Of a stretch of 64,000 nt of DNA, positions 1-64,000 are shown piece after piece. The notes beneath the pieces are model-generated. The model worked only from the letters and a program-made list of their open reading frames with translations. It searched no databases and was not told the DNA's origin. The stretch is from positions 35,718-99,717 of the forward strand of contig JAAPAO010000056.1 of assembly GCA_013115145.1 (NCBI GenBank). Reading direction: 5' to 3'. Made by a program: the position numbers and the translations under genes. The DNA comes from Perkinsus chesapeaki ATCC PRA-425 (taxonomy: Eukaryota > Protista > Perkinsozoa). Positions within the stretch are counted from its first letter, which is position 1, and every line of letters begins with the position of its first letter.

Positions 1-1989
1 ATATAACTGCATGGTCGTCAAGAACTGAACAATTTATTTCTGAGCGTGTCCGTATCTTACTGAGCATCCCGTAGAATTTCGGCGCCCTCGGATTCACAAA
101 TGTGCTTCATGCGCCTACGAATAGGGGTACAGAGGCAGATATCCACTTCAGGCCGTCATGGACCGCGGTTTCCACTCGGCTTGTCGTCGATTGCTAGGGA
201 TCGCCGATTGCTTATGCTGAGTAATTTCTGGCGGTTCCGGCAATCCGGCTTGGTATTTGTGTCGCTTGTACTCAGCCGAGGCTGTGACAGCATCGTTGTC
301 TATCCCCGAATTTCGTCAACCAGTTACGTTTCGGCCCGAGACTTCTGGGTTAAGATTTCCCGCATGTGGCCTGGTGTTGCCGCCGAAGCGAGTAGCTAAA
401 AGCGAGAAGAACCAGATTCGGCTGTCGCCCTTCACAGAGGGTCAGTGAGCTACGGGGGTGTTTTTCCTGACGTGATCGGAGAACCCTTCTCCTCCTGCCT
501 CTCCACCGCTTGACCTGGCGTGTTTCCAGAAATGCAAAAGTGTGTTGAGGTCCTGAGCTCATGTGCAGAGGTTTTGTACGTAGGGAGTGCGCTATACGAC
601 CTTTGTGAGTCGTGAATCGTGACTATGACAGCCGGTCAAGCATGTCATAGTCACGGTTTGCGACTACCTGTCAGTGACAGGTGCTTCGGGCGTGGTTGCA
701 AGCGCCGTAGAAATTTTCAGTTATGCCGCTGGGCAGTGATGGATATGATGGTTGAGTCGCATCCGAACCTTGGAAGCCTCGAGCTTCCTTTTGGAGGAAT
801 CCTCCAAGTAGTGCAATATACGGTCTATGGTGCTCCGTGTTTTGGTGCAGCAATTTCTTCTTTTTTGTTCGACAGGCATTGCCTGATGAATCCTACTTAT
901 CTGTCGGTGATCTCTAGATGTTACAAGTAGAGCAACAGCACTACCAGAGCTTCCAGCCCAAGCATGACCCAAGGCCAGGTTTTCCTGGTTAAATTTGGAT
1001 GGCGTTGGGCTTCGGCCAGTCCTTAAAGTTTCGTACCAGATTGATGAGAATATACTAGTAGCTTGATAGATCTTAGCGTCCTCGAGCCTGGGACCTTGAG
1101 AGAACTTGGGAAGTAACCATATTTTATCTCGAGGAATTGGGACAGTCATACTCTTTTACCGGAGGGCGACAAATTGGCTCCAGTAAGGCGTCCGAAGCTA
1201 CGTTTGCATAGGCTCGGACCTAGCTTTTCTTTAATGTCCACCATTAGCCCATTCAAAGCACGGGACGCTCACGGTAAACCACAGAGTTACGTGGAGCTTC
1301 TCAGTATGGCTGGGACAAGGCCAGCCCTCAACTGGACCGGACTCCAGGCCGTCGGGGGCGCACGACGGGAATATGATAGTGATGCCAGGTAACTCGACAT
1401 CGAATTGCCGAGCAAGTATCAGCAGATTGTAGGTCTTACGTTTTATCGTTGATGCCTAAGAGTTGCGACTGGGGGAAGAAACCAGTAGTCGGATATCCTC
1501 CTCAACAAACGAAGTCTACCCGCACGTCAAACAGCGCCATGCAGACGGGAATGCTACTGCCTTCACGAATGCCAGTAGTACTTCTGCAGGTCAGTATTCT
1601 ACGCTTGGGACACATCTCACAAGTTTACGTCGGTAAGGTTCGTCCTATCGCAGATCCAGAGCAACATTCGGGCAGTCAAGGAGTGTTAGCTCACCATCAA
1701 CCCATAACCGTATCCCTTATTGTTCGCCTTAATACTAAACGGAGGTCACCTTGGAACCTATATCTCCTTCGCATAAGCTGCAGTAACCGTGCAGGTTGAG
1801 TATCATCTGCAGCACCGCCTTCCGTGAGAAGGCGCATCTCTCCCAGAAATCCAAGGTCGCCAGCACGAACAGCACCAGCCTGCAGTACGTGGCAGTTGCT
1901 TTTTGACGATAACTACTTCGAAATGGCTTTACACGGCCACTCAAGAGCGTTGTGGCCAATAGAATAGGACGATGGCACGAGCCTGTTTG

Positions 1990-2594
1990 TTAGGGTTGCT
2001 CTCTCTGAAGTCACAAGTCTTCGCACATGGGGTAACATATTCATTGACCTCGGCGCCTTGTGCAACTGGCACTTGAACAACCGTGAGAATTATGAAGCAC
2101 TAGAGAATATATGCCTTTCGGGCCCATGCCTGGTAAGTGTACGTAAATAATGACTGTGACACGTTGATACGGTATGATACATATGATATAGGCGATCCTG
2201 TCATCTAATTCGGACTGCAGGTACGGAGAGTGGCAATGTGTCAGACTATTCCCAGGGAGCTCAACCGCGAGACAATTGAACTGCCTTCCAGTCTGGCATT
2301 CCACACAGGTGAAGGAGAGCCCACGTGCCAGATGGCAGTATGGCACATGCATGCTCTAATTCATTTCAGCTACTCCGGTATCAACTATACAAATTGGCGT
2401 ACCGTGTTCGAAAGAGCAAGCACGCCCCAGGAACCCCGCGGTTCCTTCCCACAGACTGGAGGACCGAAGAAAAAATTCAGGCCCCGAAGAGCGCCACGGA
2501 ACTTTATCTCTACAAGTTTCTGGGGGGCCGGCTGCTAGGGCTTGCATCCGGAGCGGGAAGGCTCCGCAGGGCAGCTCTCGAATTCAAGAAATAA
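1990..2594 (+). CDS. 3' exons of a multi-exon hypothetical protein (further exons probably upstream, to about 600)
   Basis: GT-AG introns 2133-2191 and 2309-2369 join an open frame (TWGNIFIDLGALCNW...LYKFLGGRLLGL...LEFKK*) ending at TAA 2592-2594. No family recognised. Confidence 0.45.
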
Positions 2595-3931
2595 TGAACA
2601 ACATGGAGAACTCCACAATAAGATATGGGCGGGACAGTTCGACACTACTGGACGCCTGCAGATACCGATCCGAACATACAAATCCCGCTGAGCCACGCGC
2701 CGCGGGAAATACGCCACATTCTGGAGTGAGGCGAGGGATACTAAATGATAATGCAACACCTAAAGTTCACAGACATGTTGGAGGGGAAATGCAGATATCG
2801 ACTGAGCAGGAGGCGAGTGTGGGGACATCAACGGCACCGCTGGTGCGGACTCGGGACGCCGCAACGTCATTATTTTCTAATAGTGGATCTGGTCAGCTCT
2901 TGGAAAGCATTGAACAAAGCAGTGGCTCAAGTGGCCGGGATTCGGTTGCTGGAACGCCACCACGGGCTACACCGAAGTCTACGCGATCGCCAATTGACCC
3001 CAATATTACCGCGGACTACAACACCGTTGATGAGGAGGCATCGAAGTTCGTTCATGGCTACAAGAAAACAGACAGTCTCACAAAGAGTGCATTCAATGGA
3101 ACAGCTGGGAAAACATCACAGGTTCGAGACACCATAGAAGCAACTGGCGGTGAGAGTGAGGAAATAAAACCACGTGAGGGTACCGCAGATGAATCAAGTG
3201 AAGTGTCGGTAGAGCAGCATGAAGGCAAGGTGATGACATGCAACACTGCAGAGAGCGAACGACAAAACAACCAAGAGACTACCGTTGTTGTACTATTTGG
3301 GAAGTGTGGGCAGCCAGAAATACACGCGGGCACCTCGGATACAATTAAAAGGGATGTCGAAGAAGCCGAATTGCACGAAGGTAGCGTAGATGGTGGTCAT
3401 ACCGACGAGAAGGGTTTAAATCACAACAGCTGTTGCGATAATGACTGCGAGATAGAGGATGAAGAATCTAACCTTGAAGATGCTCCACAAGTGGTTGAGT
3501 GGATACCCGCCTCATCTGGTGCACAGTGCATGATCGATCCCAACTCCACCGTAAAAGAGCGTATTCCTGTAGAACGGATTCCCGAGTCTCCCCGAGCATC
3601 TGGAAAAGTACGTGTCCCGAAGATCGCAGAAGAGCCAGAGAGCGACACGCGAGACGGTCGCTCCACAATGACGGACATCGCACAAGCTTCAGCCAGGCAG
3701 GGTCCTTCGCAAGGAGCAGTTCTTTGGAAGGCTCACGCTCGCGAGTCCATCCACATTGAAGCCTCGTCAAGTTCGAGCAGCGAAGATCTGAAATGTATTG
3801 ACGATTTATTTGCATCACTTCATGCGGCTATGCGTGCAATCGATGGATTCGAGAATAAGAGCCCCAGTCGCGCCCTTCGCGAAAGCGATGGAAATGTTAG
3901 ATTCTCTTTGAGCAGCTGCGAGGGAATTTGA
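2594..3931 (+). CDS. Hypothetical 445-aa acidic, Ser/Glu-rich, probably disordered protein
   Basis: 1338-nt uninterrupted ORF with low-complexity composition; no domain recognised. Confidence 0.55.
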   Translation: MNNMENSTIRYGRDSSTLLDACRYRSEHTNPAEPRAAGNTPHSGVRRGILNDNATPKVHRHVGGEMQISTEQEASVGTSTAPLVRTRDAATSLFSNSGSGQLLESIEQSSGSSGRDSVAGTPPRATPKSTRSPIDPNITADYNTVDEEASKFVHGYKKTDSLTKSAFNGTAGKTSQVRDTIEATGGESEEIKPREGTADESSEVSVEQHEGKVMTCNTAESERQNNQETTVVVLFGKCGQPEIHAGTSDTIKRDVEEAELHEGSVDGGHTDEKGLNHNSCCDNDCEIEDEESNLEDAPQVVEWIPASSGAQCMIDPNSTVKERIPVERIPESPRASGKVRVPKIAEEPESDTRDGRSTMTDIAQASARQGPSQGAVLWKAHARESIHIEASSSSSSEDLKCIDDLFASLHAAMRAIDGFENKSPSRALRESDGNVRFSLSSCEGI

Positions 3932-4619
3932 TGCAGATCGCTGCCGAATGTAGCAAAAGTTTACCGTCAACCTTTGGATGTTGAGCTCAGAGTTGCCGGA
4001 AGTATAATATTGGTTAACAGTATAAATTGGTGAGACCGTCTCACTGAGTCGCACTACGTTCTAACTTTAACCCGTGAGATTTCCGTTCCCTGTATTATAG
4101 CGAAGCCCAGTCGGCATATTGGATCGCAGACTGCGACTCGCAGTTTCGTTTAGGTCAGTTTACTGGCAGTAAACAAACTTGTCCCACCATTTTGGACGCC
4201 AATTTCGATCCCCGGGACTACAATCTGTTCAGCTTTGACAGTAAGCAAAGTTTGCTTAAACTACGGATTCATTGTAGTAGCTGTAGTCCAACGTCTTCAA
4301 ATGCTCTACATTAACGACTTCGTTGATGAGCATGACAGGGGCATAAAGATGAAACACGAGGGTCTCATACCAACCGCCTCTGACTGAGTGGCAGTACATG
4401 CGCACCTGAAAGACTACTTCCCCCGTCGTTGTTGAAAGATTGACAATGAAGACGAACAGAATAGTTGGAAAAGTCATGCCTGGAATAAGCCTGGACAAGA
4501 AAGTCCACAGAGTTGAAAGCATTAGTATCTAGTCAGCAACCTAATAGCTTCAGGAATTATAGCTATAATAGAATACAGCTTAGCGCTTTATTAGGTAACA
4601 GACTGTTACAGTCAATCGC

Positions 4620-5512
4620 GCAATAAATCACCATAGCAATAGCACAGCCGCCTCCTCAGAATCAAATATACAATGATTGATGCCATAACCAAATATATCT
4701 CGAACCACTTCGAGAAACTTGAGATATGTTTGTTTCTCCTTGTTAGGAAGAACGACAAGAATAACAGGAATCATTCTACCAGAATAATGTCTCTATAAAA
4801 TAGTATATTGTTGATACCAAAACGTAGGCGCTTTCTCGAAAGTTCCATCACCGAAATATGTATTTCCGGAGTTGACGACACGACACTATCGACAGTATTT
4901 TGATCACACCAGACTAAAATCCGGTCTGCATCCTCGGATCCGGAATCGAATACAAGAGTCTGACGGATCTCAGAACCCAAGAAAGCACAAGAGTATCTTT
5001 CCGGGATGTCGAAACCACAGCGAGACTTCGGATTTAGAGGGGCGTCCAAAACTCTCAACTCGTACTGCACCAGCCTTTCAATCACAGAAACTGATTTACC
5101 CAATTCGACCACATGTGGCTCAGGCACTAGACCCCACAGAGGTCACCTCATCGTATGCATCACACGGCTTCCTCTCAGACTGAGATACTGAGAGTCTCAG
5201 TATCCGACGCAACCAGTGCTTCATTCACATGAATCATTACCACTCTTGCCAATGCATTACACGGACCACATGAGTGACGAACAATCTTCACGGCATTGTT
5301 CACCACCAGGAGGAGCCGTTCAGGCTGCCGGCAACCACTAGCCTGCCCTTGTAGTCCGGAAAGGCTGCTTTTTGGCTGCCTTTGAGGGCACAGCGCCAGT
5401 TGCTCACTTGCTTCTCGGCATCATACCTGTCCTTTCGATAGGTGTATCCATTATAGATGATCATGGGGTAACCACAATTGGTAGGAGCGAAGTGAAGTCT
5501 GTGATCTGTCAT
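4620..5512 (-). mobile_element. Decayed FLYWCH + MULE (Mutator-like) transposase
   Basis: FLYWCH-like GYPMIIYNGYTYRKD...WRC...GRL (5300-5512), then VFDSGSEDADRILVW. After a frameshift near 4860: YFGDGTFEKAPTFWYQQYTIL*...MIPVILVVLPNKEKQTY...CIFDSE. These match the MULE DGTF, QLYTI, LPNK and DFE motifs. Frameshifts and an in-frame stop are present; no terminal inverted repeats found by eye. Confidence 0.85.
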
Positions 5513-6352
5513 GGCTTACTGCGAGAGATTGCAGAAAAAACAACACTACCTAGACCATATATGAATACAGGCTGTATTATACAGGTTATTTCCCCAGTGG
5601 GGAAACCCCACATTAAATTTTGCGAATGAAATAATAAATACGCAAAGATTTTATTGCGGCAAGTATGTTTGACATACTATTATGGCTATTATGTTACTAT
5701 GACCAGCATATTAACCTACTAGCACACAACGGCGTGATACAAAATCCCATACCCTGATAAAGCCTATTCACTGGTCTAATGTATGCCTATATATATATCG
5801 ATGTCTATCTTGTGCCGCTGATATATTGATATGTTAAGCGGCATCTGTCTGTCACGAATCGATCCGCTTAAATCAGAAGATTTACCCATGTACTCGTAAG
5901 CGATATTACAGTTCGAAAATAAAAGTTAGCGGTTAGGGTTAGACCACCGGAAATTTTCTAAAGCTTGGATTTGGAGTTACCCACAAATTTCTGATCGATG
6001 TTAAGAATCATATTCGACCGAAAACTCATTAAGATCGTCGTTTTGACCAGTCGGCATCTTTCAGAGTTCCTTCCGCAAACACTGGGAAACTCAACATTAT
6101 TTGACTAGTGGCGTGCCTGAAACCATCAACTGCTATACCTAACATCCCTGTGATATACAATTCCTACTACACAATAACACGAGGATAATAGAGAGCAGGA
6201 GATTGAAGAGAAACAGAAACGGCAATGATGCAGGAACAGCCAATGCTAGATACGACGAAGTGTACCAAATTCACAGAGATGAACACTCGGCTTGCGAGGG
6301 GTTTGACGGACTACTGGGGACAAAGACTAGATAAAGGAATAGAGAATATGGC

Positions 6353-7976
6353 CTAGAAAGTAACAATAGACTCATAACCACCCACTACGATCATCAATAC
6401 ACTCAAGGCCATCATGGCGAAGAGAATAGTAAGCTCTATCCTACTGGACTTCCACACAGTCATAAACGAACCTTCATTGAGGACACGCATTCTTATATAG
6501 AAGATACCAGGAAGTATGCCTGCCATAGCTGTCATAGTGAAAACACTTAGCAGGTCTATGAGCTTCTGGACACTAGGAACAACAATAGCGATAACAAGAG
6601 TAATCAACACTAGTATAGTGCGTACAGTGATACGCTTGATAGTCGGTACCATTCCCTTGGCCTCCTCTGGGTCATCTACCCGGTATGGAAGAAGTGGTAA
6701 TAACAGATACTCCAACGAGGCGGCGATAGGGAACAATAATACAATGTAATGAGGAAAGCATAGACATATAAGTGAAATGACACATGTGTATCCCCAACCA
6801 TCTAAACCTCCTGTAGGGGGTGCAATCCGATCAATAATGGGAACATTCACCAACGAGTTGCCGTAACCGAAATAGCCACATCCAGCAATGCCGCCGTAGA
6901 TCACAAAAATGCACAAGTACGAGACAGTGGCAACTTTCGGTAATGCACTTGGTGTTTTCATATCCCGAATGAGGGTAGCAAGCACGTTGGTGACATGGTA
7001 TGAGAGCATCGCATTGCCAAAGGAAACGCCGAATTCTAGAGGATTCCATATCCACCAGTCATAGTCGATCTCTTCATCGGTAGTGACTCCATTGGTGATA
7101 CCGTTGACAACGATAAGAATGAACAAGACAATAAGGGCCGCCATGCCGAATGCGGATACATAGGAAACTTCATTAAGCGATTTGAGCCATGTTAGAGGCC
7201 AGCAGATCGCTGCCCATATGCAGCACCACACCTTACTAGACAGACCAGCCATTGGAATTAACTTCTGAGTGTTTTCTCCCAACAGCAACAATAAAGTAGA
7301 GCAGCAACCAGTCATAGTAATATGAACTATTCCAGCAGTGAGAACAGCGCCTATGGGACCAAAGCATACATAACCAAGCTGTTCATAGGTGTTGATGGGT
7401 TCTCCTTTAGGGTGACTTGTATAAGCTACATAAATCTTTCCTACCATATGGTTGGATATTACAGCCACAATAAAGAGAATAAGTAAACCACCAAACCAGC
7501 CGCAGTTTGCGAATGTAGTAGGCAACATAATAACGCCAATGCCTAACAAAGATACATATCAAAACCACCTTTGAATGGGAGATGCTTACCAATTGCCGTT
7601 AGAATTAGATTAAATACAGATCTTATATTACTGCACTTCCCTTGAGGTGCCGTTGAAGGATTAGTAGTTTCTAGATCAGCAGAAGTAGCCTTAGAGGTAA
7701 CGTCGGTGGTGTCAGTATTGGCGGTGGTAGTAGTGGCACTAGTCTCAGAGAGTGTCACCTCCTGGGTGAATATCTCCGAATCGCTTGAAGCATGATGCTG
7801 TTTTTTGAAGTACCCAAGACACGTACCGGCCATACACAAAGAGAGGGGGAATCAGCGTTCCCACCGTTATTCGTCTCAACTAAAAAGTCAATATCATCTT
7901 CGAGCTCGCAAGAGACTCCTATGGCTCCAGAGCACAAAATGCCGCTAGCTCCAGAAGGTGGTGAAGGTGAACTCAA
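6353..7976 (-). CDS. AAAP-family amino-acid transporter (Aa_trans), tandem copy 1
   Basis: 398-aa multi-TM ORF plus 5' exon CSNIRSVFNLILTAIG joined by intron 7543-7589. The start is either 7976 (via a 29-nt intron 7798-7826) or about 7839. Confidence 0.9.
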
Positions 7977-8277
7977 GACGTGGGGTGGATATTAGCTATA
8001 GAAACGATACCTGATATCAAACTTGAAAGGAACGTCAGATGGTGCCCGCACGGCATCGTCTAGGCTATTCGCTAGCTAGCTGATAGGAGACATGAACTTT
8101 TAAGGAGTATAAACAGCAGTAGATAGGATTCGTCTTCAGTTCGTGAAGTCGAGGAAGTAAAATGCTTCGCTCAAATCGCCAGCACAGCGAATGATCTTCG
8201 TACTTGAAACGGAACAAGAGGCAGAACGTTCCGTCCCGGAACATGGGGGCCAGTTCTGCCATAAATGAGATTGAAGA

Positions 8278-9675
8278 TTAGAAATCAACAATCGACTTAT
8301 AACCACCGGCTCCCATAACTAATAGACAAAGGAGAGTGAGAGCACACAGAAGGCACATTTCCAGTCGATGAGCCTTCCATACAGCCTTCAATGAACCCTC
8401 GTTGTATACACGTATCTTTGTATAGAACAGAGCAGGGAGGACTCCAGCCATAGCGATCATGGTAAAGACACCCATAAGATTTATCAACTTGTCTACACTT
8501 GGAACGACAATAGCGATAACAAGGGTGATGGCTACCAGCACAGTGCGTGCTACGATTCTCTTTATGAGATCGCGCTTTGCCGTGCTATCGACATCGATGT
8601 TAACAGCGTACTCGAGAGAGGCAGCAATAGGCATGAGGATGACCAGATAATGAGGGAAGGCCAGTAGGAGCATGGCGATCACTGCAACGTAACCCCATGC
8701 ATCTAATGGCTGACCAGCCGGAGCAATACTGTTCATGATTGGAACTTCAATCAGATTCCGTCCATATCCGTAGTAACCACAAGCTCCAACGCCAACGTAG
8801 ATAACGAAGACGATCAGCAAGCCTGCCGATGCGGTCTTCGGGAAGGCTGATGGGGTGATCATCTCACGGATGAGGGTGGGTGTAGCACTAGCCATCTGGT
8901 AGGAGAGAATAGCGTTACCGAATGACACAGCCCAAGTGAGGGCGTCTCCGTTGAAGAGATCATACTGGATGACCTCATCAGTGGTGATACCGTTCTCGAT
9001 ACCTTTGGCGGCGATGATAATGAAAAGCGCAATGACGCCTATCAAACCAACCATCGCAACATAGGAAATCTCCTTTAGAGATCTCAACCAAGAAAGGGGG
9101 AGGCATATGCAAGCCCAAATGACGCACCATACAGTAACAGAGAGCTGCGGTGCTAGCTTTTGGGTGTTCTCGCCTAATAACAGAAGTAATGTGGCGCAAA
9201 CACCAGTCATAGTCACGTGCACTATAAGGGCGGTAACGATCTGGCCAACACGACCGTAGCAAACTCTGCCGAGCTCCTCGTATGTATTAATAGGATCACC
9301 TTTTGGATGATTCGTAACAGCTTGATACAACTTGCAGACCATATAGTCCGAGAGAGCGGCGGCGACAAATAAAACCAAAATACCACCGATCCAACCACAA
9401 GTGGCCATAACAGTAGGCAAAGTAATAACGCCCAAACCTGATAGGAAATTACCATAACAAGCGTACAAATGAGGAAAGCACTTACCGATAGCCGTGAGCA
9501 CAATGTTGACGATGGAACGAATGTTGGAACACTTATGGGAGTTGTCTTCCTCATTCGATTCTCCGGCGTTGGCCTTGGAATCAGACCAATCGCTGCTGGT
9601 AGTAGAGTCCTCTGAAAGATTTAAAGAAGCCATAGAGCCTTGGTGATGTTGTTGTTGCTTATCAGCGAGGCTCAT
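8278..9675 (-). CDS. AAAP-family amino-acid transporter, tandem copy 2
   Basis: Multi-TM ORF with TAIG|LGVITLP. The intron 9438-9485 is 48 nt, in-frame and stop-free. Likely ATG at 9675 (MSLADK). Confidence 0.92.
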   Translation of the reverse strand: MSLADKQQQHHQGSMASLNLSEDSTTSSDWSDSKANAGESNEEDNSHKCSNIRSIVNIVLTAIGKCFPHLYACYGNFLSGLGVITLPTVMATCGWIGGILVLFVAAALSDYMVCKLYQAVTNHPKGDPINTYEELGRVCYGRVGQIVTALIVHVTMTGVCATLLLLLGENTQKLAPQLSVTVWCVIWACICLPLSWLRSLKEISYVAMVGLIGVIALFIIIAAKGIENGITTDEVIQYDLFNGDALTWAVSFGNAILSYQMASATPTLIREMITPSAFPKTASAGLLIVFVIYVGVGACGYYGYGRNLIEVPIMNSIAPAGQPLDAWGYVAVIAMLLLAFPHYLVILMPIAASLEYAVNIDVDSTAKRDLIKRIVARTVLVAITLVIAIVVPSVDKLINLMGVFTMIAMAGVLPALFYTKIRVYNEGSLKAVWKAHRLEMCLLCALTLLCLLVMGAGGYKSIVDF

Positions 9676-10332
9676 ACGGCCACGAAGCAAAAGAAAAGAA
9701 GAAACGCTCAAACTGGAATGATAGCCCACTACTAACCAGAAGTTCTGGTCCAGAACGACAAGTGACATCTAGCCTGGACAAAACCATATCTGCTAGGAAG
9801 TTGACGACGGGAAAACACCAAACTTTGCCCCCGTGAGGTATTTATTGATTTTGCTATAAATGGCAAAACTTGTACGAGCGATTAGTGGGACACAGGTGCA
9901 CCAGTGGATCAGTCCCCTCAGAACATCAGGCCTAACGCGAGACGAATAATGGAGTAGAGTTAATGTAGGAAACGGTAGCTCAGAGGAAGGAGCATGAAAC
10001 CCGCACGGTAACACTCTCGATGGCTCAGAAAACCGAACCGGAAAAGGAACATTATGGTACGAGCAGCCCTCCTCTATGGCTAGCTACTCGAAGGATAACG
10101 TAAGAGGAGATGGAGGCTACACGCAGAAAGGGATTAGATAGGCTGCTATCGGCCCCGCTAGAGCTAACGAGATCTGAATGAACAGGAACAGAACTGTGAA
10201 CCGGGATCGCAAGGGACGCCGGCTCGAGAGTATATAACATAGGGATCTGGTTAGTTCTCCCTCGCGGAACTTATTAGCTGTTAAAAGACTTGGTCAAAGA
10301 ATGAGAATATCGAGGACGGCGGCCTTTTCGCC

Positions 10333-11741
10333 TTAGAAGTTAACAATAGCGACGTAGCCTCCTGCTCCCATTAGTAGTAGGCAGAGGAGGGTTAAGATAA
10401 GCATAGTAGACATTTCAATCCAGTTGGACTTAATCACAGCCATTAGAGATCCTTTATTCAGGACTTTCATCCTAACATAGAAGAGGGCAGGCAGAATAGC
10501 AGCCATAGCGATAACGGTGAAGACGCTCATAAGGTCGATAAGGTTGTTTACACTAGGAACAGTAATAGCGATAACAAGGGTGATAGCCACCAGAAAAGTT
10601 CTAGCCAGCGCTCTCTTAATGAAGTCGCGCTTTGACGAGCTGTTAATATCCACCTTAATAACGTACTCAAGTGAGGCAGCAATAGGCATTAGTAGGACGA
10701 GATAGTGGGGGAAGGCCAGAGCTAACATGGATATCACCAGAGCATAGCCCCAAGCATTCAGAGGCTCATCGGCTGGTGCAATGCTGTCGAGAATCGGCAC
10801 TTCGATAAGGTCCCGTCCGTAGCCGTAGTAGCCACATGCTCCTACACCAACATAGATAGCAAACACTATGAAGAAACTCACAGTTGCAACCTTGGGAAAG
10901 GCCGACGGGGTCTTCATTTCTCGTAGCAGATTAGGAGTGGCACTGGCTATCTGGTAGGAGAGAACCGCGTTACCTATCGATATAGCCCAATTGAGGGGGT
11001 CATTGCTGATAAGGTCGTACTGGATGTCCTCATCAGTGGTGATGCCGTTCTCGATACCTTTGGCGGCGATGATAATGAAAACGGCAATGATGCCGAGGAG
11101 GCCAACCAGCGCAACATAGGACAAATCCTTCAGAGATCGAATCCACGACAGAGGCGTGCAGACGGCAGCCCAGATGACGCACCATACAGTAACAGAGAGC
11201 TGCGGTGCTAGCTTTTGGGTGTTCTCGCCTAGTAACAGAAGTAGCGTGGAGCAAACACCAATCATAGTGACGTGCACTATAAGGGCGGTAACGATCTGGC
11301 CAACACGACCGTAGCAAACTCTGCCGAGCTCTTCGTAGGTATTAATAGGATCACCTTTTGGATGATTCGTAACAGCTTGATACAACTTCCAGACCATATA
11401 GTCCGAGAGAGCGGCACCAAAGAATAGGACAATAACGCCACCGATCCAGCCACACTTCGCCATGACGGTCGGGAGGGTGATGACGCCCAAACCTGAAATA
11501 AAACGAAATCGAACCCGATACCTCGCGCAAGAAAGTCCAACGACTAAACCACTACGCCGTTCATCTTACCGATAGCTGTGAGAATGATATTCAAAATTGA
11601 TCGAAGGTTAGAGCATTTTCCCTCATCAGGATCGTCCATCACGGGAATGCTAGGCTTGCTGTCCAGGCTGTCCTCCTCAGCTACTGAGGATGCAGTCCGA
11701 ATAGTAGTAGTAGGAGAGTCAGATAGATTCATCTGGCTCAT
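10333..11741 (-). CDS. AAAP-family amino-acid transporter, tandem copy 3
   Basis: 385-aa ORF plus 5' exon (MSQMNLSD...CSNLRSILNIILTAIG) joined by intron 11493-11569. Confidence 0.92.
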
Positions 11742-11988
11742 TATGGCCGTTAATAAGAACAACTACCGATATCTACTTCGCAAATGCACTGCAACGCAAC
11801 AACATCCTAATTTGATAAAACCTATAATTGTCGGGCCTCCACGTGGTACCGATTGCACCGAAGTTATAGCAGACAGAAAGATACGATCTTGGGTAATGTA
11901 TAAGGCCTAGTGGAGGTTTCGGAAACATATTGGAGAAGCGTGTTGACGCTACCAGTAATACGGGTTAGAACATTCTAGGGAATCGGAC

Positions 11989-13314
11989 TCAGAAATTTTT
12001 TATTGCTGAATAGCCACCAACTCCCATGATAACGACAGCTAAAAGTGTCAGGAAGACCAATAGTACAAACTCTGCTGTACGGTTCTTGAAGACTGCCATG
12101 AGCGAGCCTTGATAAGTGAGAGCCCGCATGCGAAGGCAAAGCAGAGCTGGTAAAATCATGGCAATTACAACCATGGTGAAAACGCCCAGTATGTCGACTA
12201 ACTTTTCGACCGATGGAACTACTACAGCCACTATGAGAGTGACTCCAACGAAACAAGTACGAATGACAATCCTCTGTAGAGTGCTCCGCACAGACGTACT
12301 TAACACGTCTACTTTAAAAGCGTATTCGACTGAAGACACGATCGGTAAAAGCATAACGAGGTAGTGTGGAAAACACATAAATAATATAGCAATTACCAGA
12401 CAATAACCCCAAGCATCCAAGGCCTTTCCGGCCGGAGCGATACTATTAATAATCGCATTATTTATCAGACTTCTACCATAACCGAAGTAGCCACAGCAAC
12501 CAACTAGAAAGTAAATAACAAAAGTCAGTCCAAGCCCGATTGACGCCACCTTCGGGAACGCACTCGGAGTCCTCATATCGCGGATTAGTGTCGGTGTGAT
12601 GTTAGCTATTTGATAGGCCAATATAGAGTTACCAAAGGACACCGTCCAAGCCAGAATATCTGAGCCTAGCAGGTCATAGGTCACATCACCGTGCTCTTCA
12701 ATGCCTTGCACTATGCCTTGTGCGGCGATGATAACCAGCACGGCAATAATGCCCACCAGACCAAGCGACGATACATAGGTTATTTCCTTGAAGGACCTCA
12801 ACCACGAGAGGGGAGTGCAGACAGCCGCCCAGACGCACGTCCAGGCCTTAGCGGAGATCTGTGGAAAAATCTTCTGTGTATTCTGACCCAGCAAGAGCAG
12901 CATCCCCGAACAGGCCCCGGTCATGGTCACGTGGACAACGAGTAAAGTGATGACCTGCCCGACTCTGCCGTAGCAGACTTTGCCCAGTTTCTCGTAAGTG
13001 TATATAGGTTCCCCGGTAGGATGGATGCTGACTGCGGTATGGAGCTTGCAAACGAGATAATCAGTAATAACGGCTCCTATACAAAGTATGATAGCACCGC
13101 CGATCCACCCACACCGGGCGACCACGCTTGGTAATGATACGATTCCCAAACCTGAAAAAGGTAAACATGAATTGTTTCGCTCCGCTCAAGACTTACCAAT
13201 GGCTCCCAGTATAACGTTTATAACCGCGTGCATGTTGCTACATTTCTTACTGGCCTCTGCATCAACTTTCGCCTCAACCGCATGGGAAGCATTTCCGACG
13301 CTGACGTTGGCCAT
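11989..13314 (-). CDS. AAAP-family amino-acid transporter, tandem copy 4
   Basis: 386-aa ORF plus 5' exon (MANVSVG...CSNMHAVINVILGAIG) joined by intron 13152-13196, at the same phase-1 position as in the other copies. Confidence 0.9.
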
Positions 13315-16300
13315 TAAAGGCGCTTAAACGTCGAGAATCCTAGCACACCGTCGACGGACTTTGGCGACCCGAACTCGACTCCGGGGGCAAAGTGAGAGGC
13401 AATTAGTAATTTCAATGACACACAACAACGCCGAGACGCGGTCCCGTCGACTCTGAAGAGTTGAAAACAAAAACATAGACGGCCGTACAGTCCAGATGCC
13501 GCATCCAGGAATTGAACCTGCGCGTCTATACGCCACACCAACAATTCCACTACCCCCTTCCCGTCCGGCCATCTGAGCACAGCATTCATAGTTCAGTAAC
13601 ACTGCTATGATGGGCAGGCGAGGTCGATGACGTACTCGGGCTCGAGAAGCTCGCCGTATGTTTCCTGCCGATCGCGCCCGATCCATCCAGGCTCCGGATA
13701 GGTAAGGAAGGTATCTCTTCAAGCATATGATTATGAAGATGGTTATCCTCATTGAATGTCAGTTCTGTCTCGGCTTCCAAGGACGCTGCTATGGACGTAG
13801 GGGTGTCTCGACTGAGATCAGAACGAAGTGCGGTATGAACCGGTTTACTCATAGCTTCAAATTCACCTATAAATCGAATACAGACCACCACCACAACAAC
13901 AATAACAATGACGTGACTATTGAAATTGCGCCATTCAAAAGTCATTTCCGGCGACCTGAATCAGGCCGTCTTTACAGAACACAGTGGGACTAACTTAGCA
14001 AGCGAGACAGGAGGTTCATGATTGCACTTGACAAGGTCTAAAGATTCCACCAGACCAAGCTTTTACCATCATCTATGCGAGCACCCTAACATTACCCAGA
14101 GCAGCAACTGTCCGTCACCAGGCCGTCACCGCGTGGCGTGTTATTAGCTGCTTTCCGGCTCACCGCCCGAATTCGCCTTGCAGCTTGCTTGTAAGAATAA
14201 GGTTGAGGTCTGCACCAAGAATCCAGTCGGCAAAAAGCCATCATTCTATTACAGCTTTTGTTTTAAAGAATTATAGGTAGCACACTCCAGCTCCACCCTC
14301 GGGCCCAATGTAGCTCTAACTAGTGTGTAGGCAGCTGTGATGTAAACTGAGGAGTCATCATCACAGACAAACATTACTCTAGGTAAAGGGGCATTGGACG
14401 GGTGGGCCGATGCTAACCTGAGCGAGAGGGGGAATATCTATGAAGATTCGAATACGTTACGAATAAGGAAGAGACATTGCAAAATACCATAAACTTAATA
14501 CACTTTTTGCGAATCTATTATTAAACAAAGCAGTCACTATAACAGTAATCCACAATCTCGTACCGTCTTCCGCAAAAAACACTACTTTGGATATTCTTCA
14601 GAGTGCGATAGTTTCATATTCGATCGTATTTTTAACATGCAAAAGCTCTACACCCCAACCTACGTAATTAGCTCCTGTATTGCTGAGAGGACAAACTTGC
14701 AGCGAGCTGCCTTAGCAGAGGCAGCTGGCTGGAACTTAACTGGATCATCTTGGGCGAGGGAAGTGTAGACGCAATCCACCATTACCAGGTTAACATCTAA
14801 AATGCATATGACAGAATGCGAAACGTTCGAGCGAGAGGTGAACAGAAGTGTTGATAGAATACTAATAGAAATATAGTAGTAAAGAGGGAGTGTGAAGATC
14901 GATCCGTGGCCATAATTAAGGTAATAATAATGATTAAAAATGTTTATTTGATATTGTCATTTATAATTTATTATATACCAAACCGTATAATACCGACAAC
15001 ACCGAAAATTCAGCATGAACTAACTAATCGTATGAAAATTAGTTGAAGTCCGAGCATTGAGGAGCATAGGACAGAGCTAAACAAGCGAATTTAATGTGTG
15101 GTAAGTGGTAATAATAAGGCTCCCGAGAAGGGCTGCTGCACTGGGACCGGCGGCAGAGGCGGGCTACTCGTAAGAGTAATTGAACATGACAATATTTATT
15201 ATAGGATTTTAGTATCGAAATATAGTCGGTTCTTCGAAAACAGCAAATTGCGAAAAGTTCATGATAATTTCCTACTAAAATTTGCAAGGATAAAGGGGAA
15301 TACAGCCCACTCGAGTCCCAATAGCCATTGACCGAGAAATCCGTGGATACCACACTTAAAATGACTACCATCCCAGTCCTGTATAGGAGCTGACGCAGCA
15401 GTAACTATCCCACGAAGATGCACACGCTTCCTTAGGGACGTCTCGCGAAGGCTTCTGGCCAGGTAGGAACTGCCGGGATCATTTGTCACCAGTAGAACTT
15501 CGGGACGACGAGATTCGGTATCTGAAAAGCTGCGAACTATGGCCAGCTAGAAGCCCTTTGAAAAAACAAAGAGGGTGATCGATGAAAGATTCATTCTAAT
15601 TAATTCGAAAAGCACGAAAGCCACTACGTGATTAGTCATTATATTAAACCTGCGTAAGGACACTCCGGCGAGGTTTGATTTTTCCAATTACCTTCAGTGG
15701 GCCCAGATACGAGCCATTCAAGGAGGAAGGTCTCAATGATGTTCTGAAGGAAGTCTGTGATTTGGGAAAGTTGCGGTATGATAAGGAGTAGTAGTGATGC
15801 CCAAAACTTAACCCAGTAGGCTGACCAGTAGAATATAGAGTAGAGCCAATAGGTAGCGATTGAGACTACCTGAAGGGAATTATTAATATATAAATGTAAT
15901 AAAGAGGTGACATAGAGGTCTTATTTTTAAAATATTAATGTAAATACAGTGAATATATAAGCAGCTCTCCAACATAAGGAGCTTACAGAGGTAGCCCATC
16001 TAGCCATTACTTCAATTAAGGACGTATCATGGCTGAGGAACTGACACAAGTAGCATCTTAGGACCAATGTAAGGCTGAACCTACGTCTCTCGAACTTATA
16101 TAGGCATCAACCACAATCTGCTCAACGCATCTTTTGCCCGAGAACAAATCGATAATCTCAGTGGGGAAGATTCCCTTACAAAGGAGGCCCCAAAAGGATG
16201 GGGACGAACTCTGGGAAGAGGACGTCATTTATAGAGACAAACTGCATAGGCAGGCGCTATTTTGATGAGAATCTGCGGAAATGTGGTATGAATATCCTGC

Positions 16301-17346
16301 AATGAGGCGACAAAGAAGCCCTATTCGGCAGAAACCTTAGGAAAATGCCAAAACATGAATGGGCTCCGAAGTCAGTGAAGAAATAACTTTTCCTAATCGC
16401 AAGCAATCAACATTGATTCCAATTGGGCCTGCAAAGTAAGGTGCCAGTAATTGCCCAACGAACCACTTCGCAAACGTGTTATTCATTTTAGGAAGGTTAC
16501 TAATTTTTGTCCAGACCGAGTAGACCACTGGCGGCAGTCCCCTAGACACTCACAAGTTTTCTGTAGTAATCGGCGGCTTGATGAGAACGGAGAGCGCTAA
16601 TCAACTTTTTGATAGAATACAAAGCCATAGAGTAATAATTCTAGTTCAGATTAACAAAAGGCACGTGTGGGCCCAAAAGGTGTAAAGGTATTGCCGAAAA
16701 ATATGCGGAAATGATTCCCTATGGTCGATGAAAGGAAAATATAGGCAATTTTCAAATAGGGTTAGAGCATGTATCACAATCGGCTGCCCTCATCAAACGC
16801 AGAAATAGCTTGAGAAGATGAACGTTCGGAGACACGAACTATCTGTGACCGAGGCGAGCTACAGTACCATTTAAAACCCGGTGTGATGAGTAGGCGAAGG
16901 TTCGAATCCAGGCGAGAGTATTTTTCCTTGGAAAATAGCAGCAGCGCCTTTTGGCGATGGTAGATCTTGCCGAAGGTTTTTGAGTACTGCGAAAGCAGAC
17001 CAACTTTAATGCATTTTGAGCTTGCCCGGAGGGTCCCTAGAATGTATCCTAATATTGGCGGTATCTCACGAAGGCTCCGAAAAGTGGTGATCGAAGTGAT
17101 GATGATTTCGTGAAGTGTTTTCGGCATCCTACGGTGATTACAAATTATAATTTTTGATTAAAACGAGCCGGCTATAACAGTACAATAACAGTCGAATGAT
17201 ATAAGCTTTAATCAACGCGGGTCGCTACTTACCATTTACTGGCCTTTTCAAGACTACCGTCGTTAACGTCTTCCAAATGAGCTCTGGAGAATCTTTACAC
17301 TCTTCGAGCTAAGATACTTCTTCTCAGGCTGTTACTTTGTGATTTG

Positions 17347-18736
17347 ATGGCTGCTCCGAGGACATATAAAGTTACCAGAGAAGTCGTCCATCTTTTGGCC
17401 GGGAAGATGATTCGTGACGGTCGCACTGTAAGGCAGCAAACGGTATCTTGGGTCGGAGCTGGTGTTCAAAGATCTGCTCGGCATATCATAGTCAAACTCT
17501 GGACTTTTCTGACCCGGACGCCCGTCAGGATTTTCCGAAATTTGCCAGCAACTACTGGCGTTGTAACTCCGTATAACTCGACCGAAGAGGCACATCGAAT
17601 GTTCTCAGAAGGAGATTCATTTAATGTCTCCTTCTGGTCTACGTTCTGAGCTTTATAGCGAAAATTCCGTTGTGTCTTTTCCTCATTAGGGAAACTTTTT
17701 CATCCCAAAGATCACACTACTGTGAGACTAGACTCGCCAGAACCTTCGAAATGGCGATGGCTTCCCAGGTGACCCCGGACGACCGTCGTGGAATGCTCCG
17801 TCTAGTTGAATGTGATGATGGTTGCATGCGAGTTGAGTTTGTCATACGGTAATATAAGAAAATACCACAAAGTAAGATAGGAATCTTTGTCAGATCGGAT
17901 GGAAATGATGTTGATTCAACGACACCTGAGGAATCTTTCGTGGCTGATAAGGGCGACAAGTAACCTCTGGGGTATCTTAGCCCTCGGTCAGTTTATCCTC
18001 GGCTTGCTGTTGTCGAGTCTCGAAAGAAGCGGGTTGTCAAAAAACTACGGCAGATTTTCCTCCCAAAGAATTTTACTATTACTACGAGAACGTCAAAATG
18101 CATCTTGTCGAGCAGATACACAGAGATTCGCTAAATTAACTCTTCCCCCAGAATTGGCGTCTGTGAATGGGTATCATTTCAGATTGGACCCTGTCCCGCA
18201 GTGCACCACCGGTAGAGTATATGTGCTCCGAGTGAAGGATGAGAAGCATCTGTAGGTTATATGTTCCCCTCCTCCTCCTCCGGTACGTGATCTCATCGAT
18301 AGGTATTGGATGCAAGCTGAGGATGATACAGATGAAGCTAGACTAGTTGTTAAATTCAATAAGGCTCTTGATAGGGCGCAGAGTGAGCCTGATCAGGAGG
18401 ATGCTGTGATGGAAGGTAGGTTCGGTGGTGCATGCTCAACTAATAGTAATTGGAATCCGAGGAGAACCCTCGTTAGAAATAAAGCAACTCCTTATGTCTT
18501 TCGAATTCGGCTGTTGCCTGTCTTAGTCTTGCAATATCCCTCGCCTCAGATGCTGCCCCACCACCTCCCACTAGCGCGCCGTTCCCGTCTAGGTGAGCTC
18601 TCAGATATCTTCATCTCCCCTATTTAATCTTAGGTCTACATCTTCCCGACCTCGGAGGACATCAGGGCCTAGTGCCGTTGAAAGGATACTAGGAGCCGAT
18701 GTGGCTGAGGATTTCAGGCCTACCGAAGAACAGTAG
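17347..18736 (+). CDS. RPN13: 26S proteasome ubiquitin receptor Rpn13/ADRM1 (Pru domain); 3' end uncertain
   Basis: Spliced frame LLAGKMIRDGRT|VTPDDRRGMLRL...KGDK|LDPVPQCTTGRVYVLRVKDEKHL|YWMQAEDDTDEARLVVKFNKAL matches the Pru motifs AGKM, PDKRKG, QCxxGRVYVL and FWMQ. Confidence 0.88.
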
Positions 18737-21317
18737 GAAGGGAGGGGTTGTGAGCGAGGTGGGTTGTACTCTGTTTGGGACTTGTTCTTATCACACACGA
18801 AAAGTGTGTATGTTACTACGGAAATCTTTTAATATATATTCCTTAACCTTAAGACAGTAAGAAGGCAAAGAAGAACATCAGGTATTCTCTTTTGGAGCTT
18901 TTTTCGGTCTAGGGAATTATTTCCCAGAGAAATTTCCATTGTTACGATGAATGTTCATTAGGAACATCTCTGATTAACACGTTTCCATGAGGGCAGATGA
19001 GTCCCTGTTCGAAATTTCGCTGAAGTCGGGACTCCGATAATGCACGATATAATCCACAGGGCGCTAATTTTCTAGGTATCATGCTCAGGTTCGCCCAGGC
19101 CGCCGCGTTTTGGATCCTGTCGCACCAACTAGAAGAAGCTGGAGTCCGTGTTCGCCCTAGGGTAGTAGTACAGGGGAACTTGAAGCGTGTGATAGTGGGT
19201 ATCGTTGCGCATGCGTGCAGAACGCAGCATACGGTTATTGTTTTTCCTTCCTTCAGATACACCCAACGCCTCTAAGGAACGTATTAACCAAGGAAGTTCT
19301 ATTGAAGCTAGCTGGAGACGATGATTGTAATATATGAACGGGAAACGAGATTTTACTGTTGCCGGATTAGGCAGTAAACAGTTGAAGGAGCAGATACCAG
19401 AGGAGCATAGTTTAGAAGATACTATAACAAGTGTACAGCTTAGTCAGGCAATGGGGAGAATGGATGAGGCGATGTAATGATGATAGGAGGGGCGGGGTGA
19501 TGGGTGGTGTATAAATTATAATAATATGCGTTGTTCGGCGAAGGATGTGCTGTCCCTCGACTTCGTATTATGAAAGTAAACCGCTTACAATGCACCACTT
19601 TCTATCTTTTCCAGTCATTTGATGTGATATCCTCGGTCCCTTTGAGGCATGCCTTCACTTTAATTTTTCATTGTTTCACTTATTTCTGAAGGTGATATAT
19701 AAAATAACAAGTCTCTCGGTAAATATACAAACCATATACTATCTTTGTATCCTTTTTTTATACATGAACTTTTATAGTATTATTATATGCCATCGGATAT
19801 AGTATTATTAAATAGCACTGTATTAGAGTGAGCAGTCGTATACATAATAATTACCACGTCAAGAGAGAGTTTATGGTATTGTATTTCCATCATTAGTTAC
19901 TCTGAGAATGTCCTGGCTCTGTTCCAGGCCCTTGAGTTGGACCCTACAGTACTGGACACCAATCCCGACCGTAAGTGGTACATTATTATTTCGCTTATAT
20001 GTCCGCTTTATCAGCTTTCCAATGTCTTTGCGAAGCTCTTGAAAAAAAGTATAAAAAGGAAGGTGGCTCTTCCGGCGCTGATAAAGAAGATGAGGAGATG
20101 CCGAGTGCTGAATGAATAAAGTGTTTCTAGTACCATGTCTTGAGTAAAGTCACGCATCCGGTGGAGTTGGCCCGCCCCAGTATTTCAGACTTGTCTTGGT
20201 GGATGGTCGTTGGTCCAGTATGCGGCGTGTGTATTTAGGTACGGAGCACCACTGTGTCTCCTGGAGAACCGGTGTCCTCGAGTAGCCATCGGGTTATAAC
20301 AAATAAGAGTAAGGGGGGTAGGAAATGACTCGTGCTCTTATCTCCTTGGATCCTGAGGAAGCAAATCCTATAGTATAACCGTCTTCCGAGGTATCTTCTG
20401 GGTTCATCATCTGACAAGGTCAGGTTTTGATTTCATGGTCGGGTGTTGTTTTTTCCAAACGACAAAATCGGGATTACGTTTTAGCACCAGAACCGTACTG
20501 TAGGTTTTAGTACATTATTATTATATCCTGAGAGAAGGGTATAATCATTGAAAATGAATTTATGTATCTATTATGTAAATTATTTGAATGTATTATTGAG
20601 CATTAATATACTATTGACTGTAATACTAAATGTACTTCTTCCACCAGGCTATACATGCTTTTATCAGCGTGGTTGAAGGATATAGTGCTACCTATAAAAT
20701 GCTAACTAATGAATATGTATACTGTATTTATAATTAAAACTACTAAGATATGTCCATGTATGGATATCCAACAAGGTATCTCACTATTTTTTTGCGATTC
20801 ACGGTTCAAGCATATGCGGCCGAGAATAATGATTCGGATTCGGAATGTTGATTTCGAACCTGAGAACCACCCGGGATAAACCACAGATAACTGCTCATTG
20901 TCAGATCTCATGGTCTGTGATGGCATGGAAAACTTAACGTGGAAGCTCAGAGTCAGTAACCTAGGCCTTTGAATCGATTAAATGTCAAGGTTCAGATTCG
21001 GGAATCAATGTCGCGCGTCTCACAGACATATATGACTCAGATATCAAGATGGATGCGTGGATCGGGTCTCGCATCCCTCTCTCCCTGTTATCAGCTCAAC
21101 AATGTTAATAATATCAAACCAGATACTCTTTGGCTATAGTCTACCAGACCAAGCTACTATTGGCTAAAAAGGCCAGTGGAGATAAAAACAGTCTGAACGA
21201 GCCGGCTTATGCTCTGAAGAGAGCAATGCTGGCGCCGAGGCTGGGTATATGAGCGTGGATCTCCTGAGGCTTCTCGCTCGAGAAATCAAACTCCGAACCT
21301 GAAAAAGCGCTTGCTGC

Positions 21318-22143
21318 TTAATCAGCGCTGCTGATTAAGGACTCGTTATCTGACTCACCTTCCAGGTATGTACCATTGGTCATGCCAGTTAAACTGGTTA
21401 AGTGCTCTCCATCAAACTCGTACCCTATACCCCACTCACGGTGCGCCTTTGTGCCATTACCCGCGATGATCCTGAAAATGAGCAGCTTCGTAGAAGGACT
21501 GCTCCGGGGAGTCCTACACTTCCTGGACGGCATAAGAGAAGCGATCGAACGTTATAGTGATCTTAGTGCCGCTATCAGTGGTCTCACCGGCGAAGGTACC
21601 AACAGGAAATGTCGGGTCTGAAATGCAAGTAGGCAGACTGAATGCAAAGACTTGTTGGAATTAGGAAGAGAAAGAACTTGTCATCATGGGGCATTTTGTG
21701 TCCTCACCTCCACATATGATAGGGAACACTTTACGCTTCTTGTCAGAAGCGCGCTTCTTCTTGGAGTATCTAACGTCTGCCCACCTGCGACGGATGATTC
21801 TGTACCTATCATCAAAGAAGTACTCAATGGCAGTACAGAGATGGATGCCAACTCACAGATTCTCGCAGACTGGGGCAGCGGTTGAGCTTTCCAGACAACG
21901 AGACGTACGGGAGCCACATCTAGCTTCGCCCTTACACACTAAGTTGCAGAACATCTAAACAGAAAGTACACCCTGGACGCTTCCACTGGCGGAATGTAGC
22001 TTACATCCCCGTCCGAAGCGCCAACTGTCCAGATTATGACCAAAATACTGAAGGTCATTATAGTTATCAGGCGACCGCTCTGGACTTGACTCATTTTTTA
22101 GAAGTATGGAAATACCGAACAAAGCTATTCTTAGATTCCTCAT
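21318..22143 (-). CDS. Putative secreted hypothetical protein (multi-exon, model uncertain)
   Basis: Signal-peptide-like start MRNLRIALFGISILL and a coding-like last exon KLLIFRIIAGNGTKAHREWGIGYEFDGEHL. Internal splicing not resolved. Confidence 0.35.
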
Positions 22144-22519
22144 ATGCACGCGAGCACAAACCCAACGCGTGCGTAACTGCTACGGACTAGACTGTTACTG
22201 GCGCAGTGGGTCCCCAAGTTCGGAACGGGTTCGATCGTCACTGAAGCCGACCGCTCGCGCTTTAGGTCTCACGTTATTATTCGTCTGTTGTAGGCTCTAT
22301 CAGTACTGTTTGATCATCACACCAATAAGATTGTGACATTTTTGCAGACATGGGCGACACGTGTCTCTTACTTGCCAGCAGCCTATTTCAACATCTCTTC
22401 GCAAGAACTGCTTTCTGAGCGATAAGGACCTATTATACGAGGCAGTTCAAAGGGCATGACAGGTTTCAAGAGGTATTGTCGTGTCGCAAGGTGTTTGCTC
22501 TTTGATTAGTCCTCAATCT

Positions 22520-24166
22520 TTAGTAGCGGGAAATCCGAAATTCGAATGTCTTCTCGAGTATTCGAACCTTCGTATCCTCATTGGCGAAGCTCAAAGTTTG
22601 TTCTTGAGGAAACCCGAGATGGATCCTAAGTGAGAAGTCCCGCGACCTACAAGCATCAACTCCGTATTACTATGGCATTCGCGGACCTTAACCCCATTTC
22701 CCTCGAATTTGAGGCCCTTAACGGGCCGTTAACTTCCCAACCTACTATCTGTGTTACTGGCTAACTTTCAACGTGTTATATTTTACGATGGCGGTTCTAC
22801 TGTTTTGGGGAATGTGGATGGATCGTGGAGAAACTTAGTGCATTTGGTTCTGATTTCAGCTGGTGAAAGTCAGCCCCCATCCCCGGTCTCCTGATACAGC
22901 TGTAGGTACTGAAAAACCTATATCCACTCGGTCGTTACCTAGCGGTTAAGTGGCGGTATTTGTTTGGGCTGGAAGTAAGTAGGGCAAGGGTCTGGAATGA
23001 TCCGTATTCTAGTTTGCTCATCATGCCAGGCTCCGCAGTGCGGGGTCCGCACTGCGGGATGGTATTCGTCTCACTGAAATTTGCGCAACAATGGTAAAGT
23101 AATAAACGTAATAACAATCTTGTTAATCTAGGGTCACGGTCTACTAGGCCGCCACATCATTATCTAAAGAGTATATGGGGATGAGTTGGGATGCTTGGAG
23201 CAGCCGGCTTATTGCTTAACCATCGTCTCGTTGTAGGCGAAGGCCGGGATATAGGCGTGGATCTGCTTTGGGTTCCCTTGTGAGAAGAAGAACTGTGAGC
23301 CTGAACAAGGAAACACTATAAATATGTCGCTTCATTAAACAAGACCGAAACCGCTGAGGCTATATCATAAACTCACCATTGAAGTACGCATAACCTTCAC
23401 GGTCGTGGAAGCCGCTAAAATTGGTGATGTAGTTTCCGCTAGTCGCGTAGCCTATCCCTGTATCACGGTACACTTCTTCGCCGTAGAACTCCATGGTCCT
23501 GAAATGAGACCCAACTTGGGTCACCCGAGGCATGCTCGGCTCATTCAAGGAGCCTCGTTGCGCTGAGAGTCCGTCCTTACACAAAATCTATCCCACGAGA
23601 GTAGTGATCAAACTTCATTGTTATGCGGATCATGTCCTTGATGTTGGGGTCGAAAGGATCAGCCATTAGTCCGATGAAAGTGCCAATCGGAAAGACCGGA
23701 CCTGCAAGGGGAGGAGGCACACGGTACAGCCACAAATGCGTAGAGACCACGAAAACCAGTTGAGCTTGAGCATGACAATTGTGATTCATACCTCCACACG
23801 GAATGCGATAGACTCCACTGTACTTGGACATGTCTTGGACGGAATACAAAGTGTATGGATTCTCGGCAGGGAAGACTCTGTACCTAGCTGGTCCAGCATT
23901 ACTCGATGGCGGGGTGATGAGAGGCTATCAACGCACAGGTTCTCGCAAGATGGGATCGATGAGAGGTTGGTTAGACAGCGGGAGCCCGGACAGCCGCTAG
24001 CCTGCTTGCATATGTAGTCGCAAAAGACCTGAATAGGAATTGTGGGTCCATTGTGCGCCTTGCCCTGGCACTGGACGCTTACATCCCCTGGAGCAGCGGT
24101 TCCTGTCCAACAGATGACCAGAATCGGGAAGACGATTGTTAGTTGGGCACTTGGGACTGAACGCAT
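22520..24166 (-). CDS. Secreted Cys-rich hypothetical protein (multi-exon; 3' end tentative)
   Basis: Signal peptide MRSVPSAQLTIVFPILVICWTGTAA, Cys module CDYICKQASGCPGSRCLTNLSSIPSCENL|YRVFPAENPY, and further coding-like exons at 23577-23720 and 23360-23570. Confidence 0.6.
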
Positions 24167-25225
24167 CGTATTCAACAACTGAAGATCGACTAGTGGTCGC
24201 AGCCTAATAGGATTGAGCGTGAACCTGGCTGAGCCAGGGTGGCTACGTATTCGATAATTATGGATCCTCATAGAGATAATCCCACCTAGTCGCGCAATTA
24301 ACAGAATTACGTCACCGCAGCTAAAAGGTGTACGCATGCGCGATCGTCAAGATCTCAGGTTTTTTCCCGGGAAAATGATCGATCGACATTCAAGGCATGA
24401 CATGTTAAGTAATCCAGTACAGCTCAAGAGTAGTGATACCACGATGGTCATCTTGTCACTCAACGTCAACATGACTGGGGCACGAACCGCCACCATTTTC
24501 CCCTTATAACATCGCTCGTGTGGTCTCTTGCGATTCGGGACAGCAACATCATTATAATATCATCATATGGTACACTAAGACGTATACCGACTAAGCTCGG
24601 AAGTATATTAGCATATGGGTTTGCAGTACTATCAGCCCGATATAGCACGTGAGCCATTTACGTGTATCCTCAACTTGCCGTGTACGTGCGAATTTGGTGC
24701 ACCCGGAGCCGCACCCGTCAGTCACCATCTGTGACGCCATGAGGTTGGGCCAGATGCGACCGCCCCATTGCTTAGCGCAGGGTAGCGCAACGGCGGTGCT
24801 CATCACAGTCCGTCGTACCTTATGGGGAATCTCATCGATATAAGGTCTAAATACATAGGTTGTCAAATACGGTGAATGTATTTAATGCATCGCGTATTTA
24901 AGGCAGAAACCGTTCCCCTGGGTTCCGGGGAATCCCGAATGTTGAAAGGCCACGTATGCACGTGAGGTCGCATGGAGAAAATGAATGAAGTTTCATCGGC
25001 CACCTGGATGCTTGTACCGCATGGCATGTTGAACCTTCGCCAATGATAGCCGATATGGTCAGAAAATCCGTAATTAGGGCTATATTCGAATTCCGGTAGG
25101 GCGAAATACTAGCCGCCTCAACGGAGGACTCTATACATGCGCTTCTATGGGAGATTTGTTCTTCTTGTTGTTGCTGAGAAAGGGACATGCGATAGAGAGG
25201 GGCCGATTATTTCAGTATTTTGACA

Positions 25226-28200
25226 ATGGACCAACAGTCCTGCAAGACATGCCCCGGTGAGGATATCCCCGATGAGAACAGCGTACGGGTTAGGGTACCG
25301 GCAACAACAGTGAAGACTGAAAATACGTGGCGGAAACGGAAAAATTTCACGCCCATGCGGGTAGGTATTTCCAATCCCACTCTGGCGAATTATTCTCGTC
25401 AGAGAGAGCAACCGTCGAAGCGTGGCAGAACGAGTCCTCGCAACAAGAGCAGTGGTAGCTGCTCACGCAACATGTGTTTCATTACTCTCGTCATTCAGGC
25501 TCGCAATCGATCAGGAAATTCCTAGCACCGGTTTCGAAACCGAACAGCACCATAGGTGTAAGCCGCATTCTCAAGGGGTCACACGTCGATTCGATTTCGA
25601 TCAGACTGCCCCGAGCTCGCCGTCGATGGAGCTGGTGGAATTTCCGTGGACAGAATGCAGTGACAGTGCGGATGCCTCGGACTCCAAGAGCTCCGAGGAT
25701 CTCGCTATATCAGCTCTGGAAGTCCAGAAGTATGTTGCCAAGATATCTTACTGGGATGAGTGAGTTGAATTTATCAGGTTACGCAGGGAGTTACTCGACT
25801 GCCAATCCTTCAATGAGAGTTTGATGAGCGAGCGAGAAAGGTATCACAGAAATCTGGGTATGGTCCCATAGTGTAACCAATAGGCATATAAAGGAAGTCA
25901 AAGAGTTTAAGGATACCCTCAAGCGTGCAGCAGCTAACATGCGGGAAATCCTCAAACATATGTCACAGTAGCCACAGTGAATGTTCGAGTCCTCCTAGAT
26001 CACCAAGCTTGATGTCAGTACGATGCATTTGGAGAATAAGAAAGATCTGCAGCAGCAAGCTGAGCGTCTTGGGAAGCTCGTGCCATCAACGAGGAGGTGG
26101 GTGGTGCAACCCTCCGACTTGCCATCTCAGCCGCTGAGACCCAGCGTTCCACAGTCTGGCATTGCTCCTCGACGCTGCGGCCCGAAACTTTGCAGAGATT
26201 ATTATCGAGTGCTTCCCTCAGTGCTACTGGCCACCACTGGAAGGGAGGTACGGAAGAAAAAAGCATTCTGGACGCACACAAAAGGCTGCAGTCGTTCAAG
26301 GCCCAGCTCGACGAGGAGAAAGCTCAATATAGAAAGTTAGTCAGCTGTTGACTTCGTCCCACAGAGATGAAACTCCTAGGCTATTACGGATCCGTCGGGC
26401 CAGGGCAAATGCGGAGGGACAAGCCGGGCCGGAGTCTTCGACGTCTGTGTTCCAGGATGATGATACCAATACGAAGTTCCCTGGACCCTCGGATGTGAGT
26501 TACCACTCAACGAGATGTCGACAAAATCGATTGCGGTTGTTCTTGCCAAGAGTTGGTCTCCAGAAGATTTGGGATGTGCTGTTGAACCCAAAATGGAGAT
26601 GTTCTATACGCAATCGTAACGATGTAGATTTTTCGAGCCCTTGACTGCCCAGGCTGCGAGCGCTTCTTTCTTTGACGATCCACGGCTTCCCACTTTACCG
26701 ATTGACAATTGTATTTTGACATTCCCCTGAGGGGCTTGCAGGAGGTTTCTATATGCATTCAGCTGATGCCCGCGGATGAGGCTGAATACCAAATACACGA
26801 GGCAAAGGAGAATATCCAAATGATGGAAATGACACTGAAGAAAGTGAGCCAAGCCGTGTCCCACTGCGGTGGCATGTGGAAATCTCCGAGTAGACCGAGG
26901 CGGATCTGGTGGAGAGAGAAAATCGTCTGCATGCTGAGCGGACTCTCTTCAACAAGGAACTCAGAACTTGCAATTCCCACGAGCAGAGTGCATTCGGGAA
27001 TTACCCGTGCCTAGGGAAGAGCACAGATGGACTACTTCCCGGGAGGTATGTCGACGCCTGGGGGTCTTGGTCAGGGCAAATTGGTAGGTACCAGCTTATG
27101 ACCATGATTGGCAAGGGGGGCTTCTCGGAGGTGTTCAAAGCTTACGATTTGGAGACACACAGGTAGGGGGAAGCTCTTGGTGTTAAGTTGTATTATCCCT
27201 ACTATTGTCTCCGTGTGAAGGTGATTCTGCGCGTAGTCCTGTCAACCCAGGCAAACACATTGGGTATTTCTATCAGAATGACGCTCTTCTAAGAGGGGCA
27301 ACCGAATACTTTTTTGCCTCGCTGCGGTTGATTCTTTGTACTTTTATCGAGGCAACTTAGCAGACAAGGGTATAAATCACTTCTAAAACTTCAGCTCGCG
27401 CGAGCCGGCAAACGTCTTCTCGATTGTTCCCATTAATCCATTGCCCGCAGTTACGTCGCCGTGAAGATCCATCAGATCCGGCCTGACATGACTGAGATGG
27501 CTCGAGAAGCATACGTGAGACACACTTGGCGAGAGTGAGCACCGCGCTCCCTCTCGGCCTCGACTTCCATTCAGATACGGGATCCACAAGCGACTTAAGC
27601 ACCGGCGTATCATTCAGCTGTATGACTACTTCCCCATCGATTGTCATTCCTTCGGAACTGTGCTTGAGTGCGTATAGACTCGCTCAGGCTTAGTAAAGCT
27701 CTGCGGTTTCAGATTCTGTGAGGGAGTCGATCTTGACACTTACCTGAAGGCCCATGGTCCGATACCGGAGAAGGAAGCCCGAGGGATCATGGTCCAGGTC
27801 TTCAGCGGTCTCAAGTCAGCGAGGAGCCGACAGCCGGTGGCAGCCTTTGTGTGTAGATACATGAACAGTGGCGGCCATAAGATAATACATTACGACCTGA
27901 AGCCCGGGAATCTAATGTGGGTCACCTTCGGTTGTAGTTAAAGGTCCATACACCCTTACGAAATATGGATGGGAGTCCCATCATGGGACAAGTAGTACTG
28001 AGTGATAGGAAATAGATTCCAAATGGGAGAACTTCAAATGCATTGCCTCCTGGAAAATGAATTACCTGTTGACACTAGGCTACAGGTACCACGAGGGGAA
28101 CATCAAAATCACAGACTTTGGGTTATCGAAGCAAGTGGATCAACAGCAAAACCACGACACTGTCGAGCTCACATCTCTCGGCACAGGAACGTAGCGATGG

Positions 28201-28632
28201 ACCTTTACTGGCTTGGCGTCATCATCTAGATGATCAGTTATTGGTATCTTCCACCGGAGTGTTTCGACACGTCGGCTGCGAAGATCAGCAACAAGGTTGA
28301 TGTCTGGAGTTGTGGAGTTATCTTTTACGAGCTGCTCTTCGGTCGGAAGCCCTTCGGTGAGGTTCTAGAAGCTTCCGATTCAGAGTTGGTACTCAGGTCA
28401 TGGAATTAGCCAAGATCATCTCATCAGAGCCGGAACCATCAAGAACGCTCATGGAGTGGAATTCCCACAGAGCGGTCGGGTCTCTAAGGAAGCTAAGGTA
28501 GCTGTCAGCCGGCTGCTCACTGCGTTGAACGCCAATGTTCAGAGCTTCATCCAGCGACTGCTGATTTACGATCGACAGTTGCGGCCCGATGTAATTGAAG
28601 CTGCCAATGATCCTTATATTAGAAGAGTATAG
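25226..28632 (+). CDS. TLK: Tousled-like Ser/Thr kinase (coiled-coil N-terminus; start approximate)
   Basis: Spliced motifs [87 protein letters not shown] and [13 protein letters not shown]. Confidence 0.95.
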
Positions 28633-28781
28633 TGCAAGTATCATTTCTAATAATGTAGCAGGCGCGGCTTGCCTGACTGTTATTATATCTGCAGCAGCAG
28701 AAGCATGATGCAATGATCCTGCACACACTCGTCTTGCGTTCTAGGGAGTCCCTCAAAGCAGTTACATAGTTTTCTAGTAGA

Positions 28782-29613
28782 ATGCCAGCAACTGTAGTAC
28801 CAGCCACTAGTGTGCAGTCTGGAGACTCATCGAGCCTTTCCGGGAAAGAACAATCAGAGGGAACATCACAGCAGCGACGTGAGCAGGCAACGACCGAAGG
28901 TAGGGAACTATCGATAGGCGCTTCGAACCTTCTTGCAGGATCCTCGCCTGCAGTCGAGACAACACCAGTGTCAAGCCGGTCGGGGTTCATCGAGGGAACA
29001 ACACAGCTCGAAAGTGAGCACCGCGTTTGGTCCGCAAACAGTGTTATGGTAGGTTTATTCGAGGGGTGCTCTCCCGAGGCCAGGCTGTCCTTTGATAATC
29101 AACAAAAGTGTCTTGAGATTCTCGCCAAGGGGACCGGGTGCCCTTCAAAGTAAGCCCTTCTGGTCGAGCAATATGAAGCTCGGGTTTGTGCAAGCTCTCC
29201 TGTAGTGCGGCGATTTGCCGTGCCCTTGTTGCCGAGGTTGATGCGCATATTTGTCTAGATATTGGGGATCAGTGCGCGAGATCCTGGTGAAGAGCATCGA
29301 CGCAGCCGCATCCCGTCGAGATCAGAGTACCGACACCGGTGATGCTATCAAGCAACGCAAATGGATGTGTCGCTACTTGACATCCCTCCCCGTCCCACCG
29401 AACAATGGTCTGCAACGAGTGGCCGAGTGCTGCCTAGATGACGCGACTTGGAAAAATCTCGATAAGTGGACGTTCGCCGTATTGCGGTGCGTCAGCGCTA
29501 TGGTCATTCCTGAGGATCACAGCCAGACCGTCTCACCCAACACTAGCAGCCGAAAACGAAAGGTGGAGGACCGTGATGGCTCAGCAAAGACGCTCGTGTC
29601 TGCTGAAGATTAG
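28782..29613 (+). CDS. Hypothetical protein (two exons)
   Basis: ORFs 28782-29153 and 29251-29613 are joinable by a GT-AG intron; basic RKRK patch near the C-terminus. Confidence 0.55.
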
Positions 29614-30311
29614 CCCCGAGAATAATTACAATACACTGTCACAGTATGTTATCACTTACGTCTCTGCGACTACGATAAACTTTGCAGCAGCAGGGAGCTT
29701 GTCAACTGTTGTGTTTAAAGTCTTACAGCTGAGGTATGCATTCTCGAAACACCCGCCAAATGCGAATCACGTACGACTAACTCCGCCTGCTTATCACTTG
29801 CACTTACGACACTCAAAACTTATGGCAAGACCATCGTGAGATATTCTTCCTATCACATCTCAAGACTCTTCCATACAGGAATGAATCGTTTTCATCCCCT
29901 GTCGAATCTGCCTAGTTCCTTTCATGCCGGATACTTTAACTTTTAGATGGTGGCATGCTTCAATAATATATTGTTCGCGCCCAATATCTTCATTTTGTTC
30001 CGTCAGTCATTGTCTAGTATCAGTATCATATATTAGCACTAATAGTGTTAGTATCATTGTTTTGGTACAGTTAACGTATATCAGAGATCAAGAGGAGTAA
30101 GTTGTTGCTGAGTTATAACATACTTAAAGCGAATATGACACCCTTTTGGAACTCAATTACGTTCGATGAGTATTAGCTGTAGGTTTTCCATCTTCGTAGA
30201 AAAGTGTACTCAACGCGACACACTGAAGGCTCCTTAACTCTAGCATTACATCACGCACCGTTCGTGAATTACGAACAACTAAATCGCGGCCAAACTTCAT
30301 CAAAAATCACA

Positions 30312-31063
30312 TTATTGTCTGACATAAGAGAATGGGTTTGAATACATCGGCGGAGCATAGCCAGAAGCATCGTTAAAAACACCAGCGTGAGCAGGCATAT
30401 GCCACATGTGGCTGTTGTTGTAGTAATCTCCTGCATCATGCATGGCAAAGGGTAATAAGTATGGATCATAGTGGTCGATGAAACCGAATGGTTGAGGGAC
30501 CCATCTATTCGCGTCAACTTGGTGGGCTTGAGGAGGCGGAAGACCACGAGCATGTTGCTGCTGCTGCACGTCGCTGGGCTTCGTACCCAAGATACCTTCA
30601 GCAGAGTTGAGTAGAAGCATCCTAGACAGCTCCGATGACTCCTTGGGTGGTGGAGGGCAATCATGACAGTACATGCATTCACTTCCTCGTGTACACCCTT
30701 TACTGTAGTAGAAGGCACACGGTCGACACTGCTTGTCAGAGTGCCCTAGGGACCCGACCGACCGGGCAAGCGTCATAACCACCGAGTAGCCTCCTTCGAA
30801 GCACGAGGTCTCTGATGGGGCGCTCTGACTGGCCACTTTCCGTGGTGAAGCAGACAGTCTACGACTTCGCCGTGCTCTCGCTGTCTCGACACCACTTTCG
30901 CTGCAGGAATCATCGCCGGGAGAGGAATCTGCGAAAACAACGATTCCACGGTGAACGCGGACGAAATCCCACCTTTTTTCGGTGCGTCACAAGATTTGCT
31001 GCGTCGCACACTGGGTTTCTTTTCCAGATGTATAAAGGTGTTTCTTATTCCGTATTGGGGCAT
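30312..31063 (-). CDS. CCCH zinc-finger protein with N-terminal IRNTFIH motif
   Basis: MPQYGIRNTFIHLEKKPSVRRSKSCD; a 44-nt intron shifts the frame into SVGSLGHSDKQCRPCAFYYSKGCTRGSECMYCHDC, followed by a Q/P/Y-rich tail. Confidence 0.85.
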
Positions 31064-31206
31064 GAGGGTAACGGGCCTCAGCCCAAGTAGAAGGGGCCTG
31101 AAAGATACGGTAAATCAATACTCCCGAACAATGGAAGTCAAAAGTGCGCCTTCAAAAGCGCTCGCCCAAAACACAAAAATGAGGTATCAGAAACGACGTC
31201 AAAGAT

Positions 31207-32464
31207 TCATGCATTTAACCGCCACTCTATTAGTTCTGCAGTCTCTGGAAAGGACATCAGCGTAACACCTGTTAAGCGTTTCAATTGCGTTGCTTTGACT
31301 CTGGCGAACGCCCGTGCCTTTGGGTCACCAGATCGCGTCACGTCACAAGCTATGGCCTTTGCTGAGTTGTAGGTGTCCACACGGTAACCACAAAGGTTTT
31401 CGTTAGATCTCCAGCCGTCCAATTCGGGCGCAACACTAAACGATATCAGTTCGCTATATGGTTTCGCTGGAATCGCTAGGTTCACTCCCCATAAGTCACG
31501 GATTCCCACAACAGTCTGGAACTTCATCAAGGGGTCCGCCCACTCGGCAGTTTCAGAGCGTCTGTGCAGCACTGCGGCCAAGTCGGAATTGCCCTCCTCT
31601 TTGATTGTCTCACAGATCCCGACATATGCCCAAAGAGCCTCCTGTGCTTGCTGAGCTGTTGCTCGGAGGCTAGCGGCTCGAACAGTCTCGAGGCTTCCAG
31701 CGGGCAAAGGCAGGCCCCAGGCTACCGCTGCAGTCATCTGCAGCCATGGGGCGACGGCGCAGTCTCTCGGTAAAGGTGAACCACAACTGAGTGACAGTTG
31801 TACTTGTTGATAATCATCCACGCTGCCTTCTGAGATCAAAGCGCCCGCTTTATCCCTGAGGGCCTCTAGGAAGCCATTTGAGCAATGATACTGTCCTACA
31901 GCTGTAGCAAGCGACACCACATCGCGTGGCTCAAGTGCAGCGACCCATACCGAGAGCCGGGCCCAATGCTCGTCGGTTAGCTTGGCTTCTGGACCACAAG
32001 TCGCCAAGGCCAGTCTTATAACCGCGGTACCGACAGAGGCTTCCATGTACTCGAGTTCGTCAGTGATGATGCTCCAGAGCTCCTCGGCAAGGGTGCTGCC
32101 GATGGTGCGACCACAACGAGCGTAGCACAGTAGAAGGTCAGACAACTCTACATGAGAGAAACCCAACAGTCTCGGGTAGATTTTGTCCTCAAGCTTGCGC
32201 AGGATCCGGGGGTCATCATTGAGGTCTGTTCGACGCAGCACACTTGAGAGGAGGGACGCTAATTGGTGTGGTCTGTGGAAGCGGAGGAGTAACTGAAGGA
32301 GCATATAGCACTGAGTGGGAAGAGGCAATGACCTGGTCATCTCCAAGGACTGTAGCGCTGCCATCAATGCTGTCGGAGGCTGGCACGCGCTTTATGTACT
32401 CGGTAGTAGCTTTCCGATGGGGAGCTGCGGAGAGGTTTGGTGGTTTTATCCGGCGAAGAAACAT
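31207..32464 (-). CDS. Helical-repeat protein with C-terminal RAP-like domain; possibly mitochondrial
   Basis: Exon 1 MFLRRIKPPNL...GDDQ joins the 386-aa ORF through a 40-nt intron. C-terminal ENLCGYRVDTYNSAKAIACDV...KATQLKRLTGVTLMSF resembles RAP. Confidence 0.65.
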
Positions 32465-32604
32465 TGGAATGAGAACGGTGGCTGAAGGCTACCCGACACA
32501 GCCTGCACTTCAGGAACCCTCGATGTCCACAATAGTGGCTAAGGGCTTTTTAACAATGTTTACGCTGACCCAACAACTCTATGACCATTCGGATAAGGAA
32601 AACA

Positions 32605-33864
32605 CTATTCAAGCAGATCAATTGGGGCAGCATTATTGTCACACTCTTCCTCCGGCAAAGGTTCCCGGTTCGAATCTCCGCCACCGGCGTCCAAATCAAT
32701 ATCGCTCCAGTTGTCCCAGCAAGTCTCATCTCGATAAATTAAGAAGATCGCATAGAAGTATCTTTGCCAGAAATCATCTTCTTTTATCCTCGCCGGAACC
32801 AGACGATACCGCACTCGATTCACAGAGGGAACCTGTTTGATCATCTCCAAAGCTATATCGGTCGGCACCTGTTAAAGCAGAGAAATCCACTCGAAGTGTC
32901 AGAACTACCACCGACCTTAGCCGCGGCCTGTACGAGCTTGTCGCCTTGCATGTCTTCCGGGATTGCCGGGCACTTCTTGAGAAATGCCTGGTGGCCTTGT
33001 ACCTGATAGAGGGCTGGTCTGAACACTTTCTTCGCACGTATGCTTACAGCAGGATCCTGCGACTCGGTCAATTGCCGAATACGCCTCTCGGCTTCAGCAA
33101 AGTCTATCCGTGTGGTTATATGAACATCCCGTGTTTTATTAGGAGATAGCCTGAAGACCGTCGATGTGAGTCCTGTTGGGATAAGTGAATTTACAGTAGA
33201 GTGCCGCCGCGTGCCCAAATGGGACTGACGAGAACTTTATCTTGCCACCGGCCTAGCGCGGTCTATTGGAAGCTATGTAACACCCCTTCATTTGTTAAAC
33301 TTTCCGTCTGTGGAAGCAAGTGGAGCACTGTACGCAAGCCCCATGGCGTATCACGAGGTTGAGTTGAGCTAACAGCATCAAATGCATATGTAAGCTTTAT
33401 CACAACAATCCCTAAAGCTGAGATGCAGTTCCACAAATTACGAGTTTAATCTGCTGCACACCGCCTACCTTTGCGACAATAGGCTTGATAAGCATCTACA
33501 GCGGCACTCTATAACACTACGCAGCAAAGGTAGGCCACTCTCATGTGTGTGCGTGACTACATGTGTGCGAGTACATCGGGGAGATCCTCGTACTTGAAAG
33601 GGTCGATGATTCCTTACAATTTCAGGCGGAGCAGGAGAGTTCGGCTAGACTGAGAATCCTGCTAAGTCCAGAGTAACCCAGTACCCGATCCCCACGCTCC
33701 CCGTAGCACCTCGAATCTTGCTGATCGGCAGTAGCCATAAGCGCCAGATCTCGCCATGGATATCCACCAGGATCACACCCGTCTGTATTGTCTCGAAGGG
33801 CCTTCTTCTCACGGGAAGACATTGACTTATGGTGCCCTTTCACCAGCTTTTTCAAGCTCTTCAT
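32605..33864 (-). CDS. BSD-domain protein (SYAP1/Sap47-like)
   Basis: DIALEMIKQVPSVNRVRYRLVPARIKEDDFWQRYFY is a BSD signature. Upstream exons YPWRDL...EAERRIRQLTE...FLKKCP fit the family layout. Confidence 0.85.
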
Positions 33865-34174
33865 TTAAAAACAAAACTGCACTGTGCAGATGCTCTACCG
33901 CAATTTGTCAAATTTCTCAAAATGCGAAGCTAACCGCGCGCGCCCGAAAAGTTTTCGGCGAAAACGCAACTCCGGTCCAAGGGAAGAGACAGAGGATTGG
34001 ATCAAGCTCATTAACGCCGGTTGACCCTCCCGTAGGTGAACCGCTTCCCTAGAGTAATATACGAGGGAGTAAAAACGGATAGACCTTCCGAAAAATGTAT
34101 AACTACGTCTATCTCGATTCGTGGAAATCGTTAGGCCAAAATAGCCCTGTTGGGAGTGAAGGCATTCCTTATCA

Positions 34175-34965
34175 ATGCCCACTACCGTCGAGTCGGTTAT
34201 ACCTCCAATTCGATGGCGTAAACGAGATACCGATGAGGGTGAAGAGAAGGAAAAGGACAACACAGTCTCCAAAGTAACTCGTACGGCGCTATGTATCTGC
34301 GAGCCTGCTGGCCCCCAGATGCGAGGCTATGTCCGCTCAACCATGGACTACCTTCTCGGCGATTTCAGTGGGAGGAGTTCTAAAGGCCTCACCAAGTCTT
34401 ACATCGATGTGAGAGCATTTGCCGATCAAGTACCTCCGGTGGGTCGGAGGCCTCGCTGCTAAGTCTCGTTCATCATCGGCCAAACTCACTTTTAGGATAT
34501 CTACTACCCGGCAACCGTCCCGTCTCAAGCAGGATCGTTGCTGGCTTCGAATCTCGACGTCCTGTAGGGCCACTAGCCACTACCGACCTTCTGTACCCCT
34601 CAGATACTCCCGGAGCATCGAGAGCTTGCCTGGTGAGGACATCTACATACCGAGCTATCATGTCGACACACAGTCGTCTGTTGATAAGGATGCATCTCTA
34701 GCAGACATGAGTAGGCTTACTACACGCCATGGCGGGACTTAAGCGGCTCGTAGGCACCACGGCCAGCGGCCCGAGCACCTCACTATATAGCGTTACCACA
34801 ACCGACTACCTTTCCCATCATTCGACTTCCCAGAGCGTTAAGGGATCCTCTACAGCACCGACCTCCTCGGAAACCTCGCCCGGAGGGAATTCGAAGATAC
34901 CGGTTGGTCGTCTAAGCTGCTATACCGGTCACTTCGACTCCCGTTCAGAGCCCTCCTATCCCTAA
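34175..34965 (+). CDS. Hypothetical multi-exon protein
   Basis: ORF segments 34175-34462, 34560-34710 and 34729-34965 with GT-AG boundaries; no domain recognised. Confidence 0.45.
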
Positions 34966-35700
34966 AGGCGGCCTCGTTCTGACATCTGGTTTGGCATCGG
35001 CCGTATGTGCGTCTGCTCTGTACTCGATATCGGCATGGGCCAGACAGCGATCGGTCGCAGCAGCGGCCTCAGAAGGCCTCGCCGTAGGCATGACCGCAGG
35101 TCGGTCTTGATTTTTGGTTAGCGTCTCGCCTGGCATCATTGAACACTGCGGAACAGGATTGGAATTAGCTTGTCCTTCACTCAGGTGGCACCAAGGCTAT
35201 AGTTTCGTCGGTTTTCGGTCCAATCGCAGCTGAGATAGTATCAGTTGGCATCCACACAGCAGCCACCTGCAGCCGTCTTACTAAACTGGAGGACGCAGAA
35301 GGTAACTTTTATCGGCAAGGGAACGACTTCGTAAACCCGTCGAGTTTCCGCATTCGTTTGGATACGCAATTCTCTTCATGAAGTTGGAGTTCTCAGGTAT
35401 CTCACCAGCCTCCATCGATCTTCAGCGTCGACGAGCCATGGCCTCAGCGGTGGGAGGGGCGGTAGGGTCGAAGCTCCTCGTTGGCTACGTCAAAGGATAT
35501 TCCACAGATCGATCCGATCAAGAGAGAAAGTGAGACTTTCGGTAGTTCTTTAACGTTCTCAATGTCGCACCAGGATGCTTCTGGCCGCCGCTGGCCTCAC
35601 CGGCAGCGTTATCGGCAGCCTCGCTGCGAAGTGGATCGTCGACCTCCAGTTCGAGGCATCACACCACCAGAAGAAGCAGCATCGCGTTGACGCCTCGACG
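34945..35700 (-). CDS. Hypothetical multi-exon protein (poorly resolved)
   Basis: Coding-like segments LEVDDPLRSEAADN..., PPLRPWLVDAEDRWRL and the ORF 34945-35139. Confidence 0.3.
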
Positions 35701-36094
35701 TAATTTTCGTCGTCTTGCATTTATCTATTTGTTGTTTTCAATCACATGCGTAACCATTGATGATAGCGATCGTGTGAACGTTTCTGTGTGGAATTAGTTG
35801 GCAAAAGTGTTGCTTTTATCAGTCACCAACAAATCGACATAGTCGTAACGCTATTGAAGGAAAAACATCGAGGAGGCTTCGTGAAAACTCCTGCAAGAAC
35901 GAGGTCGATATCTGAACGACTAGAGCTTCGGTCCCTCACGCACTTGAATGCATGCGTGATCTCGGGCGTTATCGATGCAAGACGGAAGGAGCATCTACTG
36001 TATGCCTGGCAATTGATGCACAACTGACGTGTGTTACGCCCATGCCACTGGAAAAACCCAACAGCAGGATCAAGGAGGAAATGATAATATATCT

Positions 36095-36873
36095 TCAAAG
36101 CCTCCCTGGCAACGGCGGTGGCATTGGAAGAGCACCCGGTCGGAATGGAAAACCTGATCACGAAATAAGCCATTTGAACTGGTTGCTGGACTTGCCTCCA
36201 AAGCCTTTCCCAAAGACCATGCCTTTTCCGAAACCTTTACCGAAGGCATACGGGTGAGGTTGAATGTTCAACGGTGGCTCCGCGGATGGGTAGGTCACAT
36301 GACCGAACCCTAAAGAAAACAGATGTCCCCAAAAGTAGCCAGGCCGACTTACGTTCAGCTTCGGGAGTTCCATCGTAGTTCGGAGCGTGGACGATGCCGT
36401 CTTTGACAAGCTCGGTAAAATAGCTGAAAGAAAAATCGCTGAAGTGGAATATGAAAGCGGAACACCTTACAACCAGTCGTGACAATTGCAATCGCTATCT
36501 TCCGAGAGAGTGTCTGACAGAGTGGGGTAAGCATTTCAAGCGTATGATGGTTATCACGCAGGATTTATGAACTTGAAGGATATGCGAGCTTCGTCAACGT
36601 CTCGTAGACTGCGCGCAAGCATTTCGCAGCTTATGAGCGCCTCGTGATTCACCAATGCAGATAAAGAAGATTTTTTGACAGGTGGTGAAAGCTACATAAA
36701 GACGTGGGGTTGTTATGGAAGTAGCATCAACACTCTCCTGCGTGAATAGGAAGATAGGTGACCTACTCAATCTTGTTCTGTATGTGCTTCCGACCTGTAC
36801 AATGCTGTTTCCTGCCGAAAAAGCTGCTGTGAGCTAGGAAGATATCGCAGTACTCGCAATAGTACTTGGGCAT
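36095..36873 (-). CDS. SNRPC: U1 snRNP protein C
   Basis: [35 protein letters not shown]|DYF is the U1-C zinc finger. Introns 36424-36766, about 36310-36351 and GC-AG 36154-36195; GKG- and Pro-rich tail. Confidence 0.93.
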
Positions 36874-37283
36874 AACGAAAAAATATTTCAACACGCTGAG
36901 CTGATTGATGTTGGCGGTTACTCGAGACGTTGTAGGCGGGCGCTATTTGAGAACGAATCCGAGGGGCAAGAGTCTTGTTGCACGACGCTAAGGGATGATC
37001 CTGCGGTGAGGGGACAGCGCCGACACAATTTGGTATCATAGATTATGATAACAAATTGTGTCGGCGAACTATGAACTATGATTCATAGTTTGAGCGCAAG
37101 ACAAAACGCAATCGATTGTGGGATGGGACGAGCTCAGAAATAAGCTGTGAAGCCGGAACAGACTGAGAAGGCAGAATTGCTAAGACACCGCTGTATTTTG
37201 GCAAGGGATAAGGCTAAACACAAAATCCAATTTCGTCACGACAAAAGATGTTATGTACTCATAATGAGCGCCATGGACAGCAA

Positions 37284-39204
37284 TCACTGTGTTAGCCGCT
37301 TGCGGTATTCTCTCAGCTCCTTGATTAAAGGGATAACGTTCTTGCCTTCGTCGGCGTACCTGACAAGACACATCAGAATACGTATTTTTACAGAAGAAGC
37401 ACGCTCGTTACTCTCGTATGCGTTCTTGTGCGTAGGCGTGGAAGGCCATAGCTTCCGCCTCAGTGACTGCCTTGGCTCGCTCGATTACGCCAGATTCACT
37501 GAGCAAGCGCAATGTGAAACTGACGCTATAAAAACTAGTGATCATGGAGCTTACGCCCGGGCGTCCTTCTTAGCGCGGCGCTTTTTCTCGGCCACCTGTC
37601 GCTTCTGTTCCGTTGCTATGTACTCCGCGGCCTTCCTGCGAGAAGCCAAATCCTCTTTCTCCTCTTCGTCTGAATGCACACTACTCTAAGTACCGACACT
37701 GTTCACTCGGCTCACTTAATCTTTTGAACATTTCCTCACAGTAAGCTGCCATCTTTCGGCCCATTTCCTGCTCCTTCTCCTTAGCTTCCCTTCGCTTCTC
37801 CATCTGTGAATTGCGCGACTTCTCCAGCTCATCCATCCACCTGCCAGGCCATCATACAGCGTCCCTGATGGCTTCCTTTTCTTACTTTCGTATTTTCTCC
37901 TCTTTTTTCACTCGAGCTGCCTCGTCTGCCATCTCCTTCTCGAGCACTTGCCTCTCAATTCGCTTCTCCTCGTTCGATTGGGATGCTGCCAGACGCGCGG
38001 CCTGCCAAGCCATCACTAAGCTTAAAACCACATGTCTCATCGCTTGCCTGATCCTCGATCATCTTCTTCCTCATTTCCTGTTTTTTGTTGAAAATTTCCT
38101 CCTCGCGCTTCTTTCTCATCTCAAACTGCCGGCTCTTCTCAGCAGCGTATTCCTCTGTACAAATTCCCATCAACTTCCTTCCTATATAAGCCTACCAATC
38201 TTGCGCTCTTCCTTCGCGATCCTCTCAGCCTCTTGCGCTTTAATTTCCTTCAAATAGGCATTCGCCTTCTGCGTCTCGACAAGCGCCTGTATCGCGACAT
38301 TTCTCCGAGCCTCTTCCGCTCGGCGCTGAGAGAGAAACTAGCACTAGGGCGAGAAGCTGCGTCACTCACCTCAGCCTGGAGATCCTCAGCTGCTTTCTTT
38401 CTCAGTATCTCCCCCTCCATCATCTCGTCTCTAATTTCTGCTAGCCTCGCTTCCTTCCACTCAGCCAGCTGGGCCTGTTGCACCTGTAATGAAGAGCTCC
38501 GTCCAATCTATTTCAAATCGAGTGCACTGACCTTGGCAGTTTCCTGCGCTCTGGCCTCTCCTTCCGATTTTTCCTTCAGCTCCCTTTCCAGCATTTTCTG
38601 ATAGTTGTACTTGGCAACATCTTCAAAGCGTTCATCCCTCAAGCGTTCGAGTTTAGCCAGCTCCTCTTTCAAGCGGACCTGACCGGAGTACACCATCTCC
38701 GTCGTCGAAGAGCTTCCTAGCCCACCTGGGCTTCTCGCTCGGCCAAGACGTCACTGTGCATCATCGCGCCATGGAAACTTTTCATCCGATCAGTCTCCTC
38801 CTTGAGTATCTTATTAGCTCGCTCAATGGCTTTACGCCTCTCCCCTAGCTGATAGCGCGCTTCTTGCAGGTCTATCTTTTGCCTGGGCAATGCAAGGATG
38901 CAAATACCCTTTCTTCGAGACACACGAAGCCACCTCTCTCTCTCTTCCCGCTCAAATCGCTCTTTACGGTCTTGCTCTTTTTTCCTGCGGCTGCCTTCCA
39001 GAGTATTGGACCACCCCGCGGCTCGAGCTTTCGATTTCTCGTGCATCTCTAAAGCCTGCAGGAAACCGTTCAGTGGTCAAGGAGAGCGCATTTCCGTTGC
39101 ACCTTCTCGCGCTTGGCCGCGCTTGCTTGATCATCGTCGGTCTTGCCGATCGCAAGCTTCCGTATCCTATCAAGCTCAGAAGCGCTGACGACTCCACCAG
39201 ACAT
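37284..39204 (-). CDS. Ciliary coiled-coil protein, CFAP210/CCDC173-like
   Basis: HEKSKARAAGWSNTLEGSRRKKE, ETDRMKSFHGAMMHSDVLAEREAQ, long E/K/R/A coiled coils and C-terminal FHAYAQ...EGKNVIPLIK resemble CFAP210 as recalled. Confidence 0.7.
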
Positions 39205-39735
39205 TCTAGAAGAAACTTTCTTGAAACTAGTTTTTGAATTGACCGAGACTCAAGGCTGCTAGTCGAAGAACATCATGACAGGATGACAGGAATGAACAAG
39301 TCATTCACCGCCCAGAATCGAGCAAACCCGCCGCGTGGCAGCCCTTACTCTCCAACTGCCTGTGCTCCTAAATCAAGCAAGTGCGTGCTACGGAGAACAC
39401 TAAAGCTCACTTGGCTGTAGACGGGTATGGCGCTGGCCGCTCTCTGAATACCCTCCATGTGGTGGACGATACCGAATAGATCTTCTCTGGTCGAAGAAGT
39501 ACTGACCCGGGACTGAAACACAGGAGCTTTCCATTACCGCGATCGCCTTCGTAACTCACTCCATCTCGTTGCCAAATACGTTAATGTAGGCGCCACAGCG
39601 TCATGCAACATGTCACGATGAGGAGAGGGAGGAGCAAGGGGTGGCGCCATTGAGCAATATGACCATACTGCTACGAAGAGATAATTAACCATTATCCTCG
39701 TGACAAACACCAATAGAGCATCAATAGAAAAGTTA

Positions 39736-40439
39736 TTATTTATCAGGCAGTAACGTAAGTTTCCACAAATCGATCGCTGGGTGAACATATCCTTCCATTT
39801 CGGGCCATTCGTCGACAGGCAGCTCCTCGCCGTCCCAGCCAGCAGCTACAAGGCCGTCCACCAGGAGCTCGTCAACGTCGTCGTGCCGATGCTTATGTGT
39901 CATGAACCTGAGAACACCTCCCACTGAGCAGGTTCGAGCAGCACTTACATGCACACATTGGCGCAAAGCTTCGGCCGCAACTGCCTAAGAAGGTCCAGGA
40001 ACAGTTGGGCTCCCTGTACGTTGTAAACAGCATCGCTGGCAACAAGCAGATCAACCGAGCCGTCGGGTATCCAGGCCAGATCCGGCGCTGCCCAGTCCAA
40101 AGGTCGCCAGGTCTTCGCTCGACAAGAGGACTCGGCCTCTGGCAGGTCAGTAGCCACAACCTTGTCCACCTTTCCCTCCATGGCTATCGAAGGGGCTCCA
40201 AAGCCACAGCCCAGCTCCAACGCAAAATGCCGGTCGTTGATCTCCTCAGTGAAAGAGAGAAATCTTGCCATCACTACGCTGGATTCCCAGAGCCTTGCGT
40301 AGGGACCATGGACACCGGTGGCAACTCGACGGAAGTCTAGCAGTCGGCCGTCAGCGAGCTCGATTTGCTCTTTTTCGAGACTTTCAGTGAGAGCTGCATG
40401 CTCCAAAGAAAGACTGGTAGTGCAGTCTACGTAAGGCAT
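39736..40439 (-). CDS. Protein-lysine methyltransferase, METTL21/Methyltransf_16 family
   Basis: Motifs RLWESSVVMARFL, ALELGCGFG, VVATDL, LDW and DLLVASDAVY. Confidence 0.9.
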
Positions 40440-40517
40440 TATGGAAGAAGTCTACTGACCAGAAAATGACAGGAGATAGGAAAACAAACACAACGCCGCC
40501 GTCCGTGTGATGAAAAC

Positions 40518-43500
40518 TCAACCATGCGACGCGTCCCCGTCACTGTAGCCGTCCTCGGAATATTCCTCTTCGACGGACGCGCTTTCGTCGGAGTTCTCCG
40601 ACCCTTCATTGTCGTACTCGTCCAAGTCATCTTCGTCCCTAAAGGGGAACTTCAGGCGCGCCAATTGAGTTTCCAACGCACTCGATAGGATTCTCCTCCA
40701 GTCGACTGGCAACGCCTCTCATGCGCTCGAGCAAGTCTGCAATTCTCTCAAAAGTGTTCTGAAGCTGACAGGAGCATTCGTAATTTATATACCCAACAAC
40801 TTAACCATAGTCGGCCAGGTATCCAACAGTGCCGCTTTAGATTTGCCATCGTTACCTCCCAGCTGGACCAGCATGCCCTGAGCCTTAGGCGGTTCTGAGA
40901 AGCATTTCGGATCGGCTAACCTGAGTCTGGTGCTCTATTTCCCTGGCAAGCTCATCAAGCTCGTCGATAGCTTGCTCGCCTAAGGCCCGAGCTCGCTGCA
41001 ACCCTTCAGCGAGGGATCCTTCCCCGGTCCTGCTGGCTGCTAAGTCGGCGGCTGGCGTGCCTGGCACGCACATAGGCAGGCTCCATGCGTGTCAATTACT
41101 CAGCGTGCCAACGATGATGCGAAAGCGAGCAAGGAAGTCGAACACGTCGGGCACACGAACCCTGCCACTATCCAAAACCTGGAGGATCCACATAGCTGAA
41201 GATGACTTCCCAAGGCGAGGACCTTGTCTAACTCAGCTTCGAACTGCAGCAGTGACGGTCTTTGGCTCCGAAGCTGCTGAACCAGGTACTCAACAAGGGA
41301 GATGCGCTCCCCTTCTATGTTCACGAGATCGAACACCACTGAAAGCCTGATCCAGGAACATTCCAAGTCCCTTGCAGAAACCCATGGGAACCTCAAGCCT
41401 TTATTAGCAGAGCTTTCGTCTGTGGGACCATCGCTCCTGAGAGCTCGGCCGACTTTAACGATAACCTAGCGATGGCTAGAACCCCGTATCCTCCTATGGT
41501 CCAGCGGAGACCTGTAGTATTGTAGACAGCTTCTGGCTCTCTCTGAGCTGCCGTGTTGCCTCAAGGATCAGCCGAAGATCTTCCACGACCCTATCCTTCT
41601 CCACACTCGTGCAGAAATAATTAACATACCTGCCCCACTGTGCCAATATCATCGCCATAAACAACCCTACATGCAGTGCAGCCTGAGCTCTATTGTAGGG
41701 GACAAGTCACGCACAGCGGTCGCGTAGTCGATAAGTTCTGGGTGCCCGGCGGCTACTTGCGTGTCTCGGCCCAGAGGTGCGCACCAAGCATCAGTATCCC
41801 ACATGGAGCTGCACAGTGTCGCGTCATCCAGAGATCTATAAGGCTCTCGTCATTCTGTGCGGCGGTGCCGCCCAGCAACTCACAAGAACAGGAATGCCTC
41901 GTACCACTCGTCTTGGGTCAGCCCTCCATCGCTGTGTTTCATGTACTCCTCCAGACGGCTTAGATGGCGAGCCAGGTCCCAACTAGCGCTGTCAGTGGGA
42001 ATGGTACATCTGGTAGCAATTCAGATTGACGCAAACCCCACCCCACAGCTCACTCGAAAAACCCAATGAGATGGCCGCGGGCATCTAGCGCGTCCGCACC
42101 AACGCCGTTGCCGCCCAGCCTCACTTTGGCCACGGCCAGGATACCCTTCTTGTCTTTGGCACTACTGGATAAAGGACCTTCAATTTGAATCAGCAATGTG
42201 ATCCTGCTAACAGTCTCACCATGCAGAGTAGTAACAAGGCAAGGGTTAACGACCATAGCCGCCGCCGTGCCGACGCGAACCGGTGTGCCATCGTGCTTTA
42301 CTAGCGGCAGCACCGGCGGAGGCCTTCCAGATGATCGAAACTGATGAAGGCTACAGGAAGGGTTCACAGTGCGGACATCAGCTACGTCTATTGGCCACAC
42401 AGGCGCTCCCACAGAGTCCATGTCAGGTAGAGGGATGTCGTGCGCTGACAGCAGAGCGGCAGCCGCCGGGTTTAGGATCCATCCTGTACCGTCAGGCGAT
42501 GGCAGCTGCACTACAGGGAGTGTGATGGGTGCTTGGTCGACGGCGGCGGCGGCTGAGGGCCGAGCAAGATAGCAATGAACCTTCGTATTTCATACCGAGC
42601 GTCGAAAGCTCCACCTCGCCAACTGCATTCTCGCAATCTTTGAGGGAATGGTCCGCTATGAGCCTCTTGGCTCTCTCAACCGCCTGACTTGGCAACTAAA
42701 AGCTACTGCGAAGAGATATGACACCTCCGTTGCCAGCACACTATCGGTGTGTTTACTGCCGAGCTGCTTGAGTCTTGTTGACTGAGCAGCCATCAGGAAC
42801 CCCAACGCCGATTGGGATGGCGGTTGCTGTATAGCACAAAGAGCAAGCCCGAGGCTGTATCTACCAGCCCTCAAATGACACTAGATACTAAATGATCATA
42901 TCTGATACTTAACATCAGCCACTGGCAGGCTGTCAACCCCAAATAGAGCCTCCCGAATGGCTAGGGCGGCATGAAGGTGTTTCACGGCCAGCCGAGGATC
43001 TAATTAGCGGTTCAGAGTTCTCTAGACTGGCATGATCACCTTGAAGATGCCTCGCCAACAGTGCAACATTACAGTGGCTATCAGCAACGTGAAGGCTCGG
43101 ATACGGTAGAAGCTTTTCGCGGATCGTCAGGCATCTCTGTGCTAGGACCTTCACAAACTGATAGGTTACGCAGTGTACGAAACATCGTACCAGAGCATCG
43201 GCCAAATGTTGTGCGTCACCGCTAAGTTCCCCGCTCCGCTTGAGCAGAAAGCATGCCACCTGCTCAAGCGAGTCATCCCGGAGAGTTGAGTAACGATACA
43301 CCATCTCACCAGGTTAAACGCATCGCCAGCGGCCAAGCTCTCCGCGCCGAAACCCCGGGTGACAGTTGTGATATATCTAATCGACGTCCGTAGTACACTG
43401 TGGTGACGCTGCTGGTAGCCGTACTGCTGATAGTAGGCCTCGGCTTCCGAGTGTTTGCCGTACATTTCGCATATCTCGGCTACGTTACATTCTAAACTGG

Positions 43501-44886
43501 CTCGAACGTGCAAGGAGAGGTGGCGTGTTTCACCGTGTTTTCTTTCTCCAATCGGGTACTGAAAAAACATTTAGAGATACGCGGGAAAAACGTTGGCTGG
43601 CACCGACGACTTTTAGGAAAATCGTGCACTTTTCCGTGAGAAGTTCGACGCCAAGATAGCTATGATATAGCACATTTGGATTGTGAATCAATCGGAGCTA
43701 TTGAGCCTACCTCCAGCAGTAGCCTATCAACGAACCCGACACCCAAGTCGTGCTGGCTGCTGGCTGCATATGCCCGTGATAGCAAAAGCAACTCCACTAA
43801 ATTATCCCCTTCCTCGCTTCCATGAGCTCGCAATGCTTGCTTTGCGTTCACAATGGCGTCATCGTATCTTAGCAAGAACTGACTGAACCATATGAGAGTT
43901 CATCTCACAGCTACCTCGCATTTCGATACGCGAGGACAGCCGCTGTCCGGTGAGCTCGCCTCATGCTCGAGTTGCCATGTCCACGTGGATCCTCATGTAC
44001 AACTACGTCGCTATTCCCATCACAATTCATCAATCCCTTACCAGACTGAGAGCTCATCTTCTGTCCGCGATGATCGCCCTTTAACTCAACGTCCCAATAG
44101 CTATGCATCAGCCCCACCAGATCAACCTCACCGAACCCATCAGAGTCCATAGCACCAAAGAGCTCGTATGGAGCAACCTGAAAGCTAAGTCCAGCCAACA
44201 GCAGCTAAGGCGCTTCCTCACCCCCGGTGGAAGTACGGTCTGCCGACCGGGTATGTCCCCGGGGCGCATCATGGCCAAGGTGTTCTTGAACTCCTCCAAG
44301 TTAAGCTTGCCATGGTAGTGGTGCTCAAACCACTCCACGGCAGCTCGGAAGGAGCCGAACCGCTGGAGCAGCCCGTACCGTAAAACCTGCCTGGGTCGTC
44401 GCTAGCTCATAGGACTGTCGAGGATACCAGGAGAGCTTGGTCGATCCCGGCCACAGGCGGCTTCACCGGAATCTTTCCCGCAGCATTGGAGTGTCGAGCT
44501 GCTGACTGCGCTTGTTTCACCACAGCCTCAAACCTGATCCCTTTCAACAAAATTTCCCGCGCGCCCCAAATGTCCACCTGGATCCGCTTCTCGTGGGCAC
44601 GACGCTTGATTTTTTCTCAGCTTCAGACGCCTTGCTCTTCCTTTTCTGCGCCAGCTCCTACAGCTGGCTTCAAACCACCTCGAACCCTTGGCTTCCTGCC
44701 TTGCATTCCGCCCCATGGCCCTGCCGCCAGTCCAGCCTTTGACACTCTTCGCTACAGTAGAAGGCCTCCTCGCAGCCGCTACAACAGAACGTCGTATCTA
44801 ATGCACAGCTGGATCGATGCAACTTGTGGGATCACTTCACCGGTGCCGCAGACTTTGCACTTGGTTTGGATGGAAAGGTCGGCCAT
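40518..44886 (-). CDS. Formin-like protein: MYND finger, EF-hand pair, TPR repeats, divergent FH2, acidic tail (single-gene model inferred)
   Basis: CKVCGT|DTTFCCSGCEEAFYCSEECQRLDWRQGHGAECK (MYND); GKLNLEEFK and MDSDGFGEVDL (EF); AQRCLTIREKLL (TPR); IELRLHCM...EATRQLRESQKLSTILQ|VIVKVG...ISLVEYLVQQLRSQRPSLLQFEAEL (FH2). Confidence 0.7.
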
Positions 44887-44955
44887 TACATGACTTTCAA
44901 ACTCTCAAAGCTCCACAGGTGACTTCCAGCAAACCAGCAAAACAGGAAATGTTTG

Positions 44956-45330
44956 TCATTTCCAGGCAAGCCAGATCATGCAAAAGCGTTGCGAAGTTCG
45001 CTGTGCACACACGCGCATACCGCCTTCAAATCGACTTCGATGATCCAAAACTCTTCTATTTAAATCGAACGTTGAGCTTTCTGGGTACCCTTGTTGCGCC
45101 TTGTCAAGTTGAAGTGGAAACGGAGAGGCTTGGATATATTCAGAATCCAACAGAGTAGTCGGGTCAGAAAAAGTGTTCCCAGGCAGGCCATGCCGTAATT
45201 CACTCCCGACATGCTCAGAATCATCTTCGCTGACGAAGTGAGACGGGACCACAACACGCCACGGTTCCTTTGCTTTGGTTTCCTTTAGCGGGAACCTCAA
45301 TAGCACTTTTACGGATTCCGCCGCAAATCG
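44956..45330 (-). CDS. Possible short hypothetical coding segment
   Basis: Open frame of more than 120 codons between the propeller ORF and the MYND gene; no clear start or domain. Confidence 0.25.
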   Translation of the reverse strand, partial: RFAAESVKVLLRFPLKETKAKEPWRVVVPSHFVSEDDSEHVGSELRHGLPGNTFSDPTTLLDSEYIQASPFPLQLDKAQQGYPESSTFDLNRRVLDHRSRFEGGMRVCAQRTSQRFCMIWLAWK

Positions 45331-45331
45331 A

Positions 45332-46303
45332 CTAAGTGAACACTGGAGCGAGCACGTGGAGGCGTCTGGTAGTCTCGAGGAGCCAAAACCTCCGGTTTGC
45401 CTGAGCGAATAACCTGCACCCTCGGAAGCTGTCGGGCAATGCATATACGCCAAGTAGCGCTTCCGACACCAAGTCGAAGTGCCACAACTTCATACCGTTC
45501 ATCCCGCGCGAGAAGCCGCACAGCCAGGCTTGCCTTCTGCAAGATTCCACCTCTAAGTTGCCGACTGCGAAGTCCACTGTGAGCAAACTTCGACAGGCCG
45601 ACCCTGCCGTCCACTGGACCAGCGAAGACTCTGGATGCCTCCTCAGGTCTGTGCGTATCCAGAAGAGCTCCGTCTGGCCTTGGTAGGATGTAGCGACCAG
45701 AGACTGCAGCTCCTCCTGGGCGCTGTAGACCACAACCCTCTCCCCGACAACCGAGGCGACATCCACCCGAACAACTTCCTCGTGGTTCTCGCCGATCCAC
45801 AAGCCGTACACAAAACCGTCGCCACAACACCGAGGAAAAATGATCCCGCCGCCAACCCGATCTGCCCCCACTGGCGACCTGATCGGGTACCCCTCCCCGA
45901 ACGAAATCACGCTCCCTGGACTTTGCCAGTCTCGCGCTAGGTACAGTGTTCGGTTGATGGCATCGATCCAGATCAAATTGTCAGTGCTAGGGTCCACGCA
46001 GACACAAGATGTCGGCCGGTGCTCTGAAGTGTTACCCATCACAGTGGTAATTCCATCCAAGCCGACTCGCTCTAACACAGTACGATGGCCATCCTCTACT
46101 TGCCATGCGAGACCACGACCACCTGGGAGTTTGAAGGGCAGCAAGCCAATGGTGTCCGGTCTGGTGGAAGCGACTTTGAAGCCCTCAAGAACCGGCTTAG
46201 CATGGGACCAAATCTCATACCGATACTCAACAGATTCTACTCGACGGTCGAGCCATTGGAGAACAAGCGCTGTCCTCTCCCGTGCATCGGTGTAGCCTTC
46301 CAT
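45332..46303 (-). CDS. Intronless hypothetical protein, beta-propeller-like
   Basis: ORF of about 323 aa from MEGYTD, with repeated beta-strand motifs (CVDPSTDNLIWID, VVRVDV, LFWI, KLWHFDL). The ORF-track start at 46423 overlaps the LspA last exon. Confidence 0.6.
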   Translation of the reverse strand: MEGYTDARERTALVLQWLDRRVESVEYRYEIWSHAKPVLEGFKVASTRPDTIGLLPFKLPGGRGLAWQVEDGHRTVLERVGLDGITTVMGNTSEHRPTSCVCVDPSTDNLIWIDAINRTLYLARDWQSPGSVISFGEGYPIRSPVGADRVGGGIIFPRCCGDGFVYGLWIGENHEEVVRVDVASVVGERVVVYSAQEELQSLVATSYQGQTELFWIRTDLRRHPESSLVQWTAGSACRSLLTVDFAVGNLEVESCRRQAWLCGFSRGMNGMKLWHFDLVSEALLGVYALPDSFRGCRLFAQANRRFWLLETTRRLHVLAPVFT

Positions 46304-46382
46304 GCTTAAAAAGAGACTGCGGCCGTGATCGCTCCGACCACAACGCAAACACAGTGCATTTCTATTTGTCTGAAAAATAGTG

Positions 46383-47656
46383 TTATTCTTTCTCTGCATT
46401 CTCTTTCTTCTCTGCTGCCGCATTCTCCCTTGCTGTAGCCCTTTCCGAGAGGTACCCCTGATATCTGATCAAACAAAAGAGCGGTATGAACTCACCGTTA
46501 AAAGCAACTTACACTAGCGTTCCGAAGGCTGCATTGATAACCAGGTCGCTTAGGTTCCATGCCAGATAATAATGTCGGCCAAAGATTGGATCTTCCCCAG
46601 AGATGCTGACATAGTCTACCACCGCCCCGACCAGAAGACGATCGAGCCCGTTCCTGAACAACGACCACTTTTTCCACGAAACGCCGCGAGGCTTACCCCA
46701 CAGCTCCCACCATGAAGATGAAGATTCCCAACTTGTTCCGCCAGTTGGCATCTTTCTTGATGAAAAAATAGACAAAAGCGCCGGTAAGGAGGAGAATGGA
46801 TACGCTCATCATCGCCCAGTAAAGCGTGCGATTAATGCCCCGAGCAAAACTGAGGATAGAGATAACCGACTCGAGAAGCATTCTCCTCACCTGAGTGCCG
46901 AATGACGATTCTCTACATAGCACACGTCGAATTCTAAAACCGAACTAAATCTGAAGGAGATATGGTGCGCAGTTGCTGCATTGGAAAACTCACATGCTCA
47001 ATATTGAGCCCGACGGACGGAAGCGGTTGGCCAAGTACTTCAAGGAGAACTCTATGGCGAGAAAGAGCCCACCAATAGTCCACCATTTTAGGGGGTAACC
47101 AAAGCCCACAGTATCTTCATTACTGTGACCATGATCGACCTCAGAAGGACCTGACAACAGAACAGTCGAGGTAGCATGAAGCCTTTCAGCCTGTATCTAG
47201 CTGGAATCACCCAAGGCCCCTGAATACAAGTACTCATATATTCGTGGGTGCCCTCACTACAACAATACAAATTACTGCACGGGCTAATGCACTCTCAATT
47301 GAGATAGAGAAAACATCCGAGCTGACCGCCGGCCAGTGACCGGCGTCCCCTCAATGTACTCAATTCCGAGCGCACAGCTATTTTCCTTCCAAGCGGATCA
47401 CCATAGAGAAGCTGACTCGTCGAGAGCGCTGCTTGAATGGGAACACTTTAAAAATACCCTCCCAGTATCGAAGCCCAGTATCTCCCAGGCGAAATAAGGC
47501 TGTTACGGTTACAGTGTTACCCGATAAGCGACAGGGAGCCTTTCTTAATGCTATGTGTCATGTCTTACCGTTGGCGTCCTCGGGGGCGGGGGCCTGCCCG
47601 GAATCCCCAGGGCCCTCTGCGCGGCGGCGAAGGTTGGATTCCTCGCAACTGGACAT
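46383..47656 (-). CDS. lspA: Lipoprotein signal peptidase II (peptidase A8), spliced eukaryotic gene
   Basis: Five GT-AG introns (47151-47568, 46951-46993, 46850-46890, 46654-46696, 46465-46512) give ...VENRHSALSF...GIFIFMVGAVGNGLDRLLVGAVVDY...LAWNLSDLVIN..., with hydrophobic segments fitting four TMs. Confidence 0.88.
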
Positions 47657-47733
47657 CGGTACGAAAACTACCAATCAGGGAACCGAATTAAAACACAAGT
47701 CGGTGAAGTGGTAAGGCAAAATGTGCTAGACAA

Positions 47734-50700
47734 CTAAGCTTTGAAAAAAGCTATAAACTTCTGCCAGACATCGCTCGTAGCAATGCCTATTATGAGGCCA
47801 CTGCCTAGCAGTAAGAAGATGATCCCAGTGGGACCAAGAAAGTAGACAGCCAGACCGCCGCCTACCGCGAGGCACGAAACTGTTAACCTGAAGCAGATAA
47901 ACAATTGTGTGAGGTGCAGCAATTTTGAGAGAATGTATGAGAGACGCTACTCACACGCGAGACTAGATCTTAGAATATAATGGAAATCCTTCTACCATAA
48001 CATTTACCGCCACCACAGGTATAATAGGGGCGCGGTGCCTTTCAGGAAATCTTTTGTGTGACATGTGCACGTCGTGAGCTGCACGCATGCGCACATGACG
48101 ATCAAAGATCCTTCGTCAGATGCTCATATAATTCACCAACATTGTATGATTGCGGATCTTTTACAAGCGCCGCTTCGAACGAGAGTTGTGATTCGAAATA
48201 AATAAATGTGCCAGTAACTATTTTACATTCGGAGAGGATGAGATGCAGGTGAAGGGTCATCACCCCGATCACTGAAGATATATTCAACGAGAGCTCCCCA
48301 GTTGACTGCCGAAATACCGTGACCAACTTTTCACTCCAAGACTCAGGATTGTTGTATTGCCGCACCGTAGGACCCTCCAATCTGTACGAGGCAGAAAGCA
48401 AGAGCAATGACTCACATTGCTTCCTTGCTGCTCAGCAACTTCATCACCGCATCGAACCTCGATTTCCTCGGATCATCGAGACATTCACCAATGTGATCTC
48501 GCAAGGGGTGGAAGACCAGGTCTCCAAGGGACAAGTCGGTGAAAAGCTGAGGGACTCTGCCATCCAAATCTAAGCACGAAAATCTAGTGCCGGCACAGCT
48601 TCACCGATCCTACCCTTCAGCGCAGCGTATCTTTGCGTCTCATATTCCAGTACAATAGCATCACCTAAATAGCACCTAAATGCTTCTGGAAAAGCGACCG
48701 TTTCCTACCGTATTGTTCAGCGCACTGCTCTCCTCCCCACCCGAGCTGCACGTCTATGTCAACATCGGACGGGTCGAATTTCCTGAACGTAGCCTTCTGT
48801 TTTCTCAGGGACACCACCAAGTCGTCGGCCTCCGCCTTGGAAGTCTTGGGCCCAAGGAGAACGCAATATCTGAGAAAAAACGTGATAATCGTCGGAGGAA
48901 AAGTCGGAATACTTCTAGCGAAGTGCGCATATCACCATGCTGGAAAGCGCAGTGTTCTGCCCACTTCCCACCAAGATAAGCGAACAAGAAACCGAACGGA
49001 GGTGATTCCCAGCTCATTCGTTCAAATCTTACATTTTCATCGAGTCCGCCACACCCTTAGCTGGTCGACACAGCTCCTTAACATTAAGCTGGTTGATCTC
49101 CAACGGCACTTCTCTCATCATCTCCGATAGTGTTTCCTCGATCGTTCTAGTCTTCAAATGCCGCGTAGTAACCTCTTCCCCGCCGTCTGCAAAATGACAA
49201 TAAAACCCCCGACAACCTTTGCAGCTTACACAACAGTCTGGCAACAATATCATTCCTCCGCTGCAACTCGTGATCGCCATTGACCACCAGAAACCTCATT
49301 GCGTGAGAAAATTTATATCTGAGAAAGAAGAGAATGCCAATTGAGCCCAGAGGGGGTCCCTACATCATCGCCTTCAACAAAGGAGTGGTATGAGCTGCAC
49401 GCGTGCGCAATACCATCACCGGCCGATCTGAAAGAAGCAGTCCTAATTTTCAGCGCGGTGATTCGCGTACCGCTCGCCAGCGCCGCCTCCTCCGCGGCGT
49501 CTGCAGTTTCCAGCGTAGTATACATAACCGGTAACTCATCGAGTATCCACCTAAACTAATGAGATGACCGCGCGCTACGAAATTCATGAAGAGCGTACCT
49601 CTTCAATGTGACCGGATTGATATCTGCTATGGGCATCAAGCTCGGGGGTATCTCCGGATGCGCTGGCATGAAACGGAAAATCGTTGGAGTTGTTCGGGGT
49701 GTTATTGGCAACGACTTGAACAACTGAAATGTGATGATTAAGCCGTGATTCTCGTATTATTGTTGATAATTAAAGGCTTCTGTAAATTCTAAGAAAATGA
49801 TATTCAAACAAATCTTTTGAAACTATAAAAAATGAAGGGTGAAGTTAACGGAAGTATAACCTGGAACGAACGCGAACGCGGAGAGCGACGCCTCCGGGAA
49901 GCATCTTGTTCACAGAAATGTGCCCATAATGCTGGACAGGTCGAAAAGTTTATTCTGTATTTGAATTTCCAAGCCAAGTGCAGGAGAGCTCTTCTATGCA
50001 TGTCGGAATCAATCCATTCCAACAGAAGATGGTTCCTTGAGGGTTCAACAACTGGGAATTTGGGCCAAACTACCTCAAAAGATTCTCATGAAAAATATAA
50101 AATACACAAGATACCAATATACATTCCGTATTTCGAGGTTTCTCCTCAACACACGATTGCCTGGCACATTTCCACACGATGAAGGTCTCACCCCTCTATC
50201 AGTCTGGGAATTAATCCTTCCAAACTTGATAAAGCCCTTAAGGTCACTGGCAACTTCATCCCATGCTGGAGCGATATGGTGACAATACTTATCCAAGTCC
50301 GAATACACCTGACACATAAGAAGGAGTATCGTTCACTCAGAAAGTCTTGATAAAAAGTTGACCAGAGAATTATTGGTCCCCTTCAGAGGTTCAAATGCAA
50401 TGTCGAAGGCGTCGTTGGAACTATTAATTTGACAATCGAACAGAAAACCACGAAGCTGAATGAACTTCAAAGCCAGTAAATGACTTCAATTCAAGAACGT
50501 ATATAAAACGCCAATAAGTAAGCCTGGCCATCATAGCCTGCTCAATCGCTCACCTCAACAATCCATATATCCACTGAGTGATCCATGATACTATGATAGT
50601 TCTCAGTGGTAAGCCTTGTTGAGTAATCACTCGGTATTGAATCATATCCACCTATTCGTGCATCGCTCCGCCTACCCTCGTATTTTTCCACCTACCTCTA

Positions 50701-51427
50701 TTAGTGTCATAAACCTTCCTCTTGTTCTCATCACCCAAAGTCTCATATGCCTTCGCTACCGATTGGAAGTGTGCCAGGCAGCTGTCGCAGTCGGGGTTTT
50801 TATCTGGGTGCCATTTCATGGCAAGCTTCCTATAGGCGTTTCGGATTTCCCCGTGCTTAGCCTTAGGATCCACATTTAGCACCTGTGTACAAATGAGAGT
50901 TGGCGTCGAATAGAAAACCCTAGACTAGTTTAAGTACAAAGCTAATGGGCTTTGGCTCACAGCAAACAACAAAGTAGTATAATTTCACATCACTTCATTT
51001 CATATTTTTCATTCCTAAAATGAATCAGTATATCATACGATATTTCATTTACTGTATACCAGCATTACACGGTATAATAAGTTAATATGAACACTAGGAA
51101 AGCTGACACTATACAACCCCCGGCGGGAACTATAATAGCAGAGAGTAGACAGTGTTCCTACCTGATAGTAATCCTCTTCTTGATCACCTAGTGACCATCC
51201 ACCCATCTCCTGATATGCTTCTTCTCCCATCTTAAGAGCGATTAACAGGGCTATAATCTACAAATAAAACAACACACATTCTTCCACCGGCTGAACCTCC
51301 TCGGCCACTCAAGAATTTCCGCATTCCCGACTAACGAATCCAAACCGTTATTCCCCACGACCCTTGAGCTTTCTGTCGTCCACTGAAGGCAAGCCAGTAC
51401 CATTATAACAATTTTAAGACGAACCAT
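47734..51427 (-). CDS. Secretory-pathway DnaJ + thioredoxin-like protein with C-terminal TM (DNAJC16/ERdj5-like; full extent inferred)
   Basis: Signal-like MVRLKIVIMVLAC; J domain DYYQ|VLNV...AYRKLAMKWHPDK; Trx-like YCHHIAPAWDEVASDLKGFIKFGRIN; hydrophobic terminal exon 47734-47900. Confidence 0.75.
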
Positions 51428-52192
51428 ATGTAAATTTCCTCGCGCGTGACACAAGATCCAACCACTCTAAACCATCACCCCCCTTCTCACCGGCAAAACA
51501 TATAGCAGCCATTTACAGTCCGACCAAGCGAACGCTTGCGGCTCACGGCGAGTCTCTGAACGTGACGGCACTACAATTACACCAACCATGTCCCTTACTT
51601 TTCTGCCGTTTGTCCGAACTCTCTCCCGCTGCTTCATCTCCAGAGCCCTCGGTGAGTAAATTGTCCTGACAACAAAATACTCATGGTCTACGAGTCATGG
51701 AAAAGTATCATTCGGAGGTGGGAGAGTTCCCTCAACTTGGAGCCCGGAGATATATTCGAACTTCTGTTGAAAAGCTGTTCCTAGTGCTAAATGAGACATC
51801 AGATGCATTTCTTGTGGGAACACTTGAATCAAGTGTTCTGAGTTTCCTTTATGACTAAAAATGGGCGTATAGGAGAGAATTATGATGACACAACTCAAGC
51901 TGAAGGGCTCGGTCTCAGCCCGTGTTTTAAACCTTTTAGAAACTGTACTTTGATGTCGTTGAGCAGCGAACAGGCCAACTGTACCAGCCATGCACGCGCG
52001 GCTGCTGTTGGACTTAAGTGAGGTCACCTCACAGTGTGTACACCAACTTAGTGTCACTAAGAATTCACTAGTGTATTAGTATCAGTGATTGACAATCACT
52101 TACAATGTAAGCGTTTCCCAGTTCTTTATAATCTCTCCGGTACTGCGGACAGCGCTTACGTAAGTACGCAAATTGCGTACATTTGATATCTG

Positions 52193-52415
52193 ATGTTCGA
52201 CGAAGGTTACTACCAAGCATTAAGTATATCCCGTCAGACTTCTCAGAAGGAAATAAGGCGGATATATCGCCGTGCCGTCTTTCCTTATCATCCCGGCCGA
52301 GTTTGCGCCGATTAGGGGGATCACGCTGACGCGTCCAACTACATTATTTGACTCTTGGCGTGTTGATTAACCTCTCTCAACCGAGCCAGAAGGCGATGAT
52401 TGGAAATAGGCCTAC
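52193..52415 (+). pseudogene. J-domain-like fragment (dispersed repeat copy)
   Basis: MFDEGYYQALSISRQTSQKEIRRIYRRAVFPYHPGR then a stop; DNA clearly similar to the reverse complement of 58950-59125 and 59430-59655. Confidence 0.6.
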
Positions 52416-53559
52416 AACATTGAATGTTGCAGGCTTCACACTATCCGCCGAAACTGAGACGTTAATAATGTCCAAAAGACCCGTAGTACTTCATGAGTGT
52501 GGCATAAGTCCTAGCCGTGCCGAATCGGCACTGCCGATTCGGATCGACCTATTTAGAGCGTTTGACGCGCAGCCTCTTTAGCCTTGACGGACGACGCTCG
52601 ATACGCAGCAATAGCCCTCGCTACAGTTGGCGAGACGAGGCTCTAAACCCTATGATATAGCTTCAGATACCGGGAAAATCCTAAAGTACACCGTCTATGA
52701 CCCTTGCCTCATGGCCCTGAGCTACAAATTGCAACTAATCACTATTTAGTGACTAGCATTCATGCATTGGCGTTAGTCACTAGCATTCATGCATTAGCGC
52801 TCTCTTCGGATGATATTGAGATACAAGGTGAGCACGGCGCTACTCATTATGATCTTCATGCACCAATACCGGTCAATATATAGGAGAGTGTTTCGAGGGA
52901 ATCGTGCGAGCTGCCGCGAACGACCGGAGCCCAGACCTCCAAAGTCTCCAGGAAGCAAAGAGTGGTCCGAGACATGTACGTAGGTATTAGCGTGGACTTC
53001 TCGTTCTCGATGACGAAAACGATAATGCATATAGCTGCTAGATAGCACTCGAGCGGCTCGAGTCGAGCCATTCGTGAAAATCATGTTTTGGATGAGATAT
53101 ACGGACATCTGCTGAAGAAGCATGTTCTACGACGTAGAATCAAAGTAAGTGATTCCATAATAAAATTTCCATCAACCCATCACCATGATGCAACGGTTGC
53201 ATTGCAACCTCTGACATGCATGTTAGAGATTCAACTCTTTCTGATCGATTCGAGAGGCACACAACCTTGAAGACTTCAAGTGGAAGTCAATGGTCTTGTT
53301 CTTCATGTTATAGGTGATAACCCCGCCAAGACTAAGTATTGCACGTTCATTCGTTACTGGAATGCAAGGGTCCGAAGCTATTCACGAAGTTCTGAAACCC
53401 TCTTTACAGGAAGGATTAGCGTAGGTCGGTTGATCCTCAAGCATATCAGACGGGTGGTCCGTCATATGTGAAACTAATCTGAATTATCTTTCAAAACCGT
53501 AAACGATCACTCCAATAATTAGCCTCACACTGCATACCTTAGCTTCATTCAAGCTATTC

Positions 53560-55350
53560 TACAATAGCACAGCTTTTTTATTACCTCCTCCTCCTCTCCA
53601 ATATCTTCCCGTCCATCCTTCTCTTCCTGTGCCCGTCTTGTTGATCCATGAAGTTTCTCTTTCTCTCTCTGGCGCAGCCTTCGCTGCTTACTCTTGCTCA
53701 GTTTCTTTGTCCCCTCGGCATCGGCTGCGGCTTCCTCGGGCGTATATCCTCTGAAATGTAATAAACTTTTTAAGCGTACCCGTGAAATCTTCCCGCTATT
53801 ACAAAACTTTACACTAGGGCTTGATTGGAATGCATAGAGACCCAGCTGGATTTAAGATGTAAGTAGATTTCTCAAAAACTCCTGGGAGCGTCACATCTAG
53901 TTTTTTCTACAAGACGCGTCGTCGAGAACTACGAGATCCATAAATGCTGGGTTTGGGGTAAGAGTATTCAGATATCAGTCTAGGACCAAAGTGTCGACTA
54001 TAATTGGAGCCGGACGTTCGTAACAAAATTTTCAATTCAAACTTGAGATGCTTCCGGAATTTCACTGCAACCGAATTTTTGAAGATGTAAGCTGCCCCTA
54101 AATCTCCCTCTACTACTTAGCATCTCTCGCATGTCCCTCCCCTTCTATATCTCCCTCTAATACTCCTTTATCCTCATCACTACTATCTTGCATATCGCCA
54201 GCGGCCTCAACCATGACGAAACTGGAGTCAGATTCCTCGGCTTCATCCGGCCTAGTATACATATTGCATCTGTCGGAAACTCTACTAGCTTTACCTATCC
54301 GACTTCTCCGTGGACATCGGCTCGCCATCAGCAGAAACGGAAGCCTAAAATTAAATCGTATTATCACCTTAGAAATATCAAAACCCTCTCAGTAGTTGCT
54401 CAATAATTCAAGAGTACTGACCCTGCCCCCGAATATACACCTATGAGTTCAAGAGATTCGGTGGCACTTTGACTGATTCGATTTCTTTTCAGAAAATGCC
54501 CGAAGTTTCAATTTATGTCATGTTTCAGAAAATCTCCAACAAAAATGCCTTTACTGAGCGCCCGTCAACGATTGTGTTGATCCATCCATGATTCATGGAC
54601 CGTGAAGCATCCATACTCATAGCGTTACCAAGCACGTGAACCTGATACACTCCACTTTACTACCTTCTTTCCCTTCTTATTCCTGCGACTATTGAACCTC
54701 CCACTAGGTGGAGGAACGATTCCGCTACATTCCTCGGGAAGGCCTAAAAGATATCCTTGCGCATCGGACGTCGAAGTCATAGCGAGAGCGCCATGCTCAG
54801 CTAGAAAAGTCTGCGATTCAGGATTAGCTCAATGCGCAATTGAAGCACGGATTCTATTGCTTGTATCCTACACGTTCTATCAGCGTTCTAATGATGAAAA
54901 CGAGGTTGTTCTGTATGAGCACTGCCATGACAATTCCTAATAGAGGAATTCCAAACTTTACTTCAACTCTGTCCTCAGAAATTCACATTTATTTTAGAAG
55001 TTTAAAGAAAAATAATACGTTAGTGAAGCATCTCAATATATCACATACAAGCCTATGAGACTCACGCAGTTCTAATTAGTTCACTAACTATTAGTAATTT
55101 ATAGTAACTTAGTAACTTGCTGTATCTTATAGTATAAGATATAGCACTCAATCCATCCCGAACAACAATTCAAGATATCACATAATTACACAAAAGATAC
55201 CACACAACCTTTCCTGTCCTCCCCCCCAGTACCTTCTCTAGATCCATCCGATTGTAACTGTGCCACCAGCTCACTAACATCAACTTCCTTTATATCATCC
55301 TCTTTCTTCTTGTTATTCGCCCCTCCTTTATTACGCGACTTCTTGGGCAT
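53560..55350 (-). pseudogene. Disrupted coding fragments (MPKKSRNK... at 55350; GYTPEEAAAD...KKLSKSKQRRLRQREK at about 53560-53750)
   Basis: Coding-like K/E-rich segments separated by a duplicated block; no intact model could be built. Confidence 0.3.
54140..54720. repeat. Segment A, direct repeat of 62505-63060
   Basis: Visible long matches such as atcctcatcactactatcttgcatatc, aaactggagtcagatt and ttactaccttct. The minus strand encodes MYTRPDEAE.SDSSFVMV in both copies. Confidence 0.9.
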
Positions 55351-55686
55351 GAAAAAATAGACAAAGGCGCGAACTACCAATACTATACTATACGAGACCG
55401 CTAGCTAAAAGAACTGAAACTGTCCGATCTAGATTCACACGATTTTTTCACAAGGAGTCAATGGTCGAATAAGAATGACTCGCCCCCTCAACCATCTAGG
55501 AGCCAATTCACAACCGTATCATCCACACAGCCTTCCACTGCTTTTTTGAAAATAGGCATCTTTCCCCTAACCTCTCACCATCTCACCTACCTCCTACTAC
55601 CCTATCTCACCCTCCTAGTAATTCTAATGAACCAAACACATCCTCAATCAACACAGTAACACTTCCATTGACATCATTCATGCTGC

Positions 55687-56925
55687 CTATTCAAGCATGA
55701 CCTTCGGTGGCTCCAAGCTCAAACTCGAACCGCCCATTCTGCCCTGCTCTGTCACTTCCATAGAGACTCCAGGTGCGGCTGTTGTGCTCACTAGAGGTGC
55801 GCTCGAGACAATGTCCGTAGTCCAGAACTTATAGACTTTGCCATTGAAGGTGAGATCGCAGTTGGAATACGCCATTTTGTCTTCTGTGCCCAACATGGTG
55901 AAATTGGTACCATCGAAGTTATACAGGTGATAAACAGCCGGGGTCATCGCACGCTCTGCATCACTTTTGTAACTGATCATAGCAACCTGGGATGAATCAC
56001 ATCTCGTGTTGGCTGGACGCGGTTACACGTCTATCATCTACAAAGACACCCGTGTCGAGCGGATGTTAGTACCAATTACTAAGCAACTAATAGTCCATTA
56101 GCTATAGCCGTGATTCTTACCAACAGAAAGTTTTTACCATCTGTACACTAATTTGCTACTTGCATCCACTGTCGACCCACTGAAAAGCTCAGCAGGAGGC
56201 TCAGGTTTTCACTCGTGAAAATGCGCTGTACCGGAAATCCCCATATCATTCATATTCCCGAAAACTGTCCTACTCCCAGCTACTACAATTCAATCGCAGG
56301 TTTCTTAGCCGACACTTCCAAAATCTCCTTCATGTCACCGTATACGTACTTCCCAATAGCAGCAACTGAAAAAGAGAAATAGGAAGCTTCCCATTTCAGT
56401 TGTATCACGTCTCGTAGGACGGAGCTTCAGACGTCCGTCTAGCCCGACCAGCTCTCCACTCCCTCCAGCCTTAGTTAGCTTTACAACGTCTAAGCCTGAC
56501 GAAATAAAGAGATATTTGCTAATAGATACAACAGAAGCACCTAAGCATACCCTTTACTGGGTAAGACACGCGTACTTCCGATAAAAAGAACAGTACTGTA
56601 AGCAATAAACGCAAAAGTATTAAAAATGTACAATAAGATGGACTCAACGTGAATTTTACAAAATCATTTGTCCTACCAAAAATATCCTCAGCCTTCGACA
56701 GGTCCAACCCTCCACCCCCAGTAGCTTTATAAGGAACACTGCGCAGCTCCTGTATATGGCCGTCTTTCCGAAATACAGTTCTAATAAGAGGCTAATCAAA
56801 CAGCTATCCGACATCCTACATTCGATCGACTTCCTCCTTGCTGTAGTGGAACCAGAACCATACGGTAGCATTGTTACCCCAAGTGCCAGTATAGTCATTC
56901 TTAAAGGTAGCAGCTGACACAACAA
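55687..56925 (-). CDS. Probable multi-exon hypothetical gene, possibly decayed
   Basis: Coding-like exons DLSKAEDIFGRTNDFVKFTL and MTPAVYHLYNFDGTNFTMLG...; splicing not resolved. Confidence 0.35.
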
Positions 56926-57000
56926 TCTTCAGCCACATCCACTTAACCTATTTACTGGCATCCTCGCTCTTTCTTGGAGGTGGTGGACACTTCCCTCGTT

Positions 57001-57567
57001 CCTCCTGTAAACCGCTGCTCAGTCGATGCACCTCTCTCTACACATCCAAACTAAATTCGCCCTATTACTCTATTCCCTACCTTCTCCTCAAATTCATTTC
57101 CATCAACTTCTATCAAACCAGTAGCAAGATCCCGCGTGGCAGTGATATCTGCGACGTTAACTATTGACAGTGCGCTCGCAGGCAGCATTACATTGTCCAG
57201 TTTTGGTGTTGATAAGGACGAACCTCTCTCCCTTGAAATCAGAACAGTAGAAAAACTCCGTAGAGTTCTTAGCAAATGCGTCATCAGCAGGGTCGTATTT
57301 TCCTCTAAGAGACAAGCCATACGCTTCCTCCTCCCCAACCTCGCTTTTTACACTGTCACAATTGGTGCGGATTTGTGGAACCTCCAAAGGGTATCTCCAT
57401 CTGGGCCAAGGAAGTCGCCACCCCGAATGACTGGATGGAAAGATTCACTATCAGCGCACTTAACCACCTAAGCTACCGTTTTGGGCGAAGCATACAAGAT
57501 TCAGAGCCTTCCCGTTGATACTGCCCGAACTTGTTTTCATGCCGATGTCGATCGTAGAATCTAGCAC
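57001..57567. repeat. Segment B, direct repeat of 63081-63693
   Basis: Visible long matches such as accgctgctcagtcgatgcacctctctctacacatccaaact and ggatggaaagattcactatcagcgcact. Confidence 0.9.
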
Positions 57568-58565
57568 TAGCTAATAACAACGATCTCGACCAGTATATCG
57601 CTTACCTGGGAATATGTTAGGCAGCCTCAAACGCATCTTTTGGTCGGGATCATCATTCATGTACTCCACACTGTCCTTTTCGGTTACTTCTGTTTTGTCC
57701 TGGAAGCGACTGAAAATTGCGCGACTGTCAATCGCGTTTCTCAAAGGCACTCCTACACTCCAGCAATTGCGGCGTTCTCGTGATCCACGAAAACCCAAAA
57801 GGGCGTCCCGTCAGCAGTGACCGCAACAACGTCCGATCTCGCAGCTGAATAGAGGCCTAGGGAGTGACTTGCGATCGTAGTGGGGGCCTACCAAGCCATG
57901 GGTTGACCGCACAATTGACGCTGCCGATGAGAAATTGTACTAGAAACGCTTGAGAGCGGTGCATTTATGAAAGTGTTAAGGAGGGGCCTGTGAAAACTTA
58001 ATGGTGAGATGGTTGTAACTCCGAGTTACTAACCCGGCGAAATCAATGGATTCCAAACAGCGCAGCAATTTAGCGCTCGCCCAATATTGCGCGCGGAAGT
58101 CGTGTTCGTTCGAACGGGAGTTTACAGTGTTCCGAGAAGTTTCACTAAAGTGTCAGCTTACGATGTAGCTTTTAGTGACGGTTCATACAAGGCATACGAG
58201 AGCAATGAACAAAAGTCTGACACCCTGATCTGTTTGGGTTTCTGATTATTTTGTACACCATTAGATAGCTCTCAACTCGAAACCCTGGATCGAGGATAAG
58301 TATCACCTTAAGGGTGACGACATGTCAAAATAATCTATCCAATACGTTCTATACACCCCGAATACACAACACCCCTTCGTTGTGAACAAATGTATGTCAT
58401 ATATACCACACGGAATACTTCATTGAAATGCACGTTTTAACGAGTATAAGGACTACAATATGAGCAGGCAGCCGCATGTAGATCGATCAAAGTGAATGTT
58501 GCGATACTAAATGCTGCATTACAAAGAGAATATCTAGGAAGCGTTAGGACTATATCTAAATATCC

Positions 58566-60020
58566 TCAGTCCAGACCACACACATCGTCCGAGTTTTCCT
58601 TCGTGGCGTGATGACGTGGTATGACCAGATGGAGAGCCTTCTCGCCGTCGTCGTTTTTCCAGTTGTTGTCGACATAGGTGGACTTCAGGCGAGGCCCGCG
58701 CGGAGGTGTAGTCGAATATCCACTTTCGTCAAATGAAGAATCATATTCCGATCCAGTAAAAGACGGGCGCTTGGATGATGATGACGCCGAGCTTGACGGT
58801 TTCGTCAAGCTTGCGACAAGGGGGGATTAAATTGAGTTAATCCGATTAAGATGAAGCCACTCGACGTTCCTGAAAATATGAGCCTTCAAAACGGTTGAAC
58901 AACTCACTCTCTTTTTCTCGCAGTGATCGTCGAAGTCTTCGATATGAGGATAATGTAGTTGGACGCGTCAGCATGATCCTCCTAGTCGGCACAAACTCGG
59001 CCGGGATGATGAGGAAAGAGGGCACGGCAATATGCGGGCAATATGCCCGCCTTATTTCCTTTTGAGAAGCCTGACGGGATATACTTAAGGCTTGGTAGTA
59101 ATCTTCGTCGAACATCAGATATCAAAACTGCCTTAACTACAGCACCGCTGAGGTGGAGTCAGTTCAAGATCTCGAATGCCGCAGGTACACGGCCATAGTT
59201 TCCTCTATCGGTCGATGTTGCTGATGAATTACCCGCAGCCAAGCCACTTAGAAGCAAATCGCGACCAGCCAGGTTATCATTGCACCATTCTGATACAGTG
59301 GGAATGATGCCAGCACCAGCATAACCACAGACCGCCATTTTGTCATCACCCTCTCATAGATCTTTGACACTGGGGCCGTACTATTCCTGCACGCTCGTCC
59401 CGGAACTTGTGCCACTTGCGGACCTCAGCCTATTTCCAATCATCGTCTTCTGGCTCGGTTGGGAGAGGTTCATCAACACGCAACGTCGAATAACGTAGTT
59501 GGACGCGTCAGCATGATCCTCCTAGTCGGCACAAACTCGGCCGGGATGATGAGGAAAGAGGGCACGGCAATATGCCCGCCTTATTTCCTTTTGAGAAGCC
59601 TGACGGGGATATACTTAAGGCTTGGTAGTAATCTTCGTCGAACATCAGACATCAAAACTGCCTGAACTATAGCACCGCTGAGGTAGAGCCAGTCTAAGAT
59701 CTCGAATGCCGCAGGTACAAAGCCATAGTTTTCTCTATCGGTCGATGTTGCTGATGAATTACCCGCAGCCAGGCCACTTAGAAGCAGAACGCGACCCGCC
59801 AGGTTATCATTGCGCCATTCTGATACAGTGGGAATGATGCCAGCAGCAGCATAACCACAGACCGCCATTTTGTCGTCACCCTCTCACATATCTTTGACAA
59901 TGGGGCCATACTATTGCTGCACGCTCGTCCCAGAACTTAGGCCACTTGGGGACCTAGGCCTGTTTCCAATCATCGTCTTCTGGCTCGGTCGGGAGAGATT
60001 CATCAACACGCAACGAGTCA
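58566..60020 (-). repeat. Tandem duplication with a 530-bp period carrying decayed J-domain-like starts at 59115 and 59645
   Basis: 59130-59485 matches 59660-60015. The ATG TTC GAC GAA GAT TAC TAC starts lie 530 nt apart; a coding-like exon follows at 58566-58808. Confidence 0.85.
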
Positions 60021-62504
60021 ACCCAATTGTAATTAAAGAGATCACCAGGATCCAAAAAAGGTTGCGATATCAGTTCTCCAGCAGTTACCCTGGCACTAGT
60101 CGATAGAACCGGTAGCGCAGTAGCCTTGACGGTCTATCTTTACTTCGCAATACCAAGTTTTCACTAGGCATCGGTGGTGGTGGTGGTAGTTGTGACTGAG
60201 CATGACTCGACGACTGGGTTGCTGACTGGCTAGATCTTCTTTGCGGCACCGGTTCTTCACTAGGCATGCATGGTGGAAGTTCATCAATGGTCGATTCTAG
60301 CGAACAGTCCAAACTAACATATAGCTCAGTCACAAGTGGGGACTCACAACTGGACACCCGTGATGACTATTGGGCTTGTTGTGGAGCTACATCACTTCAC
60401 CTTTACTAGTACCCCTGAAGTACATATATGCGACCATCAAGTTCAGTGCTCAGTGAGCAATGCTCACCTAGGTGCACGTGTATATATAGTTTGTCGGTCG
60501 AGTCGCTCGTTTGCCAGTTTTCCTGGAGCGACCTGTGAATCATCAGCCGGGACACCTAAAGTTCAGGTCCTGAATGAAAAAAAAGACACATGATTCATCA
60601 GATCTTCAACCGCCCTTCAGTAATACCCATAAACTCTTGAGTTCTAGCACCACCGTCAATAAAGGCACCCAATTGTACCCTCAGTGCTAAATTGGCCCTC
60701 CTAAGTTGCCCGCAGCGCTGAGCCACAACTCGGAGCTCATGCTGTCGAGTCTTTTCGTGATGCGACTTGTTGCTGAGTCGCTTAGATTCACATCACGAGA
60801 TTTCATACACTACAACAACGACATAGAAACTGAGATACATAACCCAAGAGACTTAGAATGTACACGGGTCATAAGAATAATCCATAAACTCGACGACTTA
60901 GGCTAAGTCACTTAGCCATAAGGCGTTCCTAGTCCACAGACATATGGAGAAGCTGTCCGATGAGCTGTGACACAGATCTTACTCCCATTGAGAACACGAC
61001 GCTCATACTGAAAAAGTAAACCTATCGATGATACTATTCCGGCTAGCATTAGCATACACAATGTATATCGGTCGATTTAATAATACCAACGATACAATTT
61101 GCGTTTGCCTGAGGAGGTATGCCTAATGCGTGGTAATATCCGCCGAACACAAGGTATAAACCAATCCACTTCACTTCGAAACATTTCTAGAGAAAAGCTA
61201 CAAGCTCCGAACAGTTCGGAGCCAGTGTGATGGCTGAGCGTCCTTTTTTCCGAAGGGCATTGTAGAAGCGGCCGAAGGCAGGGTTCTGCATTATTCTCCA
61301 CTCGAGAAGGCACGGTCTTCACTAGCGTTTCGATGGCATAAGAGAACGTTCTGCCGGGAAAGGCGCGTTCAAAGATGAACTGTAGGGGTAGTTTAATAAT
61401 GACTTCTGACGTTCGGATTGCAGAACTCAAGAACTCTTGCGCACTTGCTGTAACCTGAGACCTTGCGGTTTCATAGTTTTGAGCGCAAGTTCCAATTGGA
61501 AGTCCCAATTCGGAACTGGACAAGCTTCAGAACATAGGACATAATTTCTGAGTTGACTCCTACTGGATGCTAGGCCAATAGAGCATAGTGCCCAGGCACG
61601 GGGCAGGGTGCAAACTCATGCTCGCAGGTAGTGGGCACGGTGCCATGCCTCGGAGCTTCCGAGTAGTCGGAGGTCTTTCCCCCACTGGTGTCAATAACCG
61701 CATACATGCCCGGAGGATTGCGAAGGAAACCTAGAACTAAAATGAATATCAGTTCGTATTATTCAAATATCTGAAGATTTAGATATGACTAACCTGTTGA
61801 CGCGTATGGATGTCGTCACTACCTCCCTCCGCTATGACATAGCGGCTATGTACGTGCGTTTAGCTCGGTCCCCCTTTTTATGGCCGCGTCACGCGTCGTG
61901 CGTCACCGAACGCGCGGGCGGGCGCTGGTGGTTGGAGACGGCATGGAAGTTGATGATCGCCTGTGCGCTGTCTCATTATATTGTTCATGTAAAGTCTTAG
62001 CTACCGTTTTTAGCCTTTTACTCTCATCTTCTGATGGACGCTCAGTCCTCTACTATAAGCGGTGCCTACGCGGTGCCCTCTAATCAAGGGGAGGTTGAGT
62101 TGCATCCAGTTAATGAGAGGTTTGAGCCAACCGACACGGCACTGTCAGTACGCTATATTATTGCATCCATTAACCCGGTTAATTTGACCCTATTACAACA
62201 TATCATCCCTGTACGGTACAGGCTGTACCGCATCGTAATCGACAATAAGCTATGCTTACTAGGCATTCAGTCTATCAAGGTATGACCAAATTTGAAAATA
62301 TTCGGCAATGGAAGAAAGCGCGACTGAAGCGACATGACTAACTCGAACCGATCACCGCGCCACTCGTAGACTATATACGAGATGGGGGCGCGCTATCGTA
62401 TATAGTGCACGCGAAAAAGTCAATCCGAAAACGAGAGGCATAGCACGTGTGAAGGCTCTTACTAAGAGCCACTTAGAAAAAGCGCAATCTTTCCCCTCTC
62501 CCTG

Positions 62505-63693
62505 CCCTTCTATATCTCTCTCTAATACTTTCTTATCCTCATCACTACTATCTTGCATATCACCAGCGGTATCAACCATCACAAAACTGGAGTCAGATTT
62601 CTCGGCTTCATCCGGCCTGGTATACATATTACATGTAACGGAAGCCCTACTAGCTTTAGAAATCCGACTTCTCCGTAGACAGCGGCTCAAGTCACTAGTA
62701 GGAATCGTGAAAGCAAATCGTATCAGTCCCTTAGGGGCATCAAAATCCTTTCAGTAGTGGCTCAATAATTCAGAGTACTGACCCCCCGAAAATACACATA
62801 TAAGTTCAAGAGCTTCGGTGGCACAACCGCCGCACTTATCCCGGTTCCATAAAGCGCCAGAAATTCCAATCCTTTTAACGTTTTCGGCAACCTCGAGTCG
62901 AAATGCCCTAACTAATCGCCCGACGATTATACTGATTCATCCATGGAGCTACCCAAAATCATAGCGTTACAAAGCATATAAACCTGATGCGCGTCATTTT
63001 ACTACCTTCTTCCCCTTCTTATTCCTGCAACTATTGAACCTTCCACGAAGTGGAGGAGCGGCCCTTGTCCCTCCCTTGCTCCTCCTGTAGACCGCTGCTC
63101 AGTCGATGCACCTCTCTCTACACATCCAAACTGAACTAGCCCTATTGCTCTGTTCCCTACCTTCTCCTCAAATTCATTTCCATCAACTCCTATCAAACCA
63201 GTAGCAAGATCCCGCGCGGCGGTGATATCTGAGACGTTAGCTATTAACAGTGCGCTCGCAAGCAGCATTACATTGTCCAGCTTTGGTATTGATAAGGACG
63301 AACCTCCCCCTTGAACAGTAGAAAAACTCCGTAGACTCTACGGAGTTTTTCTCTACGGCGTAGAGTTCTTAGCAAGTTCGTCATCAGCAGGGTAGTATTT
63401 TCCTCTAAAGGATCTATACGATGATCAAGCCATACGCTTCCTCCTCCCCAACCTCGCTTTTTACACTGTCACAATTGGTGCGGATTTGTGGAATCTCCAA
63501 AGGGTATCTCCATCTGGGCCAAGGAAGTCGCCACCCCGAATGGCTGGATGGAAAGATTCACTATCAGCGCACTCAACCACCAAAGCTTAGCTTTGAAAGC
63601 TACCGTTTTGGGCGAAGCATACAAGACTCAGAGCCTCCCCGTTGATACTACCCGAACTTGTTTTCATGCCGATTCCCATCGTAGAATCTAGCA
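62505..63693. repeat. Contiguous A+B copy of the segments found apart at 54140-54720 and 57001-57567
   Basis: A-matching sequence runs almost directly into B-matching sequence at about 63060-63081. Confidence 0.88.
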
Positions 63694-64000
63694 CATGTCC
63701 AGCTCGTGACATGGTTGATAATATCTTCTTGATATTACATGTGTCATTCAGTCCGAGCTGTTCGCTTTCCGTGATACAAGCTCACCTTCCCATTGTCTTG
63801 AGTAGCTAGTTCGCGGACGAACAGTCAGGATTTTAATATTCGGCACACGAAGTGTTTCGAAGTCTGATCTAGACTAGTCCGCCTCTCGGTCACGCACGCA
63901 TGCGCATCGGCGAGATGTCACGCTTCTTTATAAGAACCTCATGTTGAGAGTTAGTGTCGGTAATGCATCCGAGCTTTGATTGTCATCTTTCTTGACCCAC

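Follow-up and report, generated by a model that had tools for sequence, protein, structure and literature searches.

The window analysed here, a stretch of 64,000 nucleotides from Perkinsus chesapeaki, contains on its minus strand a gene (47656..46383) whose six exons splice into a 681-nt frame encoding a protein of 226 residues (Table 1). A J-domain ORF lies upstream of it. The first-pass annotation of this DNA had proposed that five GT-AG introns join into one frame; all of the peptides that it quoted are contained in the spliced protein, which ends in KE followed by the stop codon as read there. Its statement that the GNxxDR motif is itself split by an intron is likewise upheld, as intron 4 cuts the Gly153 codon directly 5' of Asn154. 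The spliced model is identical at 226 of 226 residues to the public P. chesapeaki protein KAF4674861.1 (P0007), which is found in UniRef as A0A7J6MVD7 under the name "Lipoprotein signal peptidase". No tRNA gene was found within intron 1, where one was looked for.

Table 1. Features of the LspA-like gene, in window coordinates; residue numbers are those of the P. chesapeaki protein unless stated
Feature	Position	Strand	Description	Evidence
Trans-splice acceptor AG	47668..47669	-	Spliced leader attached, 12 nt 5' of ATG	5' end in all four RNA runs
Exon 1	47569..47656	-	ATG 47656-47654; acidic, predicted-disordered N-terminal extension	
Intron 1	47151..47568	-	418 nt, GT..AG	RNA joint, 4 runs; position as in P. 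marinus (415 nt) and P. olseni (243 nt)
Exon 2	46994..47150	-	Rest of N-terminal extension and TM helix 1; Glu63/Lys67 (P. aeruginosa LspA Asp23/Lys27)	
Intron 2	46951..46993	-	43 nt, GT..AG	RNA joint, 4 runs; position conserved
Exon 3	46891..46950	-	Beta-cradle strands and YVENRHSA motif; Asn96 (P. aeruginosa Asn54), His98 in place of Gly56	
Intron 3	46850..46890	-	41 nt, GT..AG	RNA joint, 4 runs; position conserved
Exon 4	46697..46849	-	TM helices 2 and 3 with basic KKDANWRNK loop between; 3' boundary within Gly153 codon	
Intron 4	46654..46696	-	43 nt, GT..AG; interrupts GNxxDR motif	RNA joint, 2 runs; position conserved
Exon 5	46513..46653	-	GNGLDR, beta hairpin, start of TM helix 4; Asp166 (46616-46614), Asp189 (46547-46545)	
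Intron 5	46465..46512	-	48 nt, GT..AG	No RNA cover; position as in P. marinus (46 nt) and P. olseni (50 nt)
Exon 6	46383..46464	-	End of TM helix 4, charged C-terminal tail, stop TAA 46385-46383	

Contigs of four small 454 metatranscriptome runs, labelled as marine metagenome, match the exons at 100% with zero mismatches and omit precisely the intervals of introns 1–4. The proposed junctions are confirmed to the base for these four introns, while intron 5 is held by its conserved position instead of by RNA; the orthologue alignment is continuous over its junction. At the 5' end, the RNA contigs carry 19–21 letters that are not in the genome, the reverse complement of which, CCGTAGCCATTTTGGCTCA, is joined at the AG at 47669-47668. 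This sequence corresponds to the spliced leader of dinoflagellate type given in PMC9399869. In P. marinus, the leaders are TCTT or TCT, and the TTTT form in these contigs may therefore stem from the primer with which an SL-primed library was made. The 3' end of the mRNA must fall in the 79 nt that precede the next ATG. The gene is thus expressed, and its mRNA is spliced according to the model at the introns with RNA cover and bears a spliced leader at its 5' end.

When exon 5 was used in an exhaustive search, it retrieved a protein of 223 aa with 73% identity over this exon, and a search with this protein led to three named proteins, from P. marinus, P. olseni and P. chesapeaki. The orthologue of P. 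marinus ATCC 50983 (P0001; assembly GCA_000006405.1) is named "Lipoprotein signal peptidase, putative", and that of P. olseni (P0006) carries a hypothetical-protein label in the record found by the search. Three long matches of the exon 5 search (P0002–P0004, 1102–4157 aa) were rejected as LspA proteins, as they contain RTX repeats and unrelated domains and represent chance or low-complexity similarity. In P. marinus and P. olseni the gene consists of six exons of 88/148/60/153/141/82–85 nt, with introns at identical codon positions, and the LRRRAEGP motif within the exon 1 extension is kept across the three species. The P. olseni orthologue is flanked by a DnaJ/thioredoxin gene and a TPR/FH2 formin gene. 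Between the three Perkinsus species, pS reaches 0.71–0.78 (saturated), and pN is 0.13–0.24 in the core and higher in the N-terminal extension. Because silent sites are saturated while protein change is low, the substitution pattern shows the signature of purifying selection acting on this gene over a long divergence.

These observations bear on the suspicion that a bacterial contaminant or a chimeric assembly gave rise to the locus, which had been called unlikely from the split motif. Five spliceosomal introns, four of them confirmed by RNA, a spliced-leader 5' end, and the same gene with the same intron positions in the independent P. marinus and P. olseni assemblies exclude this explanation, to which we assign a negligible probability. 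The neighbours argue in the same direction, with the J-domain ORF in the window and the DnaJ/thioredoxin gene beside the P. olseni orthologue, as does a scan of 185,579 prokaryote species genomes for AWN[IL]SDL, the motif of the clade described below, in which no relative was found.

Profile searches and structure prediction show the protein to be a divergent member of the peptidase A8 family (LspA, signal peptidase II), with four predicted membrane helices and a beta-cradle. The spliced protein matches PF01252 with 59.2 bits against a cut-off of 25 (E 7e-16), covering profile positions 5–138 of 142, and the two orthologues score 65.7 and 70.5 bits. Exon 5 on its own matches PF01252 with E 1.6e-4, and found no match in a PDB sequence search. 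A profile built from the clade matches P. aeruginosa LspA (9EMZ, 5DIR) with E 1e-21 to 6e-22 and S. aureus LspA with E 8e-17. The AF2 model, computed from a 34-sequence alignment, has a mean pLDDT of 82.9 and contains helices at residues 50–73, 109–132, 138–160 and 187–225 and two beta elements with strands at 77–96 and 164–185, so that the predicted fold comprises the four-helix membrane bundle and the extracytoplasmic beta-cradle. In a Foldseek search of the PDB with this model, significant matches are confined to LspA chains (probability 1.0, TM by target 0.68–0.78), and searches of the AlphaFold DB and the ESM Atlas returned LspA families only, those of the Atlas naming no taxon. By comparison, the NCBIfam equivalog model for lspA, TIGR00077, places the protein outside its bounds: the P. 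chesapeaki protein scores 60.7 and a metagenomic relative (P0009) 68.6 against a cut-off of 73.95, which a bacterial control (P0036) passes with 80.1. The model stands for the function of bacterial LspA, an enzyme that cuts diacylglyceryl-modified prolipoproteins in front of the +1 Cys and is inhibited by globomycin or myxovirescin.

In the alignment to P. aeruginosa LspA (native-numbered chain), Asp166 and Asp189 occupy the positions of Asp124 and Asp143, and neither varies in any of the 113 sequences, 31 from eukaryotes and 82 from bacteria. Asp124 and Asp143 are the catalytic dyad as numbered in PMC9360617. The earlier reading that both aspartate motifs of family A8 are present stands for the two aspartates, not for the wording of the second motif, which is N-L-S-D and not N-x-A-D. 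In P. aeruginosa numbering, Lys27, Asn54, Gly108, Ala109, Asn112, Arg116, Val122, Asp124, Asn140 and Asp143 are shared by every sequence of the eukaryotic clade (31 of 31), and Table 2 lists the positions that differ. In bacterial LspA, 14 residues have been described as highly conserved, and they gather where the helix bundle has its extracytoplasmic end (PMC8689077). Ten of the 14 are kept and four are substituted across the whole clade, so that conservation is not complete. As to their identity, the 14 positions are presumably those of the structure paper of Vogeley et al. 2016. The contrasts at positions 139 and 142 do not arise from the sampling, because the bacterial search pattern permitted either letter there.

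Table 2. Positions at which the eukaryotic clade differs from bacterial LspA (P. aeruginosa LspA numbering)
Position	Eukaryotic sequences	Bacterial sequences (n=82)
Asp23	Glu 31/31	Asp 81, gap 1
Gly56	His 25/31, rest Phe, Tyr or Asp	Gly 82/82
Phe139	Trp 31/31	Phe 82/82
Ala142	Ser 31/31	Ala 82/82

Clade-wide changes at four positions that do not vary among the sampled bacteria suggest that the predicted pocket is adapted to a substrate or lipid that differs somewhat from the bacterial one, and with these residues replaced it may no longer accept diacylglyceryl-Cys substrates. Another reading, in which the protein is the remnant of an ancient gene transfer and has lost its activity or is in decay, can draw on the missed equivalog cut-off and the altered conserved residues and on nothing positive. 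We consider it very improbable, since both aspartates and seven more active-site residues are invariant in 31 divergent eukaryotic sequences, pN lies far under the saturated pS, and the gene is expressed and correctly spliced.

A profile search revealed about 30 further proteins at 167–300 bits, all from metagenome assemblies; the next matches are bacterial and reach at most 48 bits. The length filter of this search would hide any homologues longer than 395 aa, those of dinoflagellates included. Separately, the AlphaFold DB holds a match named "Signal peptidase II" (A0A1Q9F2D8, 461 aa, 28% identical), possibly a dinoflagellate homologue hidden by the filter. Four of the relatives lie on long contigs (L001–L004), where their neighbours are plainly eukaryotic and mutually syntenic, among them histone deacetylase, RPL34e, a protein kinase, GlnRS, a BBP/SF1-type KH protein, an SPX-domain transporter and a DDHD lipase. 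These contigs are compact, with intergenic gaps of less than 100 nt and genes called as single uninterrupted ORFs. The weak match P0036, by comparison, is surrounded by bacterial ribosomal genes. The GlnRS of the compact contigs is closest to those of dinoflagellates and Perkinsus, and in a quick GlnRS tree with thin taxon sampling it groups with that of P. olseni (SH-aLRT 94), apart from the dinoflagellates. Because of this likeness and grouping, the compact-genome relatives are probably uncultured Perkinsea.

The LspA tree of 113 sequences was obtained by a quick search, with 80 bacterial LspA loci fetched and the bacteria chosen by motif, without cyanobacteria. In this tree, all 31 sequences from eukaryotes fall together (SH-aLRT 100), at a distance of about 3.8 changes per site from the 82 bacterial ones, and Perkinsus is nested next to three metagenomic sequences. 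The Perkinsus gene is thereby shown, within this sampling, to belong to a eukaryote-only clade of 31 sequences from three Perkinsus species and their uncultured relatives. No bacterial sister group or donor lineage emerges among the 113 sequences, as every sampled bacterium lies beyond the one long branch; of the two routes named in the first-pass annotation, HGT and descent from an organelle, the tree favours neither. Gene order around the LspA-like gene is not conserved between the Perkinsus window and the compact contigs, and the conserved upstream neighbour in the latter encodes a coiled-coil protein, not Lgt.

The N-terminal 48 residues of the P. chesapeaki protein are acidic (net charge -7), have no hydrophobic core and are modelled as disordered, in agreement with the earlier remark that the extension resembles neither a signal nor a transit peptide. 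It is poorly conserved save for the short LRRRAEGP motif and nearly missing in the uncultured relatives. The loop between TM helices 2 and 3 is strongly basic. KKXX or KXKXX forms the C-terminus of 19 of the 32 clade members, where shuffling of the tails predicts 3.2 and gave nine at most in 2000 shuffles; as the sequences are related, these counts are not independent. Neither form of the di-lysine motif is present in the three Perkinsus proteins. A KKXX/KXKXX end is the signal by which COPI classically retrieves ER membrane proteins whose C-terminus is cytosolic. In bacterial LspA, both termini are cytoplasmic (PMC8689077). Because there is no cleavable targeting peptide, helix 1 would serve as a signal anchor. 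The protein would then reside in the membrane of the ER or of another endomembrane compartment, oriented like the bacterial enzyme, so that both termini would be cytosolic and the two aspartates would lie on the luminal side; the cytosolic ends and the early secretory location are proposed because of the basic TM2–TM3 loop, the di-lysine tails of the clade and the bacterial N-in/C-in topology.

Import into a relic plastid or mitochondrion, where the enzyme would mature organelle lipoproteins as a leftover of an endosymbiont pathway, seems unlikely to us by comparison. An organelle would be the most natural home of a bacterial pathway in a eukaryote, and some polytopic plastid membrane proteins have no N-terminal leader, which counts for this possibility. 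Against it stand the acidic extension with no hydrophobic signal-peptide core and with little conservation outside LRRRAEGP, the near absence of any extension before helix 1 in the uncultured relatives, and the COPI-type di-lysine motif in which many of these relatives end. The tree, in which cyanobacteria and alphaproteobacteria are both poorly sampled, gives no affinity to either group.

In the explanation that we consider best, at about an even chance for the whole, the nuclear gene encodes an A8 peptidase that is held in the endomembrane system by a signal anchor, performs prolipoprotein-type cleavage and works with an Lgt-like partner. The enzyme would be an aspartyl endopeptidase that cuts signal peptides directly before a lipid-modified cysteine, a chemistry proposed because the dyad and the surrounding Asn and Arg residues are intact. 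Its substrates would be supplied by an Lgt-like enzyme that is apparently expressed in P. marinus. The P. marinus EST Pm04168 was mentioned in passing, among glycosyltransferases, with a BlastX match to prolipoprotein diacylglyceryl transferase (E 2e-23; PMC2868825, 2010), and is not listed in the supplements of that paper. As a single EST BlastX match, Pm04168 could originate from a bacterial contaminant. A bacterial-type pathway comprises Lgt (PF01790), LspA and optionally Lnt, and acts on secreted proteins whose lipobox ends in Cys. If the transcript is the parasite's own, P. marinus has the two core enzymes of this pathway. That Perkinsea possess a complete bacterial-type lipoprotein pathway in their secretory system, consisting of an Lgt-like transferase and the LspA-like peptidase, we regard as a tentative proposal.

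The same fold and chemistry might instead have been put to a new job, in which an Lgt-independent aspartyl protease of the ER or endomembrane system would act close to the membrane on other substrates, such as ordinary or unusual signal peptides or the anchors of secretory proteins. This is possible, if in our view doubtful. The four positions without variation in the bacterial sample that are changed in 31 of 31 clade members, the stem branch of about 3.8 changes per site between the clade and the bacteria, the score under the lspA equivalog cut-off and the eukaryotic sorting-type motifs at the clade tails all speak for it. In addition, bacterial-type lipoproteins are stated in a review to have no equivalents in higher eukaryotes, and none has been reported from a eukaryote (PMC8689077). 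On the other side, the residues near the catalytic pair that in bacteria bind and orient the substrate (Asn54, Asn112, Arg116 and Asn140) are all kept, and an Lgt-like EST has been reported from P. marinus.

LspA has been stated to be absent from eukaryotes (PMC9943842), and our search of the literature on signal peptidase II in Perkinsus and dinoflagellates, on PF01252 and on LspA with Lgt and the chloroplast brought up no account of such an enzyme in a eukaryote. For three Perkinsus species, NCBI and UniRef already list the gene as a lipoprotein signal peptidase, and the bare observation is not new because the gene is public under that name; its presence in the P. marinus assembly GCA_000006405.1 tempers the significance of the finding. 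What is new here is the proof from RNA and the spliced leader, together with the conservation of the intron positions, the recognition of a eukaryote-only clade that includes uncultured members, its four diagnostic substitutions, the hint of a sorting motif and the link to an Lgt-like EST. Our analysis places the LspA family, expressed and conserved, in eukaryotic shellfish parasites and uncultured protist relatives, with an altered predicted pocket that none of the 82 sampled bacteria share. If the lipoprotein pathway exists, these parasites would display S-diacylglyceryl-anchored proteins, a kind of lipidation not known in any eukaryote, and might be open to inhibitors of the bacterial enzyme such as globomycin. 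Should the Lgt partner be confirmed, eukaryotic bacterial-type lipoproteins would become directly testable in P. marinus, which can be cultured and transfected; should there be no such partner, the clade would constitute a natural experiment in which the LspA fold was re-used on another substrate. Under either reading, the protein is a candidate parasite-specific target.

Our comparison with related systems places the P. chesapeaki protein closest to its P. marinus and P. olseni orthologues, which share 57–58% full-length identity, the six-exon structure and the same motifs with it, and from which it differs by species-level divergence only, mainly in the N-terminal extension and the C-terminal tail. 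The uncultured compact-genome proteins (P0005, P0008–P0034 and P0045) belong to the same clade (SH-aLRT 100), carry the diagnostic substitutions and are 32–38% identical to the P. chesapeaki protein. Unlike the Perkinsus genes, theirs are intronless and lie on very dense contigs between an upstream coiled-coil gene and a downstream protein kinase gene, and the encoded proteins have short N-termini and in many cases KKXX/KXKXX ends. Signal peptide peptidase and presenilin offer a possible likeness in manner of work, as two-aspartate proteases of the ER membrane acting on signal-peptide-like segments. These GxGD proteases are marked by YD and GxGD motifs and a nine-helix fold; fold and motifs are unrelated to those of the Perkinsus protein, which is not a member of the group, and the PDB fold search yielded no structure of presenilin or SPP, nor did the Pfam scan yield a family of this kind. 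With bacterial LspA (P. aeruginosa 5DIR/9EMZ, S. aureus 6RYO/6RYP; PF01252, MEROPS A8), the protein shares the predicted fold, the core size, the Asp pair and the putative N-in/C-in topology. Unlike the bacterial enzymes, to which it is about 20–25% identical and whose equivalog cut-off it does not reach, it is encoded in a eukaryotic nucleus by a gene with five introns and a spliced leader, has a 48-aa acidic N-terminal extension in Perkinsus, and belongs to a clade in which many relatives end in di-lysine tails.

The eukaryote-only LspA-like clade carries recurrent motifs at both protein ends. C-termini of the KKXX or KXKXX form occur in 19 of its 32 members (P0005, P0008, P0009, P0014–P0016, P0020–P0022, P0024–P0031, P0033 and P0045, all from uncultured eukaryotes), as compared with 3.2 expected from shuffled tails, and many of the clade relatives begin with M..RTRS. 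These tails and N-terminal starts may be ER sorting signals of the COPI type, carried by an enzyme whose ancestry is bacterial.

An AlphaFold DB cluster match, A0A1Q9F2D8 (461 aa, named 'Signal peptidase II'), shares 28% identity with residues 50–201 of the Perkinsus LspA-like protein. We take its accession block to be that of Symbiodinium microadriaticum; if the protein is from this species, the family would reach into dinoflagellates. For the candidate pathway partner Lgt, the P. marinus EST Pm04168 has a BlastX match to prolipoprotein diacylglyceryl transferase (E 2e-23) and was placed under glycosyltransferases (PMC2868825); we found no later follow-up of this Lgt-like match in the literature.

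Within window positions 46303–47736, the LspA-like gene and its same-strand neighbors on the minus strand are packed extremely tightly, an arrangement that resembles a polycistronic unit which trans-splicing resolves. A Pfam scan of the 323-aa ORF directly downstream gave zero matches. Elsewhere in the window, four tandem minus-strand genes for Aa_trans (PF01490) amino-acid transporters span 6356–13149, and look like a local gene-family expansion.

Coordinates of features in the window and on contig L001
Feature	Position	Strand	Remark
Aa_trans gene 1	6356-7549	minus	
Aa_trans gene 2	8281-9768	minus	
Aa_trans gene 3	10336-11490	minus	
Aa_trans gene 4	11992-13149	minus	
323-aa ORF	45335-46303	minus	directly downstream of LspA-like gene
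Next gene 3' of LspA-like gene	ATG at 46303	minus	79 nt past LspA-like stop codon
ORF 5' of LspA-like gene	stop at 47734-47736	minus	about 64 nt upstream of spliced-leader acceptor
GlnRS gene	L001:9841-11844		and relatives

Four metagenome contigs carrying LspA-like genes (L001–L004, the longest 189 kb) derive from an uncultured eukaryote lineage, and the gene order near the LspA-like gene is conserved across them. The GlnRS of this lineage shares 52–59% identity with its counterparts in dinoflagellates, Perkinsus and diplonemids, and about 58% with Bdellovibrio GlnRS, which equals the other eukaryotes in closeness. In the tree, the GlnRS of this lineage clusters with that of Perkinsus olseni (SH-aLRT 94), which argues that the lineage probably belongs to Perkinsea. 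Its genome style is very different from that of Perkinsus: Perkinsus is intron-rich, whereas the L001–L004 genome is very compact, with each gene called as a single unbroken ORF.
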